Shown here: positions 1 to 64,000 of the stretch, piece by piece
How positions within the stretch are numbered: position 1 is the first letter of the stretch
How the letters are laid out: each line of letters opens with the position of its first letter
From: Oryzomonas japonica
GTDB taxonomy: Bacteria; Desulfobacterota; Desulfuromonadia; Geobacterales; Pseudopelobacteraceae
DNA: 64,000 nt
Assembly: GCF_008802365.1 (NCBI RefSeq)
Contig: NZ_VZQZ01000011.1
Coordinates: 129,501-193,500, forward strand
Direction: 5' to 3'
Translations under genes and position numbers: made by a program
The notes under the pieces: generated by a model
What the model was told of the DNA's origin: nothing
Databases searched by the model: none
Seen by the model: the letters and a program-made list of their open reading frames with translations, nothing else

Positions 1-468
1 TGCCCTGAGGGCGGCCTTCACTTCCGGCGGCACAAACCGGTCGATGTTCCCGTTCAGCAGACAGACCTCCTTGACGATGGAGGAGGAGAGATAACCGTAT
101 TGCAGCGATGTCATCATGAACAGCGTCTCGACGCCTTGCCCGATCGTGCTGTTCATCTGGGCGATCTGAAACTCGTATTCAAAGTCCGATATGGCGCGCA
201 GCCCCCGGATGATGACATGTGCCCGCCGTGAGGACACATAATCTATCAGAAGGCCGCTGAAGGTGTCAACAACCACCCGCGGCTCCTCCCTGAACACATC
301 GCGGATCAGGGCGACCCGTTCGTCGATGGAAAACAGGGGGTTCTTCTGGGAGTTGGCGGCCACCGCCACCACCACCTGATCGAAGATCTTCAAGCCGCGG
401 TTTATGATATCCACGTGACCGTAGGTGATGGGATCGAAGGAACCGGGATAGACAGCGATCTTTTTCAT
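1..468 (-). CDS. coaD: phosphopantetheine adenylyltransferase CoaD. C-terminal few residues lie beyond the window start
   Basis: Reverse-strand translation MKKIAVYPGSFDPITYGHVDIINRG... shows the nucleotidyltransferase HxGH motif. The ATG at 468..466 overlaps the rsmD stop (ATGA). The ORF runs to position 1 without a stop. Confidence 0.85.
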   Translation of the reverse strand, partial: MKKIAVYPGSFDPITYGHVDIINRGLKIFDQVVVAVAANSQKNPLFSIDERVALIRDVFREEPRVVVDTFSGLLIDYVSSRRAHVIIRGLRAISDFEYEFQIAQMNSTIGQGVETLFMMTSLQYGYLSSSIVKEVCLLNGNIDRFVPPEVKAALRA

Positions 469-1040
469 GCGTCCTCCAACATAAAGAACTCCAGTGCCGT
501 GTCACCGTAAACCCGGCGATCACACTTGATAAGCGTCCCTACCCGTTCGGGCAGTGGATTGCGCGCCGCGCATTCCACGATCAGCACCCCGTCATCCGCC
601 AGCAGGGACAGGCCGCCTACCGCCTCCGGCACGGTATTGTAAAGGGCAGAGGCATAGGGGGGATCAAAGAACGCCACATCGAAGCGCCGTCCTTGTGACG
701 CCAAGAGACGCAAGGCCTTGAGACAATCGAGGGTAAGGACCTGAGACCGGGCGGTAAGGCCGGTGGCCTCCAAATTTTTTTCCAGAACCGCCTGTACGTT
801 CCTATCATGCTCCACAAAACAACAAAAGGCCGCCCCCCGGCTGAGGGCTTCGACCCCCAGGCTCCCGGTTCCCGCGCAGATATCCAGCACTTGGGCATCT
901 TCAAGGTCACGGCGGCTCGTAACGATGCTGAAAAGTGCTTCACGGACCCGGTCGGCTGTAGGACGGGTTTGCATCCCGCGGGGCGCCGCAAGCTTCATTC
1001 CCCGCACACTGCCCGCAATTACGCGCATTTTCGGCGTCAC
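465..1040 (-). CDS. rsmD: 16S rRNA (guanine966-N2)-methyltransferase RsmD
   Basis: 191-aa ORF with the N6-adenine/N2-guanine methyltransferase DPPY motif (FFDPPYASALY) and the SAM-binding DICAGTGSLGVEALSRGA. The coaD-rsmD pairing is conserved in many bacteria. Confidence 0.8.
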   Translation of the reverse strand: MTPKMRVIAGSVRGMKLAAPRGMQTRPTADRVREALFSIVTSRRDLEDAQVLDICAGTGSLGVEALSRGAAFCCFVEHDRNVQAVLEKNLEATGLTARSQVLTLDCLKALRLLASQGRRFDVAFFDPPYASALYNTVPEAVGGLSLLADDGVLIVECAARNPLPERVGTLIKCDRRVYGDTALEFFMLEDA

Positions 1041-1209
1041 CTTTCCTGTATACTCTATCTGGCGAAAGCTACATTAAAACAGTATAGGCGTCAAGTCGGA
1101 AGCACTCCAGGCAAAAAATGACGCGCTGCGGAAAAAACAGTTGAAAACAAACCATGCTCCAGTACAATGGCGCAGTCGGGCTTATCCTTGAAAATGTTAA
1201 GGAATTCAC

Positions 1210-2144
1210 GTGAACACAGGACGAGCACTACCATACCGTTTCGTGCGCCTCATGGTGCTGGCGGCCTCACTGAGCGTTATTCTTCAGGGGACTGCGGCGG
1301 CTGTCCAATGGCGCCCCCTGGCCCGTACGGCGCGTCATGACGTCGCCGTTGATATGGATTCCCTGAAACTGACCCCCCTGGGCAGGGTGACCGTCTGGCT
1401 CAGGTTCACCCCCCTCGGCGAACCGCAGCGCAAACTGGCTGCCGGCGAATATGGCGAAAAACAGTACCGCCTCCACCTGGAATATTACGAAATAGATTGC
1501 AGTGAACAGACCGATATCCTGGGACTCATCGACATCATTGGACCGGATGGAAAACGGTTGGCGAGGATGAAGGGGGGGGGGCGCTGGCAGCCATCTTCCC
1601 CGGCTCGGCGCTCGACCTGGCCGCCAAACAGGTCTGCCCGTCATTTGAGGATGAAACCGTTTCGGACGATGAGATGGAAACGCCGGACAGCAACGACACG
1701 GCGGAGGCGACCACACAACAGGTCCCTGAAGAGGTCCGCACACGCATTGCCGCGGCGCTCCAGAAGACACAACGGGAACCGGGCGATCAGGCAGCCTGGC
1801 GCGAGCTGGGAAATGCCTATTACGACGGCGACCAGCCCCAGCAGGCCATTGAGGCCTATGACCGGGCACTGGCGCTCACCCCCGACGATGCGGACATACT
1901 TAACGACCAGGGGGCTATGTACCGTCAGCTAGGCGATTTCACGCGAGCCCTGGCAAATTTCGAGAGGGCGCTCAAGATCGCGCCCTATAACCTGGAAAGC
2001 CTGTATAACGTCGGATACGTCAATGCCTTTGACCTGAACCGCATGGACAAGGCGCGGGAGGCGTGGCGCCGTTACCTGGAACTTGACCGGACCAGCGAGA
2101 CCGCCCTCCAGGTTCAGGGGTTCATCGAACGTTACAACAAATAA
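1210..2144 (+). CDS. secreted signal-peptide protein with C-terminal TPR domain, interrupted by a +1/-2 frameshift at a G10 homopolymer (1572-1581)
   Basis: The ORF at 1210 (signal peptide MVLAASLSVILQGTAAA) turns into Arg-rich nonsense right after the G10 tract. A different frame reads cleanly through the tract (..GEDEGGGALAAIFPGSALDLAAKQVCPSFEDE..) into the TPR ORF 1674..2144 (AYYDGDQPQQAIEAYDRALALTPDDADILNDQGAMY). Inserting one G would fuse both into a protein of about 310 aa. Confidence 0.5.
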
Positions 2145-2246
2145 GTCACCATTGCAGTGGGCGGCAAGAACCGGGCAACTTAATCATTTCCGCGCTGTTG
2201 CTAATTTTGCGTCATGTGATATCTTAGTAAGCAAGGGGGTAATGCC

Positions 2247-2732
2247 ATGACGATACGCTATCTTGCACGCGCGCTTTTTGCCCTTCTCGTTACCACAGCC
2301 TTCGGTTGCGGCGGAGGCGGTGGAGGAGGAAGTACTGCTCCCGTAAACCCCACGAAGGCCACCCTCACCTTGAGCATACCGAGCCTACCCGCAAACACCC
2401 TGGTGTCGTCAGCTATATTCACCATCAAGCTGCCGCAGGGAGTGTCGCCAGCCGTTCTCTCTGGTACCGATGCATGGGGATCGGTGACCTTGACCGGGGG
2501 AGCTGTCGGGAGCCTCTCTATTGCCAATTTCAGTTCTTCCCAGATAACGTTCGGCAGCGTAACCCTGAACGGCTTCGGCCCGGGCAATTTTATGATCGTG
2601 AACTGTGTTATCAGTTCCGGGACGACCGTCACCGCAAGTGACTTTTCGCTTTCGAATATTCAAGTGTATGACTCACCAAGTGCCACTCTGATACCTACAG
2701 CGACCATCAGCATGGCGGTTCAGTTGTCATAA
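2247..2732 (+). CDS. lipoprotein, hypothetical
   Basis: Signal peptide plus lipobox (LVTTAFGC) followed by a GGGGGGGS linker. Ser/Thr-rich beta-like body. RBS GGGGGTAA upstream. Confidence 0.6.
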   Translation: MTIRYLARALFALLVTTAFGCGGGGGGGSTAPVNPTKATLTLSIPSLPANTLVSSAIFTIKLPQGVSPAVLSGTDAWGSVTLTGGAVGSLSIANFSSSQITFGSVTLNGFGPGNFMIVNCVISSGTTVTASDFSLSNIQVYDSPSATLIPTATISMAVQLS

Positions 2733-2741
2733 TCTCGGTAT

Positions 2742-2818
2742 GCGCCCGTAGCTCAGCTGGATAGAGTCCCTGGCTTCGAACCAGGTTGTCGGGAGTTCGA
2801 ATCTCTCCGGGCGCGCCA
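2742..2818 (+). tRNA. tRNA-Arg (anticodon TCG)
   Basis: Cloverleaf folded by hand. Acceptor GCGCCCG/CGGGCGC, D-arm GCTC-AGCTGGATA-GAGT, anticodon stem CCTGG/CCAGG with loop CTTCGAA, T-arm GGGAG-TTCGAAT-CTCTC, discriminator G plus encoded CCA. Confidence 0.8.
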
Positions 2819-2828
2819 AACCTCATTG

Positions 2829-2867
2829 AATCTGAGTACTTCAGCTGGAGTGCTCAGATTCTTTTTT
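2829..2867 (+). terminator. rho-independent terminator after tRNA-Arg
   Basis: Inverted repeat AATCTGAG...CTCAGATT followed by CTTTTTTCC. Confidence 0.5.
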
Positions 2868-3269
2868 CCCGCCGTAGACTTTACGGCTCCCACCAGTGAC
2901 CGTAAGCTTCCCTGTCAAGTAGACAGATTTAAAGTAGAGTTTCTGGTGTAGTTTTCCATGTACCTGAGAACATGCCTTTCGTCATCAATTGAAAACCATG
3001 CAAGTTTCACAAAGTAGCCCTAACATCGTCCGTCATATATGGAAGTTTTGTCAGATATGATAGATTCCGCTGCTGATCTTCTCTTCTCTCTGCACCCTCT
3101 CTTTTCATTTATCCCTGCACAATCAAGCCGTTGCACTCTTAGTACCCACAGATATTCATTGGCGTGTTAGTTGCTAATTAATTGATGCGGATTTCAAATA
3201 ACGAATGCTCCACAACGGGCGTTTCATTAAGCCCAATTATCAACCATTAACCAGGTAAAGGAGGATGTC

Positions 3270-4202
3270 ATGAAACAAATTGCTTTTGCAATGTACCTGA
3301 TCTCGGCGGTAGTCGTCTTTGCACTAAACGGTTGCGGTGGAGGAGGTGGCGGAAGCGGTACCCCAACTGTTTCTGGGGTCGCAGCTAGCGGAGCGCCTAT
3401 GAGCGGCACTGTATTTATGAAGGATTCTGCAAATAATCCCGAAATGAGTACTACGATCAATGCACAAAGCGGAGCATTCTCGTTCAATGTTAGCGGTAAA
3501 ACGGCCCCTTACATGCTAAGAGCTGGTACGCTCTATTCAATGAGTAGCGGTCCGGGAACGGCCAACATTAACCCTCTGTCGCACCTGATGGTGGCGGATG
3601 CGGCAGGATTTGCCAATATGTCATCCATGAATGCCTTCTATAATAATCCGAATGGAACGCAAATGGGCACCATTTCGGGAAACATCGGTACAGCCAGGCA
3701 ACATATGCAACAAAAGATGGCGCCATTGCTAAGCGCATATGGCGTTGCCAATGTAGACCCAATTACGGGATCTATAACAATTGGTTTGGGGCTTGATAGA
3801 ATGTTTGATGACGTGAAAATGACTATCGATGCCGGCGGCAACGTATCCATGATGTATGTGAATGGTACTAGCGTATATACGGGATCAATGGCAAGTATGT
3901 CGTCCGGCACTATGATGGCAGGAAATATTGTCACGCCGGCTACAACGCCGACGGCTAGCGGCATAACCATAACGCCTAGTGTCGCCAAAATGCAGATAAA
4001 CGGACCAACACAACAGTTTACGGCCAATATTTCCGTGACGTGGTCGGTGATAACTCCGAACGGTGGCACTATTACACCCGGCGGACTTTATACGGGACCC
4101 GCTAGGCAGGGGATGTTTCTCGTTAAAGCTACCAGTACTGTTGACCCGACTAAATCATCGACAGCTATTGTTCTGATGGGAAGCGGTGGAATGATGATGT
4201 AG
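3270..4202 (+). CDS. lipoprotein with C-terminal Ig-like (Big_2-type) domain, hypothetical
   Basis: Lipobox ALNGC followed by a GGGGGGSG linker. Met/Ser/Gly-rich body. C-terminal segment ITITPSVAKMQINGPTQQFTANISV...TPGGLYTGPA resembles bacterial Ig-like group-2 domains. RBS AGGAGG 7 nt upstream. Confidence 0.65.
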   Translation: MKQIAFAMYLISAVVVFALNGCGGGGGGSGTPTVSGVAASGAPMSGTVFMKDSANNPEMSTTINAQSGAFSFNVSGKTAPYMLRAGTLYSMSSGPGTANINPLSHLMVADAAGFANMSSMNAFYNNPNGTQMGTISGNIGTARQHMQQKMAPLLSAYGVANVDPITGSITIGLGLDRMFDDVKMTIDAGGNVSMMYVNGTSVYTGSMASMSSGTMMAGNIVTPATTPTASGITITPSVAKMQINGPTQQFTANISVTWSVITPNGGTITPGGLYTGPARQGMFLVKATSTVDPTKSSTAIVLMGSGGMMM

Positions 4203-4236
4203 TAACCATCCAACGCATGACTGTTGGGAGAAGCAC

Positions 4237-5862
4237 ATGTCTGTGATGATCGGCCCGGCTAAAAGAAATCTGCGGCGAGTGATGCCGCGACTCATGCAAA
4301 TTATGCGTGTGCTTGCCCGGCACAAGTTCCTGGGCGCCCTACGCGGCAAGGGACATTGGCCTCCACCGAAAGAGGTCCGGGAAACCTTCGAGGAACTGGG
4401 ACTCACCTTTCTTAAATTCGGACAAGTACTCGCGATGCGACGAGATCTGCTGCCGGACGCCTACATCGATGAGTTGGAATTGCTGCATGACCAGTTGCCG
4501 GCGATGAGCACGAGCACAATGCGCGCCAGAATTGAAATAGAACTTGGCGCGCCATGGACGAAATTGTTCGCCTCGTTCAATGAAACGCCGATAGCTTCTG
4601 CCACCATTGCCCAGGTGCATGAAGCGACACTGCTGGACGGGCGTCACGTGGCCGTGAAGGTGCAGCGGCGCGGCCTTGAAAAGATGATCTCCACGGATAT
4701 CGCGGCAATGACCTATCTGGTAGCATTGGTGGAAAGTTTCTTTCCTCGTTTAATTGCGCTCGACCTCCCTGTTCTGGTGCAAGAATTTGCCAAAAGTCTG
4801 AAAAGGGAAACCGATTTTCAACGTGAAGCGCGCTCCATAGTGCTCTTTCGCACTGCGCTGGCGGATATTCCTGACCTCTGGATTCCGGATGTCGTGTCTG
4901 AGTTCTCGACCGGAAACATTCTCACAATGGAGTTCTCTGCTGGTGAACGTGTAGATATCTACGCAAAACAACAACCTGAAGCTATGCCGCGGGCGATCAA
5001 CACCCTGGTTAGGCTTATGCTACAAACTATTTTCGAAGAGGGATTGTTCCACGCAGATCCGCATCCCGGCAATGTGTTGGTTCTGCCCGATGGACGGCTC
5101 TCCTTGCTTGATTTCGGGATGACGGGTGAGCTTGACGAGTCGATGCGCGAATCGCTGACGCTCCTGCTCGAAGCGGTCGTGAAAGGCGATGCCCGGGCCG
5201 CCAAAGAGGCGTATCTTGAAATGGCACCGCAGGGGAGCGAAAAGGTCGATCGTGCGGAGTTGTTGATGGACATAAAGGCCGTACTCACTGAAATTCACAG
5301 GAGCGATCTTGCTGTTGTTTCGGTCGGGGAAGTGTTCGATTCGCTGCTGCGCGCCGGGAGCCGAAACGGAGTCCACAATCCCCCCGAGTTTTTCCTGCTG
5401 ACGCGTGCCTTCGTCATCCTGGAATCGTTGATACGTCAACTCGATCCGGGCCATAACTACATGGGATCGTTTCGAGAAGAAATCAAACGCCTGACCGCGC
5501 AGCATTTTTCACTGGGGCGGATAAAGGAAAAAACAAGCAAGCTGGCGCGCGAAATGGAACGCTTGATGAATGATGCGCCCGGTGACACGCGACGTGTCCT
5601 CCGACGTATCGCTGAAGGCAACCTGGGCCGCTTTCAGGCTCCGGCTATTGAAGCATTAGGGGGTCGTGTCAGCCGCAACCTAGAACTGCTCACCAGCGCC
5701 ATCATTTCTGCGGCGCTTATGGTCGCTGGAGCGTTGATGGTGAGTACACCACCGGACGCCGGATTGCATCATAATGCCGGCGAAGTAATGGTTACCGCCG
5801 GAATCTTTAGCACGATCTTTATTGCTGTCAAAGCAATACGTCGCGACCGTGGCCGACGCTGA
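4237..5862 (+). CDS. ubiB: ABC1/UbiB-family atypical protein kinase (ubiquinone-biosynthesis-type)
   Basis: 541 aa. aarF/ABC1 signature FNETPIASATIAQVHEATLLDGRHVAVKVQRRG, catalytic HADPHPGNVLV and two C-terminal TM helices. Confidence 0.75.
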   Translation: MSVMIGPAKRNLRRVMPRLMQIMRVLARHKFLGALRGKGHWPPPKEVRETFEELGLTFLKFGQVLAMRRDLLPDAYIDELELLHDQLPAMSTSTMRARIEIELGAPWTKLFASFNETPIASATIAQVHEATLLDGRHVAVKVQRRGLEKMISTDIAAMTYLVALVESFFPRLIALDLPVLVQEFAKSLKRETDFQREARSIVLFRTALADIPDLWIPDVVSEFSTGNILTMEFSAGERVDIYAKQQPEAMPRAINTLVRLMLQTIFEEGLFHADPHPGNVLVLPDGRLSLLDFGMTGELDESMRESLTLLLEAVVKGDARAAKEAYLEMAPQGSEKVDRAELLMDIKAVLTEIHRSDLAVVSVGEVFDSLLRAGSRNGVHNPPEFFLLTRAFVILESLIRQLDPGHNYMGSFREEIKRLTAQHFSLGRIKEKTSKLAREMERLMNDAPGDTRRVLRRIAEGNLGRFQAPAIEALGGRVSRNLELLTSAIISAALMVAGALMVSTPPDAGLHHNAGEVMVTAGIFSTIFIAVKAIRRDRGRR

Positions 5863-5889
5863 CGCTCCCCCCAAAATCCCAGGCTACCT

Positions 5890-6279
5890 TTGCGGCTATT
5901 GGTTGGTTTTTTTGCGGCCATAATGTTAGCGGGTTTCGTTATGAACGAAATCTGGGAAATGGCACAGATGCCCGCTTACGTCGAAACGGCGGAATATTCT
6001 TGGACGAGCACGCTCGGTTTATGCACGCGGGCGGCGGTGGGTGATGTGGGAATCATTCTGGGCCTTTATGCGTCCGGAGCGCTGGCTGCTGGCGATCCCC
6101 GATGGGGCTTACGCGCCAGATGGAACAGGTATGCCACGGCGGCAGCTGTTCTGGGGCTGACGTATGCGGTGCTGGTGGAACATGCGGCGCTAGACGCCGG
6201 ACGCTGGGCGTACAACGAGCAGATGCCCATAGTGCCTATGTTTGTTGGCACGGGCCTGTGGCCGCTACTCCACAAATGA
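5890..6279 (+). CDS. small integral membrane protein, hypothetical (start uncertain, TTG at 5890 or ATG 5923)
   Basis: 129-aa ORF with four hydrophobic helices. No recognisable family. Confidence 0.35.
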   Translation: MRLLVGFFAAIMLAGFVMNEIWEMAQMPAYVETAEYSWTSTLGLCTRAAVGDVGIILGLYASGALAAGDPRWGLRARWNRYATAAAVLGLTYAVLVEHAALDAGRWAYNEQMPIVPMFVGTGLWPLLHK

Positions 6280-6352
6280 CGCTGCTGCCTCCGTTCACAT
6301 TCTGGATTGCCAAACGACTGGCCGGTCGCAGCGCAACCAAAGGAGGATCTTT

Positions 6353-6478
6353 ATGATGGACCATACAGGCGGATGGATGGGTGGATGGGCTGGCGGACAG
6401 ACGTGGTTTTGGGCAGCGCTCGCCGTACTGGTGGTGCTGGTCGTAGTGTTTAAGAGTCTGTCCAGGAAAAATAAGTGA
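6353..6478 (+). CDS. 41-aa single-TM peptide (MMDHTGGWMGGWAGGQTWFWAALAVLVVLVVVFKSLSRKNK)
   Basis: Strong RBS AAGGAGG 7 nt upstream of ATGATG. Gly/Trp-rich N-terminus then one TM helix. Confidence 0.35.
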   Translation: MMDHTGGWMGGWAGGQTWFWAALAVLVVLVVVFKSLSRKNK

Positions 6479-6516
6479 GTTCACTACTCGTCCATGAAAT
6501 CCACTAACTATCCATA

Positions 6517-6858
6517 ATGAAGCAGTTCAAAGATGTCAATACGGTCCGGATTCTAACAGAAGGGCAAGCAAAAGCTCTTGATGTTCAGGGAGCTGACGAC
6601 AAGGCCGTCTCGGCAATCTCGCCTCCCCGGCTGTTGAGTATCACGGCAGTTAAGGACAAGGGCGCCAAGGAAGTTGAAGAGGTTAACGCCTTCTTTGACC
6701 GGCCTGTTGATGTGAAAGAGCTGCGGATGACCTTGCAGGACGGCACTCCCCTTGAAGGCGACATCTACCTCTCTGTCTTTGACATGGCAGCGGTATTGAA
6801 GCCCAAAACTCCATTATTGTTCAAGGAAAGTTTGCCATCAAAGTGCGATGGAAGGTGA
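6517..6858 (+). CDS. hypothetical protein
   Basis: 113-aa ORF with coding-like composition and no family recognised. Confidence 0.5.
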   Translation: MKQFKDVNTVRILTEGQAKALDVQGADDKAVSAISPPRLLSITAVKDKGAKEVEEVNAFFDRPVDVKELRMTLQDGTPLEGDIYLSVFDMAAVLKPKTPLLFKESLPSKCDGR

Positions 6859-6953
6859 TAGATAAACTTGGTAGGCCAGCGGAAGGCGACACCGTGATGC
6901 CGCTTGAAGTGAAACAGCACGAGCATTGAATATCACAGCTTGGGGAGGAAATC

Positions 6954-7373
6954 ATGAGACTACAAACTTCATATGCGTTCGGTGTATCACTAGATGGCTC
7001 TTTCGATGCAGTGGAGAAAAAGGTCCGCGAAGAGCTGGCCAAGGAAGGTTTCGGCGTCCTGACGGAGATAGACGTAAAACAGACTTTTCAGAAGAAACTG
7101 GGCCGGCAATTCCGTGATTATGTCATCCTGGGGGCCTGTAACCCTACGCTGGCCTGGGAAGCCTTCGATAGCGAAATCAACATAGGGACCCTACTCCCCT
7201 GCAATGTAGTCGTTTATCAGGGAGATGACGATAAAACCGCCGTGATGGTCATGGACCCGGTCGCAGCTCTGGGAATGATCGCAAATGACCAGCTTACGAA
7301 GGTCGCTGGCCAGGTACGCGCCACGATGGAGCGGGTTCTCGATGCGCTCTGTAGTGAGCAGGATGACGTTTAG
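6954..7373 (+). CDS. DUF302-domain protein
   Basis: 139 aa with the ILGACNP motif and overall DUF302 pattern. RBS GGGGAGG upstream. Confidence 0.65.
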   Translation: MRLQTSYAFGVSLDGSFDAVEKKVREELAKEGFGVLTEIDVKQTFQKKLGRQFRDYVILGACNPTLAWEAFDSEINIGTLLPCNVVVYQGDDDKTAVMVMDPVAALGMIANDQLTKVAGQVRATMERVLDALCSEQDDV

Positions 7374-7516
7374 CCGTAATCAGCCCTTGAGTTGAGAAGG
7401 GAGGTGAAACGGCTGGGGTAGTAACTGGTTTAAAGCACAAGTAATAGTAGTATACTATTTTTTTAGCACCCGGGATAAAAGATGCGCAAATATATACAGG
7501 AAGATAGGGCTCTATT

Positions 7517-7876
7517 ATGAAAAGAATAATCAACATTCTCACCCTTCTCAGCCTCTCGGCCATATTGGCTATCCCCGTTGTCACCCAGGCCGCTGAGAAA
7601 AAAGCCAAAAACGAAATCGTCATGAAGATGGGCAGCAAAGTACATCTGTTTCACAGCAGCGATGTAGAGGCACAGAAGGAAATCGCGGTAAACGACGTAC
7701 TTCCGGTTTACCGTATGAACATGAAGACCCGACAGGAGACAGAAGTCGGAGCGGTGAAGGTGCTATCGTTCATGGGGAAGCATTACTTCGAGGCAGAAAT
7801 CATCAAGGGAGAGGTTAAGATCGGTGACATCGCTAAGAAGGCTGATGCTTCATTACTGGTACAGCCGGCAAAATAG
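7517..7876 (+). CDS. secreted hypothetical protein
   Basis: Signal peptide MKRIINILTLLSLSAILAIPVVTQAAEKK. 119 aa. Confidence 0.55.
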   Translation: MKRIINILTLLSLSAILAIPVVTQAAEKKAKNEIVMKMGSKVHLFHSSDVEAQKEIAVNDVLPVYRMNMKTRQETEVGAVKVLSFMGKHYFEAEIIKGEVKIGDIAKKADASLLVQPAK

Positions 7877-8149
7877 AAACGAGACAAAAAGCGACGGGCC
7901 AACGATGTCTCGACGCTTTTGAGCCTTCAGCAAGTTTTTTGCAATTGAGGAGATAATATGATTGCCGTCAAATTTAGTGACGATGTCTCAACCGTGCGCG
8001 AGCTCGCAGTAAATGGCAATTTCGGATCTGCCAAAGAGGCGTTTGGCAAATTTGAAAATCGATGTGCGGAATGCCATACAAAGTTCAGGGATTGAAACCG
8101 ATCTTTCACCAAGTGATTTTCGCCTCAACTCTGGCCGGGTAACATCCCC

Positions 8150-8650
8150 ATGCTCAAAAAGATTCTACTTTTTGCCGGGGCCGGCGTTTCAATATTTCTT
8201 ATATGGTTCGCCGTCAGCGATTATCGTGGCTCCGGTCCCCATGGCAGAAGATCATCTCAGCGGCCTGGCCCACTCACTATCAGCGGCCATGGAAAACAGC
8301 GCCATGCACGACCCTTCACTGCTTTCTCTCGCCACGTTCACCACCCATGACATCGCTTATTTTGCGCTGATAGACAAATCAGGAAGATACCGTTTCCATT
8401 CCAATCCGGACCTGATCGGCACTGCTGTTCAGGACCCTGAAGCTGTGGAGATGGCCCTCAATGGCATAACAAAGGCCGGTCGGGTGATGTTGAAACGGGT
8501 GAAGAAGTCTACGAATTCATCGCCCCACTCTATCTTCCTGGCGAGATGCTCGGACTCCGTCTCACCCTGCAACCCGACACGAACATGTCGTCCGCCTTCA
8601 GAGGCGGAATAATGGAGGGACCTCGGGTACGACCACCGGTGGCATGATGC
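8150..8650 (+). pseudogene. Cache-type periplasmic sensor domain remnant (frameshifted, truncated)
   Basis: Three consecutive fragments lie in different frames. The first is a TM/signal part (MLKKILLFAGAGVSIFLIWFAVSDY, 8150-8230). The second is a Cache-like core (HDIAYFALIDKSGRYRFHSNPDLIGTAVQDPEAVEMALNGITKAGRVMLK). The third is GEEVYEFIAPLYLPGEMLGLRLTL (8500-8650). No kinase or output domain follows. Confidence 0.45.
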
Positions 8651-8897
8651 CTTAGCAATAATGTGAATTGGGTTACTGAACGGTCGTTTGCTATGCAGAC
8701 GACCGTTTATACTTATAGAGGGGCTCAACACAGAAAACGGAGAAAATTTCTATTGCGGATGTGAAGGAAATTTGACGGAAAAATTGCAATGGGATAGTTA
8801 CTGAGCTTCGACGAGAGGACTACGCCCTCACATGACGGGAATTTGGGGGGGTGATGCGGGCTAACATGTGGATTTAAACTTGTGTTAATTCAGCCTC

Positions 8898-9218
8898 TTG
8901 GCCCTTAGAATGGGAGCACCAACCCACTTCGGGCTGGTGAGGATTGAAATCAGTGGCCCTGATTTTAAGCTTGTTGCCCTACAGCAAAAGGTGAAGGAGC
9001 CGGGAAGCCAAATTGGTTCTGACGTGATATCAAAAAAAATACGTGACATGATCCGAGCGAATCCAATTACCGCAACATACAAGACAGTGTTTGCATGTGA
9101 TAAAAAGGAACGGATGGTAACCGGCCGCAAAGCTACTAACTATTCTTTCTATGTCTGCTCCACCATTGCCCCCAGTGACTATTTGTCGGCATGGCGTGAA
9201 GAATTAATATTTCGCTAA
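8898..9218 (+). CDS. hypothetical protein (orphan, low confidence)
   Basis: 106-aa ORF in a gene-poor, lower-GC stretch. Confidence 0.3.
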   Translation: MALRMGAPTHFGLVRIEISGPDFKLVALQQKVKEPGSQIGSDVISKKIRDMIRANPITATYKTVFACDKKERMVTGRKATNYSFYVCSTIAPSDYLSAWREELIFR

Positions 9219-9447
9219 TACTGGCTATCTATTTTACGCTGACCACTTTTCTCTGCCGCTGCACCGCTCTCTGACGTCATAATGAAAACGGCACTGTTCC
9301 GTGCCTAGATTTGGACAGAGCCGGATTCTAATCATATACACTAAAATACAGCTGGACTTCAAATAGACCAATGAACAGTTATATCCGGCTGATATCAAGG
9401 CATATTTTTCAGTACTGATTTTCATCATAACCGGCGCGCCATTACAT

Positions 9448-9477
9448 CAAGGGCTTAGGCTTTATTGCCTAAGCCCT
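9448..9477. other. perfect 12-bp-stem hairpin (AAGGGCTTAGGC-TTTATTG-GCCTAAGCCCTT), terminator-like
   Basis: Seen directly. T-rich sequence flanks both sides. Confidence 0.4.
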
Positions 9478-9866
9478 TATTGCTTCTTATATCCCCTGGT
9501 GGATACGCTAGTTATCTTGTGGGGGAAAGGAAATGCGCACAAAGACGATGTATCTCAAAGTAGATCGATATCAGGAAGCAAGTTTTGTCGTGCACAGATG
9601 GCTTGTCCTGATGGCGGCCAGCATTGTAAGGCGATAAGTTTTATGGTTGCTCTAAGGTTGAGCCAATATTGTTTCTGTTCAAATAATTTAATTCTGTTTT
9701 TCTTGACCCTGCCATCAAACTGGTGGCAATATCCGTGTCGATGGTGTTCAAATCAAAAGTCCGACAACACTGACAATTCATATTGAGGAGTTCCGGGGGA
9801 CACCTCGCTCTGCAAAACGAGCCCACGGCAGTTTCCCCGAGGCTCTCTGGTTACAAGGATATAGGA

Positions 9867-10592
9867 ATGCTCACACGAAGACAGTTTATTGCGGCTGGCG
9901 CCGGATTATTGTTGGTGCCGCACAGCTCGCTGGCAAAGGCGCTCATGAAGCACACCGCTTCCACAGGAATCAGCGACCTCGTCGAGAACGGCGACATCCC
10001 AAAGGACATCGCCGTTGGTCCGAACATAACCGCCGAGCAGTTCATTGCCGCCCAACGCGACGAAAAGGCCCTCGAAAGCCTGGTGGGCGGCCTTGTTGAG
10101 CGCAAGATAAAGGGTCAGCCTTTGTTCAACGAGGGGAAGATCATTCTCTATAACACACACTTCAAGGAACGGTACCTCTTCAAGTTCAGAAACGGCTACG
10201 GGGAGTATGATCCCAAGATCCTCGGCTCGCTCAACTATTTCATGCGCTGCAATTATGACAACAAATACACTGATATGGACATTGCAACCATAGAGATGAT
10301 CAACTACGTTGCACAACTCCTCGGGGTCAAGGAGATCTACATCAACTCAGCCTACCGGACGCCGGAATACAACGCCATACTCGCCAGGAAAAGCGAGAAC
10401 GTGGCGCGCAACTCGTTCCACATGCAGGGCAAGGCGGTGGACTACTCCATACCTGGCGTGCCGATCAGCAAAGTGTGCCAGTATGCCCAGCTGGCGCGCA
10501 ACTATTTCGGCTACGGCGGCGTCGGCTATTATCCGCGGCAGAACTTCGTGCATAACGACAGCGGACCGCTTCGCAACTGGGCGAAGAAGTAG
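9867..10592 (+). CDS. Tat-secreted YcbK/DUF882 family peptidase M15A-like protein
   Basis: Tat motif MLTRRQFIAAGAGLLLVPHSSLA. YRTPEYNAILARKSENVARNSFHMQGKAVDYSIPGVPI...GVGYYPRQNFVHNDSGPLRNW matches the YcbK family. Confidence 0.8.
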   Translation: MLTRRQFIAAGAGLLLVPHSSLAKALMKHTASTGISDLVENGDIPKDIAVGPNITAEQFIAAQRDEKALESLVGGLVERKIKGQPLFNEGKIILYNTHFKERYLFKFRNGYGEYDPKILGSLNYFMRCNYDNKYTDMDIATIEMINYVAQLLGVKEIYINSAYRTPEYNAILARKSENVARNSFHMQGKAVDYSIPGVPISKVCQYAQLARNYFGYGGVGYYPRQNFVHNDSGPLRNWAKK

Positions 10593-10785
10593 CCGTCACA
10601 CTCCAGAGCAGATCATTTGCAAATAACTATCTAATATTTACTGATGTTCCCCACTACTCCTTTTCATCTCTCGTGGCACGTCACTATAGGGTAAAGGTAT
10701 TTGTACGGTTACTGATGCCGGTATCATTGTTTCAGGCCCATAGCCCACAAGTTGCACACGTCAAAACCGGCGGGAGGTTTAACCC

Positions 10786-11250
10786 ATGATTTTTCAGAGT
10801 GGCACAAAGGAGACCGTCTTGGCCAACCACACCGAGTTCCCGGTGGGAGAACTGCTTCTCCGTACCTATGCAAAGCCGAGCGATACGAACGCGAATGGAG
10901 ATATCTTCGGGGGATGGATCATGTCGCAGATGGACATCGCCGGCGGCATGTTGGCAATAGAGATCACCGGCGGCCGGGCCGTGACTATTGCGGTGGACGC
11001 GATGAAATTCATCAAACCGGTAAAAACCGGCGATATTGTCTGTTGCTTCGGCAAAGTTACAAGGATCGGGAACACCTCCATCACCATCAGGCTGGAGGTT
11101 TGGGTTAAGCCGAGCCTGAGGGAAGCACCGACCGACAAGGAAAACGCATTGTACTTGGTCACGGAAGCTTCATACACCTATGTGGCCGTTGACCAGGAAG
11201 GGCGCAAACGGCAGTTCCAGAAACCGGCTGCTCGCCAACACGAGCAATAG
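10786..11250 (+). CDS. acyl-CoA thioester hydrolase (YciA/hotdog family)
   Basis: ANGDIFGGWIMSQMDIAGG...AVTIAVDAMKFIKPVKTGDIV is a hotdog-fold thioesterase signature. Confidence 0.75.
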   Translation: MIFQSGTKETVLANHTEFPVGELLLRTYAKPSDTNANGDIFGGWIMSQMDIAGGMLAIEITGGRAVTIAVDAMKFIKPVKTGDIVCCFGKVTRIGNTSITIRLEVWVKPSLREAPTDKENALYLVTEASYTYVAVDQEGRKRQFQKPAARQHEQ

Positions 11251-11459
11251 AGCCCCCCCTCACGGCACCACCTTCGGCATGCCGTAAAGGCCGAAGTACC
11301 ATCGGGCGGCTGCTTTTTCCGTGGGGATTGCGATATCGAGCGACGCAATATCGTAATTACCTTTTGAAATCATAATTTAAATCCAATAAACCAATTTGAC
11401 CTTGACCGGTTAACACTTTAGGATGCTCCTCCGCTAACTAATGCCGAGGGAGCTTTTTC

Positions 11460-11876
11460 ATGAAATATGTATCCGCACTGTTCGTACTCCTGATTCCTTC
11501 CCTCCTGTTTGCCGACCAGATTCCAACCGTGTGCCACAACGAACTGTCGTCATGGATCAAGGCCAATAAGAAGCTTTCCATAGTGGATATCCAAAATGCC
11601 GAAGGGTTTCGCGCCCACAATTACGACCACTCGCTCGCCGCGGGTAACGACCCGGCATTTTTGAAAAAAATCGCCGCCAGATTGCGTTCGACCAAAGGCA
11701 GGGTGATTGTGGTCAGCGCAACAGGCGGCAGCGACGCCGTGCATGCCGCGGAGTCGCTCGAACGCGGGGGCGTTCAACATTCCCGGCTCCTGGTGCTGGA
11801 GGGGGGGATGGAGGCAGCGGCCAAGAATGCGGCCTGCGAATGCTGCAAGCCGGCCCAATCAGGTAAAACAGAATGA
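11460..11876 (+). CDS. secreted rhodanese-domain protein
   Basis: Signal peptide then a rhodanese-like fold (IVDIQNAEGFRAHNYDHSLA, VIVVSATGGS). Stop overlaps the next start (ATGA). Confidence 0.65.
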   Translation: MKYVSALFVLLIPSLLFADQIPTVCHNELSSWIKANKKLSIVDIQNAEGFRAHNYDHSLAAGNDPAFLKKIAARLRSTKGRVIVVSATGGSDAVHAAESLERGGVQHSRLLVLEGGMEAAAKNAACECCKPAQSGKTE

Positions 11877-14302
11877 GTTCGATCCAGAGTGAAACCGGGA
11901 CGTTGCGGCCGCAACTGGCGGCGCTGCTTGCGGACGAAATCAGCGGCTGCACCGGGTGCGGCGTCTGCGTCGGGGAGTGCGGATTCCTGAAACTCTACGG
12001 CTCCCCCCGGGATATTGCCCGTTCCTACGATCCGGATGACCCGAAAAAAAATGTCGTCTGTTTCGAGTGCAGCCTCTGCGGACTCTGCTCGGCCGTCTGC
12101 CCCTCCGGCGTCAAGCCCCAGGCCCTCTTTCTGGAGATGCGGCGCGAGGCGATCGACCGGGGCTTTGGCTCGTTCCGCGAGCACAAGGGGCTTCTCGGGT
12201 ATGAGAGGACCGGCACATCCCGCCGTTTCAGTTGGTACGGCTTGCCGGAAGGATGCACCACGATCTTTTTCCCGGGCTGTGCCTTGCCAGGCACGCGCCC
12301 CAGCGTAACCGTCGCGGTCTATGAGCGGCTGAAAGAGGCGTTTCCCGACCTCGGCCTGGTGTTGGACTGCTGCACCAAACCGTCCCACGACCTGGGGAGG
12401 GAACAGTATTTCTCCCAGATGTTCGGCGAGATGGTGGCCTGGCTGGAATCCCACGGGATACAACGGGTCCTGGTGGCCTGCCCCAACTGCTACAAGGTCT
12501 TTACCGAATACGCCCCCCAGTTTCAGACGGAAACGGTCTACGAAAGGCTTGCCGGGATCATGCCGGAGACAACGGCGGAGGCGACATCTTCTCCGGTGGC
12601 CATCCACGACCCCTGCGTGATCAGGTTCGCCTCCGCGCCGCAGGAAGCGGCCCGTGGACTGGTTTCCCGATCCGGCCGCGTGATCGCAGAGATGTCGCAC
12701 ACACGCACAAGAACACTCTGCTGCGGTGAGGGTGGGACCGTGGGGGCCCTGGCCCCCGACCTGGCCGATGCCTGGGGAGAACTCCGGGTGGGTGAAGCCG
12801 CGGGCCGTCAAGTTGTCACCTACTGTGCCGGCTGCGCCAACCACCTCGGGAAACGGCTGAAGGTCAGCCATGTCCTCGACCTTCTTTTCAACGCGTCGAA
12901 ACCGTCATCGGGGCCGATCACCTATGTCAATCGCCTGCGGCTCAAATCCCGGTTCAAGAGAATCGTGCCCGCCGTCATAAGCCGGGAGAGGACCGTCCCC
13001 GGCGGCGGGTCCGGGATGCTCCGGCCGCTCCTCTTTCTGGGCGTCATGATCGCCGCCATAGTTCTGGTGCGGGCGAGCGGGGCCGGCCAGTACCTGGAAC
13101 CGGAACGGCTGCGTGCCCTGTTTAGCGGCTTCGGCATCGTGGCGCCGCTGGTGTACATCGCCATCTATACGGTCGCTCCCGCCCTGATGCTGCCCGGCCT
13201 CCCCCTCAGCATGGCCGGAGCAACAGTTTTCGGGCCGGTCTGGGGGGTGGTCTACACGATCATCGGGGCCACCCTGGGGGCCTGTGCGGCTTTCCTGATC
13301 GCCCGCTATGCCGCCCGGAACTGGGTAGAACGGCAACTGGTCGGTTCGCGGTGGAACAAACTTGACAGCGAAACCGCCCAGAACGGCTGGAAAGCGGTGG
13401 CCTTTACCCGGTTGATCCCCCTGTTCCCCTTCAACCTGCTCAATTTTGCCTTCGGCCTGACGAAGATATCGTTTCCCCAGTATGCCGTGGCAACCTTTAT
13501 CTTCATGCTGCCCGGCACCATCGCCTTTATCACGTTTTCAAGCTCGTTGCTGGGATTGCTCAAGGGGAAGGTCTCCTGGGAGTTTTTCGTCGGCATAGCC
13601 CTCATCGTCGCGGTGTCGCTGATCCCCAGGCTGGTAAAATGGTACCGGAACCGTGAGCGCAGGGAGCCACGGCCGGAAGTCCCATGGAGTTTGCGGAGAA
13701 GCTTGCAGCTCAAGGCCATTGCGGCCGCGGCGCTCGCCGTGACCGCCGCGGCTTGCTATGGCGTGGTTCTGAAGTATTTCTGGGCCCTCAATGCCTATCT
13801 CTATACCCTTGAATTCAACCTGCTCTTTGTGGCTCACCGCCTCCGGGATGGTGATCTGGCCGGTTTCGTCGAATATCTGAAACCCATGTCAAGCGCCCGT
13901 GCCGCCGGGATCGCCCTGGTCTGTCAGGCGATGCACACGTTTGCCTTTCCCTTTTCTCCCCTGAGGACAACGGCTGCCTTTGCCGCGGCTTTCGGTACGC
14001 CGACAGGCCTGGCATACGTCGGCTGCGCCGGTCTGGTCGTCACCGGTCTGAGCGCTCTGCTCGGCCGCTTCTGTCTGGGTGATCTTGCGCCGCTCCACTA
14101 CCGGCACAGGGGGCTGGCGCCACGTACGCCCCCCCCCGCGTGGGCCGTCTGGTGCGCCGGGGCAATGGCGGCGATACCGGGTTTTCCCCTGTTATTGTGC
14201 GGCCTGTGGATCGGGGGATTCCGTATCCAGCCGGGCCGCTCCGTTGCCGCGATCACGGCAGGGCTTGTTGTCCGCATGCTTCTTTCGCTTGCAGCATACT
14301 AA
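11873..14302 (+). CDS. fusion protein with N-terminal HdrD/GlpC-like (Fe-S)-binding oxidoreductase (2x[4Fe-4S] plus two CCG domains), central DedA/TVP38/TMEM64 membrane domain and C-terminal extra TM region
   Basis: Ferredoxin motifs CTGCGVCVGEC and CFECSLCGLCSAVCP. CCG-type Cys clusters (PGCALPG...DCCTKP; DPCVIRF...LCCGEGG...YCAGC). Then RLIPLFPFNLLNFAFGLTKISFPQYAVATFIFMLPGTIAFI, typical of the DedA/TVP38 family. Single uninterrupted 809-codon ORF. Confidence 0.7.
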   Translation: MSSIQSETGTLRPQLAALLADEISGCTGCGVCVGECGFLKLYGSPRDIARSYDPDDPKKNVVCFECSLCGLCSAVCPSGVKPQALFLEMRREAIDRGFGSFREHKGLLGYERTGTSRRFSWYGLPEGCTTIFFPGCALPGTRPSVTVAVYERLKEAFPDLGLVLDCCTKPSHDLGREQYFSQMFGEMVAWLESHGIQRVLVACPNCYKVFTEYAPQFQTETVYERLAGIMPETTAEATSSPVAIHDPCVIRFASAPQEAARGLVSRSGRVIAEMSHTRTRTLCCGEGGTVGALAPDLADAWGELRVGEAAGRQVVTYCAGCANHLGKRLKVSHVLDLLFNASKPSSGPITYVNRLRLKSRFKRIVPAVISRERTVPGGGSGMLRPLLFLGVMIAAIVLVRASGAGQYLEPERLRALFSGFGIVAPLVYIAIYTVAPALMLPGLPLSMAGATVFGPVWGVVYTIIGATLGACAAFLIARYAARNWVERQLVGSRWNKLDSETAQNGWKAVAFTRLIPLFPFNLLNFAFGLTKISFPQYAVATFIFMLPGTIAFITFSSSLLGLLKGKVSWEFFVGIALIVAVSLIPRLVKWYRNRERREPRPEVPWSLRRSLQLKAIAAAALAVTAAACYGVVLKYFWALNAYLYTLEFNLLFVAHRLRDGDLAGFVEYLKPMSSARAAGIALVCQAMHTFAFPFSPLRTTAAFAAAFGTPTGLAYVGCAGLVVTGLSALLGRFCLGDLAPLHYRHRGLAPRTPPPAWAVWCAGAMAAIPGFPLLLCGLWIGGFRIQPGRSVAAITAGLVVRMLLSLAAY

Positions 14303-14321
14303 CTACCGCAGGAGGTTTCAT

Positions 14322-15062
14322 ATGAACCGATTCGCACTTCGCACCATGCTGGCAGCCTTACTTTGCTGTGCCCTTGCCCTGCCTGCCGGAGCGGCCAAGC
14401 ACAAATCGGGCGGGGTAACGACCGTCAAATCCGGTACCGACACCATGACGGTCGATCTAAAGGCCCGGGAGGTCCGCGTTACCTCCACGGTGCTCAAAGA
14501 CTGCTCCCAACCATCGGTATGCGACTGGGGACGTCGCTTCCAGGCCTTTTTCGGCAGCAAGAGCGGCAAGATGGCTTCTTTCTTCATCTTCTCCACGGAG
14601 GTAAACCGGACCGATATCGACAAGGCCATCAAGTCTGTCGGCATCAAGTCCCGACGCCAGATCCCCATGACCGAGGTCAAGCAGCGCACCGGCCTGAAAT
14701 CCACCACCAGGAAGGAGGACTATCTCGACGGCGATCCGGTGCTGGTGTCCGTACGCTGGAAAAAGAACGGTAAAATGGTCGAGGTGGCAATTGAAGATCT
14801 GATCGAAGAAAAGATTGCGGTTGACGGCAAGGACGTCGTCAAACCCTATACCCCGCATTTCGTCTACCACGGCACGGCCGAGGCGATCAACTTTGCATCG
14901 GGCTGTATCGTCTGCCCATCCGGGTGCAACGGGGGGATCATCGCCGACAATTCACTTCCCCTGAAGGAGACAAAGAATTATTACCGTTTTGACTGGAGCA
15001 AGATGCCGGCGCCCGGAACAAAGGCCGAAATCGTAATCAAGTCGATTTACGGTACTAAGTAA
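14322..15062 (+). CDS. secreted hypothetical protein (Cys-containing C-terminus)
   Basis: RBS AGGAGG 6 nt upstream. Signal peptide MNRFALRTMLAALLCCALALPAGAA. 246 aa. Confidence 0.6.
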   Translation: MNRFALRTMLAALLCCALALPAGAAKHKSGGVTTVKSGTDTMTVDLKAREVRVTSTVLKDCSQPSVCDWGRRFQAFFGSKSGKMASFFIFSTEVNRTDIDKAIKSVGIKSRRQIPMTEVKQRTGLKSTTRKEDYLDGDPVLVSVRWKKNGKMVEVAIEDLIEEKIAVDGKDVVKPYTPHFVYHGTAEAINFASGCIVCPSGCNGGIIADNSLPLKETKNYYRFDWSKMPAPGTKAEIVIKSIYGTK

Positions 15063-15339
15063 TACAAGAAACGAGAGAAGTTCACCGACCGATTCAGCAC
15101 ACACGCGACAAAAACGGAAAGAGGAACCGCACGACAGCGGTTCCTCTTTCCGTTTACTCCATCATCCCAATCGAATTTTTCTCTTTTTTGTACACCAATT
15201 ACAAAATCGCTTCACATCAATTCAACCTGAGGTATACTTTATGCCTGTGCTAAACATTATCCTCCTATCTCCATAGGTAGTGGGGCGCAGTCCATCACGT
15301 GGGCTCATTGTTCAAAGATTCCACAATCCGGGAGTGTAC

Positions 15340-17376
15340 ATGAAAAGGCGTTTCCTGATCGCACCCTGTCCGGCGAAATCCTGTTCATCGTTCCCGAGCA
15401 TCTTGTTCGGCATCATTCCCCTGGCGGCCTTTTTCCTCCTTCTCCTCCGCCCTGCCCTGCTTTTGGCCGGCACTACCGTGCTGACGCCGGTCACCCTGCA
15501 ATTGAAGTGGAAACACCAGTTTCAATTCGCCGGATATTATGCCGCCGTGGAAAAGGGCTACTACCGCGATGCCGGGCTGATGGTAACGCTCCGTGAGGCG
15601 GCCCAGGGGAGCGATCCCGTGGACGCGGTTCTGAACGGTGAGGCCCAGTTCGGGGTGGGAGGCAGCTCTCTGGTCCTGATGCGGGCTGAGGGAAAACCGG
15701 TCGTCGCCCTTGCCGCCATCCTGCAGCATTCGCCCCTGGGCATCCTCTCCCTCAACGCAAATAACATCAAAAATGTCCATGATCTGGCGGGCAAACGGGT
15801 CATGCTTGAACCGATGCCGGCCGAGGTCATGGCGCTCTTCAGGGCGGAGGCGGTACCCGACGACGCGATCAGGGTCGTTCCCCACGAATTTTCCCTCGAA
15901 AAGCTCCTGAACGGCGAGGTTGACGCCGCCTCTGTCTACAGCACGACCGAACCCTATCAGCTCGAAAAACGAAGAATCGCCTATTCCATTATCTATCCCG
16001 AGCGGAGCGGAATCGATTTCTACGGCGACACGCTCTTCACGCGCCAGGAGGTGGTACAAAAGCAACCCGAGGTGGTGCGGCAATTTCGCGATGCAAGTCT
16101 GCGCGGCTGGAAATACGCCCTTGAACATCAGGATGAAATGATCGACCTCATCCTGAAACGTTACAACACCGGCCGCCTCACCAGGGGGCAGCTTGCCTAC
16201 GAAGCGGGAGAGCTGCAAAAGCTGATCAGACCGGACCTGGTGGAAGTCGGCTACATGAACCCCGGCCGGTGGCAGCACATCGCCGACACCTATTCCCAGC
16301 TGGGGATAATCCCGGCATCGAAACCGTTCCCCCTGGAAAGCTTCCTCCATGCCGGCGAACAGCCACGGCTCCCGGATTGGCTTTACGGGGCCTTGGGCGG
16401 GGCCATGGTGATCATCATCGCCGTCTCTGTGGTAGCCATCCGCTTTCACTACCTTAACGCGGCGCTCAACGATCAGATGCAGTTGCGCGACAAGGCCGAG
16501 GCAAAGCTGCGGAAGCTGTCGGCGGCCATCATTCAAAGCCCGGTTTCGATCGTTATCACCGACACGACCGGCGCAATCGAATACGTCAACCCCAAGTTCT
16601 GCGAGCTTACCGGCTATACGGCGGAGGAGGTCGCCGGCCAGAATCCCCGCATCCTGCGCGGCAGCATCCTGCCCCCCGAATTCTACGATGATCTCTGGCG
16701 GACCATTCTCGCCGGCGGACTCTGGCATGGGGAGTTTCTGAACAAGAAGAAGAATGAGGAGCTGTTCTGGGAACATGCCACCATCGCCCCCATCTGGGAC
16801 ACACAAGGCGAGCTCACCAACTTCATCGCCATCAAGGAGGATATCACCGAGCGCAAGATGTTGCAGGAAAAGCTCAATCACATGGCCCATCACGACGAAC
16901 TGACCGGCCTGCCCAACCGGGCGCTCTTCTTTGACAGGATCGGGCAGGCGCTGGCCCATGCCAAAAGGAATCAGACGGGATTCGCCCTGCTGTTCGTGGA
17001 CCTGGATGGTTTCAAGACGATCAATGATACCTACGGGCATGACAGCGGCGATGCGCTGTTGCGGGAGACGGCCCGGCGCCTTTCGGGGTGCGTCAGGGAC
17101 TCGGATACGGTCGCGCGCATGGGGGGAGACGAATTTGCGGTCATGCTGCTGGATGTTGCCGCTCTCGGGCATATCACCCAGGTGGCGGAGAAGATGCTGA
17201 CGCTTCTTTCGATGCCGTTCATGTTCAAAGGGCTCGAGTGCCATGTGGGGGCGAGCATCGGCATCAGCATCTTCCCCCAGGATGGCGACGCCGTGGACAC
17301 CCTCATGAACACGGCCGACATGGCCATGTACCGCGTCAAGCAAGGCACCAAAAACAACTATGCCTTTGCCTCATAA
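15340..17376 (+). CDS. sensor diguanylate cyclase with periplasmic NMT1/SsuA-like substrate-binding domain, TM, PAS and GGDEF
   Basis: N-terminal signal/TM. NMT1-like fold (VTLQLKWKHQFQFAGYYAAVEKGYY...). TM helix (YGALGGAMVIIIAVSVVAI). PAS (SPVSIVITDTTGAIEYVNPKFCELTGY). GGDEF motif (RMGGDEFAV). Confidence 0.85.
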   Translation: MKRRFLIAPCPAKSCSSFPSILFGIIPLAAFFLLLLRPALLLAGTTVLTPVTLQLKWKHQFQFAGYYAAVEKGYYRDAGLMVTLREAAQGSDPVDAVLNGEAQFGVGGSSLVLMRAEGKPVVALAAILQHSPLGILSLNANNIKNVHDLAGKRVMLEPMPAEVMALFRAEAVPDDAIRVVPHEFSLEKLLNGEVDAASVYSTTEPYQLEKRRIAYSIIYPERSGIDFYGDTLFTRQEVVQKQPEVVRQFRDASLRGWKYALEHQDEMIDLILKRYNTGRLTRGQLAYEAGELQKLIRPDLVEVGYMNPGRWQHIADTYSQLGIIPASKPFPLESFLHAGEQPRLPDWLYGALGGAMVIIIAVSVVAIRFHYLNAALNDQMQLRDKAEAKLRKLSAAIIQSPVSIVITDTTGAIEYVNPKFCELTGYTAEEVAGQNPRILRGSILPPEFYDDLWRTILAGGLWHGEFLNKKKNEELFWEHATIAPIWDTQGELTNFIAIKEDITERKMLQEKLNHMAHHDELTGLPNRALFFDRIGQALAHAKRNQTGFALLFVDLDGFKTINDTYGHDSGDALLRETARRLSGCVRDSDTVARMGGDEFAVMLLDVAALGHITQVAEKMLTLLSMPFMFKGLECHVGASIGISIFPQDGDAVDTLMNTADMAMYRVKQGTKNNYAFAS

Positions 17377-17404
17377 GGCGACGTGGTAGTAGGCCTCCAG
17401 CAGG

Positions 17405-17600
17405 CTGTTGAAAAAACCTGGTTGTTCAAAAATAGTCAGATCGTCGCACCCGCAGGAAGCCCCGCGGAGGCGTAGCAGCGCTACGCCGCACAATTTCACT
17501 CGAGAAATTGGACCGCGAAGGCGCCCGAAGGGTGAGGCCGCAGGCCGAAGTCACAAGGAGGCTTTCGAGGACGCGGCGAGATGGCTGTTTTTCAACAACC
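17405..17600 (+). repeat. MITE-like intergenic repeat, copy 1 (196 bp; carries an extra internal insertion of about 60 bp)
   Basis: Shares CTGTTGAAAA..CAGGTTGTTCAAAAATAGTCAGATCGTCGCACCCGCAG, the hairpin GGCGTAGC-AGC-GCTACGCC, and the 3-prime end GAGATGGCTGTTTTTCAACAACC with copies at 19359, 22248 and 52389. Termini are inverted repeats (GGTTGTTCAAAAA / TTTTTCAACAACC). Confidence 0.8.
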
Positions 17601-17602
17601 TG

Positions 17603-18517
17603 TCAGGCCTCCAGAGCCCCGATCAGGCTCTTCACATCTTCAACGCCGTTTTCCGCCAGCCACTTTTCCATGCCTTCAGCGATTTCCTGCGCAGCACCCG
17701 GATTGATGAAACTGGCGGTCCCGACCTGCACCGCCGTCGCCCCGGCCAGGATGAATTCCAGGGCGTCGCGGGCGTTCATGATGCCGCCGATGCCGATGAT
17801 CGGCAGGGAAACGGCTCGAGCCACCTGCCAGACCATGCGCAACGCCACCGGCTTGACCGCCGGGCCAGAGAGGCCGCCGGTAATGTTGGCCAGCACCGGC
17901 CGGCGGCGCTCCAGGTCGATGGCCATGCCGGTCAGGGTGTTGATCAGCGACAGGGCGTCGGCCCCCGCATCGGCGCAGGCCTTGGCCATGGAGACGATAT
18001 CCGTGACATTGGGCGAGAGCTTGACAATCAGCGGCTTGATGGTGGCCTCGCGGCAGGCCGTGACCACCTGGAAGGCACACTGGGGATCGGTGCCGAAAAC
18101 GATGCCCCCCTGCTTGACATTGGGGCAGGAGATATTCACCTCCAACCCGGCGATCTCGGGGATGGCGTCCAGACGGCGGGCCAGTTCGGCGTACTCGTCG
18201 ATGGTGTTGCCGAAGAAATTGGCAATGGCCGGGGTGGCGACCGAGCGGAGGAAGGGGACCTTTTTCTCGATAAAAGCGTCGATGCCCACGTTCTGGAGGC
18301 CGATGGCGTTCAGCATGCCGCCCGGCGTCTCCACGATGCGCGGCGTGGGATTGCCGGCCCGGGGCCTGAGGGACAGCCCCTTGGTCACGAAGGCGCCGAT
18401 AGTTTCCAGGTCCACGTATTCCGCAAATTCCTCGCCATAGCCGAAGGTACCCGAGGCGGTCATCACCGGGTTGCGCAGTTCCAGCCCTGCAATGGATACA
18501 GACAGGTCAGGTTTCAT
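17603..18517 (-). CDS. pyrD: dihydroorotate dehydrogenase, class 1B catalytic subunit
   Basis: [31 protein letters not shown]... is the typical PyrD-1B N-terminus. Lies immediately downstream of pyrK. Confidence 0.85.
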
Positions 18518-18521
18518 GGTT

Positions 18522-19340
18522 TCAGGCCTCCCACTTCAGTTCGGCAGCGTCGAAGACCGGTCCATCCGCACAGACGCAGCGATAATCGGGTGTTTCGTTG
18601 GAATGATGGTGGCCGGGGGTGACACACCCCAGGCAGGCCCCCATGCCGCAGGCCATATACCCCTCAAGGGAGACCTGACAGGGTATGTTCCTCTGGGCGG
18701 CGATGCCGGCCACGGCGTTCAGCATGCCATGGGGGCCGCAGGCAAAGATGCGCGGCGTACCGTCGCAGACAGCCAGCCGTCTGACCAAGGCCTCGGTCAC
18801 CAGGCCACATTCCCCCAACGACCCATCCTCGGTGGCCACATAGCACTCCACCCCCAGGCGCTCGAATTCGGTAATGCAGAGGACGTCGTCCCGCGTCCTG
18901 CCGCCGACAAAGAGTCGCACCGGCGACTGTTTCACCAGTTCCTTGGCTAACAGGTAGAGCGGCGCCAGCCCAACGCCCCCCCCCACGATAATCTTTTCCT
19001 CCTTGGGAGAGCCGAGCTCGAAGCCCTTCCCCAAAGGCCCTAAGACATCCAGCAGATCGGTGTCATGCAGCGCCGAAAGCATGCCGGTCCCCTTCCCCAC
19101 CACCCGGTAGAGCATCTCCAGGTAGGGTTGGGATGCGGCGCCGGTCTGGGCCGGGGTATGGACACCCACGTCGAAGATGCCGAAAGGACGCCGCAGGAGC
19201 GGATCGATGGCATCATTCACCCGCACCATCACGAACTGCCCCGGTTGGGCCGCGGGGAACTCGGAGGGAGCGGTCATGCGCATGCGCCAGTAGCCGGGCG
19301 AGACCTCCACGTTGGATATGATCATGGATTTGAACTGCAT
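18522..19340 (-). CDS. pyrK: dihydroorotate dehydrogenase electron-transfer subunit
   Basis: FAD/NAD-binding ferredoxin-reductase-like fold with a C-terminal 2Fe-2S Cys cluster (CGMGACLGC). Adjacent to pyrD. Confidence 0.8.
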
Positions 19341-19358
19341 CTAACTGTCTCCTTGGAA

Positions 19359-19494
19359 GGTTGTTGAAAAACAGCCATCTCGCCGCCATCCTCGAAAGCC
19401 CTTTCGTGCGGCGTAGCGCTGCTACGCCTCCTCAGGGCATTCTGCGGGTGCGACGATCTGACTATTTTTGAACAACCTGAGTTTTTCAATAGCC
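19359..19494 (-). repeat. MITE-like intergenic repeat, copy 2 (inverted orientation)
   Basis: Reverse complement aligns with copies 1, 3 and 4 across the whole length, including the GGCGTAGCGCTGCTACGCC hairpin. Confidence 0.8.
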
Positions 19495-19504
19495 TGTCAG
19501 GCTC

Positions 19505-19954
19505 TTATAGTGTTTTTTCCATCAACAGCGCGTCCTCGACGCCTTCGTAGTACTTCGTCCGCATCCCGGTCCGGGAGAAACCGAACCGTTCGTAGAGGGC
19601 GATGGCTGCCCGGTTGGAGGCGCGGACTTCCAACCTCATGATCCCGGCCTGTTTCCCTTGGGCGATGGCAACGGCATGCTCCAGCAGCGCCCGGGCGATA
19701 CCCCGCCCCCGCAAGTGCGGCGCCACGACGATGTCCAGAATCTCGGCCTCTTCGAAAAGCGACATCAGGCAGACATAACCGCCCACCGCGCCTTCGATGA
19801 CGGCGACGAACGGAAACGAATGGGGTGACGCAAGTTCGTGCAGGAAATGTTCATAGCGCCAGGGATGGGGAAAGGAGGCCTGCTCAATGGCCAGCACGCT
19901 CTCCAGATCGGCCTTGGTCATGGGGCGGATATCAACGGTTCCCGGTGCAGACAT
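19505..19954 (-). CDS. rimI: ribosomal-protein-alanine N-acetyltransferase (GNAT family)
   Basis: GNAT motifs (ILDIVVAPHLRGRGIARALLEHA; ASNRAAIALYERFGF). Start chosen at MSAPGTVDIRPMTKADL. The longer ORF to 20098 lacks an RBS and looks like an extension artefact. Confidence 0.7.
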   Translation of the reverse strand: MSAPGTVDIRPMTKADLESVLAIEQASFPHPWRYEHFLHELASPHSFPFVAVIEGAVGGYVCLMSLFEEAEILDIVVAPHLRGRGIARALLEHAVAIAQGKQAGIMRLEVRASNRAAIALYERFGFSRTGMRTKYYEGVEDALLMEKTL

Positions 19955-20183
19955 GGGAAAATATGATAGGCAAACAACCGGGTAAAGTAAACGATTTTGT
20001 ACGGCCAGGGTCTGCATCGGTCCCACAATCCCGCCCCATGAATCGCCCTGCGCCACGCAAGGCGCATATTTCGGCAAAAAGCACCGTCTGAACGGCAAAA
20101 CCGGCGTATAATACTATCCAGAGGTAGAGCACGAGCCGGTTCAGGGAGACGACGTCGCCGTTTGCCGGCAGAGGAGGTGTGCC

Positions 20184-20546
20184 ATGAAAGGACGTGAGAT
20201 ACTGACAACCGTCAAGGAGCGGGCAACAGCGGATCATTGCTTCGTCAAGTGGTGGCGCAAGGAAGAGGATTTTCTCGATTACGAACTGCTTGACCGGTTC
20301 CTGGAACATGCCACGGAAAGTGAAGAGATCGGCGGCCTGCAACTATTGACCATGAACGAGATGCGGGATGAAGTCAAACGGATCGGTGGGACACGGGTGA
20401 AGTTCATCCATGAGGCGTCCGGAGACAAAATCGAATGGGTGCATCGGGCCAAGGAAGGTGTGCGTACCCACATCTGCGCCTATACGCCCGAGGCGCTGAT
20501 GACGATCTTCGACGTGGAGACCCACGGCAATCCGGTCGATTCCTGA
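20184..20546 (+). CDS. hypothetical protein
   Basis: 120-aa ORF. RBS GAGGAGG upstream. Confidence 0.5.
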   Translation: MKGREILTTVKERATADHCFVKWWRKEEDFLDYELLDRFLEHATESEEIGGLQLLTMNEMRDEVKRIGGTRVKFIHEASGDKIEWVHRAKEGVRTHICAYTPEALMTIFDVETHGNPVDS

Positions 20547-20667
20547 GATATGCCCGGACCTGAAGGCTGCCGGCCGATGATCGGCAGCCTTTTTTATGCC
20601 GATGCCTGACGCGGGACAGCGTCCAGGAGCATCGACTTCATGCGGCAACCACTAAGGAGAATCATCC

Positions 20668-22086
20668 ATGACAACCGGCAGCACACCCGACCTGATCATC
20701 CTTGGCTCCGGCTCCACCGCCTTTGCGGGGGCGTTGCGCGCCACCTCCCACGGCGCGCGGGTACTCATGTTCGAAAAGAGCGTTCTGGGAGGCACCTGCA
20801 TCAATTGGGGCTGTATCCCCAGCAAGACCCTCATCCACGCGGCCCTGTTCAATCACGAGGCTCATCTGGGGATGAGGCTCGGGCTCGGGCTTGAGGATGG
20901 CAGGCAGGGCGTCGCTTGCGAGACGCTCTTCGCCCACCGGGAAAAGGTCGTGCACAAACTCCGCCAGGAGCGCTACCTGGACGTGCTCAAAAACATGTCC
21001 GGCCTGGAACTCGTCAAGGGGACCGCACGCTTTATCGACCCGCACACCATCGAGGCCAACGACAAGCGGTATCGCTGCGACCGTTTTCTTGTCGCGGTGG
21101 GTGGCAAGCCGCGCATCCCCCCTATTCCGGGGATCGAAGGGTGCAACTATCTGACGAGCCGGAGCGCCCTGCTGATGAAAGAGCTTCCCCAATCCCTGGT
21201 CATAGTGGGGGGCGGCGTCATTGCCGTCGAACTGGGGCAGATGTACCATCGCTTGGGCAGTCGTGTGACGATCCTAGAACACGGACCGCGCCTCTTGCCG
21301 ACCGTGGAGCGGGAAGTGGCCGAAGCGCTTCGCGCGGTGCTGATGGGGGAAGGCATCAAGGTGGTGACGGATGTGACCATCTGTTCGGCCGATCGTGCGG
21401 GGGATGTGAATGTACTCTCCGCCGATGTGTGCGGCAGGCGCCACGAATACACCGCCCAACGGCTGCTCCTGGCGGTGGGGACCGGACCGGCCACGGAAGG
21501 GCTCGGCCTGGAACAGGCGAACGTGGGGACGGACCCGAAGGGCTTTATTGTCACCGATGGGCGCATGCGCACCTCAACCGATGGCATCTGGGCGGCCGGG
21601 GACGTGACCGGCAAGATGCTGATCGCCACGGTGGGAGCCCGTCAGGCCATCGTGGCGGTCGACGACATGTTCAACGAGGGGTGCGGCTGCACCATGGACT
21701 ACCTGTCGGCCCCCATGGCGGTCTTCACGGACCCGGAGATCGGCATGGTGGGCCATACCGAGGAGAGCGCCCGGCAGGCCGGTTTTGACGTGGCGGTCAA
21801 TACCATGCCGGTCAGCGCCATCCCCAAGGCCCACGTCACCGGCCATACCGCCGGGGTGATCAAGATGATCGCCGACCGGCCGACCGGGCGGCTCCTGGGG
21901 GTGCACCTGGCCTGCCACCGGGGGGCGGACCTGATCAATGAGGCGGCCCTGGCCCTCCACCTGAAGGCGACCGTGGCGGATCTGGCCACCACCATGCACG
22001 TCTACCCTTCCATCGGCGAGGGGTTGAAACTCTGCGCCCAGGGGTTCGATAGGGATATCAGCAGGCTCTCCTGCTGCGCCGAGTGA
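20668..22086 (+). CDS. class I pyridine-nucleotide-disulfide oxidoreductase, MerA-like (C-terminal CC pair, no N-terminal HMA domain)
   Basis: FAD site GSGSTAFAGAL. Redox disulfide GGTCINWGCIPSK. C-terminal ..RLSCCAE, as in mercuric-reductase-type enzymes. Confidence 0.75.
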   Translation: MTTGSTPDLIILGSGSTAFAGALRATSHGARVLMFEKSVLGGTCINWGCIPSKTLIHAALFNHEAHLGMRLGLGLEDGRQGVACETLFAHREKVVHKLRQERYLDVLKNMSGLELVKGTARFIDPHTIEANDKRYRCDRFLVAVGGKPRIPPIPGIEGCNYLTSRSALLMKELPQSLVIVGGGVIAVELGQMYHRLGSRVTILEHGPRLLPTVEREVAEALRAVLMGEGIKVVTDVTICSADRAGDVNVLSADVCGRRHEYTAQRLLLAVGTGPATEGLGLEQANVGTDPKGFIVTDGRMRTSTDGIWAAGDVTGKMLIATVGARQAIVAVDDMFNEGCGCTMDYLSAPMAVFTDPEIGMVGHTEESARQAGFDVAVNTMPVSAIPKAHVTGHTAGVIKMIADRPTGRLLGVHLACHRGADLINEAALALHLKATVADLATTMHVYPSIGEGLKLCAQGFDRDISRLSCCAE

Positions 22087-22247
22087 TCCAGCACCCGTCT
22101 TCACGGCATCTTCGCCCCGCCCTCAATCGCACAATCCTCGACGTAGCGCTGCTACGCCTGCGGTCTTGCTCAATCGGCCAGGGCAAATCTTCCGCAAATC
22201 CGGGCGCGGTCCTGGTGGCAGTTATTTATGGATAAGCTCTAAAAAGG

Positions 22248-22381
22248 TTATAGAAAGACTCAGGTTGTTCAAAAATAGTCAGATCGTCGCACCCGCAGAA
22301 TGCACCGAGGAGACGTAGCAGCGCTACGCCGCACGAAAGGGCGTTCGAGGATGGCGGCGAGATGGCTGTTTTTCAACAACC
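22248..22381 (+). repeat. MITE-like intergenic repeat, copy 3
   Basis: About 90% identical to copy 4 over 134 bp. Confidence 0.8.
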
Positions 22382-22388
22382 TGTTCCA

Positions 22389-23843
22389 TCAGATACCGCC
22401 CATGCAGAGGTACTTGATCTCCAGGAAGTCATCGACGCCGTACCGGGAACCCTCCCGGCCGACCCCCGATTCCTTCACCCCGCCGAAGGGGGCGACCGCG
22501 GACGAGATGAGGCCGGTATTGATGCCGACAATCCCGTATTCCAGGGCCTCCGCGACCCGCCAGACCCGGCCCATGTCCCGGCTGTAGAAGTAGGAGGCCA
22601 GCCCAAACTCGGTGTCGTTGGCCATGCCTACCGCCTCTTCGTCGGTGGTGAAACGGAACAGGGGCGCCAGGGGGCCGAAGGTCTCTTCCCGGGCCACCGC
22701 CATGGCTGGGGTGACATCGGCCAGAATGGTGGGCTGGAAGAAGCTGCCGCCAAGTTCGTGCCGCCCTCCGCCGGTGACGATGCGCGCCCCCTTGGCGAGT
22801 GCGTCGGCGATGTGTTCTTCCACCTTCTCCACGGCCTTCATGTCGATCAGCGGCCCCTGCTGGGTCTCCCCCTTGAGCCCGTCGCCCACCTTCAGCCTGG
22901 CCACGGCAGCGGACAATTTTTCCGCAAAGGCGTCGTAGACGCCGGCCTGCACGAGGAAGCGGTTGGTGCAGACGCAGGTCTGGCCGGTGTTGCGGTACTT
23001 GGAGGCGATGGCCCCCTCCACCGCGGCATCCAGGTCGGCATCGTCGAACACAATAAAGGGGGCGTTGCCGCCCAACTCCATGGCCACCTTCTTGACCGTC
23101 CCGGCGCACTGCTGCATGAGCAGCTTGCCGATTTCCGTCGAGCCGGTGAAGGTCAGCTTGCGGACAATGGGGTTGGCGGTCATCTCGCCGCCGATGGCGC
23201 CGGAGACCCCGGTGACCACGTTAAACACCCCGGCCGGGATACCGGCCCGCTCGGCCAACACAGCCAGCGCCAGAGCCGAATAGGGGGTCTGGCTGGCCGG
23301 TTTGAGGACCATGGTGCAGCCGACGGCCAGGGCGGGTCCGGCCTTGCGGGTGATCATGGCGGCGGGGAAGTTCCAGGGGGTGATGGCGGCGCAAACGCCG
23401 ATCGGTTCCTTGATGACAACGATCCGCTTGTCGTTCTGAACCGTGGGGATGGTGTCGCCGTAGACCCGCTTTCCTTCCTCGGCAAACCATTCGATGAACG
23501 AGGCGGCATAGGCGATCTCGCCCCGGGATTCGGCCAGCGGCTTGCCCTGTTCGGCGGTCATCAGGATCGCCAGGTCCTCCTGGTTTTCCAACAGCAACTC
23601 GTACCAGCGGCGCAGGAGCCGGGAACGATCCGCAGCGGTCCTGGCCCGCCAGGCCGGATAGGCCGCGTTGGCCGCCTCGATGGCGGTGCGGGTCTCAGCC
23701 CCCCCCATCCTGGGAACCGTGCCGATGACCTCGTCGGTGGCGGGATTATTGACCGAAATGGTGCCACCGTCCGCGGCATGAAGCCACTGGCCGTCGATAT
23801 AGCATTGCTGGCGAAAAAGGGTCGGGTCTTGTAAGGTGAGCAT
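22389..23843 (-). CDS. gabD: succinate-semialdehyde dehydrogenase (NAD(P)+), aldehyde dehydrogenase family
   Basis: 484 aa. ALDH catalytic region (FTGSTEIGK; LGGNAPFIVF; QTCVCTNR) and an N-terminus typical of GabD. Confidence 0.8.
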   Translation of the reverse strand: MLTLQDPTLFRQQCYIDGQWLHAADGGTISVNNPATDEVIGTVPRMGGAETRTAIEAANAAYPAWRARTAADRSRLLRRWYELLLENQEDLAILMTAEQGKPLAESRGEIAYAASFIEWFAEEGKRVYGDTIPTVQNDKRIVVIKEPIGVCAAITPWNFPAAMITRKAGPALAVGCTMVLKPASQTPYSALALAVLAERAGIPAGVFNVVTGVSGAIGGEMTANPIVRKLTFTGSTEIGKLLMQQCAGTVKKVAMELGGNAPFIVFDDADLDAAVEGAIASKYRNTGQTCVCTNRFLVQAGVYDAFAEKLSAAVARLKVGDGLKGETQQGPLIDMKAVEKVEEHIADALAKGARIVTGGGRHELGGSFFQPTILADVTPAMAVAREETFGPLAPLFRFTTDEEAVGMANDTEFGLASYFYSRDMGRVWRVAEALEYGIVGINTGLISSAVAPFGGVKESGVGREGSRYGVDDFLEIKYLCMGGI

Positions 23844-24233
23844 GATGTCAATCCTCCGTCGGGATAGTCAGGGGCACGCCGGCACTGCCGGTGGCTGCTA
23901 TTTTACCCCAAAGCCTTGTGAAGTAAAGTGTTGGATAACGCCAGGGCTGAAGCATGCCGAGCAAGAGGAGCCATTCATGCTTTTGTATTTCAGAGCGACC
24001 TGAATCCGTGGTGCCGGAACGGTGGAGTGAGCGACATGCCGGAGTCAAACACCGCCCGTGAAGCACCATGCCGCCAGTGTCGTGTGTACTCCGTCACGGA
24101 GAAGCCCCGGCCGGCACAGCGAAGACTGAGGCATGCCCAGCGAGTGGAGCCGTGAGGGCGCCACGGATTCAAGGCACTTAAAGCTTGCCCCCCACGTCAT
24201 TTCGGCCACAGTTTCATCCTGTGACAATTCCCC

Positions 24234-24262
24234 TTGACACATTAGACCGACCGGTCTATTTT
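24234..24262 (+). promoter_or_regulatory. sigma70-like promoter (TTGACA -35) overlapped by TetR-type operator palindrome TAGACCG-ac-CGGTCTA
   Basis: Seen directly, 12-36 nt upstream of the tetR start. Confidence 0.45.
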
Positions 24263-24269
24263 TACTCCC

Positions 24270-24857
24270 ATGAAAAAGAAAGACACACGAGGCGAGATCA
24301 TTCGGATCGGCACCGAGATGATCGCCCGCCAAGGATACAACGCCACCGGCATCGACGCCGTTCTGAAGGAGGCCGGCGTCCCCAAGGGGTCGTTCTACCA
24401 CTACTTCAGGAGCAAGGAAGATTTCGGCTTGGCGGTGATCGATCACTTCGCCGAACGCTTCGAACGACGCATGGAGGAGTTCCTCAGCAACGAGCACCTT
24501 GCGCCGCTCGACCGCATCCGCGATTTTTTTGAGAGCGGCCTGACGCGCGTAACCCAGAACCAGTGCACCAAGGGATGCCTGATCGGCAACCTGGGGCAGG
24601 AACTGGCAGACCTGAACGAGCGCTTCCGCGCCCGGCTGGATGAGATCTTCGGCATGTGGCGGGAACGCTTTGCCGCCTGCCTGCGCGAGGCCCAGAACCG
24701 GAGCGAGCTTTCCGGCGCTGTCGATCCGGCGATAACCGCCGGTTTCATCCTTTCCGGCTGGGAAGGTGCGATCCTGCGGGCCAAGGTGATGAAATCGCCC
24801 CAGCCGATGCGGGACTTCGTCGATCTCCTCTTCAGCGCCATCCTGGGGCAGAAGTAA
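24270..24857 (+). CDS. TetR/AcrR family transcriptional regulator
   Basis: N-terminal HTH (GYNATGIDAVLKEAGVPKGSFYHYFRSKEDF). Confidence 0.8.
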   Translation: MKKKDTRGEIIRIGTEMIARQGYNATGIDAVLKEAGVPKGSFYHYFRSKEDFGLAVIDHFAERFERRMEEFLSNEHLAPLDRIRDFFESGLTRVTQNQCTKGCLIGNLGQELADLNERFRARLDEIFGMWRERFAACLREAQNRSELSGAVDPAITAGFILSGWEGAILRAKVMKSPQPMRDFVDLLFSAILGQK

Positions 24858-24877
24858 GCCCTTTATTTATCCCAAAT

Positions 24878-24896
24878 ATAGTTGACCGGTCTATTA
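24878..24896 (+). promoter_or_regulatory. second operator-like half-site pair (ATAGTTGACCGGTCTATTA) upstream of the flavin reductase gene
   Basis: Shares the core GACCGGTCTA with the site at 24243-24258. Confidence 0.35.
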
Positions 24897-24930
24897 TCGT
24901 CAGATTGGCGAACCAACCAAGGAGGAACCG

Positions 24931-25515
24931 ATGAAACAATCCGTTGGAGCAAAGACACTGGCCACCCCAACACCGGTGTGGCTGGTTGGCACCTATGATG
25001 AAGCAGGCACGCCAAACATCATGACCGCTGCCTGGGGCGGCATCTGCTGTTCCCAGCCCCCCTGCCTGGCGGTATCCCTGCGCAAGGCGACCTACAGCCA
25101 TGCCGCCATCGTGGCGCGCAAGGCCTTCACCGTCAGCATCCCGTCCCAGGCCCAGGTGGCGCAGGCCGACTATGTGGGGACCGTATCGGGCCGCGACGGA
25201 GACAAATTCGCCGCCTGCGGCTGGACGGCGGTGCGGAGCGACCTGGTGGACGCCCCCTACGTGGACGAGGTACCGCTGGTGGTGGAGTGCCGCCTGTTGC
25301 ATATCCATGAACTGGGCCTGCACACCCAGTTCGTGGGAGAGATCGTGGACGTCAAAGCGGACGAGGCGCTTATCGGTGCCAAGGGATACCCGGACATCAC
25401 CAAAGTCAGGCCGATAATCTGGGACACGGCCCACATGGGGTACTACGGCCTGGGGGAATTCCTGGGCAAGGCGTGGGAGATCGGCAAGACCATCACAACG
25501 GAGGGAATGAAATGA
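24931..25515 (+). CDS. flavin reductase-like (FMN-binding split-barrel) domain protein
   Basis: LVGTYDEAGTPNIMTAAWGGICCSQPPCLAVSLRK is a flavin-reductase-like domain signature. Confidence 0.7.
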   Translation: MKQSVGAKTLATPTPVWLVGTYDEAGTPNIMTAAWGGICCSQPPCLAVSLRKATYSHAAIVARKAFTVSIPSQAQVAQADYVGTVSGRDGDKFAACGWTAVRSDLVDAPYVDEVPLVVECRLLHIHELGLHTQFVGEIVDVKADEALIGAKGYPDITKVRPIIWDTAHMGYYGLGEFLGKAWEIGKTITTEGMK

Positions 25516-26081
25516 AAATCGTTTGTCTGCTGGGAAGCCCCCGCACCAAGGGGAGCAGTGCCACCATCGCCAACCATCTCCTGAAAACCGCCGGGAATCT
25601 GGGGGCAGAAACGCGATCCTTTGAATTGAACCGTCTTGCCTACCGCGGTTGCCAGGCGTGCTATGCCTGCAAGACCAAGCTCGACCGATGCGCGCTCAAA
25701 GACGATCTGAGCGAGGTATTGGCCGCGGTGAGCGAGGCGGACGCGGTGGTGCTAGCCTCACCGGTCTATTACGGCGACATCACCAGCCAGCTCAAGGGTT
25801 TTATCGACCGCAGCTACTCCTACCTGGTCCCCGATTATATTACCAACCCGCAGCCAAGCCGCCTGGCGCCCAAAAAACTGGTCTTCGTCCAGACCCAGGG
25901 GCAACCGGAAGAGACGGCATTTTCCGATATCTTCCCGCGGTACGAAGGGTTCCTGAAATGGATGGGGTTCAGCGAAACCACACTGATCCGCGCCTGCGGC
26001 ATCGGCCCCGGTAGAACCGACGTCGTTCCGGGACATATCCTGCAACAGGCCGAGGAAGCGGCACGCGCCTTGATGGCATAG
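25512..26081 (+). CDS. NADPH-dependent FMN reductase / flavodoxin-like (iron-sulfur flavoprotein type)
   Basis: MKIVCLLGSPRTKGSS...CQACYACK...VVLASPVYYGDITSQLKGFIDR. Start overlaps the upstream stop. Paralogue of 27904..28557. Confidence 0.7.
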   Translation: MKIVCLLGSPRTKGSSATIANHLLKTAGNLGAETRSFELNRLAYRGCQACYACKTKLDRCALKDDLSEVLAAVSEADAVVLASPVYYGDITSQLKGFIDRSYSYLVPDYITNPQPSRLAPKKLVFVQTQGQPEETAFSDIFPRYEGFLKWMGFSETTLIRACGIGPGRTDVVPGHILQQAEEAARALMA

Positions 26082-26104
26082 GCCCGGGAAGAAAGGAGAC
26101 GGGG

Positions 26105-26944
26105 ATGGAAGAGCGCATCCGCACCATGATCTGCCGCTTTGTCGGGGAAAGTCCGGCCGGCCGCTTTCCCGAGAGCGATGAGCCGTATTTCGATGAACCG
26201 CTGGTCGGCTATGCCGCTGCCGACGACCCACTCTTCGATGACTACAAACGGATCATCGGAGCGTTTCACCGTACGCCGCACGAGGTGATGGAGATCGGTT
26301 TCGGCACCGGCGTGCGGGCGTCCACGGTCATTTCCTGGATTCTGCCCATCACCCAGCCGACGCGGGACAGCAACCGCCGGGAAACGGTCTATCCCTCCCC
26401 GGCCTGGGCCCGTACCCGGAACTTCGGCGAGCAACTCAACGCCGCGTTGCGCCGCCATGTGACGGAGTGGCTGGCCGAACAGGGACACCGCGCCGTGGCG
26501 CCCCAACTGGAAGCGACCTGGCGCGAATACCCCGAAACCCCGGTCGGGAGGGCCTCTACCTGGTCGGAGCGCCACGCCGCCTATGCAGCCGGCTTGGGCA
26601 CCTTCAGCCTGAACGACGCCCTGATCACCCCCCGTGGGATCGCCCATCGCTGCGGCAGCGTCATTACCGACCTGCCCCTGACGCCGAGCCCGCGCCCGTA
26701 CCCCGACCACTATCACAACTGCCTCTATTACCGGGAGAAGAGTTGCGGCGCCTGCATCGGACGTTGCCCGGCCGGGGCTATTTCGCACCAGGGACACGAT
26801 AAGGACGCCTGCAGCCGTTACGTCTACGGCACGGCGGTGGCGGCGGTCGCGGAGAAATACGGCGTGGCGCAGACCGGGTGCGGCCTCTGCCAGACCAGGG
26901 TCCCGTGCGAGGGGCAAATCCCGGCCGGAACGAACGACGCTTGA
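26105..26944 (+). CDS. QueG/reductive-dehalogenase-like 4Fe-4S protein (epoxyqueuosine-reductase-like C-terminal module)
   Basis: WSERHAAYAAGLGTFSLNDALITPRGIAHRCGSVITDLPL then CLYYREKSCGACIGRCPAGAI and a second Cys cluster. Paralogous to 44837..46198. Confidence 0.55.
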   Translation: MEERIRTMICRFVGESPAGRFPESDEPYFDEPLVGYAAADDPLFDDYKRIIGAFHRTPHEVMEIGFGTGVRASTVISWILPITQPTRDSNRRETVYPSPAWARTRNFGEQLNAALRRHVTEWLAEQGHRAVAPQLEATWREYPETPVGRASTWSERHAAYAAGLGTFSLNDALITPRGIAHRCGSVITDLPLTPSPRPYPDHYHNCLYYREKSCGACIGRCPAGAISHQGHDKDACSRYVYGTAVAAVAEKYGVAQTGCGLCQTRVPCEGQIPAGTNDA

Positions 26945-27017
26945 CTTCACGGAACACGAACGTCCGCCGTGAGCATTCTGCAGTTCCAACAGCAGGTTTC
27001 ACTTCAAGGAGGAAAGA

Positions 27018-27821
27018 ATGAGTCTGGTAACGATTGATCACAGCACCTGCCGGCGTGACGGCATGTGCAGCGAAGTATGCCCGCCGGCGCTTTTTGAGGT
27101 GGATGGGGAGGGATTTCCCGTTTTCCGTGCCGGTGGAGAGCAGGACTGCATCACCTGCGGTCACTGTGTCGCCGTCTGTCCCCAGGGGGCGGTTCACCAC
27201 GAAAAAATTCCCCTGGAGGAGTCGCTCCCCATCGATCCCGCCCTGACGGTTTCCGTCCCGGCCCTGAACCAGCTCGTGAGGAGCCGCCGTTCGGTCAGGG
27301 AATTCCGGGATGAGCCGGTGCCCCAGGCCCTGGTCAAGCAGGTTATCGAAGTGGCCCGGTGGGCCCCCTCGGCCGTGAACCGCCAGCCGGTGCACTGGCT
27401 GGTGATCCAGACTCCGTCCGAGGTGAAGCGCCTGGCCGGACTGGTGATCGATTACCTGCGCCAGAGCAACAAGCTGGAACCGCGCTACACCCGGTATATC
27501 GACTTGTGGGAACAGGGCAAGGACCCGATCCTACGCAATGCGCCCCACCTGGCCGTTATCCACGCCCCGGACGAATGGCTCTGGAGTTCGGTGGACAGCA
27601 CCATCGCCCTGACCCAGTTTGAATTGGCGGCCGTCGCCCAGGGCATCGGCACCTGCTGGGCCGGCTTCCTGATGCGTGCGGCCAACGGGCATCCTCCGCT
27701 CAAGGAGACGCTCGGCATCCCCGAGGATCACAGCGTCTACGGGGCGCTGATGTATGGTTTTCCCCGCTATCGTTACCCCCGCGTCCCACCGCGCCAGGAG
27801 GCGCGAATCCAGTGGAGATGA
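27018..27821 (+). CDS. ferredoxin-nitroreductase fusion (N-terminal 2x[4Fe-4S] ferredoxin, C-terminal nitroreductase)
   Basis: CRRDGMCSEVCP and CITCGHCVAVCP, then RRSVREFRDEPVPQALVKQVIEVARWAPSAVNRQP. Confidence 0.8.
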   Translation: MSLVTIDHSTCRRDGMCSEVCPPALFEVDGEGFPVFRAGGEQDCITCGHCVAVCPQGAVHHEKIPLEESLPIDPALTVSVPALNQLVRSRRSVREFRDEPVPQALVKQVIEVARWAPSAVNRQPVHWLVIQTPSEVKRLAGLVIDYLRQSNKLEPRYTRYIDLWEQGKDPILRNAPHLAVIHAPDEWLWSSVDSTIALTQFELAAVAQGIGTCWAGFLMRAANGHPPLKETLGIPEDHSVYGALMYGFPRYRYPRVPPRQEARIQWR

Positions 27822-27903
27822 TCGGGCTGCCGGCGCTGATGTCGAACAAAAGGAAACATGACGTGAAAATCTCAAAAAAAGTCCTAGTGCGGAGGTGTAA
27901 CTG

Positions 27904-28557
27904 ATGAAGGTCATTGCCATAAACGGAAGTCCGAGAAAAAAATGGAACACGGCGACCCTGCTGGGCAAGGCCCTGGAAGGGGCCGCCGCGCAGGGGGCCG
28001 AGACCGAGCTTGTCCACCTCTACGACCTTGACTACAAAGGGTGCGTGAGCTGTTTCGCCTGCAAGACCCGAGGGGGCAAGAGTTACGGCACTTGCGGTTT
28101 CACCGACGGCTTGACGCCGGTCCTGAACAGGATCATCGAGGCCGACGCCCTGATCATCGGGTCGCCGATCTATTTCGGCTCGGTGACCGGCGAGACCCGC
28201 TCCTTCCTTGAGCGCCTGCTGTTTCCCTACCTGACCTACACCCTGCCCTATGCATCCATAGCCCCCAAGCAGATCGCCACCGGGTTCATCTATACGATGA
28301 ATGTCACGGACGAACAGAGCACGACGTACGGCTACGAGCACCTTTTCAACTCCCATGCCCGTTACCTGCAACTGATCTTCGGGCAGCAGCCCGAAACGTT
28401 GTGCAGCTTCGACACTTGTCAGGTCAGCGATTACTCCAAGGTGCTGATCGAGAGTTTCGACCCCGTTCACAAGGCAAAGCGGCGCGAGGAGGTATTTCCC
28501 CAGGACTGCCAGCAGGCGTATGACTTGGGGGCCAGGCTTGCCGGGAAGGGGCAATGA
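27904..28557 (+). CDS. NADPH-dependent FMN reductase / flavodoxin-like protein (paralogue 2)
   Basis: MKVIAINGSPRKKWNT...CVSCFACK...LIIGSPIYFGSVTGETRSFLERL. Confidence 0.7.
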   Translation: MKVIAINGSPRKKWNTATLLGKALEGAAAQGAETELVHLYDLDYKGCVSCFACKTRGGKSYGTCGFTDGLTPVLNRIIEADALIIGSPIYFGSVTGETRSFLERLLFPYLTYTLPYASIAPKQIATGFIYTMNVTDEQSTTYGYEHLFNSHARYLQLIFGQQPETLCSFDTCQVSDYSKVLIESFDPVHKAKRREEVFPQDCQQAYDLGARLAGKGQ

Positions 28558-28558
28558 C

Positions 28559-28987
28559 ATGACGGAGCAGGCGAAGAACTTCACAGCAGCCCATATCGGC
28601 CCGTTGGAAGGCCTTTTGAACCACGACTTCCGCGGACTCAAGGGCAAGTATTTCATCGGCGGGGAGTTGGGACTTACCGGCTGCGAGGCTTCCCTCAACC
28701 GGCTTCCGGCCGGCAAGGCCATGCCTTTTGTCCATGCCCACAGGAAAAACGAAGAGCTCTACATCGTGCTGCGCGGCAACGGCACGTTCTTCGTGGACGG
28801 CGACGAATTCCCGGTCCAGGAGGGAAGCTTGGTACGGGTGGCCCCCCAGGGCGAGCGGTCGTGGAAAGCCGGCGATGAGGACCTGTACTTCATCTGCATC
28901 CAGGCCGAGGAAAGCAGCCTGAGCCAGGCCACCCTGGAGGATGGATTTCGCATCCCGACGGCCAAGGCGTCCTGGATGGCGGAGTAG
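28559..28987 (+). CDS. cupin-domain protein
   Basis: HAHRKNEELYIVLRGNGTFFVDGDEFPVQEGSLVRV is a cupin beta-barrel motif. Confidence 0.6.
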   Translation: MTEQAKNFTAAHIGPLEGLLNHDFRGLKGKYFIGGELGLTGCEASLNRLPAGKAMPFVHAHRKNEELYIVLRGNGTFFVDGDEFPVQEGSLVRVAPQGERSWKAGDEDLYFICIQAEESSLSQATLEDGFRIPTAKASWMAE

Positions 28988-29220
28988 GCCCAAACCGGAC
29001 AGGATTGTTGCGGCATTACCTGCAAAAGCCCCGTTTCCCGGATGGGAGGCGGGGCTTTTGCGCGCCAGGTGGTACGCGCCCAGCCTCGTGACGCTTTTCA
29101 TGCTCAGCAGGCCGGAAAAACCATACGACGGCTACCGACCTTCCGGGCGGCAGTTCCTCCCTTGGAGGGGACCATAAGAACCCCTTGACAGGCCATTGTA
29201 AACATTATAAATTGGCCACA

Positions 29221-29240
29221 TTGAATGACCATTCATTCAA
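29221..29240 (+). promoter_or_regulatory. candidate TetR operator, perfect 8-bp inverted repeat TTGAATGA-ccat-TCATTCAA
   Basis: Seen directly, 26 nt upstream of the second tetR start. Confidence 0.4.
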
Positions 29241-29265
29241 TTCCAACGGGATTGGGGTCAGGAAC

Positions 29266-29844
29266 ATGGCAAAACTTGATAAGCGTAGTGAAATAGTGCG
29301 TGCGGCGGTGCAGATCATCGCCGACCAGGGATTCCATGGCTCCCCCATGGCCATGATCGCCGAGCGGGCCGGGGTGGCGGCCGGGACGATCTACTGCTAC
29401 TTCGAGAGCAAGGACATCCTCATCAAGGAGTTGTATCGGGAGATAGAGGGGAAATTACTGGAGGCGCTCCGGGTTGGCTACCAGACGGAACGCCCCATCA
29501 GGGAGCGTTTTCTGCACCTCGGCATCAACTTCCTCAAGTACTTCGTTGCCCACCCCCTCGAATCCAAGTACATGGAGCAGTTTCACAACTCCCCCTATGG
29601 AGTGGACCTGCGCCGGGGCAGGTTTGCCAAAGAATTCAAGGACGACGACCTCCTGTATCTGGAGTTGTTCGAGCAGGGAGTCGCCCAGCAGGTCATCAAG
29701 GACCTGCCCACTATCTTACTCTTTGCCCTGGCCTTCGGACCAGTGATCACCCTGACCCGGGACCATATTCTCGGGTTTATAGAACTGGACGACGCGCTCA
29801 TTGAGAAGACCATCGCGGCATGCTGGGACGGCATCAAACGATAG
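29266..29844 (+). CDS. TetR/AcrR family transcriptional regulator
   Basis: HTH region (AVQIIADQGFHGSPMAMIAERAGVAAGTIYCYFESKD). Confidence 0.75.
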   Translation: MAKLDKRSEIVRAAVQIIADQGFHGSPMAMIAERAGVAAGTIYCYFESKDILIKELYREIEGKLLEALRVGYQTERPIRERFLHLGINFLKYFVAHPLESKYMEQFHNSPYGVDLRRGRFAKEFKDDDLLYLELFEQGVAQQVIKDLPTILLFALAFGPVITLTRDHILGFIELDDALIEKTIAACWDGIKR

Positions 29845-29881
29845 GCCGGCGTTGTCAAAAAAACCGCATGAAGGACCCGAT

Positions 29882-32521
29882 ATGACAGAAACTGCCCATA
29901 CCACCATTCACCGTCACGATTACCGTCCGCCCGACTATACCGTTGAAAGCGTCGATCTCCGCTTTGAGTTGGGGGAGGACACGACGCTCGTCCGCTCCCG
30001 CCTTGCCCTGCGGGCGGCTTATGACCGCTCCGGGGGAGAGCGGCCGTTGGTTCTGGACGGCCACCGTTTCGTACTGCGCAGCCTCTCCCTCGACGGGACG
30101 CCCCTTGCCCCGGAGGCCTTCCAGGTGTCGGCAGAGACGCTCGTCGTGCCGTCGGTTCCCGCCAGCTTCACCCTGGAGGTGGAAACCGAACTGCGCCCCC
30201 AGGACAATACCTTTCTCGAAGGGCTCTATCGCTCCAACGGGATGTTCTGTACCCAGTGCGAGGCCCAGGGTTTCCGCTCCATCACCTACTACCCGGACCG
30301 TCCCGATGTCCTTTCCATCTTCACCGTCACCGTCGTCGCCGACCGCGAGCGCTACCCGGTGCTTCTGTCCAACGGCAACCCGCTGGACAGGGGCGAACTG
30401 CCGGATGGCCGCCACTTCATCACCTGGCACGACCCGTTCAGGAAGCCGAGCTACCTCTTCGCCCTGGTGGCCGGCAGGCTGGCCTGCATCGAGGACTCTT
30501 TTACGACCTGCTCGGGCCGGGAGGTGAGCCTGCGGCTCTATCTCCAGGAGGCCAACCGCAACAAGGGTGGGCACGCCCTCCGTTCCCTGAAAAAGGCCAT
30601 GCGCTGGGACGAGGAAACCTTTGGCCGGGAATACGACCTGGACTGCTACATGATCGTGGCGGTGGACGATTTCAACATGGGGGCCATGGAAAACAAGGGG
30701 CTCAACATCTTCAATTCCTGCTACGTCCTGGCCACCCCCGAAACCGCCACAGATACGGACTACCAGGCCATCGAGGAGGTCATCGGCCACGAGTATTTCC
30801 ATAACTGGAGCGGCAACCGGGTTACCTGCCGCGACTGGTTCCAGCTCTCCCTCAAAGAGGGGCTCACCATCTTCCGCGACCAGGAGTTTTCCGCCGACAT
30901 GGAATCGCGCGGCGTGAAGCGCATCGCCGATGTCCGCTACCTGCGCACCGCACAGTTCGCCGAGGATGGCGGCCCGCTGGCGCACCCGGTCCGCCCCGAA
31001 TCCTACATGGAGATCAACAACTTCTACACCGCGACCGTCTACAACAAGGGGGGTGAGCTGATCCGCATGCTCCGCACCTTGCTGGGCGCAGAGCGTTTCA
31101 GAAAGGGTATGGACCTCTACTTCGAACGCCATGACGGGCAGGCGGTCACGATTGAGGACTTTGTCCAGGCCATGGCCGATGCGAGTAATATGGACCTCGG
31201 TCAGTTCCGCCTCTGGTACAGCCAGGCCGGAACGCCGCTTATGGAGGCATCGAGCTCATTTGAAGCGGCCGACGGCGTCTTCACTCTGACGGTGCGCCAG
31301 TCCTGCCCCCCCACCCCTGGGCAGCCGGATAAACAACCGTTCCACATCCCGCTGGTCGTCGGCCTCCTGGACCGGGCCGGCCGGGAGCTTCCCGTCACCC
31401 TGTTCGGCGAACCGGCGCCCGGCCCCACCACCAGGATTCTCGAGGTGAACAGGGCCGAACAGACGTTTCACTTCTCCGGTCTGGACAGCGAGCCGGTGCC
31501 GGCCCTGCTGCGCGGCTACTCTGCCCCGGTAAAGCTGGATTACCCCTACCGCCCTGACGACCTCGTACTTCTCATGGCCCACGAGACCGATCCGTTCTGT
31601 CGCTGGGAAGCGGGCCAGCAATTGGCGGCGCAGGTCATTCTCTCCCTGGTGGCCGACCAGCAGGCCGGCCGGGAACTCAAGCCGGACCAGGCGTTCGTGG
31701 CGGCCTACCGAGCCGCCCTTACCAGTGGGGAGCCGGATCGAGCCTTTCTGGCCGAGGCGCTCACGCTGCCGTCGGAGAAATACTTGGCCGAACTGATGCC
31801 GGTCATTGACCCGGAGGCCATCCACATCGCCCGCAGGTTCATGATCCACACCCTGGCGACGCAGTTGCGGAGCGATTTTCTGGCGGTGCGCGAGGCGTGC
31901 CGCAGTGCGCTCCCCTACGGGGTGGACGACGGCCGTTCGGGAGAACGCCGCCTGGCCAACCTCTGTTTGGCCTACCTGATGAGTCTGGAAGAGCAGGCCA
32001 TCACCGAACTCTGCATCCAGCAGTACCGCACATCGGACAACATGACCGACACCATGGGGGCGCTTGGGCCGCTGGCCTCGTGCGACTGCCCCGAGCGCAG
32101 CCAGGTGCTGGAGGATTTCTACCGTCACTGGCAGGGAGATCGCCTCGTGGTGGACAAGTGGTTCTCGCTCAGAGCCCTGTCGGATCTCCCCGGCACCCTT
32201 GACGACGCCCGGGCGCTCATCGGCCATCCGGCTTTCGAACTTGCCAATCCCAACCGTTTCCGCGCCCTGGTAGGAGCCTTCAGCCAGAACCAGCCCCACT
32301 TCCATGCCCCCGACGGCGCAGGTTACCGGTTTCTGGTCGATCAACTGCTCCGCCTCATCCCGCTCAACCCCCAGGTTTCCGCCCGCCTGCTTGCGCCGTT
32401 GACCACTTGGCGGCGCTTCGAGCCGGGGAGACAGGCGCTCATGCAGCAGGAGTTGAGACGGATCCAGGCACTTCCCCAATTGCCCAGGGATGTCTATGAG
32501 GTCGTAGAAAAGAGCCTGTAA
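29882..32521 (+). CDS. pepN: aminopeptidase N (M1 family)
   Basis: Gluzincin HEYFHNWSGNRVT...LKEGLT motif and GAMEN exopeptidase motif. 879 aa. Start at MTETAHTT chosen over the upstream in-frame ATG. Confidence 0.9.
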   Translation: MTETAHTTIHRHDYRPPDYTVESVDLRFELGEDTTLVRSRLALRAAYDRSGGERPLVLDGHRFVLRSLSLDGTPLAPEAFQVSAETLVVPSVPASFTLEVETELRPQDNTFLEGLYRSNGMFCTQCEAQGFRSITYYPDRPDVLSIFTVTVVADRERYPVLLSNGNPLDRGELPDGRHFITWHDPFRKPSYLFALVAGRLACIEDSFTTCSGREVSLRLYLQEANRNKGGHALRSLKKAMRWDEETFGREYDLDCYMIVAVDDFNMGAMENKGLNIFNSCYVLATPETATDTDYQAIEEVIGHEYFHNWSGNRVTCRDWFQLSLKEGLTIFRDQEFSADMESRGVKRIADVRYLRTAQFAEDGGPLAHPVRPESYMEINNFYTATVYNKGGELIRMLRTLLGAERFRKGMDLYFERHDGQAVTIEDFVQAMADASNMDLGQFRLWYSQAGTPLMEASSSFEAADGVFTLTVRQSCPPTPGQPDKQPFHIPLVVGLLDRAGRELPVTLFGEPAPGPTTRILEVNRAEQTFHFSGLDSEPVPALLRGYSAPVKLDYPYRPDDLVLLMAHETDPFCRWEAGQQLAAQVILSLVADQQAGRELKPDQAFVAAYRAALTSGEPDRAFLAEALTLPSEKYLAELMPVIDPEAIHIARRFMIHTLATQLRSDFLAVREACRSALPYGVDDGRSGERRLANLCLAYLMSLEEQAITELCIQQYRTSDNMTDTMGALGPLASCDCPERSQVLEDFYRHWQGDRLVVDKWFSLRALSDLPGTLDDARALIGHPAFELANPNRFRALVGAFSQNQPHFHAPDGAGYRFLVDQLLRLIPLNPQVSARLLAPLTTWRRFEPGRQALMQQELRRIQALPQLPRDVYEVVEKSL

Positions 32522-32604
32522 CCTGAGCCCTGGCAAAACGGCCGGGCACTATTCGAGACAACACGGGTTTGAAGGATTGGAGCAACAGGCTGCGGGGAGG
32601 ATTC

Positions 32605-33017
32605 CTACCCGAGGCATTCCGGCAGTGAATATCCGGGATTGATAGGGATATCGAAATGTATCCCCGTTGAAAACTCCATGATTTTCTCGATCCGGACCAT
32701 GAACCTGGTCAAGGCGGGGGTAACGTCCAGTGGCCTAGGGACGGCGCGCTCTCCTTCGACCATATCGTCGTGGGGCTTGACGACCCGGCCGATCAACTGA
32801 TAGCCCGTCTTCGATCCGGGCGCGGCCACAACAACCGCAACATGGGTGTTGCGGGTAATATTGTGCAGCGTCACCGGGCAAAACCAGTTTTCGAACACCA
32901 GAAGCGACCCGCCACTCACGGTCAGATGATTACCGGCTGCTACGTGAGGATGTCCCTTTGCATCCGCAGAAGCCACATAGACCACGGGAGTGCTTTCAAT
33001 GAACTGGCGCAGCGCTT
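32605..33017 (-). CDS. pyridoxamine 5-prime-phosphate oxidase-like FMN-binding protein
   Basis: 137 aa from MISEALRQFIESTPVVYVASADAKGHPHVAAG... Typical split-barrel. Upstream in-frame extension lacks coding character. Confidence 0.6.
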
Positions 33018-34154
33018 CCGAAATCATGTCGGCACCTCTTCTTGCAGCAACGCTCCCGAACACACAATGCGTATCAACTCTCACCACTCTTACAATACAT
33101 CGCAGGATACGCGCCAACAACACAACAAAAAAATAGCGCAATTAAATAAGCATATTGCAGCATCCGCCCAATCCTCTGCAATCAGGGGGAGTGCAATAAA
33201 ACTTGCAGCGGAAGCACGCATGAAACGAGTAATGGGCCTGAAAATGGCAATTTGCGGGGCGAGTACATCTTTATTGCTTATGCAACAAAGATTGCTGAAT
33301 ATGGGGCAGCGTCTGGGACGAGAGGACGACGGCCTGATCCTGCGGCGAAGGATACCTTACAGGCGCCTGCCGATGGCGCAGGCTTCCCTCCACACAACAA
33401 CGGTTCTACTGACGCACGTTGGCTCCCTTCTACCTGCGGCTCAAAAACTTAGCCTGCGCTCCTCACCCGCACCGGTTCGGAAAGTTCCTTTACCTGGAAG
33501 CGGGATGAATTGGCCGACCTTGGCGACAACGTCTGCTCGGCACTCCCCGGGGCATGGAAGAAATTGTCCGATGAAGACAATCCATTCTTGGTAAAAATCC
33601 CCCTGGTGGTTTTGTAAACAGAACAAATCAATGGCTATATAATGCCCACCCCGGCCATTGGTGCGTTCAATCCGCCAGCGCCTATGACGTTGCGCACCCA
33701 AAGGATCTTCATAGTTATGCGTGCCGACTTTCTCCCCCTCTTCATACAATGCTACCAACCTCATAACTAACGAACACGACTATCGCATAGATGCTGAGGT
33801 CAAAGAGCCCCACGCATACTGTCAGGTGTGTAGCTCCACCGATATCGTCGGCCTTGACCGCAATAAGCGGTTGGCGAGCGATCTGCCTATATACGGTAAA
33901 CGAGTTGGAATCTATGTGGATACCGATTTTTTACTGCGTCAAAAAGATACAAATGAAGGGCGAAAGATATGCTTTCGGTGTTATGTTTTTATATAAAAAC
34001 AGATAGATAGGCATATTATACAAGCATGTTAATTATTTTAACACTTTGAAATTACATTGTGATTTTGTTTTCTGTCATGTAGAAGAAAGTATATTTTCAA
34101 TGATAAGCAATAGCCATCTAGTTGAAACGCGGAACATCACCTAGGAGGAACCTC

Positions 34155-36686
34155 ATGTACGATGCTGTAGCCCTCTTTTCCTGGATTGCCCATCATTACT
34201 ACTACTTTCTCGCCTTTACCGTCCTTGTCATCCTGCTCTGGAACTCGGTGGTGGTGGTCGGCGGCAACGAGATCGCCCTTATCGAACGCAGGTGGTTCGG
34301 CAGCAAGATGCCCCAGGGACGGGTCGTGGCCCTGGGCAAAGAGGTCGGCATCCAGGCGCGGACCCTCGGCCCCGGCCTGCATTTCCTGATTCCATTCATC
34401 TACAAGGCAACCAAGAGCGTCTTTACCGAGATTTTGGAGAACGAGATAGGCCTGATCGAGTCAGTGGATGGCTCGGCCATCCCCTCCGGACGAATTTTTG
34501 CCACGGTGGTGGCCGGCCATAACTCCTTTCAGGACGGCGAAACCTTCATCAAAAACGGCGGCCAGAAGGGGCCACAGATCGAGGTGCTGCCTCCGGGCAA
34601 ATACCGGATTAACCCCTACCTGTTCAAGCTGACCAAGGGGAGTGTCACCGAGATCAAGGATTTCGAGATCGGCATCGTGGAGTCGGTTGACGGCGTCGCC
34701 ATCCCGGAGGGAAAGATCTTTGCCCAGGCAGTGGCAGGCCACTCGTCCTTTCAGAACGGCGAGGCATTCATCACCAACAGCGGCCAGAAGGGGCCACAGA
34801 TCGAGATCATCCCGCCGGGCAACTACCGTATCAACCCCTATCTGTTCAAGGTAACAAAAGGCGAGGCCACCAAGATCAATGAAGGGGAGATCGGCCTGGT
34901 CGAGTCTGCCGATGGTTCTGCTATACCGGCCGGCCGCATCTTTGCCAATGTGGTGCCGGGACACAACTCCTTCCAATCCGGCCAGGATTTCATCAAGAGT
35001 GGCGGCCAGAAAGGGCCTCAGACAGAGATTCTGCCGCCGGGCGTCTACCGTATCCATCCGAATCTCTTCAAGATCACCAAGGCCGCAGCCGTGGTAATCG
35101 CCAAAGGCGAGGTCGGCATGGTCACGGCCCAGGACGGCGCCCCCATCCCCATGGGGCGGCTCCTGGCCCAGAGCGTACAGGGACACTCCAATTACGAAAA
35201 CGGCGAGGTGTTCCTGAAGAACGGCGGCCAGAAGGGCCCCCAGATCGACGTGCTGCTGCCGGGCACCTATCGCATCAACCTGAACCTGTTCCAGGTGCAG
35301 GTTGCTCCCGCCGTGGTCATCGAGGCCAACAAGGTCGGCCTGGTAACCGCCCTGGACGGCATCCCGCTGCCGGAACGGGAATACGTGGCCTCCCCCATCA
35401 GTGGCCACAACGATTACCAGGACGGTTCCGCCTTCCTGACCAAACAGGGACAACGCGGCCCGCAATTGGACGTGCTGCGGCCGGGCACCTATTACATCAA
35501 CCCGTTCATGTTCAGCGTAGAACTCGATGATGTGGCCGTGATCGAACGCGGTCAGGTCGGGGTCGTGGTGTCGAACGTGGGCGAGGACCCCACGGAGGAA
35601 ATGAAGAAACGGCTCGGTTCCTCACAGAATGGCGCCACTGAGGAAGAAGGCAAGGAAAAGTATGTCGTGCCCACGGGATTCCGCGGCATCCAGGAGGAGG
35701 TGGCCGGTCCGGGGCGCTATTACCTCAACCGCCGGGCTTTCATGGTGTACGTGATCGACACCACCAACATCACCATCGACTGGGACGACCAGGAAGACAC
35801 CCGCTTCGACCAGTTGACGGTCATTTCCAAGGACGGCTTCCCGATCCAGGTTTCGGTCAAGGTCGTGATCCGCGTGCGTCCGGACCAAGCCCCCTACATG
35901 GTGGCCAAGGTCGGCTCCATCGACAACCTGATCCAACACGTCATCCACCCCATGATCGACTCATCGTTCCGTAACCAGGCTTCCACCGCCTCGGCCATGA
36001 ACTTTCTCCAGAGCCGTTCGGAGGAGCAGACCAAGGCCGAAAACCGTGCCCGGACAGATCTTGAGCGCTATCACGTTGAGTGCGTGTCGGTCCTGATCTG
36101 CCAGATCCGCCTGCCCGAGGAATTGATGCAGACCCAGACCAAGCGGATCATCGCCGAGCAACAGCAGGAGATGTACAAGATGGAGCAAAGGTCCCAAGCG
36201 GAGCGCACCGAGATGGAGAAAATGCGCGCCACCGCCGACCAGCAGCCCACCCTGGTGGCATCGGAGATTGCCGTGAAGGTGGCCACCCAGAAGAAGACCG
36301 AGATGATCACCCTGGCCGAAGGCACGGCAGAGTCCAAGGCCTTGGAAGGCGTCGGCGAGGGCAAGCGGCTGAAGGCCATCGGCGACGGCGAAGCGTCCAA
36401 GATCGCGGCCATCGGTGAGGCGACCGCCCAGGCCTACAGCAAACAGCAGGAGGCCATCGGCGAAGAGGCCATCAAGCAGATCAAGATCGTTGAGCTGATC
36501 TCCACCGCCATCCAAAACGGCAACATCAAGATCGTCCCGGATGTCTTGGTCACGGGCGGCGGCAATGCCACGGAAGGGCTGATGGGGATGCTGACGAAAC
36601 TGCTGCCCGGAGTGGATATACCGGCGTTGGTGAAACAATCCGCACCATCTGCCGCGATAGGGCGACCGGAGTCGGGGCGGGCGTAA
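34155..36686 (+). CDS. flotillin/SPFH (band-7) family protein with N-terminal TM and five tandem 74-aa repeats
   Basis: RBS AGGAGG 6 nt upstream. TM anchor. Repeated SPFH-N-like units (EIGxVESxDG..IP.GrIFA..V.GH..FqnGe.F...GGQKGPQ.e.LpPG.YRINP.LF). C-terminal flotillin coiled-coil/EA-rich region (EQQQEMYKMEQRSQAE...). Confidence 0.8.
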   Translation: MYDAVALFSWIAHHYYYFLAFTVLVILLWNSVVVVGGNEIALIERRWFGSKMPQGRVVALGKEVGIQARTLGPGLHFLIPFIYKATKSVFTEILENEIGLIESVDGSAIPSGRIFATVVAGHNSFQDGETFIKNGGQKGPQIEVLPPGKYRINPYLFKLTKGSVTEIKDFEIGIVESVDGVAIPEGKIFAQAVAGHSSFQNGEAFITNSGQKGPQIEIIPPGNYRINPYLFKVTKGEATKINEGEIGLVESADGSAIPAGRIFANVVPGHNSFQSGQDFIKSGGQKGPQTEILPPGVYRIHPNLFKITKAAAVVIAKGEVGMVTAQDGAPIPMGRLLAQSVQGHSNYENGEVFLKNGGQKGPQIDVLLPGTYRINLNLFQVQVAPAVVIEANKVGLVTALDGIPLPEREYVASPISGHNDYQDGSAFLTKQGQRGPQLDVLRPGTYYINPFMFSVELDDVAVIERGQVGVVVSNVGEDPTEEMKKRLGSSQNGATEEEGKEKYVVPTGFRGIQEEVAGPGRYYLNRRAFMVYVIDTTNITIDWDDQEDTRFDQLTVISKDGFPIQVSVKVVIRVRPDQAPYMVAKVGSIDNLIQHVIHPMIDSSFRNQASTASAMNFLQSRSEEQTKAENRARTDLERYHVECVSVLICQIRLPEELMQTQTKRIIAEQQQEMYKMEQRSQAERTEMEKMRATADQQPTLVASEIAVKVATQKKTEMITLAEGTAESKALEGVGEGKRLKAIGDGEASKIAAIGEATAQAYSKQQEAIGEEAIKQIKIVELISTAIQNGNIKIVPDVLVTGGGNATEGLMGMLTKLLPGVDIPALVKQSAPSAAIGRPESGRA
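34443..35552 (+). repeat. intragenic tandem repeat, 5 x 222 bp (encodes the 74-aa units of the flotillin-like protein)
   Basis: Units begin EIGLIES, EIGIVES, EIGLVES, EVGMVTA and KVGLVTA with conserved GGQKGPQ..LPPG.YRINP cores. Degenerate copies flank on both sides. Confidence 0.7.
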
Positions 36687-36742
36687 CAGGTTGCGATGCC
36701 TATGATATCACGAGGAATGTTTTCAGGCGGAGACGGAGCACC

Positions 36743-37483
36743 ATGATCTGCCCCAAATGCACCCATGAACAGCCTGACGGCTCCGACCACTGCCTGCGTT
36801 GCGGCGTTATCTTCGCCAAGGTGCATTCTGCGCCGCAACTGGTAACCGTTGAAGTCGCCGCAACGCCTACCGCTACCTTGTCAGGGGTGACCGGTCCGTT
36901 CAAAGAACGACTGTTCGCGGTTGAGGCGGAGGAAAACCGGCTATTGCTGGCGGGACGTTTCTGCCTCTGGCTGGGCCTCGCCGTATGGGGAGTCCGGTTC
37001 ATGACGGCGCCAATCAGCGGGGAGTTTTTCAACCAATCGTTCATGCACCTGATCAACCTCCCTTTCCACGAGGCGGGTCACCTCTTTTTCTCTCCCTTCG
37101 GCAGATTTCTCCAGGTCCTGGGCGGTACCCTGGGGCAATGGATCATACCGTTAGTGGTAACAGTGGCCTTCCTTCTCAAGACGGACCGGTTTGCCGCCTC
37201 GGTCGGCCTCTGGTGGCTCGGCCAGAGCTTCATGGACATCGCGCCCTACATGGACGACGCCCGGGCCGGGCAGTTGATGCTCCTGGGCGGGGTTACCGGG
37301 AGCGAGGTGGCGGATTACCACGACTGGGAGATCATCCTGACCCGCCTGGGGTGGATGCGGTACGACCACCTCATCGCACGCCTCTCCTTCGGCTGCGGCG
37401 CGGTCCTGATGCTTGCGGCGCTCCTGTGGGGCGGCTGGGTGCTGTACCGCCAGAAGGGCGCGGGCGTATCGAGGCGTTCATGA
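36743..37483 (+). CDS. zinc-ribbon plus polytopic membrane protein with HEAGH (HExxH) motif
   Basis: N-terminal CPKC...CLRCG zinc ribbon. Then 5-6 TM helices with HEAGH in the first hydrophobic region. Stop overlaps the plsY start. Confidence 0.6.
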   Translation: MICPKCTHEQPDGSDHCLRCGVIFAKVHSAPQLVTVEVAATPTATLSGVTGPFKERLFAVEAEENRLLLAGRFCLWLGLAVWGVRFMTAPISGEFFNQSFMHLINLPFHEAGHLFFSPFGRFLQVLGGTLGQWIIPLVVTVAFLLKTDRFAASVGLWWLGQSFMDIAPYMDDARAGQLMLLGGVTGSEVADYHDWEIILTRLGWMRYDHLIARLSFGCGAVLMLAALLWGGWVLYRQKGAGVSRRS

Positions 37484-38082
37484 CACAAACCATTATCGCC
37501 ATAACCGTCGCCTACCTGCTGGGCTGTTTCGCCACCGGCTACTACCTGGTGCGGTTTTTGACCGGCCAGGATATCCGCGCCACTGCCAGCGGCAACCTGG
37601 GGAGCCGCAACGTGGGGCGTCTGTTGGGCACCAAAGGTTTTATCCTCACCTTTCTCGGCGATGCCGGGAAGGGGCTGCTGGCGGTCTGGCTGGCCCGTTA
37701 CCTGAGCCCCGCCCCGTGGCTTCCCTGCGCCGCCCTGCTGGCGGCTGTTGCCGGGCACATCTGGCCGATACAGCTCGGCCTGCGCGGCGGCAAGGGGTTC
37801 GCCACCTTCGCGGGTGGAATGATCCTGCTCAAGCCGCTGGTGCTGCTGACCGGCCTGGCCCTCTGCGCCGTGGCCTATCCGTTTCTGCGCGGCACCACCA
37901 AGACCGGCCTGGTGGCCCTGGCCTGCTCCCCCCTGTTTGTCGTAGCAGGGCATCTGCGGAGCGGCACCCCACCCGTATCGGTGGAAACGACGCTCTACTG
38001 CCTGCTGGTGCTCGTGGTCCTCTACGCCCACCGTACCAACATCCGCAAGGAATTTTTCAATCGCGGCGGCTGTTTGGGATAA
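37479..38082 (+). CDS. plsY: glycerol-3-phosphate acyltransferase PlsY
   Basis: SGNLGSRNVGR (SGNxGxxN) motif. Five-TM, 200-aa protein. Confidence 0.85.
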
Positions 38083-38131
38083 TACCGGAGGCTCCTGATT
38101 TGTGCAAAACTGCCAACACACGGATATCACC

Positions 38132-39274
38132 ATGACCGGCACCACCGGTAAACGGCAAAAAATCGCCATCCTGAGCGTCTCGGCCGGCGCCGGCCACGTG
38201 CGGGCCGCCCAGGCGCTCCAGGCCGCGGCGGAGAAATGGTATCCCAACCTGGAAACGGTCCACGTGGACCTGATGGCGCTGGTGCCCAAACTGTTCAAGA
38301 CCATCTACGCCGACACCTATATCAAGGTGGTGGAACGCCACCCGGCCTTTTGGGGCTACCTCTACGACAAGACCGACCGCGACAAGGTGGATTCGGCCCT
38401 GAGCCGCCTGAGGAGCGCCATCGAGCGGCTAAATACCCGGAAGCTGAAACGGGTGCTGGCCGAGATCGCCCCGGACCATGTGATCTGCACCCACTTCCTG
38501 CCGGCCCAACTGCTGGCGCGCCAGATCCGCAAGGGAGAGTTCAAACGGCCGGTCTGGGTACAGGTGACCGATTTCGACGTGCATGCCCTCTGGATTCACG
38601 AGGGGTTGAACGGCTACTTCGCCGCCCACGACGAGGTGGCTTGGCGCATGGCCGAGCGGGGTATCCCGGCGACCGGCGTTCGGGTGACCGGCATCCCGAT
38701 CATGCCGGCTTTCGGACAAAAATTGGACCGCGCCACCTGCGCCGCTGAACTGGGGCTCGATCCCGGCCGGAAAACGTTCTTGATGATGTCCGGCGGCGCC
38801 GGTGTGGGGAGTATCCAATTTCTGGCCGAACGGCTGCTCAAACTGGAGGGGGATTTCCAGATCGTGGCCCTGGCGGGAAAAAACGAGCGACTGCTGGCCG
38901 ATCTCCGGGCCATGGCCCACCACCATCCGGGCCGGCTCTTCCCCCTTGGGTTCACCAAGGTGATCGAGCGGGCCATGGCGGCTAGCGACCTGGCCATCAC
39001 CAAGCCGGGCGGCCTGACCACCTCGGAATGCCTGGCCATGGGGCTGCCCATGATCGTGGTATCGCCGATCCCGGGCCAGGAGGAACGCAACGCCGATTTC
39101 CTGCTGGAAAACGGTGCGGCCATGAAGGCCTGCGACGCCGGTGCCCTGGCCTGGCGGGTTGATATGCTGCTGCACGAGCCGGAGCGTCTGGCGCGCATGG
39201 GGGAGAAGGCCCTGGGGCTGGGGCGGCCGGATGCGGCCCGGCAGGTGTTGGAGATCGTTCAGGGCACGTTCTAA
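38132..39274 (+). CDS. MGDG-synthase/MurG-like glycosyltransferase (diacylglycerol glycosyltransferase family, GT28)
   Basis: N-terminal ILSVSAGAGHVRAAQAL and C-terminal GT-B fold (KPGGLTTSECLAMGLPMIV). Confidence 0.7.
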   Translation: MTGTTGKRQKIAILSVSAGAGHVRAAQALQAAAEKWYPNLETVHVDLMALVPKLFKTIYADTYIKVVERHPAFWGYLYDKTDRDKVDSALSRLRSAIERLNTRKLKRVLAEIAPDHVICTHFLPAQLLARQIRKGEFKRPVWVQVTDFDVHALWIHEGLNGYFAAHDEVAWRMAERGIPATGVRVTGIPIMPAFGQKLDRATCAAELGLDPGRKTFLMMSGGAGVGSIQFLAERLLKLEGDFQIVALAGKNERLLADLRAMAHHHPGRLFPLGFTKVIERAMAASDLAITKPGGLTTSECLAMGLPMIVVSPIPGQEERNADFLLENGAAMKACDAGALAWRVDMLLHEPERLARMGEKALGLGRPDAARQVLEIVQGTF

Positions 39275-39315
39275 ATCCTTTTCCCCGCACAAACAAGCTG
39301 AAGGTGAAACCGTCT

Positions 39316-39822
39316 ATGAAAAAAACCCCTTGGTCCCACGCAGGGCACCTGTTGCTCCTCATCACCTGGGTAACACTCCTGGGGCTGTTCTTTGCCATGA
39401 CCGAAATCCAGATCGAGGGGGCTAACGGCTGGGCCGCTTCCCTGCCCACCTGGCGCGTCGAAAAGCATTGGCTGCTGGACCTTTTCTGGGGCGGCCGGGC
39501 CATGACCGGCTACCACGCCTGGGTATTTTCCTTCATGTGCCTGGTCTTCCACCTGCCCCACGCCATCGTGGGACGGATCACCTGGCGTCAGGAGGCGCGG
39601 TGCCTCGGTTCGTTGATGATCTTCTGGATCATCGAGGACTTCCTCTGGTTCGTTATGAACCCGGCCTTCGGCATCGCCCATTTCAGGCCGCAATTCATCC
39701 CCTGGCACAAACATTGGGCCGTGGGCGTGCCCACGGATTATCTACTCTTCACCGCGGTGGGATCCCTGCTCCTCATGGCTTCTTTTTCAGGATTGCGCTC
39801 GAACGAGAGAGTACAGCCGTGA
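39316..39822 (+). CDS. integral membrane protein, hypothetical
   Basis: 4-5 TM helices. An alternative GTG start lies at 39304. Confidence 0.5.
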   Translation: MKKTPWSHAGHLLLLITWVTLLGLFFAMTEIQIEGANGWAASLPTWRVEKHWLLDLFWGGRAMTGYHAWVFSFMCLVFHLPHAIVGRITWRQEARCLGSLMIFWIIEDFLWFVMNPAFGIAHFRPQFIPWHKHWAVGVPTDYLLFTAVGSLLLMASFSGLRSNERVQP

Positions 39823-39930
39823 ACTGAATCACAGAGTTTTCCTTTCCTTACTGCGCTCGCCTTTCATTAATTGCCTATTGAAATTCCCCTCACAACTTGA
39901 GAAAATGAATCGAGAAGGAGGTACGCGATT

Positions 39931-40389
39931 ATGATACGCAAAGCGCTACTGCTCATGGGAGCCCTGTTCCTGCTGGGAGGGTTCACGTCGCTCCCGGACC
40001 GGCTCAGGGAACAACTAAAAACGTCACCACAGCATTATTCCCAGTTTGATGTGAATATGGGGTGGGATGTGAAAGCGGAGAAGGGCATCACCGCCATTAA
40101 CGGCGTTATCCAGAATGTCCGTTATGCAACGATGGAAGATATTGAGATCTGGGTATCGTCGATTGACGCCAGCGGCAAGGTCGTCAGCCGGTCAGTGGGT
40201 TATGTGATCCCGCGGACCCTGGAGAAGGACGGTCTTACCACCTTCGGCGTCACGTTGCCGACCATGGCGGCGCCGGGCACAAAACTTATTTTCACCTACA
40301 AATACAGTGGGAGTGACGACGGCGGCTCGGATGGCGGCGGCACCAAGTGGATGCAATCGTTTGAATCGATCGTTTCTCCCCCTGCATAG
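39931..40389 (+). CDS. secreted hypothetical protein
   Basis: Signal peptide MIRKALLLMGALFLLGGFTS. RBS GGAGG upstream. Confidence 0.55.
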   Translation: MIRKALLLMGALFLLGGFTSLPDRLREQLKTSPQHYSQFDVNMGWDVKAEKGITAINGVIQNVRYATMEDIEIWVSSIDASGKVVSRSVGYVIPRTLEKDGLTTFGVTLPTMAAPGTKLIFTYKYSGSDDGGSDGGGTKWMQSFESIVSPPA

Positions 40390-40569
40390 AGACGGGAAGC
40401 AGGGAGCACAGAAAAGCCCACCCCGAAAGAGGTGGGCTTTTCTGTGCCTGGTCGCGGCGCGTGGAATTTCCGGATAATATGAATAATTTGACGTACGTCA
40501 TGCATAAGGTGAATGCAGGGGGGTATGCTGCTCTCGGATAGCGACACACCAATTCAGGAGGAGCAGACT

Positions 40570-40860
40570 ATGTGCGATTGTGGACCAAACGGAGGACCGG
40601 GAGCAGGGCCGTTTGCCACCGGCAGAGAACTTGTGGAATTCGTGCTTGCAGCCCATGGCGGTGCTCTAGCAGCGTCACCCCTACCCAATGGCGGGCTGAC
40701 GGCAACGTGCCAGGGATGCGGCGCATCCTTTTTACTGGTGTCGTTCGTCCAGGCCTGCCCGGAGTGCGGCGGCGTGCATGCCGTATCGCCGCCTCGCGCC
40801 GCAGACCCGGCTGCCATCCAGTTTGCCGGGGCCAATTTCGTCCTGCCGACGGTGCCGTGA
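40570..40860 (+). CDS. small Cys-rich (zinc-ribbon-like) protein, 96 aa
   Basis: RBS AGGAGG 8 nt upstream. CDC...CQGC...CPEC Cys pattern. Confidence 0.5.
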   Translation: MCDCGPNGGPGAGPFATGRELVEFVLAAHGGALAASPLPNGGLTATCQGCGASFLLVSFVQACPECGGVHAVSPPRAADPAAIQFAGANFVLPTVP

Positions 40861-40893
40861 ACCTACGGCGACTCTGGGGGAAAGGAGCATGTA

Positions 40894-41046
40894 ATGGTCA
40901 CCACAAGTGAAATCGTCGTTACGGCAACCATCTGGGTGCTGACCGCAACCGGCGGGTTCTTCGGGATGCGCGCCGCGGTGCGTAGGAAACGAGAAAAACG
41001 CGCCGGGCTGGATGCAGACAAGGCGATGCGCAGAAATAGCATCTAA
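40894..41046 (+). CDS. 50-aa single-TM peptide (low confidence)
   Basis: RBS AAGGAG 6 nt upstream. MVTTSEIVVTATIWVLTATGGFFGMRAAVRRKREKR... Confidence 0.3.
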   Translation: MVTTSEIVVTATIWVLTATGGFFGMRAAVRRKREKRAGLDADKAMRRNSI

Positions 41047-41049
41047 AAG

Positions 41050-41616
41050 CTAGAGCCAATGTTTGGGGTACGAGCGATGATACACCACGTTATTGGTAAA
41101 GATCGCCGTTGCCAGAAGGATCAACGCCCCTGCCAGCACCGGCATCAGGATGAAGCTCGGGCCCACCGCCCCCTGTACGCCGATCAGGGCGGTGGCTCCG
41201 CCGGGAGGATGGGTTGTGTGGGTCACGTTCATCACGAAAATGGCCAGCCCCACCCCAATGGCCATGGTCACCGGCGAGGAGCCGAAGAGGGCGACCACAA
41301 CCACCGCCACCGTGGCGGAGACAAGGTGCCCTCCGACCAGGTTGCGCGGCTGCGCCAGCGGCGAATCCGTGGCGCCGAACAGGAGAACCGCCGAAGCGCC
41401 GAACGAGCCGATCAGCAAGGGATGGCCGACCAGGGTAGTCACCTCGCAAATAGCAAGAATACCCAGGGTGGCGCTGATGAAGCTCCAGACGGCATAGCGC
41501 AGCGACATGGGCGGGCGCGGCCCCCGGAGCGGGGCTTTGCAGTTGCGGGGCAGCCTGGCAAGCCTCTTATTGATCGCAAGGTGCCTTCTCACAAAGATTG
41601 AAATGCGTTTTTTCAT
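41050..41616 (-). CDS. HPP-family membrane protein
   Basis: HPPGGA motif and four TM helices. Confidence 0.75.
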   Translation of the reverse strand: MKKRISIFVRRHLAINKRLARLPRNCKAPLRGPRPPMSLRYAVWSFISATLGILAICEVTTLVGHPLLIGSFGASAVLLFGATDSPLAQPRNLVGGHLVSATVAVVVVALFGSSPVTMAIGVGLAIFVMNVTHTTHPPGGATALIGVQGAVGPSFILMPVLAGALILLATAIFTNNVVYHRSYPKHWL

Positions 41617-41826
41617 TCAGCCGATGCCTCCGATTTCATGACCAAGATACGTTTCAGGCGGTATGCGCCGCTGACAACCGGGCTCAGTGCCCGCAAAAGA
41701 TGGTGCTGGAGCGTGCATTCGGAACACGTCAAAGGTAGCATAAATCACCGGCATGGCTTTGACTCAGATCAAAAATGCCGTGATGCGGGGCCATGAATGG
41801 CCGTGTCGTGCGCGGGAGAGATGGCC

Positions 41827-41870
41827 GGGAAAAGGAAAACCCGCTCAACCCTCGGAAGGGTGGGCGGGTT
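41827..41870 (-). terminator. rho-independent terminator downstream of the nifK-like gene
   Basis: On the minus strand, the GC hairpin AACCCGCCCACCC-TTCCGA-GGGTTGAGCGGGTT is followed by TTTTCCTTTTCC. Confidence 0.5.
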
Positions 41871-41916
41871 CACGATGCGACGTCTGGAGCGGTATCACCC
41901 CGGTGCCGGAAGGAGT

Positions 41917-43260
41917 CTACCTCCCCGCCACAACAGCGCTGAGGATATCCTCGGTCAGGCGCAGTCCTCCGCGGAAACCGGTGTAGCCCCGGTCGAGCAC
42001 GGCACGGTTGGACACCGGGAAACTGACCGACAGGTGGGGAGCGCCGATGGTCTGGGCCAGTTCCCGCTCCAAAGAGCTGCCGATGACAAAGGCCGGGCTG
42101 AAGGCGTTATGGTACTTTTGGCCACCGGCCGGCGGCCATTTCTTCTGCAGGTGTTCGATGGCGCGGCTGCCGTCGGTCTCGAAGACCAGCGTGCTCTTGT
42201 AGCGCGACTCCAGAACGTTCAATTGGCTGGTCAGCCGGTCCTTTTCCTCGTCCTCCAAGGGGTCGGTGCAGACGGTCAGTTCGGGGAGCCATCCCAGGTC
42301 GTCGGCCAGGAACTTGGTCAGGGCCGTGGCATAGTTGGCGTCGCCCACGACGATGGCGTAACGTTGCAGGTCCAGGTCGTTGAGGCAGTCGGTCAGCGGT
42401 TCGAGGAAGCGGAAGTAGGCCTGTTTCTCCCGGCTGAGGACCGTGTTGACCTTCTGCCGGGAAATCTTCAGGGCCTTGCCCACGCTCCGCAGGAAGGCTT
42501 CCGAGGCGCTGGCGCCCACCGGCAACGACAGGCTCAGAAAGGGTGTGCCGTGGATATCTTCGAACAGCTTGGCAGCCTCAACCCCGTAGACGTGGGACAC
42601 GACGATGTTCAATGAGGCCGCCCCGGCCCCGCGGATGTTCTCTATGGTGTCTTCCGAGGTAAAGAACGAGTTGACGGTCAGCCCCAGGGCCTCCAGCAGA
42701 CGGCGCACCCCTTCCAGGTTGCCGCGCCAGAACGGGTCTGCCGACGGCACGACGCCCCACAGGTTGACGCTGTTTTTGACCTTTGCCGCGCCGCGCTCCA
42801 CGAATTCCCGGAACAGGGACTGCAAGGCCAGATCGTATCCCCAGTAGGAGTTTCCCTTGAATCCCCCGGTCTCGGCGCCGATGATCGGAACATTCTGATC
42901 GCGGAAATCGGAAACCACCGTCTTGATGTCGTCGCCGATCACCTCGGTGACGCAGCCGGTCAAGATGGCGTAGATCTGGCCGTCCATGACCTTGAGGGTA
43001 CTTTCGACCTGTTCCCTGAGGCGCGCATCGCCGCCGAAGACCACCTCCCGTTCCTGGACGTTGGAACTGGGGATGGAGAGGGGCCCGCAATACCCCCCCA
43101 CCTGGAGACCCGAGCCGCCGTTCTGGGCCCAGGCGAAGTTGCCGGCGCAGCCCGAGGCGGAATGAAGGATGGGGATGCCTCCGGGAAGGGCCGCGATGGT
43201 TGCCGCAGCACCGCCAAGTGCGCACACGTAACGGGGCCGTTCGATAAAATTGTCGCTCAT
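41917..43260 (-). CDS. nitrogenase component-1-type oxidoreductase, beta (NifK/NifN/MarK-like) subunit
   Basis: 447 aa. Nitrogenase component-1 fold (ALGGAAATIAALPGGIPILHSASGCAGNF; ILTGCVTEVIGDDI). Start overlaps the upstream stop by 4 nt. Confidence 0.8.
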   Translation of the reverse strand: MSDNFIERPRYVCALGGAAATIAALPGGIPILHSASGCAGNFAWAQNGGSGLQVGGYCGPLSIPSSNVQEREVVFGGDARLREQVESTLKVMDGQIYAILTGCVTEVIGDDIKTVVSDFRDQNVPIIGAETGGFKGNSYWGYDLALQSLFREFVERGAAKVKNSVNLWGVVPSADPFWRGNLEGVRRLLEALGLTVNSFFTSEDTIENIRGAGAASLNIVVSHVYGVEAAKLFEDIHGTPFLSLSLPVGASASEAFLRSVGKALKISRQKVNTVLSREKQAYFRFLEPLTDCLNDLDLQRYAIVVGDANYATALTKFLADDLGWLPELTVCTDPLEDEEKDRLTSQLNVLESRYKSTLVFETDGSRAIEHLQKKWPPAGGQKYHNAFSPAFVIGSSLERELAQTIGAPHLSVSFPVSNRAVLDRGYTGFRGGLRLTEDILSAVVAGR

Positions 43261-44777
43261 GCCGCTGTACCTCCACGTTGATCGATATGGGAAAAGGGGT
43301 CCGCTGTGTACCAGGCATCGCTGTAGGGAAGCCGGAGGTTTTCGCCCAGCTTGCGGTTATAGATCGGATTTTTGAGCTGGCGGTACAGGCGGCGGGCGAC
43401 CTCGTAGACCCCCCGGTAACCGATGTAAGCCAGTCCGGTGTTGTAGATGACATGGGTGGGAATGCCCAGTTTGGCGGCGGTGCCGTTGCCGTTGGCATGC
43501 CCCAGAAACAGGTCCGGCTTGATCCTTTTCAGCAGGTTGGCCTCCTCGAAGGGCTGTACGTTGGCGATATCGATCACATAATCGTCCTTGCTGGAATTGG
43601 CCAGTTTCCGATATTCCCCCTCGGCGAATTCGTCGTGGTGGAAGGAGCGGATGCCAGAGACCGTGAGCCCCAGCTCTTCCAGCAGACGGGCCGTTGCCAG
43701 GGCGCGGAACTCGCCGGCGCTGATGAAGACCCGCTTCCCCTCGAACAAGGGGCGGAAGACCTCAAGCGCCTCCCGCAGTTCCCGTTCCTCATGCTCTATG
43801 ATCCGCTCCGCCTTCTCCTCTTCGCCGAAACGGGCCGCCACGTCCCGCAGCCAGAGGCCGGTGTTCTCGATGCCGATCGGCATGTGGCGGATCAGGGAGG
43901 GGACGCCGAAACGCTCCTCCAGATAGCCGAGGAAATAGTCGTCATGGGTCGGGCAGGTGCTGACCGACAGTGCCGCCTGGGTGGCCTTGACCATGTTCTC
44001 GGGATGGGCGAAGACCGGGAAGACGTTGACATCCAGACCGAGGGTGGTCAGGAGGCGTTCCAGCTCCACCTCGTCGACACGCCCCATGGAGGACACGTTC
44101 ATAAGGTTGACGGTGCGGGGCAGCCGCTCCAGCCCCTTGAAGGGCGCCAGGCCGTCCTCGGTCGGGGCCTGTTCACCTTCCCGAAGCAGGGTACGGCCGA
44201 TGCCGTGGTAGACCGCATCGTAGGCCGTGGCCCAGATCTTGGTTTTGAAACCTTCACAATGCACCGGTAGCAGTTTGGCGGTCACCTGGGGCTGGACCCG
44301 TTGCACCACGCCGTCGATATCGTCGCCGATGATGCCGGGTACACAGCCCGCCACCACGGTGATGCTGAAGGGGCGGTACCGCCGGTCGGCCTCGATGATG
44401 GCCTTTTCCAGTTTTTCTTCGCCGCCGGTGATGACATCGGTTTCATCCATGGCCGTGGAGAGCCAGACGCCGTCCTTGGGGCGTCCCCAGCGCGCATTGC
44501 TGCCGAAGCGCACATTGGTGTTCTGGGAGTGGGTGCAGCCGCCGCAGCCGATGGCGCTGTGCAGCAACACCACATTGTCCGGAAGGGTGTTGAGCATGGC
44601 CAGGGCCGGCAGGATCAGGCAGATGGACCCTTGGGTGAAGGAGCGTTCGCCGTCGTCGTGCAGGCAGGACTTCTTGCCCTTGGCGCCGGCCATTTCGCAG
44701 ATCGTGCCGCCGTGGGCGATGCAGGCCTTGAGGCGGTCTTCACGCTTTGGGGGGGATTTCAGGTCGATAGAGCTCAT
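43257..44777 (-). CDS. nitrogenase component-1-type oxidoreductase, alpha (NifD/NifE/MarD-like) subunit
   Basis: 506 aa from MSSIDLKSPP.... CIAHGGTICEMAGAK; VLLHSAIGCGGCTHSQ; VVAGCVPGIIGDDI; HCEGF. These are hallmarks of the NifD/NifE family. Confidence 0.8.
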   Translation of the reverse strand: MSSIDLKSPPKREDRLKACIAHGGTICEMAGAKGKKSCLHDDGERSFTQGSICLILPALAMLNTLPDNVVLLHSAIGCGGCTHSQNTNVRFGSNARWGRPKDGVWLSTAMDETDVITGGEEKLEKAIIEADRRYRPFSITVVAGCVPGIIGDDIDGVVQRVQPQVTAKLLPVHCEGFKTKIWATAYDAVYHGIGRTLLREGEQAPTEDGLAPFKGLERLPRTVNLMNVSSMGRVDEVELERLLTTLGLDVNVFPVFAHPENMVKATQAALSVSTCPTHDDYFLGYLEERFGVPSLIRHMPIGIENTGLWLRDVAARFGEEEKAERIIEHEERELREALEVFRPLFEGKRVFISAGEFRALATARLLEELGLTVSGIRSFHHDEFAEGEYRKLANSSKDDYVIDIANVQPFEEANLLKRIKPDLFLGHANGNGTAAKLGIPTHVIYNTGLAYIGYRGVYEVARRLYRQLKNPIYNRKLGENLRLPYSDAWYTADPFSHIDQRGGTAA

Positions 44778-44836
44778 GGTTGTTCCTTTCTCCGTTTTTC
44801 CAGATGTTTTCATCTCGTTCCCGCTCAGGTATGGCG

Positions 44837-46198
44837 TTACAGCGTTTTTCTGATCTTTGCCGGAATCCCCCGCGAGCAGGGGATATTGGTGGAGCAATGA
44901 CCACAAGAGCCGTAATTCCATTCCTTGAAATGTTCCTTGTTGCCGTGGGTCTCGCACCTTCCGGGCAACTTGCCGGCATCGGTGACGGCCCCGGTGGGGC
45001 AACGCCTGATACAGGCATCGCAGCTTCCGTCAAAGGCATACAGACAGTAGCCGTAGACCTCCGTGTAGTTCCTTTCCGTCGGGGTCAGGTGCAATGTGGT
45101 GACGACACTGCACAGCCGCCCCAGGCATCCCTTTTCGGAGATGAAATTCTGGTGCAGGCCGAAGGTGCCGAGTCCGGCGGCGAAAGCGGCATGCCGCTCC
45201 GACCAGAACGGCCGCCAGTTATCGGAATCGTAGCGGGGGTCGATATTGGGCGCGACAGCCTTGCCACCATGCTGCGCGGCAAAACGGATCAAGGCCCGGC
45301 GGACCACGTTGAGAAACTTTGAGCCGTTCCATTTGCCGGACGAAAATTCGATGGCGGAATAACGCTGCTCCCTGGAGTAGTTGGCCGATATATGCTCCGT
45401 GAACGGCAGAAAGACGCTGATGACCGAACGGGCTCCCGGCAGCCATTCATAGGGGAGCCGGTGCCCCGGGCCGACCACCTCCGGGTCCTGAAAACGCTCG
45501 AACAACGAGTCATGGGCGGAAGCGATGCCGATCAGCGGTTCAGCCCAGATCGGCGGGTTTGTCCCTTCCGGGAGCGCGTTGCGGAAATCGGTCTTCACCA
45601 GATGAGCCACAAAATGCAACAGTTCATCGTACGGGACATCGGGCCGAACCTTTCCGTCAATCACATTTTTCGGCACGGGATCGGGCTGGAAGAACAAGGG
45701 GTTGATCCCGTTCTTGATCTCCCGCCCCCTGGTCTTCTGCTCGGGGTTGGGATGGGGCGATCCCTTGACGATCAGAGGGACGTCAAAGGGTTTTCTGAAG
45801 CCGGGGGGCGACCCCTTGGTGAAGTCATAGGCGGTCCAGATATAAAGTTGTTCGTAGATATTTTCCAGCAACTCCTCGGCCAGTTCCGTCGCGCTTTGCC
45901 CATCGTTCAGGCGGGTGGCCCCCTCTTCCGGGAACAGTTCTCCCTCTATGAAGTAGTAGACCTCCTGGCGGATGGGGATGCTGGCGTTGCGCAGGGTGGC
46001 GGTCCGGTCCGAGGTTCGCACGGCAAGTACCTTGCGCCGGTCGGGCCTGTATTCATAAAGGTTCGCCTGGAGGATGTAGTCTTTCAGGCATTCGAATACC
46101 GACTGGCGATTGAGGATATTCGGGTACGGTTCGCCCCACTTGGGGATCTCGTTGACAAACAGCGAAGTGCTTTCGGATGATAAATTTTTGCCGGACAT
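44837..46198 (-). CDS. QueG/reductive-dehalogenase-like 4Fe-4S protein (paralogue of 26105..26944 with long N-terminal extension)
   Basis: WSERHAAFAAGLGTFGLHQNFISEKGCLGRLCSVVTTLHL...CDACIRRCPTGAV...CGHCSTNIPC. Start chosen at MSGKNLSS. Confidence 0.6.
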   Translation of the reverse strand: MSGKNLSSESTSLFVNEIPKWGEPYPNILNRQSVFECLKDYILQANLYEYRPDRRKVLAVRTSDRTATLRNASIPIRQEVYYFIEGELFPEEGATRLNDGQSATELAEELLENIYEQLYIWTAYDFTKGSPPGFRKPFDVPLIVKGSPHPNPEQKTRGREIKNGINPLFFQPDPVPKNVIDGKVRPDVPYDELLHFVAHLVKTDFRNALPEGTNPPIWAEPLIGIASAHDSLFERFQDPEVVGPGHRLPYEWLPGARSVISVFLPFTEHISANYSREQRYSAIEFSSGKWNGSKFLNVVRRALIRFAAQHGGKAVAPNIDPRYDSDNWRPFWSERHAAFAAGLGTFGLHQNFISEKGCLGRLCSVVTTLHLTPTERNYTEVYGYCLYAFDGSCDACIRRCPTGAVTDAGKLPGRCETHGNKEHFKEWNYGSCGHCSTNIPCSRGIPAKIRKTL

Positions 46199-46208
46199 GA
46201 CGGTCTCC

Positions 46209-46973
46209 TTACCGTTTCCCTGTCCAGTACAGGGCTCTGCGCTGGATCGCATCGAAAATTTCCATCATCAGGATGATGAAGATGGACATGAAGATCATGC
46301 CTGCCAGGACACGGGGATAGTCGGAGAAGTCCGAATAATACTGAATGAAATACCCCATGCCGGATTTGGCCCCGAACATCTCCGCAACCGTCAGCAGGAT
46401 GAAGCTGAAGACCAGCGCCATCCCGGCCCCGGCAAAGATATGGGGGAGCGCCCCCGGAAAGACCACCAGTCGGAACAGGCGGTTGCCATGGAGCCCCAAC
46501 GCCCTGGCGTTATCCAGATAACGTTCCTCCAGCAGCACTACCCCATGGATGGTCCCCATCAGGATGGGCCAGAAGGCGCCCACAAAAACGATGAATGCCG
46601 ACGAGAGCCAGAACGTGGGCAGTACGGAGATGGCGTAGGGGATCAGCATCGTGGGTGGGATCGGGCTGATGCCCCTGAAGAGGGGCATCAGCGTGGTCCG
46701 CACGGCCTGGTGATAGCCGACGAAAAGCCCTAGGACGACACCCAGGACCAAAGCCAGGAAATAACTGGGCAGCAGCAGGCCGAAGGAGCTCAACAGGCCT
46801 TCGAGGAGCTTGGGGAGCGCCTCGGCAAATGCCGGGAGAATCCTGGAAAGCCCGGGGAACAGGACCGGTTCCAGCCATCCCGTGATATCGGTAGCCAGTT
46901 CGAAGATGGCTACGAAGATCAGGATGATGATGACTGTCCCGGTGTATTTTTTAACGTTTGTGGTCAGTAACAC
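46209..46973 (-). CDS. ABC transporter permease, NitT/TauT (sulfonate/nitrate/taurine) family
   Basis: SsuC/TauC-type permease with EAA-like loop (LEERYLDNARALGLHGNRLFRLVVFPGALP). Confidence 0.8.
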   Translation of the reverse strand: MLLTTNVKKYTGTVIIILIFVAIFELATDITGWLEPVLFPGLSRILPAFAEALPKLLEGLLSSFGLLLPSYFLALVLGVVLGLFVGYHQAVRTTLMPLFRGISPIPPTMLIPYAISVLPTFWLSSAFIVFVGAFWPILMGTIHGVVLLEERYLDNARALGLHGNRLFRLVVFPGALPHIFAGAGMALVFSFILLTVAEMFGAKSGMGYFIQYYSDFSDYPRVLAGMIFMSIFIILMMEIFDAIQRRALYWTGKR

Positions 46974-46985
46974 GGGCTATTCCCT

Positions 46986-48035
46986 CTAACTGTTCTGCTT
47001 TTCAAAGTGTTTTTTCGCATTCAGGTAATAACGGTCCTTGGGATTGCGGCGGATCAATTCACCGAGCGCGTCGCGGTACAACTGGGTGTTGATGTAGCGA
47101 TTGATATCCAGTTCCGACGTGACATAGTTGATCTCCTTCAGCTCATGCCACATCTGCTTGACCCGGTGCTTGTCGGGATCGACGCTGACGTGCTGGTGCG
47201 GTTCACTCACGAAGGTGGCAGCCAGGTTGTCGTCGATATTCATATAGCGCTTGGTTATGTTCTGGGCCAATTTGGGGTTGGTGTCCTTGATCTTTTCGGC
47301 TTGCAGCAGAGCCCGCAGGAAAGCCCGGTAGACGTCCGGGGCGCCGTTGACCGCCTTGCCCTTGGCGACGATGCGGCAGCAGGGATGCTGCGGGAAAAAA
47401 TCGTTGCTCCACCCGACGATCGCGAGGCCGGATTCCTTGGCTTGCAGGAAGATGGACGACGCACCGATACCCACATCGACCTTGCCCGATTTGACCGCTT
47501 CCAGCACAGCAGGCGGATTTTTCAGTTCTATGATCTTCAGATCTTTGTTCGGGTCGAGTCCGGCGCGTTTGAGCGCCCCGCGCCAGACCACGTCCGCCGT
47601 ATAGAGCCGGGGAACGGCAACCGTTTTCCCCTTGAAGTCCCTGATGGTTTTAAATTGCCCGGCCCGCGCGGGAAGGGCTATTACCGGATGCCCCCCTGCC
47701 AGGGCCCCGCCGATGATAGTAAAGTCGGATCCCTTGGAGATAAAGGTCAGCGGCGCCGCCGTGCCGAAAGAGATCCCGATGTCGATCTTGCCGCTGTTGA
47801 GCGCATTCAGGCCGTCGCCGGTGCTGCTGAACTGCACCAATTCGACCTCGACGCCCTCCTTGGTAAAGAGCTTCTGATCCTGGGCGACAAAGGCCAGGAT
47901 GCTGGCGCCGCCGGGGGTATAGCCAACCTTGAGTTTTCCCTGCTGTTTGGCCTGTGCCTGGGTCATGGTCAGCAGCAGCGCGACCAGCACCAGGGCAATA
48001 ATGTTGCCTGCCAGTACCACTTGTTTCAACCTCAT
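46986..48035 (-). CDS. ABC transporter substrate-binding protein (NMT1/SsuA-like)
   Basis: Signal peptide then an NMT1-type periplasmic binding fold. Confidence 0.75.
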   Translation of the reverse strand: MRLKQVVLAGNIIALVLVALLLTMTQAQAKQQGKLKVGYTPGGASILAFVAQDQKLFTKEGVEVELVQFSSTGDGLNALNSGKIDIGISFGTAAPLTFISKGSDFTIIGGALAGGHPVIALPARAGQFKTIRDFKGKTVAVPRLYTADVVWRGALKRAGLDPNKDLKIIELKNPPAVLEAVKSGKVDVGIGASSIFLQAKESGLAIVGWSNDFFPQHPCCRIVAKGKAVNGAPDVYRAFLRALLQAEKIKDTNPKLAQNITKRYMNIDDNLAATFVSEPHQHVSVDPDKHRVKQMWHELKEINYVTSELDINRYINTQLYRDALGELIRRNPKDRYYLNAKKHFEKQNS

Positions 48036-48072
48036 CTGATTCTCCTTTAAGTAATATGAAAATGGACTAAAG

Positions 48073-48975
48073 TTAGTTCCGCCACCTCAGTAAATGGCGT
48101 TCAAGCCGTTCCGTGCCGAAGGTAATGACCAGCACCACCAGACTTATGAAGATGATGCCCACGACCACCCGCGGGTAGTCGGCAAAGTCGGCGAAGTTCT
48201 TCACATACCAGCCGATGCCCGAGTTGGCCCCGATCAGTTCGGCGGCGGTCAACAGCACGAAGGCAAAGACCAGTGCAAGCGTAGCCCCGGTGCAGATGGA
48301 GGGCATGGCACCCGGCAGGATGACCCGCAGCAGCAAGGTATGCTCCTTCAAGCCCAGTACCCGGGCGGAGTCCAACAGCCCCTTGGGGATGTTGAAGACA
48401 CCGTTGACCGTGTTGATGAAAATGGGCCAAAAAGCGCCGATGAAGATCACGAAGATCGAGGCAGCACGGAAGCTCGGCAACAGGGCAATGGCGTAGGGAA
48501 TATAGACAATGGGCGGAATGGGCCCCAGCACCTTGGTGAACGGGTTGACGGCATGGAACAGGCGGACCCGCCAGCCGACCAGAAGCCCCAGCGGCAGGGC
48601 GGTTGCCACAGCCAGCAGATACCCGCTCACCAACAGGATCAGGGAGTTCACCAGCCCCTTGAGCATGTCCGGCAATTCGGCCACGAACAGCGTCAATACC
48701 GCTTCCGGCTGGGGGAAGAGCATCTTGTCCAGCACAATGAAGCGGGAGGTGGCCACGTACCATGCCAGAAGAATGGCAAGGATGATGGCGCTCACATCGC
48801 TGGATCCCCGACGCGATGCTTCATTTTTGACGGTAGCCAGCATGATCAGATCAATGGCCTTGACCACAATGGCCACGGTCAGGAGGTGCCAGGGGACCGG
48901 CCCCGCCGACGGCCAGAGAATGGCTGCCAGCAGGGTGATAAAGAGCAGGTTTGAAGTAGTTGTTACCTGGTTCAT
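48073..48975 (-). CDS. ABC transporter permease, NitT/TauT family (second)
   Basis: SsuC-type six-TM permease (LDSARVLGLKEHTLLLRVILPGAMP). Confidence 0.8.
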   Translation of the reverse strand: MNQVTTTSNLLFITLLAAILWPSAGPVPWHLLTVAIVVKAIDLIMLATVKNEASRRGSSDVSAIILAILLAWYVATSRFIVLDKMLFPQPEAVLTLFVAELPDMLKGLVNSLILLVSGYLLAVATALPLGLLVGWRVRLFHAVNPFTKVLGPIPPIVYIPYAIALLPSFRAASIFVIFIGAFWPIFINTVNGVFNIPKGLLDSARVLGLKEHTLLLRVILPGAMPSICTGATLALVFAFVLLTAAELIGANSGIGWYVKNFADFADYPRVVVGIIFISLVVLVITFGTERLERHLLRWRN

Positions 48976-49034
48976 GGGTTATATCCTGATAGGTATGAAT
49001 GTGCGGTTCCGAATCGCAGCCCTGGAATGCCTTC

Positions 49035-50063
49035 TCAATTGTTCTTTTTGTAGAAGCTCAGCATCTGCTGATAGACCTTGTCCTTAGGATTTTTCTTGAT
49101 GACCGAATCAAGCGCCTGCTTGTAGATGTCGGTGTTGATATGCTTATCGATCGGGTAGTCCTGAGGGATGTAGCCCGCTTCACGGATATGCTGCCAGAAA
49201 TCCAATATTCCCTTGCGGAGCGGGTCGGGGTTCGATTCGGACACCTTTTTCACGTACGTTTCATTGCGGACGATGCCTTCGTCGATCTTCAGGGACTTGG
49301 TATAGATCCTGACCGTCTCTTCGGGGTTGGTTTTATAGAACCTGTAGGCACGGATCAGCGCGGCCAGGAAACGGCGATAGGTATCCTTGTCGGCATTCAG
49401 TTTGGCCGTGGGGGCAACGATGCGGCAGCAGGTGTATTTGGGGTAGTATTCTTCAAGGTAGTGGGCAACCTTCAAGCCGCTGTTCTTCTCGGCCAGTGAA
49501 AAGTGAGGCGGCCACAGGAGTCCGGCATCCACAGAACCTTTCTTGATCGCCTCCACCACCGCCGTGGCCGAGCCCAGCTCAACGAACGTGATATCCTTTT
49601 TCCAGTCGATGCCGGCTTTTTTCAGGGCGCCCTTGAAGATGACATCACCGGTGGAAAGCTTCACTAGGCCGATCTTTTTCCCTTTGTAGACCTTGAGGTT
49701 TTTACCCGCAAGTTCGGCCAGACGATCCGGACGGGTGACAATGGCCTGTCCGCCGATCATCATGCCGCCGAAGAAGGTGAAGTCGGACCCTTTGGAAATG
49801 AACAACAGCGGCGCGGTGGTGCCGAAGGTGCCCACGTCCAGTTTTTCAGCCTTGAGCGCAGCTATGCCCTCGGAGGCGCTGCCGAACTGGAACAACTCCA
49901 CGTCAACCCCTTCTTCCTTGAAGTAGCCCTTTTCCTTGGCCACGAAGTACAACCCGTGGGCCGGCTCAGGGACATACCCCACCCGAAGCTTGGGCAGGTT
50001 CGCGGCAACAGCGACGGACATCATGAACATTGACAGCAGGAAAGCGGCGATGATCCTCTTCAT
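49035..50063 (-). CDS. ABC transporter substrate-binding protein (NMT1/SsuA-like, second)
   Basis: Signal peptide MKRIIAAFLLSMFMMSVAVAA. NMT1 fold. Confidence 0.75.
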   Translation of the reverse strand: MKRIIAAFLLSMFMMSVAVAANLPKLRVGYVPEPAHGLYFVAKEKGYFKEEGVDVELFQFGSASEGIAALKAEKLDVGTFGTTAPLLFISKGSDFTFFGGMMIGGQAIVTRPDRLAELAGKNLKVYKGKKIGLVKLSTGDVIFKGALKKAGIDWKKDITFVELGSATAVVEAIKKGSVDAGLLWPPHFSLAEKNSGLKVAHYLEEYYPKYTCCRIVAPTAKLNADKDTYRRFLAALIRAYRFYKTNPEETVRIYTKSLKIDEGIVRNETYVKKVSESNPDPLRKGILDFWQHIREAGYIPQDYPIDKHINTDIYKQALDSVIKKNPKDKVYQQMLSFYKKNN

Positions 50064-50881
50064 TGGGTACTACCTCCTTGTAACGTAAATAGTCTGCCGG
50101 AATTGGCCGGGCAGCAATTGGGCGTGCAGACCGCCTTGGAGAACAGCTCTTGCAGGACAGGGTCCATGGGACCAATCAACAGGCGATCCAGCGCATCACA
50201 GTAAATCTCTTCATAGACATGGTTTGCCAGGAAATCACCCGGCATAGCGGCATCCTGGAGGCCGAGCCCTTGCCAGATGCGGAGCATGCGCCAATAGTCA
50301 GGATTGGGGTCGAAATGGATATTCGGGACGGTTGCACCTTGCGATAGCTTCTGCAGCGTCGCCTGCCTGACTACCGGTGATTGTTGCTGCAACGTGCGGT
50401 GGGCCCGGATCAGGGCGGCGGTCAAGCCGATGATGGAGCCCTTTTCGGCCACCGGCCGGTTTGCCGGTACGAGCACGACAATCCCCCTGCGCTCCTGCTC
50501 ACCCTGGTGGTTTTCGTCCAGGCTTGCCAGCGGCCCCGTGTCGGTGGGGGTCCCGCCTCCGGCAATGATGCGAAATCCCTTTCCTTTGGCTATCTGCCCC
50601 AGCGCCTCTCCGACCATGAAGGCCCCGGCGTCGATGGAGCCCGCTTCAAGGGCGGCCAAGCCGCTGGCGGTATCCTGAAATTTGACCAGCTTGACCTGCA
50701 ATCCTTCTTCGCGAAAATGCCCGTGTGTTGCGGCAACGCGGCACAGGGCGCTGCCGGGGTGGTCCAGATAGCCCAAGCGGAAAAATTTTCCCGCCGCATG
50801 GCACGGCATGACGCCGGAGACCAGCAACAGTACCGCCATGAGAGACGGTGCCGCTATCCGGTGGACATGCCCGAAATTCAT
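50060..50881 (-). CDS. ABC transporter substrate-binding protein (NMT1-like, third, shorter)
   Basis: Signal peptide then KFFRLGYLDHPGSALCRVAA... Confidence 0.65.
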   Translation of the reverse strand: MNFGHVHRIAAPSLMAVLLLVSGVMPCHAAGKFFRLGYLDHPGSALCRVAATHGHFREEGLQVKLVKFQDTASGLAALEAGSIDAGAFMVGEALGQIAKGKGFRIIAGGGTPTDTGPLASLDENHQGEQERRGIVVLVPANRPVAEKGSIIGLTAALIRAHRTLQQQSPVVRQATLQKLSQGATVPNIHFDPNPDYWRMLRIWQGLGLQDAAMPGDFLANHVYEEIYCDALDRLLIGPMDPVLQELFSKAVCTPNCCPANSGRLFTLQGGSTQ

Positions 50882-51693
50882 ATCCCATCCCCCTGGGATG
50901 CGACTATCTGACCGGCATCCAGCTCGGAGAGGATGTTTTCGTACAGCACCGTGACCAGCCGGTCCCGCAGCGTCTGGAAGGTCTGGTTGTGGTACAGTTC
51001 CTGGCGGATGCGGGGACGGGGTAGGTCCACCTCGAATACTCCCTTTATGGTACCGGGATTGACACCCAGCACAACGATGCGGTTGGCCAGCAGGATGGCC
51101 TCCTCCACGTCGTGGGTAACGAAGAAGACGGTCTTGCGCTCGTCCTGCCGCTGCTGCCAGAGCTGGAGAAGCAGGTCCTGGAGCCGAGCGCGGGTGATGG
51201 CGTCCAGCGCGCCGAAGGGCTCATCCATCAGGAGCACCGGCGCGTTGATGGCAAAGGCCCGCGCAATGGCCGCCCGCTGGCGCATCCCGCCGGAAAGCAG
51301 GCCGGGGAGCTTGTCATAGGCATCCGCCAGGCCGACCATTTCCAGGTAGCCGGCCGCCGTCTCCCGGTACTCATCTTTCTTCTTTCCGGGGAAGGCCTGT
51401 TCCAGGGCCAGGACGATATTCTGCCCGGCGGTCATCCAGGGAAACAGGGAGTAATCCTGAAAGACCACGCCCCGGTCCAGGCCGGGACCGCTGATCTGCT
51501 TCCCGTCCAGGGTTATACCGCCTGACGACGGAAAGGAAAGGCCCGCCAGAAGCCGCAAGAGCGTGCTCTTGCCACAGCCGGACGGCCCCAGCAGGCAGAC
51601 GAAATCTCCCGGTTCGGCGGTAAAGGTGATGTCCTGTAGGACCCGTTGGTCACCGTAGGAATAATTGACGTTGGACAATGTTACTTCATACAT
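50878..51693 (-). CDS. ABC transporter ATP-binding protein (SsuB/TauB-like)
   Basis: Walker A LLGPSGCGKST, signature LSGGMRQR and Walker B LLMDEPF. Start at MYEVTLSNV. Confidence 0.85.
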   Translation of the reverse strand: MYEVTLSNVNYSYGDQRVLQDITFTAEPGDFVCLLGPSGCGKSTLLRLLAGLSFPSSGGITLDGKQISGPGLDRGVVFQDYSLFPWMTAGQNIVLALEQAFPGKKKDEYRETAAGYLEMVGLADAYDKLPGLLSGGMRQRAAIARAFAINAPVLLMDEPFGALDAITRARLQDLLLQLWQQRQDERKTVFFVTHDVEEAILLANRIVVLGVNPGTIKGVFEVDLPRPRIRQELYHNQTFQTLRDRLVTVLYENILSELDAGQIVASQGDGI

Positions 51694-51703
51694 GGAAATA
51701 TCC

Positions 51704-52360
51704 TCACAGATCCCGTTTATCGGCCAGCCGCTTGTAGTACGAGTGACTGGTGTACAGCGCGCCGACCGGGTTATGGGCCAGCACGCGGTCCTTGACCACA
51801 AGGTAGGTTACCGGCGCTTCGGAATATTTTATGAACATGGAATCGTGGCCGACACACAGGCCGACGATTATGTTCAAATCGGTTTTTTCCCTGGCCAGGA
51901 TGCGGGCCTGAAGCACCGGGTTGCAGGCCGATTCGTGCTGCCCTTTGTTGATCTTGAACTCTTCAGGAATACCCAATTCGGTCTTGTCCACCGAACCGAC
52001 CTTGCAGGCCACGGTATAGCTCTGGATTCCCTGGGCATCGAGAAACTTGATGAAGTTTTTGGTCTCGTTGATCAGGCCGACGCAGGTGGCGATGCCGACC
52101 TTCTTTGCCTTGATGCGGCGCGCAAAGGCGGCCACTTCCTCCACGCGGGTCAACCTGCCGTAGTAGGTCCCTTCGACCTCTGCGGCGGCGTTGGAAATTT
52201 TCGAAACCAACGGATCTTCGCGATAAATGCGGTTGACCTCCTCAATTTCCTGTTTATCCTCGGCCTCGGTCAGGCAGAAGGCGGGAAAAACGGAGGTCCG
52301 CGAGTTGCAGTTGATGGTGGCGCAGTCGCCACAGGTCAGTACGTTCTTTTTCTTGGCCAT
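51704..52360 (-). CDS. Cys-rich metal-binding protein, DUF1847-like
   Basis: LTCGDCATINCNSRTSVFPAFCLTEAE...GLCVGHDSMF is a DUF1847-type Cys pattern. 218 aa. Confidence 0.5.
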   Translation of the reverse strand: MAKKKNVLTCGDCATINCNSRTSVFPAFCLTEAEDKQEIEEVNRIYREDPLVSKISNAAAEVEGTYYGRLTRVEEVAAFARRIKAKKVGIATCVGLINETKNFIKFLDAQGIQSYTVACKVGSVDKTELGIPEEFKINKGQHESACNPVLQARILAREKTDLNIIVGLCVGHDSMFIKYSEAPVTYLVVKDRVLAHNPVGALYTSHSYYKRLADKRDL

Positions 52361-52388
52361 GATTCTCTCCGAAGTAGGGTATTTGCGA

Positions 52389-52522
52389 CTGTTGAAAAGC
52401 TCAGGTTGTTCAAAAATAGTCAGATCGTCGCACCCGGAGAAGGCCCTGAGGAGGCGTAGCAGCGCTACGCCGCACGAAAGGGCTTTCGAGGAGGGCGGCG
52501 AGATGGCTGTTTTTCAACAACC
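52389..52522 (+). repeat. MITE-like repeat, copy 4 (inserted inside the nif-like operon between the nifH-like and DUF1847 genes)
   Basis: Aligns end-to-end with copy 3. Confidence 0.8.
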
Positions 52523-52524
52523 TC

Positions 52525-53400
52525 TTAGATGCTTGCCCCGCTGCTGCGGACCTCCCCGGCCTCAACGGCCAGGATCTGATCGGACCAGTCGGCGGCCCAC
52601 TTGCGCAGCGCCTCCGCGCTCAGCGGCTCCGGCACCCTGGATTCCGTGTGGTTGGCGATCCGGTCGGCAAGCTTCTTATAGACCTGGGCCTGCTCGGAAT
52701 CGGGGAAGGCCTCGATGGTGGTCTTACCCTGCAACTCGGCCTGGGTGACGGTGATCGAACGAGGTACATACTCCATCACCTGGGTGTTGGTGCGTGCCAC
52801 GAAGTCGTCGATGATATGTTTGGCATAGGGTGCATTGACGGAGTTGGCGATCACGCCGCCCAAAAGTGCCCCACCGTTGTTGGAGTACTTCTTGATGCCG
52901 GTGAACAGATTGTTTGCGGCGTAAATGGCCATAAAGTCCGACGACGACACCGTGAAAACGTGCTCGGCGATCCCTTCCCGGATCGGTACGGCAAAGCCGC
53001 CGCAGACCACGTCCCCCAGGACATCGTAGATTACGTAATCCAGGTCCAGTTCCTCGAAAACCCGTTGCTGTTTGAGCAGCTCAATGGCGGTGATAATGCC
53101 GCGACCAGCGCAGCCGACCCCCGGCGCGGGGCCGCCGGCCTCCACGCAGTGGACGCCGTTGAAACCGGAGAAGACCACCTCGCTGGCCTTGGCGCTCTTC
53201 TTTTCCCGCAGGGTGTCAAGGATAGTGGGTATATAGTTGCCCCCCCGCAGGGTGACGGTGGAGTCGTTCTTGGGGTCGCAGCCGACCTGCATGACCTTGT
53301 AGCCTGCTACCGACAGGGCGGCGGTGATATTGGAGGTGGTGGTGGATTTACCGATGCCTCCCTTGCCATAGATCGCTATCTGTTTCGGTTTTTTTGCCAT
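52525..53400 (-). CDS. nitrogenase Fe-protein-like ATPase (NifH/BchL/CfbC/MarH family)
   Basis: P-loop [15 protein letters not shown], switch [10 protein letters not shown] and both 4Fe-4S ligand cysteines (GVGCAGRG; DVVCGGFA) are conserved. 291 aa. Confidence 0.85.
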
Positions 53401-53412
53401 CTGTTCCTCCGA

Positions 53413-53757
53413 TTATTTGATGTAGGTAAAACGCTTCGACGCCCGCAATGTTTCCAGGGCCTCGTCAATGGGGCCACCCATGGTGAAGGCCAGAATCCGG
53501 TGGCCGATGAGGGCGTCGATGGCGCCGGGGCCGACCTGGGCGGCCACGACCCCTCGGCAGTCGGAAATGAGTTGTGCCGCCTGGTCCAGAACATCGTCGT
53601 CGTGCTGCTGCCCCCCGCAGACCGGGGTATTTTTCCGCAGTTCCAGGAATTCATGCCCTTCGTCGTGCAGCCGGTAGATGCGGAAGGCCTGCGCCCTGCC
53701 GAAATGCTCGTTTATTGTCGTCCCGTCGCTGCTTGCCACGGCGATCTTTACATCCAT
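53413..53757 (-). CDS. dinitrogenase FeMo-cofactor-binding-like domain protein (NifX/NafY/NifB-C-terminal family)
   Basis: MDVKIAVASSDGTTINEHFGRAQAFRIY...VVAAQVGPGAIDALIGHRILAF matches the NifX/NafY-type domain. RBS GAGGAG upstream. Confidence 0.7.
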   Translation of the reverse strand: MDVKIAVASSDGTTINEHFGRAQAFRIYRLHDEGHEFLELRKNTPVCGGQQHDDDVLDQAAQLISDCRGVVAAQVGPGAIDALIGHRILAFTMGGPIDEALETLRASKRFTYIK

Positions 53758-53780
53758 GAGCCAGCTCCTCGTTGGGGTAG

Positions 53781-53834
53781 AAAATAAAAAAAGAGGTCAA
53801 GGTATGGGCGAAATTCTCGCCCAGCCTTGACCTC
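53781..53834 (-). terminator. strong intrinsic terminator/attenuator 24 nt upstream of the nifX-like start codon
   Basis: On the minus strand, the nested GC hairpin GAGGTCAAGG-CTG-GGCGAGAATTTCGCCC-ATAC-CCTTGACCTC is followed by TTTTTTTATTTT. Next come CTACCCCAACGAGGAGCTGGCTC and the ATG. Confidence 0.55.
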
Positions 53835-54129
53835 CAGTGTATCTGGTCGGCCGTTGCCGGTATGATTGTGTGAAGCTGAAACAGTTGGACAGAGTTCTTG
53901 ACTTAAGTGGTGTTGCTTAAGTGATGGTCAAGTTAACATTTACAGGTGGCTCCGTCAACAAAAAAATAATATTATGTCTATCTATTTTATATTTTATTTA
54001 AATATTCGTAGAAAAGTGGCAAAAACGCACCCGCTTTCAGACTCATTTTGTTGAGTAATCAAGGGGATAATCATTGAATGCGGAGAACGTGGCGCAAGCG
54101 CGGTTCAGCGGAGGGCGTACAGGGCCGGG

Positions 54130-54975
54130 CTACGTATTCAGAAAATGGGACAAAACCTGCTCCTTGAGACCCTGAACGGCAACAGTCTGATGCCGTCGCG
54201 GCCGGGGAACGTCAATGGCAACCCGACCACGAATCGCTCCAGGCGCAGGGGAAAAGACGTAGACCTCGTCGGACAGGCAGACCGCTTCGCCCACATCGTG
54301 AGTCGCCAGAACAATAGTTATGCCACTGGTTTCCCAGAGACGCACCAGATCGTCCTGGAGCTTTTCCCTGGTCAGGGCGTCAACGGCTGCAAAGGGCTCA
54401 TCCATTAGGATGATCCCGGGTTCCGCGGAAAAGGCCCGCGCCAGGGCCAGCCGCTGACGCATGCCGCCCGACATGTGGGCTGGGTAGCTGTTGGCGGCCT
54501 CCTCCAGTCCGACCATAGCCAGATAGTGGCGGGCCAGTTTTTCACGCTCACCCCGGGGGACGCCGCGCAGCCCCAAGACGAATTGTACGTTCTGGCGGGC
54601 GGTCATCCAGGGGAAGACGGCGTAGTCCTGAAAGATCATGGCGATGTCGTGCCGGGGTTTGTTGCGGAAGAGGCTGTTGGCGATGGGCGAGAGAAAGCGG
54701 TGTTTTTTGCGATACGCTTTAATCCCGGACGGTGTGTTGGGTAGCGGCTCCAAGAGCCGAGTCCCGTCGATGCGCACCTCGCCGTGGGACGGCGCCTGGA
54801 GACCGGCCAGAATTTCCAGGAAGGTGGACTTGCCGCAGCCGGTCGGACCGACCAGGGACACAAAGGCGCCGTCCCCGATGGTGAGCGACACCGACTGCAG
54901 CACCGTCTTGTCCGTCGTACGCCCCTGCCCGCTTGAAATGGGAAAGGTTTTGGTGATAGCGACCGCCTCGATCAT
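54130..54975 (-). CDS. ABC transporter ATP-binding protein (NitT/TauT family, second system)
   Basis: Walker A LVGPTGCGKST, signature MSGGMRQR and Walker B ILMDEPF. Confidence 0.85.
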   Translation of the reverse strand: MIEAVAITKTFPISSGQGRTTDKTVLQSVSLTIGDGAFVSLVGPTGCGKSTFLEILAGLQAPSHGEVRIDGTRLLEPLPNTPSGIKAYRKKHRFLSPIANSLFRNKPRHDIAMIFQDYAVFPWMTARQNVQFVLGLRGVPRGEREKLARHYLAMVGLEEAANSYPAHMSGGMRQRLALARAFSAEPGIILMDEPFAAVDALTREKLQDDLVRLWETSGITIVLATHDVGEAVCLSDEVYVFSPAPGAIRGRVAIDVPRPRRHQTVAVQGLKEQVLSHFLNT

Positions 54976-54979
54976 GGCG

Positions 54980-55822
54980 TCACCGTTCGATGCGCCATAC
55001 GGCCAGCTTCAACTCGGCGTATTTCATGATTTCGGTCATAAGCCATCCCGCCGCGCCCAGGATCAGCATGCAGACCACCATCCGGTCGATCTGAAAATAT
55101 TCCTTGCCCCGCAACAGCAAATAGCCTATTCCGCTGCCGCCGCTCTGCATTTCGGCCACCACCAACATGACCAGCCCCAGGGCGATGCCGATCCTGATCC
55201 CCATGATAACCGAACCAAGGGCGTGCCAGATATGGACGTGGGTGATGATGGTAAATTCACTGGCGCCAAAGACGCGGGCCGAGGCGATGTACCGGGGGTT
55301 GGTTTCACTGATTCCCTGGTAAGTACTAAACAACACCGGATAGAAAACCCCCAGGAAGATGAGGAATACCTGCATCGGCAGGCCGATACCCAGCACGATT
55401 ATGGTGACCGGCACCCAGGCCGGCGGCGGGATCGGCGCCAGGATCTGGAACAGAGGCAGGCAGTGCTTGCGGATGAACCGGTTCCACCCCATCACCACCC
55501 CGAGGGGAAAAGCGGTCGCCACCGCCAGGGCGAAGCCGAGCAAGAATCGGAGCGCGCTCTCGCCCAGGTGTGCCAGCAGGTGTTGTTTCTGAAACATCTG
55601 GCTGCAGGCGGAAACAAGTGTTGAGGGTGGCGGGACCAGGGATGCGGGCACCAGGCCGAGCAGGGGCAGGACCTCCCAGAAGATCAGCAGCGGAACCAAA
55701 ACGGTCAGGGATTCCCGGGACAACAGGCTGCCGAAGGATGACCGCCAGAAGAGCCGCACCTCAACCAACAGCCGCCGCCAGCGACCTTCAGCCTCACCCG
55801 CAATCAGCGGAGTACCAGGCAT
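54980..55822 (-). CDS. ABC transporter permease (NitT/TauT family, second system)
   Basis: SsuC-type permease (ISETNPRYIASARVFGASEFTIITHVHIWHAL). Confidence 0.8.
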   Translation of the reverse strand: MPGTPLIAGEAEGRWRRLLVEVRLFWRSSFGSLLSRESLTVLVPLLIFWEVLPLLGLVPASLVPPPSTLVSACSQMFQKQHLLAHLGESALRFLLGFALAVATAFPLGVVMGWNRFIRKHCLPLFQILAPIPPPAWVPVTIIVLGIGLPMQVFLIFLGVFYPVLFSTYQGISETNPRYIASARVFGASEFTIITHVHIWHALGSVIMGIRIGIALGLVMLVVAEMQSGGSGIGYLLLRGKEYFQIDRMVVCMLILGAAGWLMTEIMKYAELKLAVWRIER

Positions 55823-56718
55823 CGCCCATCTCCCAACTCCTTGCGCAGGTCATCGCCCACCGTCACGAAGTTTGCCGCCGGCAGCCGCTCCAGGTCTTCC
55901 CGGGAATAACCGAGCCTTTTGCTTACCGCCTTGCGTAGTTCGGCAGGGGGCAGTGCGCTGGCCGCCAAAAGGGACTGCACCACCGGCTTGAGCGCCTCCA
56001 CGGCCCCTCCCCTGACCACCAGAAAATAATCGCTCTGGGCCAGGGCCGCCGGGCAACATTCGTCGCCGGCCTTGATGTCCCAATTCTGGTAGAGCACCTT
56101 GTGCCCCAGATGCTCGGCGAGTACCGCGTAGGAGCCCTTTACCAGCACGGCATCGACCTTGCCCGCCTCCAGAGCGGGCACCATCTCGTCGAAAGACATG
56201 AATCGGGTATGTATGCGATCCACATCGACGCCCAGTCGCTTGGCGTCCCTCCTGAACTGGTGGAGCAGCTTGCAGTCCGGCTCCTGGGCCGCAATGGTCC
56301 TGCCGGCAAGATCCCCCAGGCGGATGTTCAGGTCCTTGCGGATCACCAGCGTCGCGCCGTAGGGAAACTGTACGGCCCCGGCCACCTTGAGGGTCTCGCC
56401 TCCGGGTGCCTTGAGCAGCTTGACCGCCTTGTTGGTCTCCACGAATCCGGCGTCGATCTTGCCCGAGATTAGGGAATAGCCGATGTCGCCACCACTACCG
56501 ATGGGGACCGCTTGCCAGGTGTGCGGCCGGCCTGTCTGGCGTTCATCGGCTGCGTAGATCGGTCCCAGCAGGGGGCTGTCCCCGTAGCCGATACGGAGCA
56601 CCGGTGACGACGAGGCGGAACCCTGGGGAGGATTCTGCTTTTGGCATGCCGCACACAGTAGTATCGTTGTGAAGAGCAGCGCAAACCATGGGGCACGTGA
56701 TTGTAGTTTCCGGTTCAT
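55804..56718 (-). CDS. ABC transporter substrate-binding lipoprotein (NMT1/SsuA-like)
   Basis: Lipobox LLCAAC. NMT1-like fold. Confidence 0.7.
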   Translation of the reverse strand: MNRKLQSRAPWFALLFTTILLCAACQKQNPPQGSASSSPVLRIGYGDSPLLGPIYAADERQTGRPHTWQAVPIGSGGDIGYSLISGKIDAGFVETNKAVKLLKAPGGETLKVAGAVQFPYGATLVIRKDLNIRLGDLAGRTIAAQEPDCKLLHQFRRDAKRLGVDVDRIHTRFMSFDEMVPALEAGKVDAVLVKGSYAVLAEHLGHKVLYQNWDIKAGDECCPAALAQSDYFLVVRGGAVEALKPVVQSLLAASALPPAELRKAVSKRLGYSREDLERLPAANFVTVGDDLRKELGDGRCLVLR

Positions 56719-56755
56719 CAGTTAGTAATCCTCCGCGGCTCCGTAGTGAATATGG

Positions 56756-57706
56756 TTAATGGACACGACCCCAGGTAATTCCCTTGAATGCTGGGGCATA
56801 CAGGTTATCCTTCGGGTTTTCCCGGATTTCCCTCAGGGACGCCAACTCCTCACCCAGGGTGTTTAAACCTTTTTCATTGATCCTGTCGCTAAACGTAAAA
56901 CGACGAGCGGCACGCGTGATCGCCTGCTGCGGCGCCCCGGTGTATTTCAGGGCTATCTCCGCGACCTGTCGGGAGGCAGGGGCTTTGTTGATAAAGCTAT
57001 TGGCCTCCCGGATGGCCGCGACCAGGCGCTTGAGCGCGTCCGGGTTTTCCTTGAGATAGGCCGTGCGTACATTGATGGTTCGGCAGGGGAACTTTTGGGG
57101 GGCATCTCGCAGGACCACCCGATATCCTTTGATCTCGGCAATGGCGAGGTGTGGGTCCTCCAGGATGGCGCCATCCACCTTGCCGGCATCCAGTGCAGCT
57201 ATGGCCTGCCCTCCGGCCAACTTTTCCAGGACAAAGCGGGCGCCGGTTTCACGGGCCTTTTTCTCGTAGGCAATGACCGCCTCGCAGGCCGGGGAACTGC
57301 CGGCAATGCGTTTCCCGTTCAAATCCTTGTAGGACTTGATGGGAGAACCTTTCGGAACGACGAGCAGCGAGGAGCAGGGGGCCTTGACCTGGGCAATTAT
57401 CTTGAGCGGTGCGCCGTTGGCGATGGCCGAGACAGCCACCGACGGGCACGACCAGAAAACATCGGCTTGGCCTGAGATCACCAAATCGCGGGCCAGGGCC
57501 GGGTCCCTGGCCTCCACAATGGCGACGTCAAGCCCGTGTTTCCGGAACAACCCGCGTTCCTGGGCCACATACAGGTTCAGGTGGTTGGTTGTTTTGGCGT
57601 CGGCAACGATGATTCTGGCGGGGGCAGCGCCCTGGCGGGCCGCGACAGCCCCCGCCAGGACCGCAGAAACGCCAACAACAATAATCCCGGTTCTCCACAT
57701 GCCCAT
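56756..57706 (-). CDS. ABC transporter substrate-binding protein (NMT1/SsuA-like, second of system 2)
   Basis: Signal peptide MGMWRTGIIVVGVSAVLAGAVAA. RBS AAGGGGA. Confidence 0.7.
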   Translation of the reverse strand: MGMWRTGIIVVGVSAVLAGAVAARQGAAPARIIVADAKTTNHLNLYVAQERGLFRKHGLDVAIVEARDPALARDLVISGQADVFWSCPSVAVSAIANGAPLKIIAQVKAPCSSLLVVPKGSPIKSYKDLNGKRIAGSSPACEAVIAYEKKARETGARFVLEKLAGGQAIAALDAGKVDGAILEDPHLAIAEIKGYRVVLRDAPQKFPCRTINVRTAYLKENPDALKRLVAAIREANSFINKAPASRQVAEIALKYTGAPQQAITRAARRFTFSDRINEKGLNTLGEELASLREIRENPKDNLYAPAFKGITWGRVH

Positions 57707-57734
57707 ATCGGTTTCCCCTTTGTTCCTGTTACCG

Positions 57735-59114
<1,380 letters not shown>

Positions 59115-60089
59115 CTAACGGGCTTCCGCCAATCGGGCACCTTGCGGCGCTCCCTGCGCCAGCGGGAGCGCGGTGTCTTTCGACCAGCCGATCCACGAAC
59201 TGTCGTAGTTGTGCAGCTTCTCCAGCGGCCAGCCGGCGAGGTACAGCGCAAAGAGTGCCTGGGTGGAGCGCACCCCGGACTGGCAGTAGAAGTACTGTTC
59301 CTTATTCCTGTCGTAGCCGAGCGTGTGCAGCAGGTGCTCAAGTTCGGCGGCATTCAGCCACTCGGCCTGATTATCCTTTTTCTTGAACAGTGCCCAGTTG
59401 CTGTGGTTGCTGCCCGGAATCCGGCCGGCGCGGTAGGCGCCCTTCTTCAGCTCCTCGCCGGTAAACTCCTTCAGGTCCCGGTTATCCCACAACTGGGCGG
59501 TTGCACTACCACGCTTGGCATTGATCTCAGGGGTATCAACCCGCAGCCGCGGCTCGGCGATGCGGGCGGCAAAACCACCTCTGCGGGCCCGGGCGTCCGG
59601 GGCCAGGATATCGACCGGATACCCGGCCGCACGCCACGCCTTGACGCCGCCGTCCAACACCCTGACATCCCTCTTCCCGTAATAGGTGAAGGCCCACCAG
59701 AGGCGGGTGGCGTCGTACTTTGTGTCATAGACCACCACAACAGAGTTCTGGTCGATACCGAGCCCCTGAGCCAATCTGCTGAAACCGGCGGCATCGATGA
59801 TATTGCCGGTGACGCCGTTCTGGGTCTCCGGGGGCGCCTCAATGGCCGGGCGATCCACCTGGCGCGAACCGGGGATGTGTCCCAGGCGGTATTCCACGTT
59901 GTTTTCAGCCGCCAGGATCACCAGTTTCGGGTTGTGGACATCGATCAAGCGCTTCAGTTCCTGGACGCTGATCAAAGCGTTCCCCCGGGGGTACCCCTTG
60001 TAGCCGGCCTCTCCGGCAAAGGCACTGGCCAGCGTCAGGTTCAGCAGGGCCAGGATCGTGAAAATAATACGGATCGGTTTTGTGTTCAT
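59115..60089 (-). CDS. periplasmic tandem-rhodanese sulfurtransferase (thiosulfate/3-mercaptopyruvate sulfurtransferase-like)
   Basis: Signal peptide. Two rhodanese modules. Active-site loop YCQSGVRS. Confidence 0.75.
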   Translation of the reverse strand: MNTKPIRIIFTILALLNLTLASAFAGEAGYKGYPRGNALISVQELKRLIDVHNPKLVILAAENNVEYRLGHIPGSRQVDRPAIEAPPETQNGVTGNIIDAAGFSRLAQGLGIDQNSVVVVYDTKYDATRLWWAFTYYGKRDVRVLDGGVKAWRAAGYPVDILAPDARARRGGFAARIAEPRLRVDTPEINAKRGSATAQLWDNRDLKEFTGEELKKGAYRAGRIPGSNHSNWALFKKKDNQAEWLNAAELEHLLHTLGYDRNKEQYFYCQSGVRSTQALFALYLAGWPLEKLHNYDSSWIGWSKDTALPLAQGAPQGARLAEAR

Positions 60090-60224
60090 GGCACGTCTCC
60101 TTTTGAATGGAAAAAGGCCGGGAAATGCCCATGATTATGGGACATTGAACCCGGCCTCCGGTTTTTCCGGTCAGCACAGAATCGTTTGTCGCAGGCCGTG
60201 GGGGCCTGTTCTGTAGTTACGGGC

Positions 60225-60770
60225 TTACGCCCGGTCCATCTGGTAGATGGCAGCCACCGCATGGCTGCGGTAATAATGGCTGATGCGCCGCAGGCCATGG
60301 GGCGCCAGAAGGGTATCGAGTTCCTCGTGGGTAAGGGTCTTGGAGCATTCCGCACACGAGAAATAGTCGTTGCAGGTCGTGTCGCAGCGTTCCTGCGGCT
60401 TGCGGCACCGCACCTCCATCAACAGGTAACCGCCCGGCCTCAGGTTGGCGACGGCGTTTTTCAGGTAGGCGTGCCGTTCGGCGCTGTTCATGATGATGTT
60501 GAACACATAGGTGGACAGCACCAGATCCACGTTCAGGTCGCTGCGGGGCAGTTCATCGGTGGCAAGCAGGCGCTCCACATGGTGAATGGCCGGACACCCT
60601 TCCAGCTTCTCCACCTGTTCCGGCAGGTCGGCGGCATAGACCTGAAACCCTTCCTGTGCCAGGTAAAGGGCGTTGCGCATGGTGCCGGTCCCGTAGTCCA
60701 GAACCTTCGCGGCATTCTGTTTTTTGAAGAAACGACTATAACGTTTCACACTCTCGGCTACGGCTGCCAT
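60225..60770 (-). CDS. class I SAM-dependent methyltransferase (small, TehB/thiol-methyltransferase-like)
   Basis: VLDYGTGTMRNALYLAQEGFQVYAADL is SAM-binding motif I. 181 aa. Confidence 0.65.
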   Translation of the reverse strand: MAAVAESVKRYSRFFKKQNAAKVLDYGTGTMRNALYLAQEGFQVYAADLPEQVEKLEGCPAIHHVERLLATDELPRSDLNVDLVLSTYVFNIIMNSAERHAYLKNAVANLRPGGYLLMEVRCRKPQERCDTTCNDYFSCAECSKTLTHEELDTLLAPHGLRRISHYYRSHAVAAIYQMDRA

Positions 60771-61105
60771 TGCGCCCCCCTTGTTTAAAATATAATAACT
60801 ATAAATTTAATAGATTAATAACATGCAGAAACAAAACCTGTCAAGAAGAATAATCGACATATCCCTTAAGCAGGCATGTTTTGACCGAAATCCCATTGTC
60901 TCCACAAAACCGGTTCAACACCCGGTTGCCTGCCAAGTCCACAACACTCACCTGATGATGCCACGTTCCACCCCTTGCTGTAGATGGCACAACACTTCAA
61001 ATGCAGCTTTCTGGCTGATGGTACGGTTTTTTGAATTACATTGATCGTTTTTATTAATTATATCAATTGGACTGTCGTTTCGAATTAGGTTAGTTTACCA
61101 ACGAT

Positions 61106-61181
61106 GGGCACATAGCTTAGCTGGTAGAGCAGCCGACTCTTAATCGGCAGGTCGTCGGTTCGATCCCGACTGTGCCCACCA
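61106..61181 (+). tRNA. tRNA-Lys (anticodon CTT)
   Basis: Acceptor GGGCACA/TGTGCCC, D-arm GCTT-AGCTGGTA-GAGC, anticodon stem GCCGA/TCGGC with loop CTCTTAA, T-arm GTCGG-TTCGATC-CCGAC, discriminator A plus CCA. Confidence 0.85.
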
Positions 61182-61232
61182 TCTCTTCCCGCCACACTTC
61201 CCTACGCAACGCTATCACCTGCGACCTTACGG

Positions 61233-62105
61233 TCAAATCGCAGCCCCATCGGTAACCAGGCCGTTTTCAAGAGCATAGATCCGGTCTCCCCACGTTCGCG
61301 CCCATGCCCGCAGTTCTTCGGGCTGCATCGGCACAGACGGGCCCGGCTGGGACGCAGCCTCGTCAACGATCTGATTGGCCAGTCTGCGGTAGAAATAGGA
61401 CTGGTTGGAGAGGGGCGACGCCTCGATGACGGTCTTGCCGTACAGTTCGCACTGTCTGACCATCAGGGAGCGGGGGATGCGCCCCATGGTGCGGGTGCGG
61501 GTCTGAACGGCAAAATCGGCGATAAACGATTCCTCGAACGAACTGCTGATGCTGTTGGGGATCAGTCCGCCCACCGGTACCGGCACATTCGATTCGCCAT
61601 AACGGTCCAACATCTTGAAGATGGCGTTGGCGGCATGCAGCGACATGAAATCGGCCGTTGTCACCACAAACACCCGCCGGACCCCGATCTGCTGGACCGG
61701 GGTATAGAAGCTGGAGCAGGTGCTGTCGCCGGAGATGTCGTAGAGCACGAAGTCAGGAGCGACGGCCTCGAACAGGTCGATCCTCTTCAGTTCTGCAAGC
61801 GCGCGGGCTATCTCGGACGATCCGCATTGGCCCGAGCCGAACGGATCACCCAACTCGACGCAGGTGACCCCCTTGAACCCCTTGTGGGCAACGGCATCAA
61901 CAGAGATCTCGCCCCGTTCCCGCAAAAGATCGAACACCGTCGGGATGGGATCGCCGTTGTTGAGGAGGCTGCACGAGTCGCCTTTCGGGTCACATCCAAC
62001 CTGCAGGACGCTGAAACCGGCTTCTGCCAGGGCGGCGCTGAGGTTGGAGGTCAAGGTGGATTTGCCCACTCCCCCCTTGCCGTATAATGCGATGTGTTCT
62101 GTCAT
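61233..62105 (-). CDS. divergent NifH-like P-loop ATPase lacking both canonical 4Fe-4S ligand cysteines
   Basis: P-loop LYGKGGVGKSTLTSN and switch GCDPKGDS are retained. The CAGRG motif is replaced by GSGQCGSS and VVCGGF by DSTCSSF. The C-terminus (RAWARTWGDRIYALENGLV) is collinear with the 52525..53400 NifH-like protein. Confidence 0.75.
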   Translation of the reverse strand: MTEHIALYGKGGVGKSTLTSNLSAALAEAGFSVLQVGCDPKGDSCSLLNNGDPIPTVFDLLRERGEISVDAVAHKGFKGVTCVELGDPFGSGQCGSSEIARALAELKRIDLFEAVAPDFVLYDISGDSTCSSFYTPVQQIGVRRVFVVTTADFMSLHAANAIFKMLDRYGESNVPVPVGGLIPNSISSSFEESFIADFAVQTRTRTMGRIPRSLMVRQCELYGKTVIEASPLSNQSYFYRRLANQIVDEAASQPGPSVPMQPEELRAWARTWGDRIYALENGLVTDGAAI

Positions 62106-62287
62106 GGGTCGCCTCGTTTCCCATCCGGCAATCCGTCGCGGGACTCCGAACGTTTGAAAAGCAAGAGGCCGGGGCTGCCCATGGAAGGGACATGAACCCC
62201 GGCCTCCGGTTTATCCGGTCAGCGCGGAAAAGATGATTGATCGTTGTTCAAAGTTGCGAACGGAACCCCGTCGCCGCCGTTTGAGGA

Positions 62288-62470
62288 TTAAATCCCGCCG
62301 CCGTCCACATATCCGGTTTTGTTGAGCCGGATCTTCTCGCTCTTGTCTACCTGGATCACCCGGCCGTCCTGCACCACCAGGGTCACCGTGCCGAAACGGA
62401 TCGAGCTCAGCGCCTCACGCACGACCTGCTCCAGATCCCGGCTCCATGGTTCAGGGGGCGGGGCGGCCAT
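62288..62470 (-). CDS. YezD/DUF2292 family small protein
   Basis: FGTVTLVVQDGRVIQVDKSEKIRL matches the YezD signature. Start overlaps the cysK stop. Confidence 0.65.
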   Translation of the reverse strand: MAAPPPEPWSRDLEQVVREALSSIRFGTVTLVVQDGRVIQVDKSEKIRLNKTGYVDGGGI

Positions 62471-63423
62471 CAGATGCCCTCGAACAGCGGCGTGGAGAGG
62501 TAGCGTTCAGCCGCGTCGGGAAGGATGGCGACAATGGTCTTGCCGGCAAATTCGTCCAGTTTGGCGAGTCGCACCGCGGCGGCAGCCGCGGCACCGCTGG
62601 AGATACCCACCAGGAGGCCTTCTTCGCGGGACAGCCGCTTGGCGAATTCGATGGCTTCGTTGCTCTCCACCGGTTCGACCCGGTCGATTACCTTGAGGTC
62701 AAGGGTGTCGGGGATGAAACCGGCGCCGATGCCCTGGATCTTGTGGGGAGCCGGTTTAATTGCCTGGCCGGCCAAAAACTGGGTGATGACCGGGCTCTCC
62801 TTGGGCTCCACCGCCACGGAGATGATCTTCTTCCCCTTGGTGTTCTTGATGTACCGGGAGATGCCGGTGATGGTGCCGCCGGTGCCGACCCCCGCCACGA
62901 CCACGTCCACTGCGCCGTCCGTGTCGTTCCAGATCTCAGGGCCGGTGGTCTTCTCGTGGATCTCCGGGTTGGCCGGGTTCTTGAACTGCTGGGGGATGAA
63001 GTATTTCTTGGGATCGGAGGCGGCGATCTCCTCGGCCTTGGCAATGGCCCCTTTCATCCCTTCGGCACCCGGGGTGAGGATCAGGTTGGCACCCAGGGCG
63101 GCCAATACCCGGCGGCGTTCGATGCTCATGGTCTCGGGCATGGTCAGGGTCAGTTTGTAGCCCCGGGCCGCAGCCACGTAGGCCAAAGCGATGCCGGTGT
63201 TGCCGCTGGTCGGCTCGATGATCTCCACGCCCGGCTTGAGCACCCCGCGCTTCTCGGCATCCCAGATCAGGTTGGCCCCGATGCGGCACTTGACCGAGTA
63301 GGCCGGGTTGCGCCCTTCGACCTTCACCAGGACCGTGGCCTTGGCCCCGTCAACGACGTGGTTCAGTTTGATCAGCGGTGTGTTACCGATGGATTGGGAG
63401 TTGTCTGCGTAGATGGTGCTCAT
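62470..63423 (-). CDS. cysK: cysteine synthase A (O-acetylserine sulfhydrylase)
   Basis: PLP Lys motif (NPAYSVKCR), [10 protein letters not shown] and [10 protein letters not shown]. Confidence 0.9.
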
Positions 63424-63485
63424 GGTTATTCTCCTTTCAGATGTTTACTGCCTATAGAAATACTAGATAAAAAGGGCAAAAAAAT

Positions 63486-63947
63486 TCAGATGCTGAAATC
63501 CAGCACGTTTGCCCGCTTGCTCCGCTCGGTCTCGCTTCGCTCAAGCATGTCCGCTAGGGTCAGGCTGTCCAGCACCTGGGCCAGGGCCTTGTTGACATCC
63601 ACCATCACCAGCCGGATGCCGCAGATTGCCTCGTCGTCGCATTCGTCGCACTTGGCGTAGTTGGTCTCGCTCAAGCACTGCACCGGCGCCAAGTCACCCT
63701 CAAGGATCCGTACCACGCTGCCCAGGGTAATCTTGGCAGGCGGGGAGGCCAGGTAGTAGCCGCCCCCCTTGCCGATCCTGCTCTGGAGGATGCCCCCCTT
63801 GCGCAGGGACAGGAGGATGAACTCCAGAAACTTCTTGGGGATGTTCCCGGCCTTGGCCAGGTCCGAAATCAATACCGGCTGGGAGGTGGGCTGCCCGGCC
63901 AGATGATAGAGCGCCTTAAGCGCGTATTTGGTCTTTTTCGATATCAT
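63486..63947 (-). CDS. Rrf2-family transcriptional regulator (CymR/IscR-like)
   Basis: N-terminal Rrf2 HTH (SKKTKYALKALYHLAGQ...ISDLAKAGNIPKKFLEFILLSLRKGGIL). C-terminal Cys cluster (CDECDDEAIC) suggests Fe-S sensing. Confidence 0.8.
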   Translation of the reverse strand: MISKKTKYALKALYHLAGQPTSQPVLISDLAKAGNIPKKFLEFILLSLRKGGILQSRIGKGGGYYLASPPAKITLGSVVRILEGDLAPVQCLSETNYAKCDECDDEAICGIRLVMVDVNKALAQVLDSLTLADMLERSETERSKRANVLDFSI

Positions 63948-64000
63948 GTCTAGTTGAACTATAGATAAAATAAATATACCCGGACGTCAAGGACTTTTTT

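Follow-up and report, generated by a model that had tools for sequence, protein, structure and literature searches.

We identified H2, a NifH-like protein encoded in a 64,000-nucleotide stretch of the Oryzomonas japonica genome (contig NZ_VZQZ01000011.1; hereafter the window), as a functional paralogue that descends from the MarH lineage and is maintained by selection. Our best inference from the sequence data is that H2 is a nucleotide-binding, probably cluster-binding adaptor that would dock into the cysteine synthase CysK by means of its C-terminal tail, and not a main electron donor. Taken as a whole, the explanation that a MarH-derived protein maintained by selection, encoded at the end of a sulfur-starvation unit, docks into CysK is proposed tentatively, as we consider it somewhat short of probable.

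H2 belongs to a separate clade derived from the MarH lineage

The nitrogenase-like genes considered here are located as follows:

61233-62105, minus strand: H2, gene for a 290 amino acid divergent MarH-lineage NifH-like protein, ATG to TGA (ORF, Pfam, PDB match, AF2 model)
52525-53400, minus strand: true MarH orthologue, a canonical Fe protein ending in SGASI (487 bits to 9fmg_D vs. 279 to NifH; MarH family tails)
41917-45002, minus strand: Mar-type NFL D and K subunits (profile and residue comparison)

H2 matches the Pfam Fer4_NifH profile (E = 4e-63) and scores 235.3 bits against the NCBIfam nifH model TIGR01287, below the equivalog cutoff of 394.35. Its best PDB match is MarH of R. rubrum (9fmg_D, Group IV-C NFL; 249 bits, vs. 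~160 bits for NifH), and the AF2 model of H2 (pLDDT 87.7) has the MarH of 9FMG as its best fold match in Foldseek (TM 0.86-0.90, 42% identity). However, H2 is not an orthologue of R. rubrum MarH, with 249 bits vs. 487 for the MarH orthologue of the window, and it is ~42-44% identical to MarH, whereas identity among true MarH orthologues is 79% or higher. The C-terminus of H2 is collinear with that of the MarH orthologue of the window (403.8 bits against TIGR01287), and the measured distance between the two genes is 7.8 kb, both in agreement with a previous sequence-only reading, which had described an intact copy 8 kb away. In an NJ tree, the H2 family forms a separate clade that is sister to MarH. 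This family, found mostly in Geobacteraceae/Desulfuromonadales, is undescribed so far, and within the literature covered by our search there was no earlier account of a MarH/NifH paralogue that is divergent or cluster-less, nor of a DUF2292-NifH or CysK-MarH link. Its members are annotated variously as "nitrogenase iron protein NifH," "AAA family ATPase," or "P-loop NTPase," a likely annotation trap that the present analysis corrects.

Two further identities were ruled out: MarB, which is a NifB-type radical-SAM maturase, and a sulfur-sparing MarH isoform, given that Cys/Met counts are 6/6 in H2 vs. 4/4 in MarH and that the family means agree. A Rosetta-stone search for a fusion of H2-type domains with CysK or another partner found no CysK fusion; its long, high-scoring matches were tandem NifH-NifH fusions, one of them with a nitrogenase component-1 domain, and were uninformative.

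Regarding the D and K genes, the D subunit keeps the three P-cluster cysteines, the Cys270 equivalent, Trp195, and a probable His429, and its true start is probably near position 44813. These nearest D/K genes are located ~16 kb from H2 and have their own H, and the same holds for every D/K set near H2-type genes (locus L002 and the window), each of which already has a canonical H. Neither NifB/MarB nor NifEN was found in the window, which does contain NifX-like and DUF1847 genes.

Cluster ligands and ATPase motifs are retained in H2

The sequence-only reading held that both 4Fe-4S ligand cysteines of H2 had been lost. This claim proved wrong: Cys94 and Cys130 are present, both encoded by TGC, and the very strings on which it was based (GSGQCGSS and STCSSF) each contain the cysteine. 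The codons and motifs concerned are:

61824-61826, minus strand: Cys94 codon (TGC), retained cluster ligand equivalent to NifH Cys97 and MarH Cys97 (alignments; 40 of 41 in the close clade)
61716-61718, minus strand: Cys130 codon (TGC), retained cluster ligand equivalent to NifH Cys132 and MarH Cys133 (alignments; 40 of 41 in the close clade)
61815-61817, minus strand: Ser97 codon in place of NifH/MarH Arg100, the arginine of docking and ADP-ribosylation (alignment)
62058-62081, minus strand: P-loop GKGGVGKS, with Lys10 and Lys15 kept (alignment, codon reading)
61449-61451, minus strand: Cys219, a family-specific near-invariant cysteine that is Ala in NifH and MarH (41 of 41 in the close clade, 71 of 79 others)

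In an alignment of H2 with A. vinelandii NifH and the MarH-like protein of the window, Cys94 and Cys130 occupy the invariant columns of A. vinelandii Cys97 and Cys132 within a gap-free stretch, and they likewise stand opposite the ligand cysteines of MarH when H2 is aligned by HMMER with the R. rubrum protein (9fmg_D). Both ligands are found together in 40 of the 41 close-clade members. Only the flanks are changed in H2, from CAGRG to CGSSE and from CGGF to CSSF, the Gly-Gly behind the second ligand being Ser-Ser; absent are the CAGRG cluster loop with its Arg100 and the docking Arg140, whose equivalent is Gln138. H2 has an intact P-loop, Switch I (CDPKGDS), and Switch II (DISGDSTC), as had been correctly stated before, and Asp39, Asp43, Asp123, and Asp127 are retained in the H2 clade alongside Lys10, Lys15, and both ligand cysteines. 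The retention of ligand cysteines, P-loop lysines, and switch aspartates suggests that H2 probably forms a nucleotide-binding, cluster-bridged dimer, and that it can probably still hold the inter-subunit [4Fe-4S] cluster.

H2 has in common with NifH the fold, the deviant Walker A, the switch regions, and the two inter-subunit cluster cysteines, but differs from it by its score below the cutoff, the missing CAGRG/Arg100, and the absence of adjacent nifDK genes. With MarH it shares the same P-loop, Switch I/II, and cluster cysteines, together with a C-terminal WxxxW helix, a terminal aliphatic residue, and a sulfur-limitation neighborhood; it differs from MarH by the loss of the Arg100/Arg140 equivalents and by its position after cysK and the DUF2292 gene, instead of with D/K.

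H2 orthologs are intact, and many relatives in the wider family lack catalytic residues

H2 had also been regarded as a possibly decaying duplicate, with frameshifts or high dN/dS in its orthologs named as the signs to look for. All 27 full-length orthologs are intact, with no frameshift or stop and with dN/dS of about 0.10-0.18, which refutes decay. These values are similar to that of the neighboring Rrf2 gene and lower than that of DUF2292; in one genome pair, dN/dS was 0.118 for H2, 0.071 for cysK, 0.055 for MarH, and 0.100 for Rrf2.

Other Geobacteraceae have orthologs with conserved synteny that are truly cluster-less and in which the Walker A lysine is often missing too. An example of a cluster-less ortholog from another genome is P0078 of Geobacter sp. 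SVR, and many relatives in the wider family are without one or both cysteines and without this lysine. Among the distant tail-bearing representatives, 7 of 23 have both cysteines and 10 of 23 have Lys15. Within the H2 family, conservation is lowest on the docking and cluster face and, in contrast to MarH, the cluster loops and Switch II are unconstrained (conservation of 0.48 vs. 0.96 for the cluster loop and 0.65 vs. 1.00 for Switch II). The opposite is true for the C-terminal tail, with 0.96 in the H2 family vs. 0.53 in MarH; conservation of residues 211-240 is 0.94/0.89. The strongest constraint in the family lies on the adenine-pocket region and on the C-terminal WxxxW helix ending in ...DGAAI. 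In addition, E192, D197, F198, S213, and R240 are invariant only in the tail-bearing class, and could constitute an intramolecular docking site for helix and tail.

The premise of a lost cluster thus does not hold for H2 itself, which keeps the cysteines and the ATPase motifs, but the broader suggestion of a regulator, chaperone, or maturation factor that does not mainly serve as electron donor does find support at the level of the family, with its cluster-less orthologs and poorly conserved docking and cluster face. The family resembles in this respect the degenerate SIMIBI-class P-loop paralogues that serve as pseudo-ATPase adaptors or regulators, which preserve the fold and the elements for partner binding but no longer have the Walker A lysines and catalytic ligands; the analogy fits the relatives of H2, whereas H2 itself has a complete catalytic set.

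H2 is the last gene of a conserved sulfur-starvation unit

H2 closes a conserved sulfur-starvation unit formed by genes for a CymR-like Rrf2 regulator, CysK, a DUF2292/OscA-like protein, and H2. Its surroundings comprise:

61106-61181: tRNA-Lys, adjoining H2
62165-62207, minus strand: GC-rich hairpin with a U-run behind it, located between DUF2292 and H2; possible attenuator/terminator (weak evidence)
62288-62470, minus strand: DUF2292 (YezD/OscA-like) small protein ending in DGGGI, conserved upstream neighbor of H2 (profile match, synteny)
62470-63423, minus strand: cysK, cysteine synthase A at equivalog level (TIGR01139, 469 bits vs. a cutoff of 351; synteny)
63486-63947, minus strand: regulator of the Rrf2 family, most similar to CymR, with DFSI at its C-terminus (profile and tail comparison)

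The location of H2 next to tRNA-Lys and the cysK module, with cysK upstream, agrees with the earlier reading. Against the cysM profile, the cysK product scores 277 bits (cutoff 394). The spacer hairpin has a non-significant z of -1.95 and matched no Rfam family, and no consensus promoter or terminator was found. The Rrf2-cysK-DUF2292-H2 order is present in ~18 of 29 loci, most of the others differing only by an inserted ABC transporter, and distant H2 relatives are also found downstream of DUF2292, cysK, or Rrf2; cysK is not adjacent in every H2 locus. For distant family members, there are loci without D/K genes within 8 kb.

H2 and its neighbors carry C-terminal isoleucine tails

The C-terminal end of H2 corresponds to the following element:

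61236-61304, minus strand: WxxxW helix and invariant tail ...ENGLVTDGAAI, with terminal Ile290 (homologue counts, conservation)

The tail pattern W..W...G..I is invariant in the H2 family. A terminal Ile is present in 120 of 120 close H2 homologues (DGAAI in 98 of them), in 31 of 31 H2 matches within the loci examined, and in 23 of 23 tail-bearing distant representatives, against 3 of 38 among tail-less ones. This Ile tail is missing from canonical Fe proteins. MarH orthologues end in Leu in 27 of 120 cases, and HMMER alignments with R. rubrum MarH end 10 residues before its C-terminus. The H2 tail may be flexible, judging from the drop in AF2 pLDDT to ~72 over its last 10 residues, where a short helix is predicted, and from the incomplete modelling of MarH in 9FMG (269-274 of 297 residues), in which the C-terminal tail is apparently unmodelled.

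Similar tails are found on unrelated proteins nearby. Genes ending in Ile account for 6 of 23 in the sulfur region of the window vs. 0 of 33 elsewhere (p = 0.003). The DFSI tail of the Rrf2 neighbor is identical to the M. tuberculosis CysE peptide that has been crystallised in CysK1 (PMC9547175), and an ABC ATPase near H2 ends in GDGI, as does the enterobacterial CysE tail. DUF2292 homologues end in Ile in 120 of 120 cases and in G[SG]GI in 118 of 120, in a search that reached close relatives only and that says nothing on Pseudomonas OscA tails; short DUF2292 forms without the tail also exist.

The tails of CysE, CymR, and CdiA-CT are known to bind CysK by entering its active site. Every known CysK partner strictly conserves a C-terminal Ile, and O-acetylserine dissociates the complex (PMC5562914; bioRxiv 10.1101/2024.09.19.614015). 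H2 has in common with these partners (CysE, CymR, CdiA-CT of E. coli 536, and C. elegans EGL-9) an invariant C-terminal Ile at the end of a Gly/Ala-rich tail that may be flexible, and its operon also contains the genes for a CysK-type (not CysM-type) O-acetylserine sulfhydrylase and a CymR-like Rrf2 protein. In contrast, H2 is unrelated to them as a protein, its binding to CysK is putative, and its penultimate GAA has no aromatic or hydrophobic residue of the kind to which CymR and some CysE peptides owe their high affinity. Moreover, CysE of N. gonorrhoeae has a terminal Ile and yet formed no complex, which means that this residue is necessary but not sufficient.

A tail-docking adaptor and its alternatives

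[quoted passage not shown] Taken alone, this docking is possible but somewhat doubtful. Since the tail was inherited from MarH, where 27 of the 120 orthologues carry a terminal Leu, it may instead have a different, structural role, such as an inter-subunit latch comparable to the C-terminal extension of A. vinelandii NifH.

A different reading is that H2 donates electrons, as an auxiliary or alternative Fe protein, to Mar-type D/K, or to other NFL D/K elsewhere in the genome, under particular sulfur-starvation conditions. The retained ligand cysteines, lysines, and aspartates of the H2 clade speak for it, as do the sulfur neighborhood shared with marHDK-like genes, the multiple Mar H and DK sets of R. 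palustris, and a locus (L027) in which an H2-like gene is placed directly behind marD and marK. However, the L027 protein has a dead P-loop (GGGGVGVS), orthologs in identical synteny are without cluster ligands and Lys15, the docking face is the least conserved and has lost the Arg100/Arg140 equivalents in H2, and the D/K sets nearby have their own canonical H, while distant members have no D/K within 8 kb. We consider this alternative unlikely. For H2 as primary donor, the same follows from its remodelled cluster and docking face and from the canonical MarH beside the D/K genes.

The poor conservation of the docking face also bears on a role of H2 as a maturation factor or chaperone for Mar-type D/K, comparable to the part that NifH plays, apart from electron transfer, when P-clusters mature and the cofactor is inserted. 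The maturation roles of NifH tolerate the loss of its cluster, the cluster-less relatives of H2 are still under selection, and the window contains NifX-like and DUF1847 genes with no NifB/MarB or NifEN. Such a role would nonetheless need the very face that is unconstrained in the H2 family, and the conserved partners of H2 are DUF2292 and cysK, not D/K, which several relatives do not have nearby; we regard it as improbable.

It is equally improbable that H2 regulates MarH/MarDK directly, e.g., through inactive MarH heterodimers or competition, with the helix and tail acting as an intra-dimer latch and not as a CysK ligand. H2 and MarH do have residues of the dimer interface and of the nucleotide pocket in common, as well as the MarH-type WxxxW helix, and the class-specific invariants E192, D197, F198, and R240 could accommodate the tail. 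In A. vinelandii NifH, the C-terminus is wrapped around the partner subunit, and MarS illustrates that MAR can be regulated via proteins in the MarH docking site. Against this stand the MarH tail, apparently unresolved in 9FMG, the relatives without nearby MarH or D/K genes, and the invariance of the terminal residue which, together with the Ile tails on the unrelated Rrf2, DUF2292, and ABC ATPase proteins, points to a common external receptor.

Lastly, a cluster-less ATPase or decaying duplicate can practically be dismissed, despite the altered motifs flanking both cysteines and the cluster-less orthologs of other genomes, because the Cys codons are present, nearly all close relatives keep both, and the orthologs are intact with low dN/dS.

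Implications for sulfur control of nitrogenase-like enzymes

It is only very recently that methylthio-alkane reductase and related nitrogenase-like enzymes were discovered, and for their post-translational regulation a 2026 review lists only MarS, describing the signals as unknown. A broader scheme, which we consider rather doubtful, would have CysK as a hub of sulfur status in these anaerobes: CysE-mimicking Ile tails on the CymR-like repressor, OscA/DUF2292, the ATPases of organosulfur ABC importers, MarH, and the H2 family would compete for its active site, so that O-acetylserine and sulfide directly gate organosulfur import and C-S bond cleavage by the nitrogenase-like enzyme, with the H2 family as a dedicated adaptor that is shedding its Fe-S and ATPase chemistry. 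The family itself presents a stepwise loss of cluster ligands and of the Walker A lysine from an Fe protein in which a short C-terminal peptide has remained invariant. If this peptide is a CysK ligand, it would connect the sensing of O-acetylserine and sulfide with both organosulfur uptake and a nitrogenase-like enzyme, and would extend the list of "moonlighting" clients of CysK.

H2 retains both cluster cysteines

H2, the 290 amino acid divergent NifH-like protein, is encoded by a real ORF with the following features (window positions):

61233-62105, minus strand: H2 ORF, ATG to TGA, with a GAGG ribosome-binding site upstream
61824-61826, minus strand: Cys94 codon, TGC
61716-61718, minus strand: Cys130 codon, TGC
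61449-61451, minus strand: Cys219, a cysteine specific to the H2 family (NifH and MarH have Ala)

As the sequence-only reading had stated, H2 keeps the NifH P-loop (GKGGVGKS) and intact Switch I (CDPKGDS) and Switch II (DISGD) regions, its C-terminus aligns collinearly with the NifH-like protein of the operon, and tRNA-Lys and cysK adjoin the gene. The claim that both 4Fe-4S ligand cysteines had been lost was mistaken: Cys94 and Cys130 are present, in the invariant alignment columns that hold Cys97 and Cys132 of A. vinelandii (an ungapped stretch) and in the ligand columns of R. rubrum MarH, the reductase component of methylthio-alkane reductase (Mar). Their surroundings are altered, with CAGRG replaced by CGSSE (the Arg100 equivalent being Ser97), CGGF by CSSF, and the Arg140 equivalent by Gln138. 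At the level of sequence, H2 carries an intact Fe-protein catalytic set, and it would be expected to bind both a cluster and nucleotide. Cys219 is kept in 41/41 close and 71/79 other H2 homologues, and gain of Cys45 is also frequent. Membership of the Fer4_NifH family is confident (E = 4e-63), with scores far under all curated equivalog cutoffs (nifH, 235 vs 394; CfbC, 226 vs 402; BchL, 157 vs 345).

The suggestion of a decaying duplicate was contradicted by 29 loci from a scan of reference genomes, the set used for orthologue and synteny counts: none of the 27 full-length orthologues (283-293 aa) has a disrupted ORF, and dN/dS is 0.10-0.18 (Nei-Gojobori; unsaturated pairs). Values in one genome pair were 0.118 for H2, 0.071 for cysK, 0.055 for MarH, 0.100 for Rrf2 and 0.246 for DUF2292. 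H2 is functional and under purifying selection, not decaying, and a cluster-less protein or pseudogene is highly improbable. Homologues number 533, nearly all of ~290 aa, from Geobacter, Oryzomonas and other Desulfuromonadales.

H2 belongs to a sulfur-starvation operon

All genes at 41050-63947 lie on the minus strand, and all are for sulfur acquisition. From the high-coordinate end they are:

63486-63947, minus strand: Rrf2 regulator, closest to CymR
62470-63423, minus strand: cysK, assigned at equivalog level
62288-62470, minus strand: DUF2292, YezD/OscA-like (OscA is a sulfur-starvation protein), between cysK and H2
past H2, minus strand, in order: SAM methyltransferase, rhodanese, homocysteine synthase (O-acetylhomoserine sulfhydrylase)
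next, minus strand: NMT1-type ABC transporter genes, up to the NifX-like gene
53413-53757, minus strand: NifX-like gene (Nitro_FeMo-Co), flanking the MarH orthologue
52525-53400, minus strand: canonical Fe protein (MarH orthologue)
51704-52360, minus strand: DUF1847 gene, flanking the MarH orthologue on the other side
next, minus strand: more ABC transporter genes, including an NMT1/taurine-type ATPase (50878-51801)
44837-46252, minus strand: 471-aa ORF, Fe-S protein, filling the interval from an ABC permease gene to the MarD-like gene
low-coordinate end, minus strand: nitrogenase-like D and K subunits, then an HPP protein

The canonical Fe protein scores 487 bits to R. rubrum MarH (PDB 9FMG) vs 279 to NifH, and the D subunit, whose best match is MarD, keeps three P-cluster cysteines, the Cys270 equivalent, Trp195 and probably His429. 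From these matches, the window codes for a Mar-type Group IV nitrogenase-like (NFL) system, with H2 as an extra H-type gene. H2 was also considered as MarB and ruled out, since MarB is homologous to NifB; the annotated parts of the window showed no gene of the NifB/MarB type. The 471-aa ORF has coding-like GC3 (0.74) and a C-terminal ferredoxin-like CxxCxxxCP motif, has no Pfam match and is missing from all 29 of the related loci; the MarD-like gene probably starts at Met64, near 44813.

The order Rrf2-cysK-DUF2292-H2 is found in ~18/29 loci, an inserted ABC transporter being the sole difference in most others. Genes for distant relatives bearing the C-terminal W..W...G..I tail likewise follow closely after DUF2292, and genes for cysK, Rrf2, sulfate-binding protein or rhodaneses occur in the vicinity. 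H2 is a member of a sulfur-starvation operon. No other upstream neighbour of H2-like genes is conserved as consistently as DUF2292, and the window copy is 98% identical to its Oryzomonas sagensis counterpart. Within the 182-nt DUF2292-H2 spacer, a GC-rich hairpin of 12 bp with UUGCUUUUC after it (62165-62207, minus strand) has a fold z-score of only -1.95 and no Rfam match; a role as attenuator or partial terminator is conceivable. Two loci (L011 and L014) carry tandem Rrf2-cysK-DUF2292 modules, two copies on one contig, with H2 and the methyltransferase after the first copy only. At another (L002, 1898-5539), H2 and MarH share their contig with a second NFL H-D-K set of greater divergence (H 63% identical to MarH, with an EMAAI tail; D and K 31-36% identical to those of the window).

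Cluster residues are lost among relatives of H2

H2 is of MarH ancestry: MarH is its closest solved relative in sequence and fold (249 bits vs ~160 for NifH), the AF2 model (pLDDT 87.7) matches MarH in Foldseek (TM 0.86-0.90, 42% identity), and the H2 family is sister to MarH in an NJ tree. An exhaustive profile search resolved the core family into four clusters at 50% identity, followed by a graded series of remoter relatives. A basal member is canonical at every residue, the Arg100 equivalent included; the clade of H2 itself has lost Arg100 and retains Lys10, Lys15, the switch aspartates and, in 40/41, both cysteines; and a large derived clade with the same synteny lacks Cys94 and/or Cys130, often with Lys15 changed to Thr and Asp39 to Ser/Gly. 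Beyond the close clade, 9/79 homologues have both cysteines and 35/79 neither, and most have no compensating cysteine nearby. We sorted 61 single-domain representatives by presence of the tail. Among the 23 tail-bearing proteins, 23 end in Ile, 7 have both cysteines, 10 Lys15 and 4 Arg100, compared with 3, 36, 38 and 31 of the 38 tail-less canonical Fe proteins. The cluster-less NifH of the sequence-only reading therefore exists, in relatives and not in H2.

At L027 (10001-10864), marD (79%) and marK (71%) orthologues are directly followed by an H2-like gene; its product has a GGGGVGVS P-loop without either lysine, only one ligand cysteine and a DGASI tail, and is predicted to be a Fe-protein homologue that is catalytically dead yet part of a mar operon. 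Seven proteins (P0361, P0362, P0365, P0366, P0369, P0373 and P0376; 571-1081 aa) consist of tandem NifH-NifH domains, and P0373 also bears a fused nitrogenase component-1 domain; they represent Fe-protein dimers, joined covalently, of a different NFL system.

Constraint lies in the nucleotide pocket and tail

Conservation computed column by column (H2 residue numbering; H2 family, then MarH):

cluster loop, 91-105: 0.48, 0.96
Switch II and ligand, 121-135: 0.65, 1.00
136-150: 0.57, 0.97
211-225: 0.94, 0.95
226-240: 0.89, 0.85
final five residues: 0.96, 0.53

The equivalents of the NifH adenine-pocket residues lie within 211-240. The terminal Ile is present in 120/120 listed H2 homologues (DGAAI in 98/120), and E192, D197, F198, S213, R240, W268, W272, G282, G287 and I290 are invariant only in the tail-bearing class. 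With the docking face relaxed and the tail invariant, the canonical docking/electron-transfer face is thus dispensable for the conserved function of the family, and the nucleotide pocket and C-terminal helix and tail are not. That H2, with its catalytic set, serves as an auxiliary reductase is unlikely.

A proposed CysK-docking tail

Ile ends recur in neighbouring proteins: Rrf2 (D[YF][SCN]I, 19/19; DFSI in the window), DUF2292 (DGSGI in 22/22 across loci, Ile in 120/120 close homologues; DGGGI in the window), CysK (LFEGI, 22/24 loci) and ABC ATPases (5/5; GEGI in L027 and L037, Y[SA]I in others; ASQGDGI in the window). Short DUF2292 forms (53-56 aa) beside distant H2-like genes (L031, L037) are without the tail. 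Among control genes, Ile ends occur in 1/9 methyltransferases and 1/5 sulfhydrylases. Within the window, 6/23 sulfur-region genes have Ile ends vs 0/33 elsewhere (p = 0.003). MarH orthologues end in Ile (93/120) or Leu (27/120), with a tail related to that of H2; only 269-274 of 297 MarH residues are modelled in 9FMG, consistent with a disordered tail. The operon sulfhydrylase (62470-63423) is CysK-type and shorter at its C-terminus than E. coli CysK.

All known CysK partners (CysE, CymR, CdiA-CT and EGL-9) have a strictly conserved Ile at the C-terminus, and O-acetylserine dissociates the complex (PMC5562914; bioRxiv 10.1101/2024.09.19.614015). The window Rrf2 tail exactly matches DFSI, the peptide of M. 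tuberculosis CysE crystallised in CysK1 (PMC9547175), and the ABC ATPase tail the CysK-binding GDGI of enterobacterial CysE; N. gonorrhoeae CysE shows that a terminal Ile alone is insufficient for complex formation. From the synteny, the invariant tails and those of known partners, we propose that H2, and perhaps MarH too, would dock into CysK via its C-terminal Ile tail, H2 being a putative adaptor or regulator. The Rrf2 tail would fit a co-repressor pair of the CymR-CysK type, here in a deltaproteobacterial lineage, and through the ABC ATPase tail CysK may also gate organosulfur import.

Alternatively, H2 might be a D/K maturation factor, which we consider rather improbable; no D/K genes lie within 8 kb of three distant tail-bearing relatives. 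Direct regulation of MarH/MarDK, with a structural role for the tail, is equally doubtful. The tail could also be an inter-subunit latch instead of a CysK ligand.

The literature searched, including a 2026 NFL review and a 2026 R. palustris preprint, covers MarH, MarB, MarS and SalR; no divergent MarH paralogue and no link to DUF2292 or CysK was found there. Among Fe-protein homologues the H2 family forms a sub-family of its own, one that is degenerating, and CysK docking adds a regulatory hypothesis that is specific, open to testing and potentially important.
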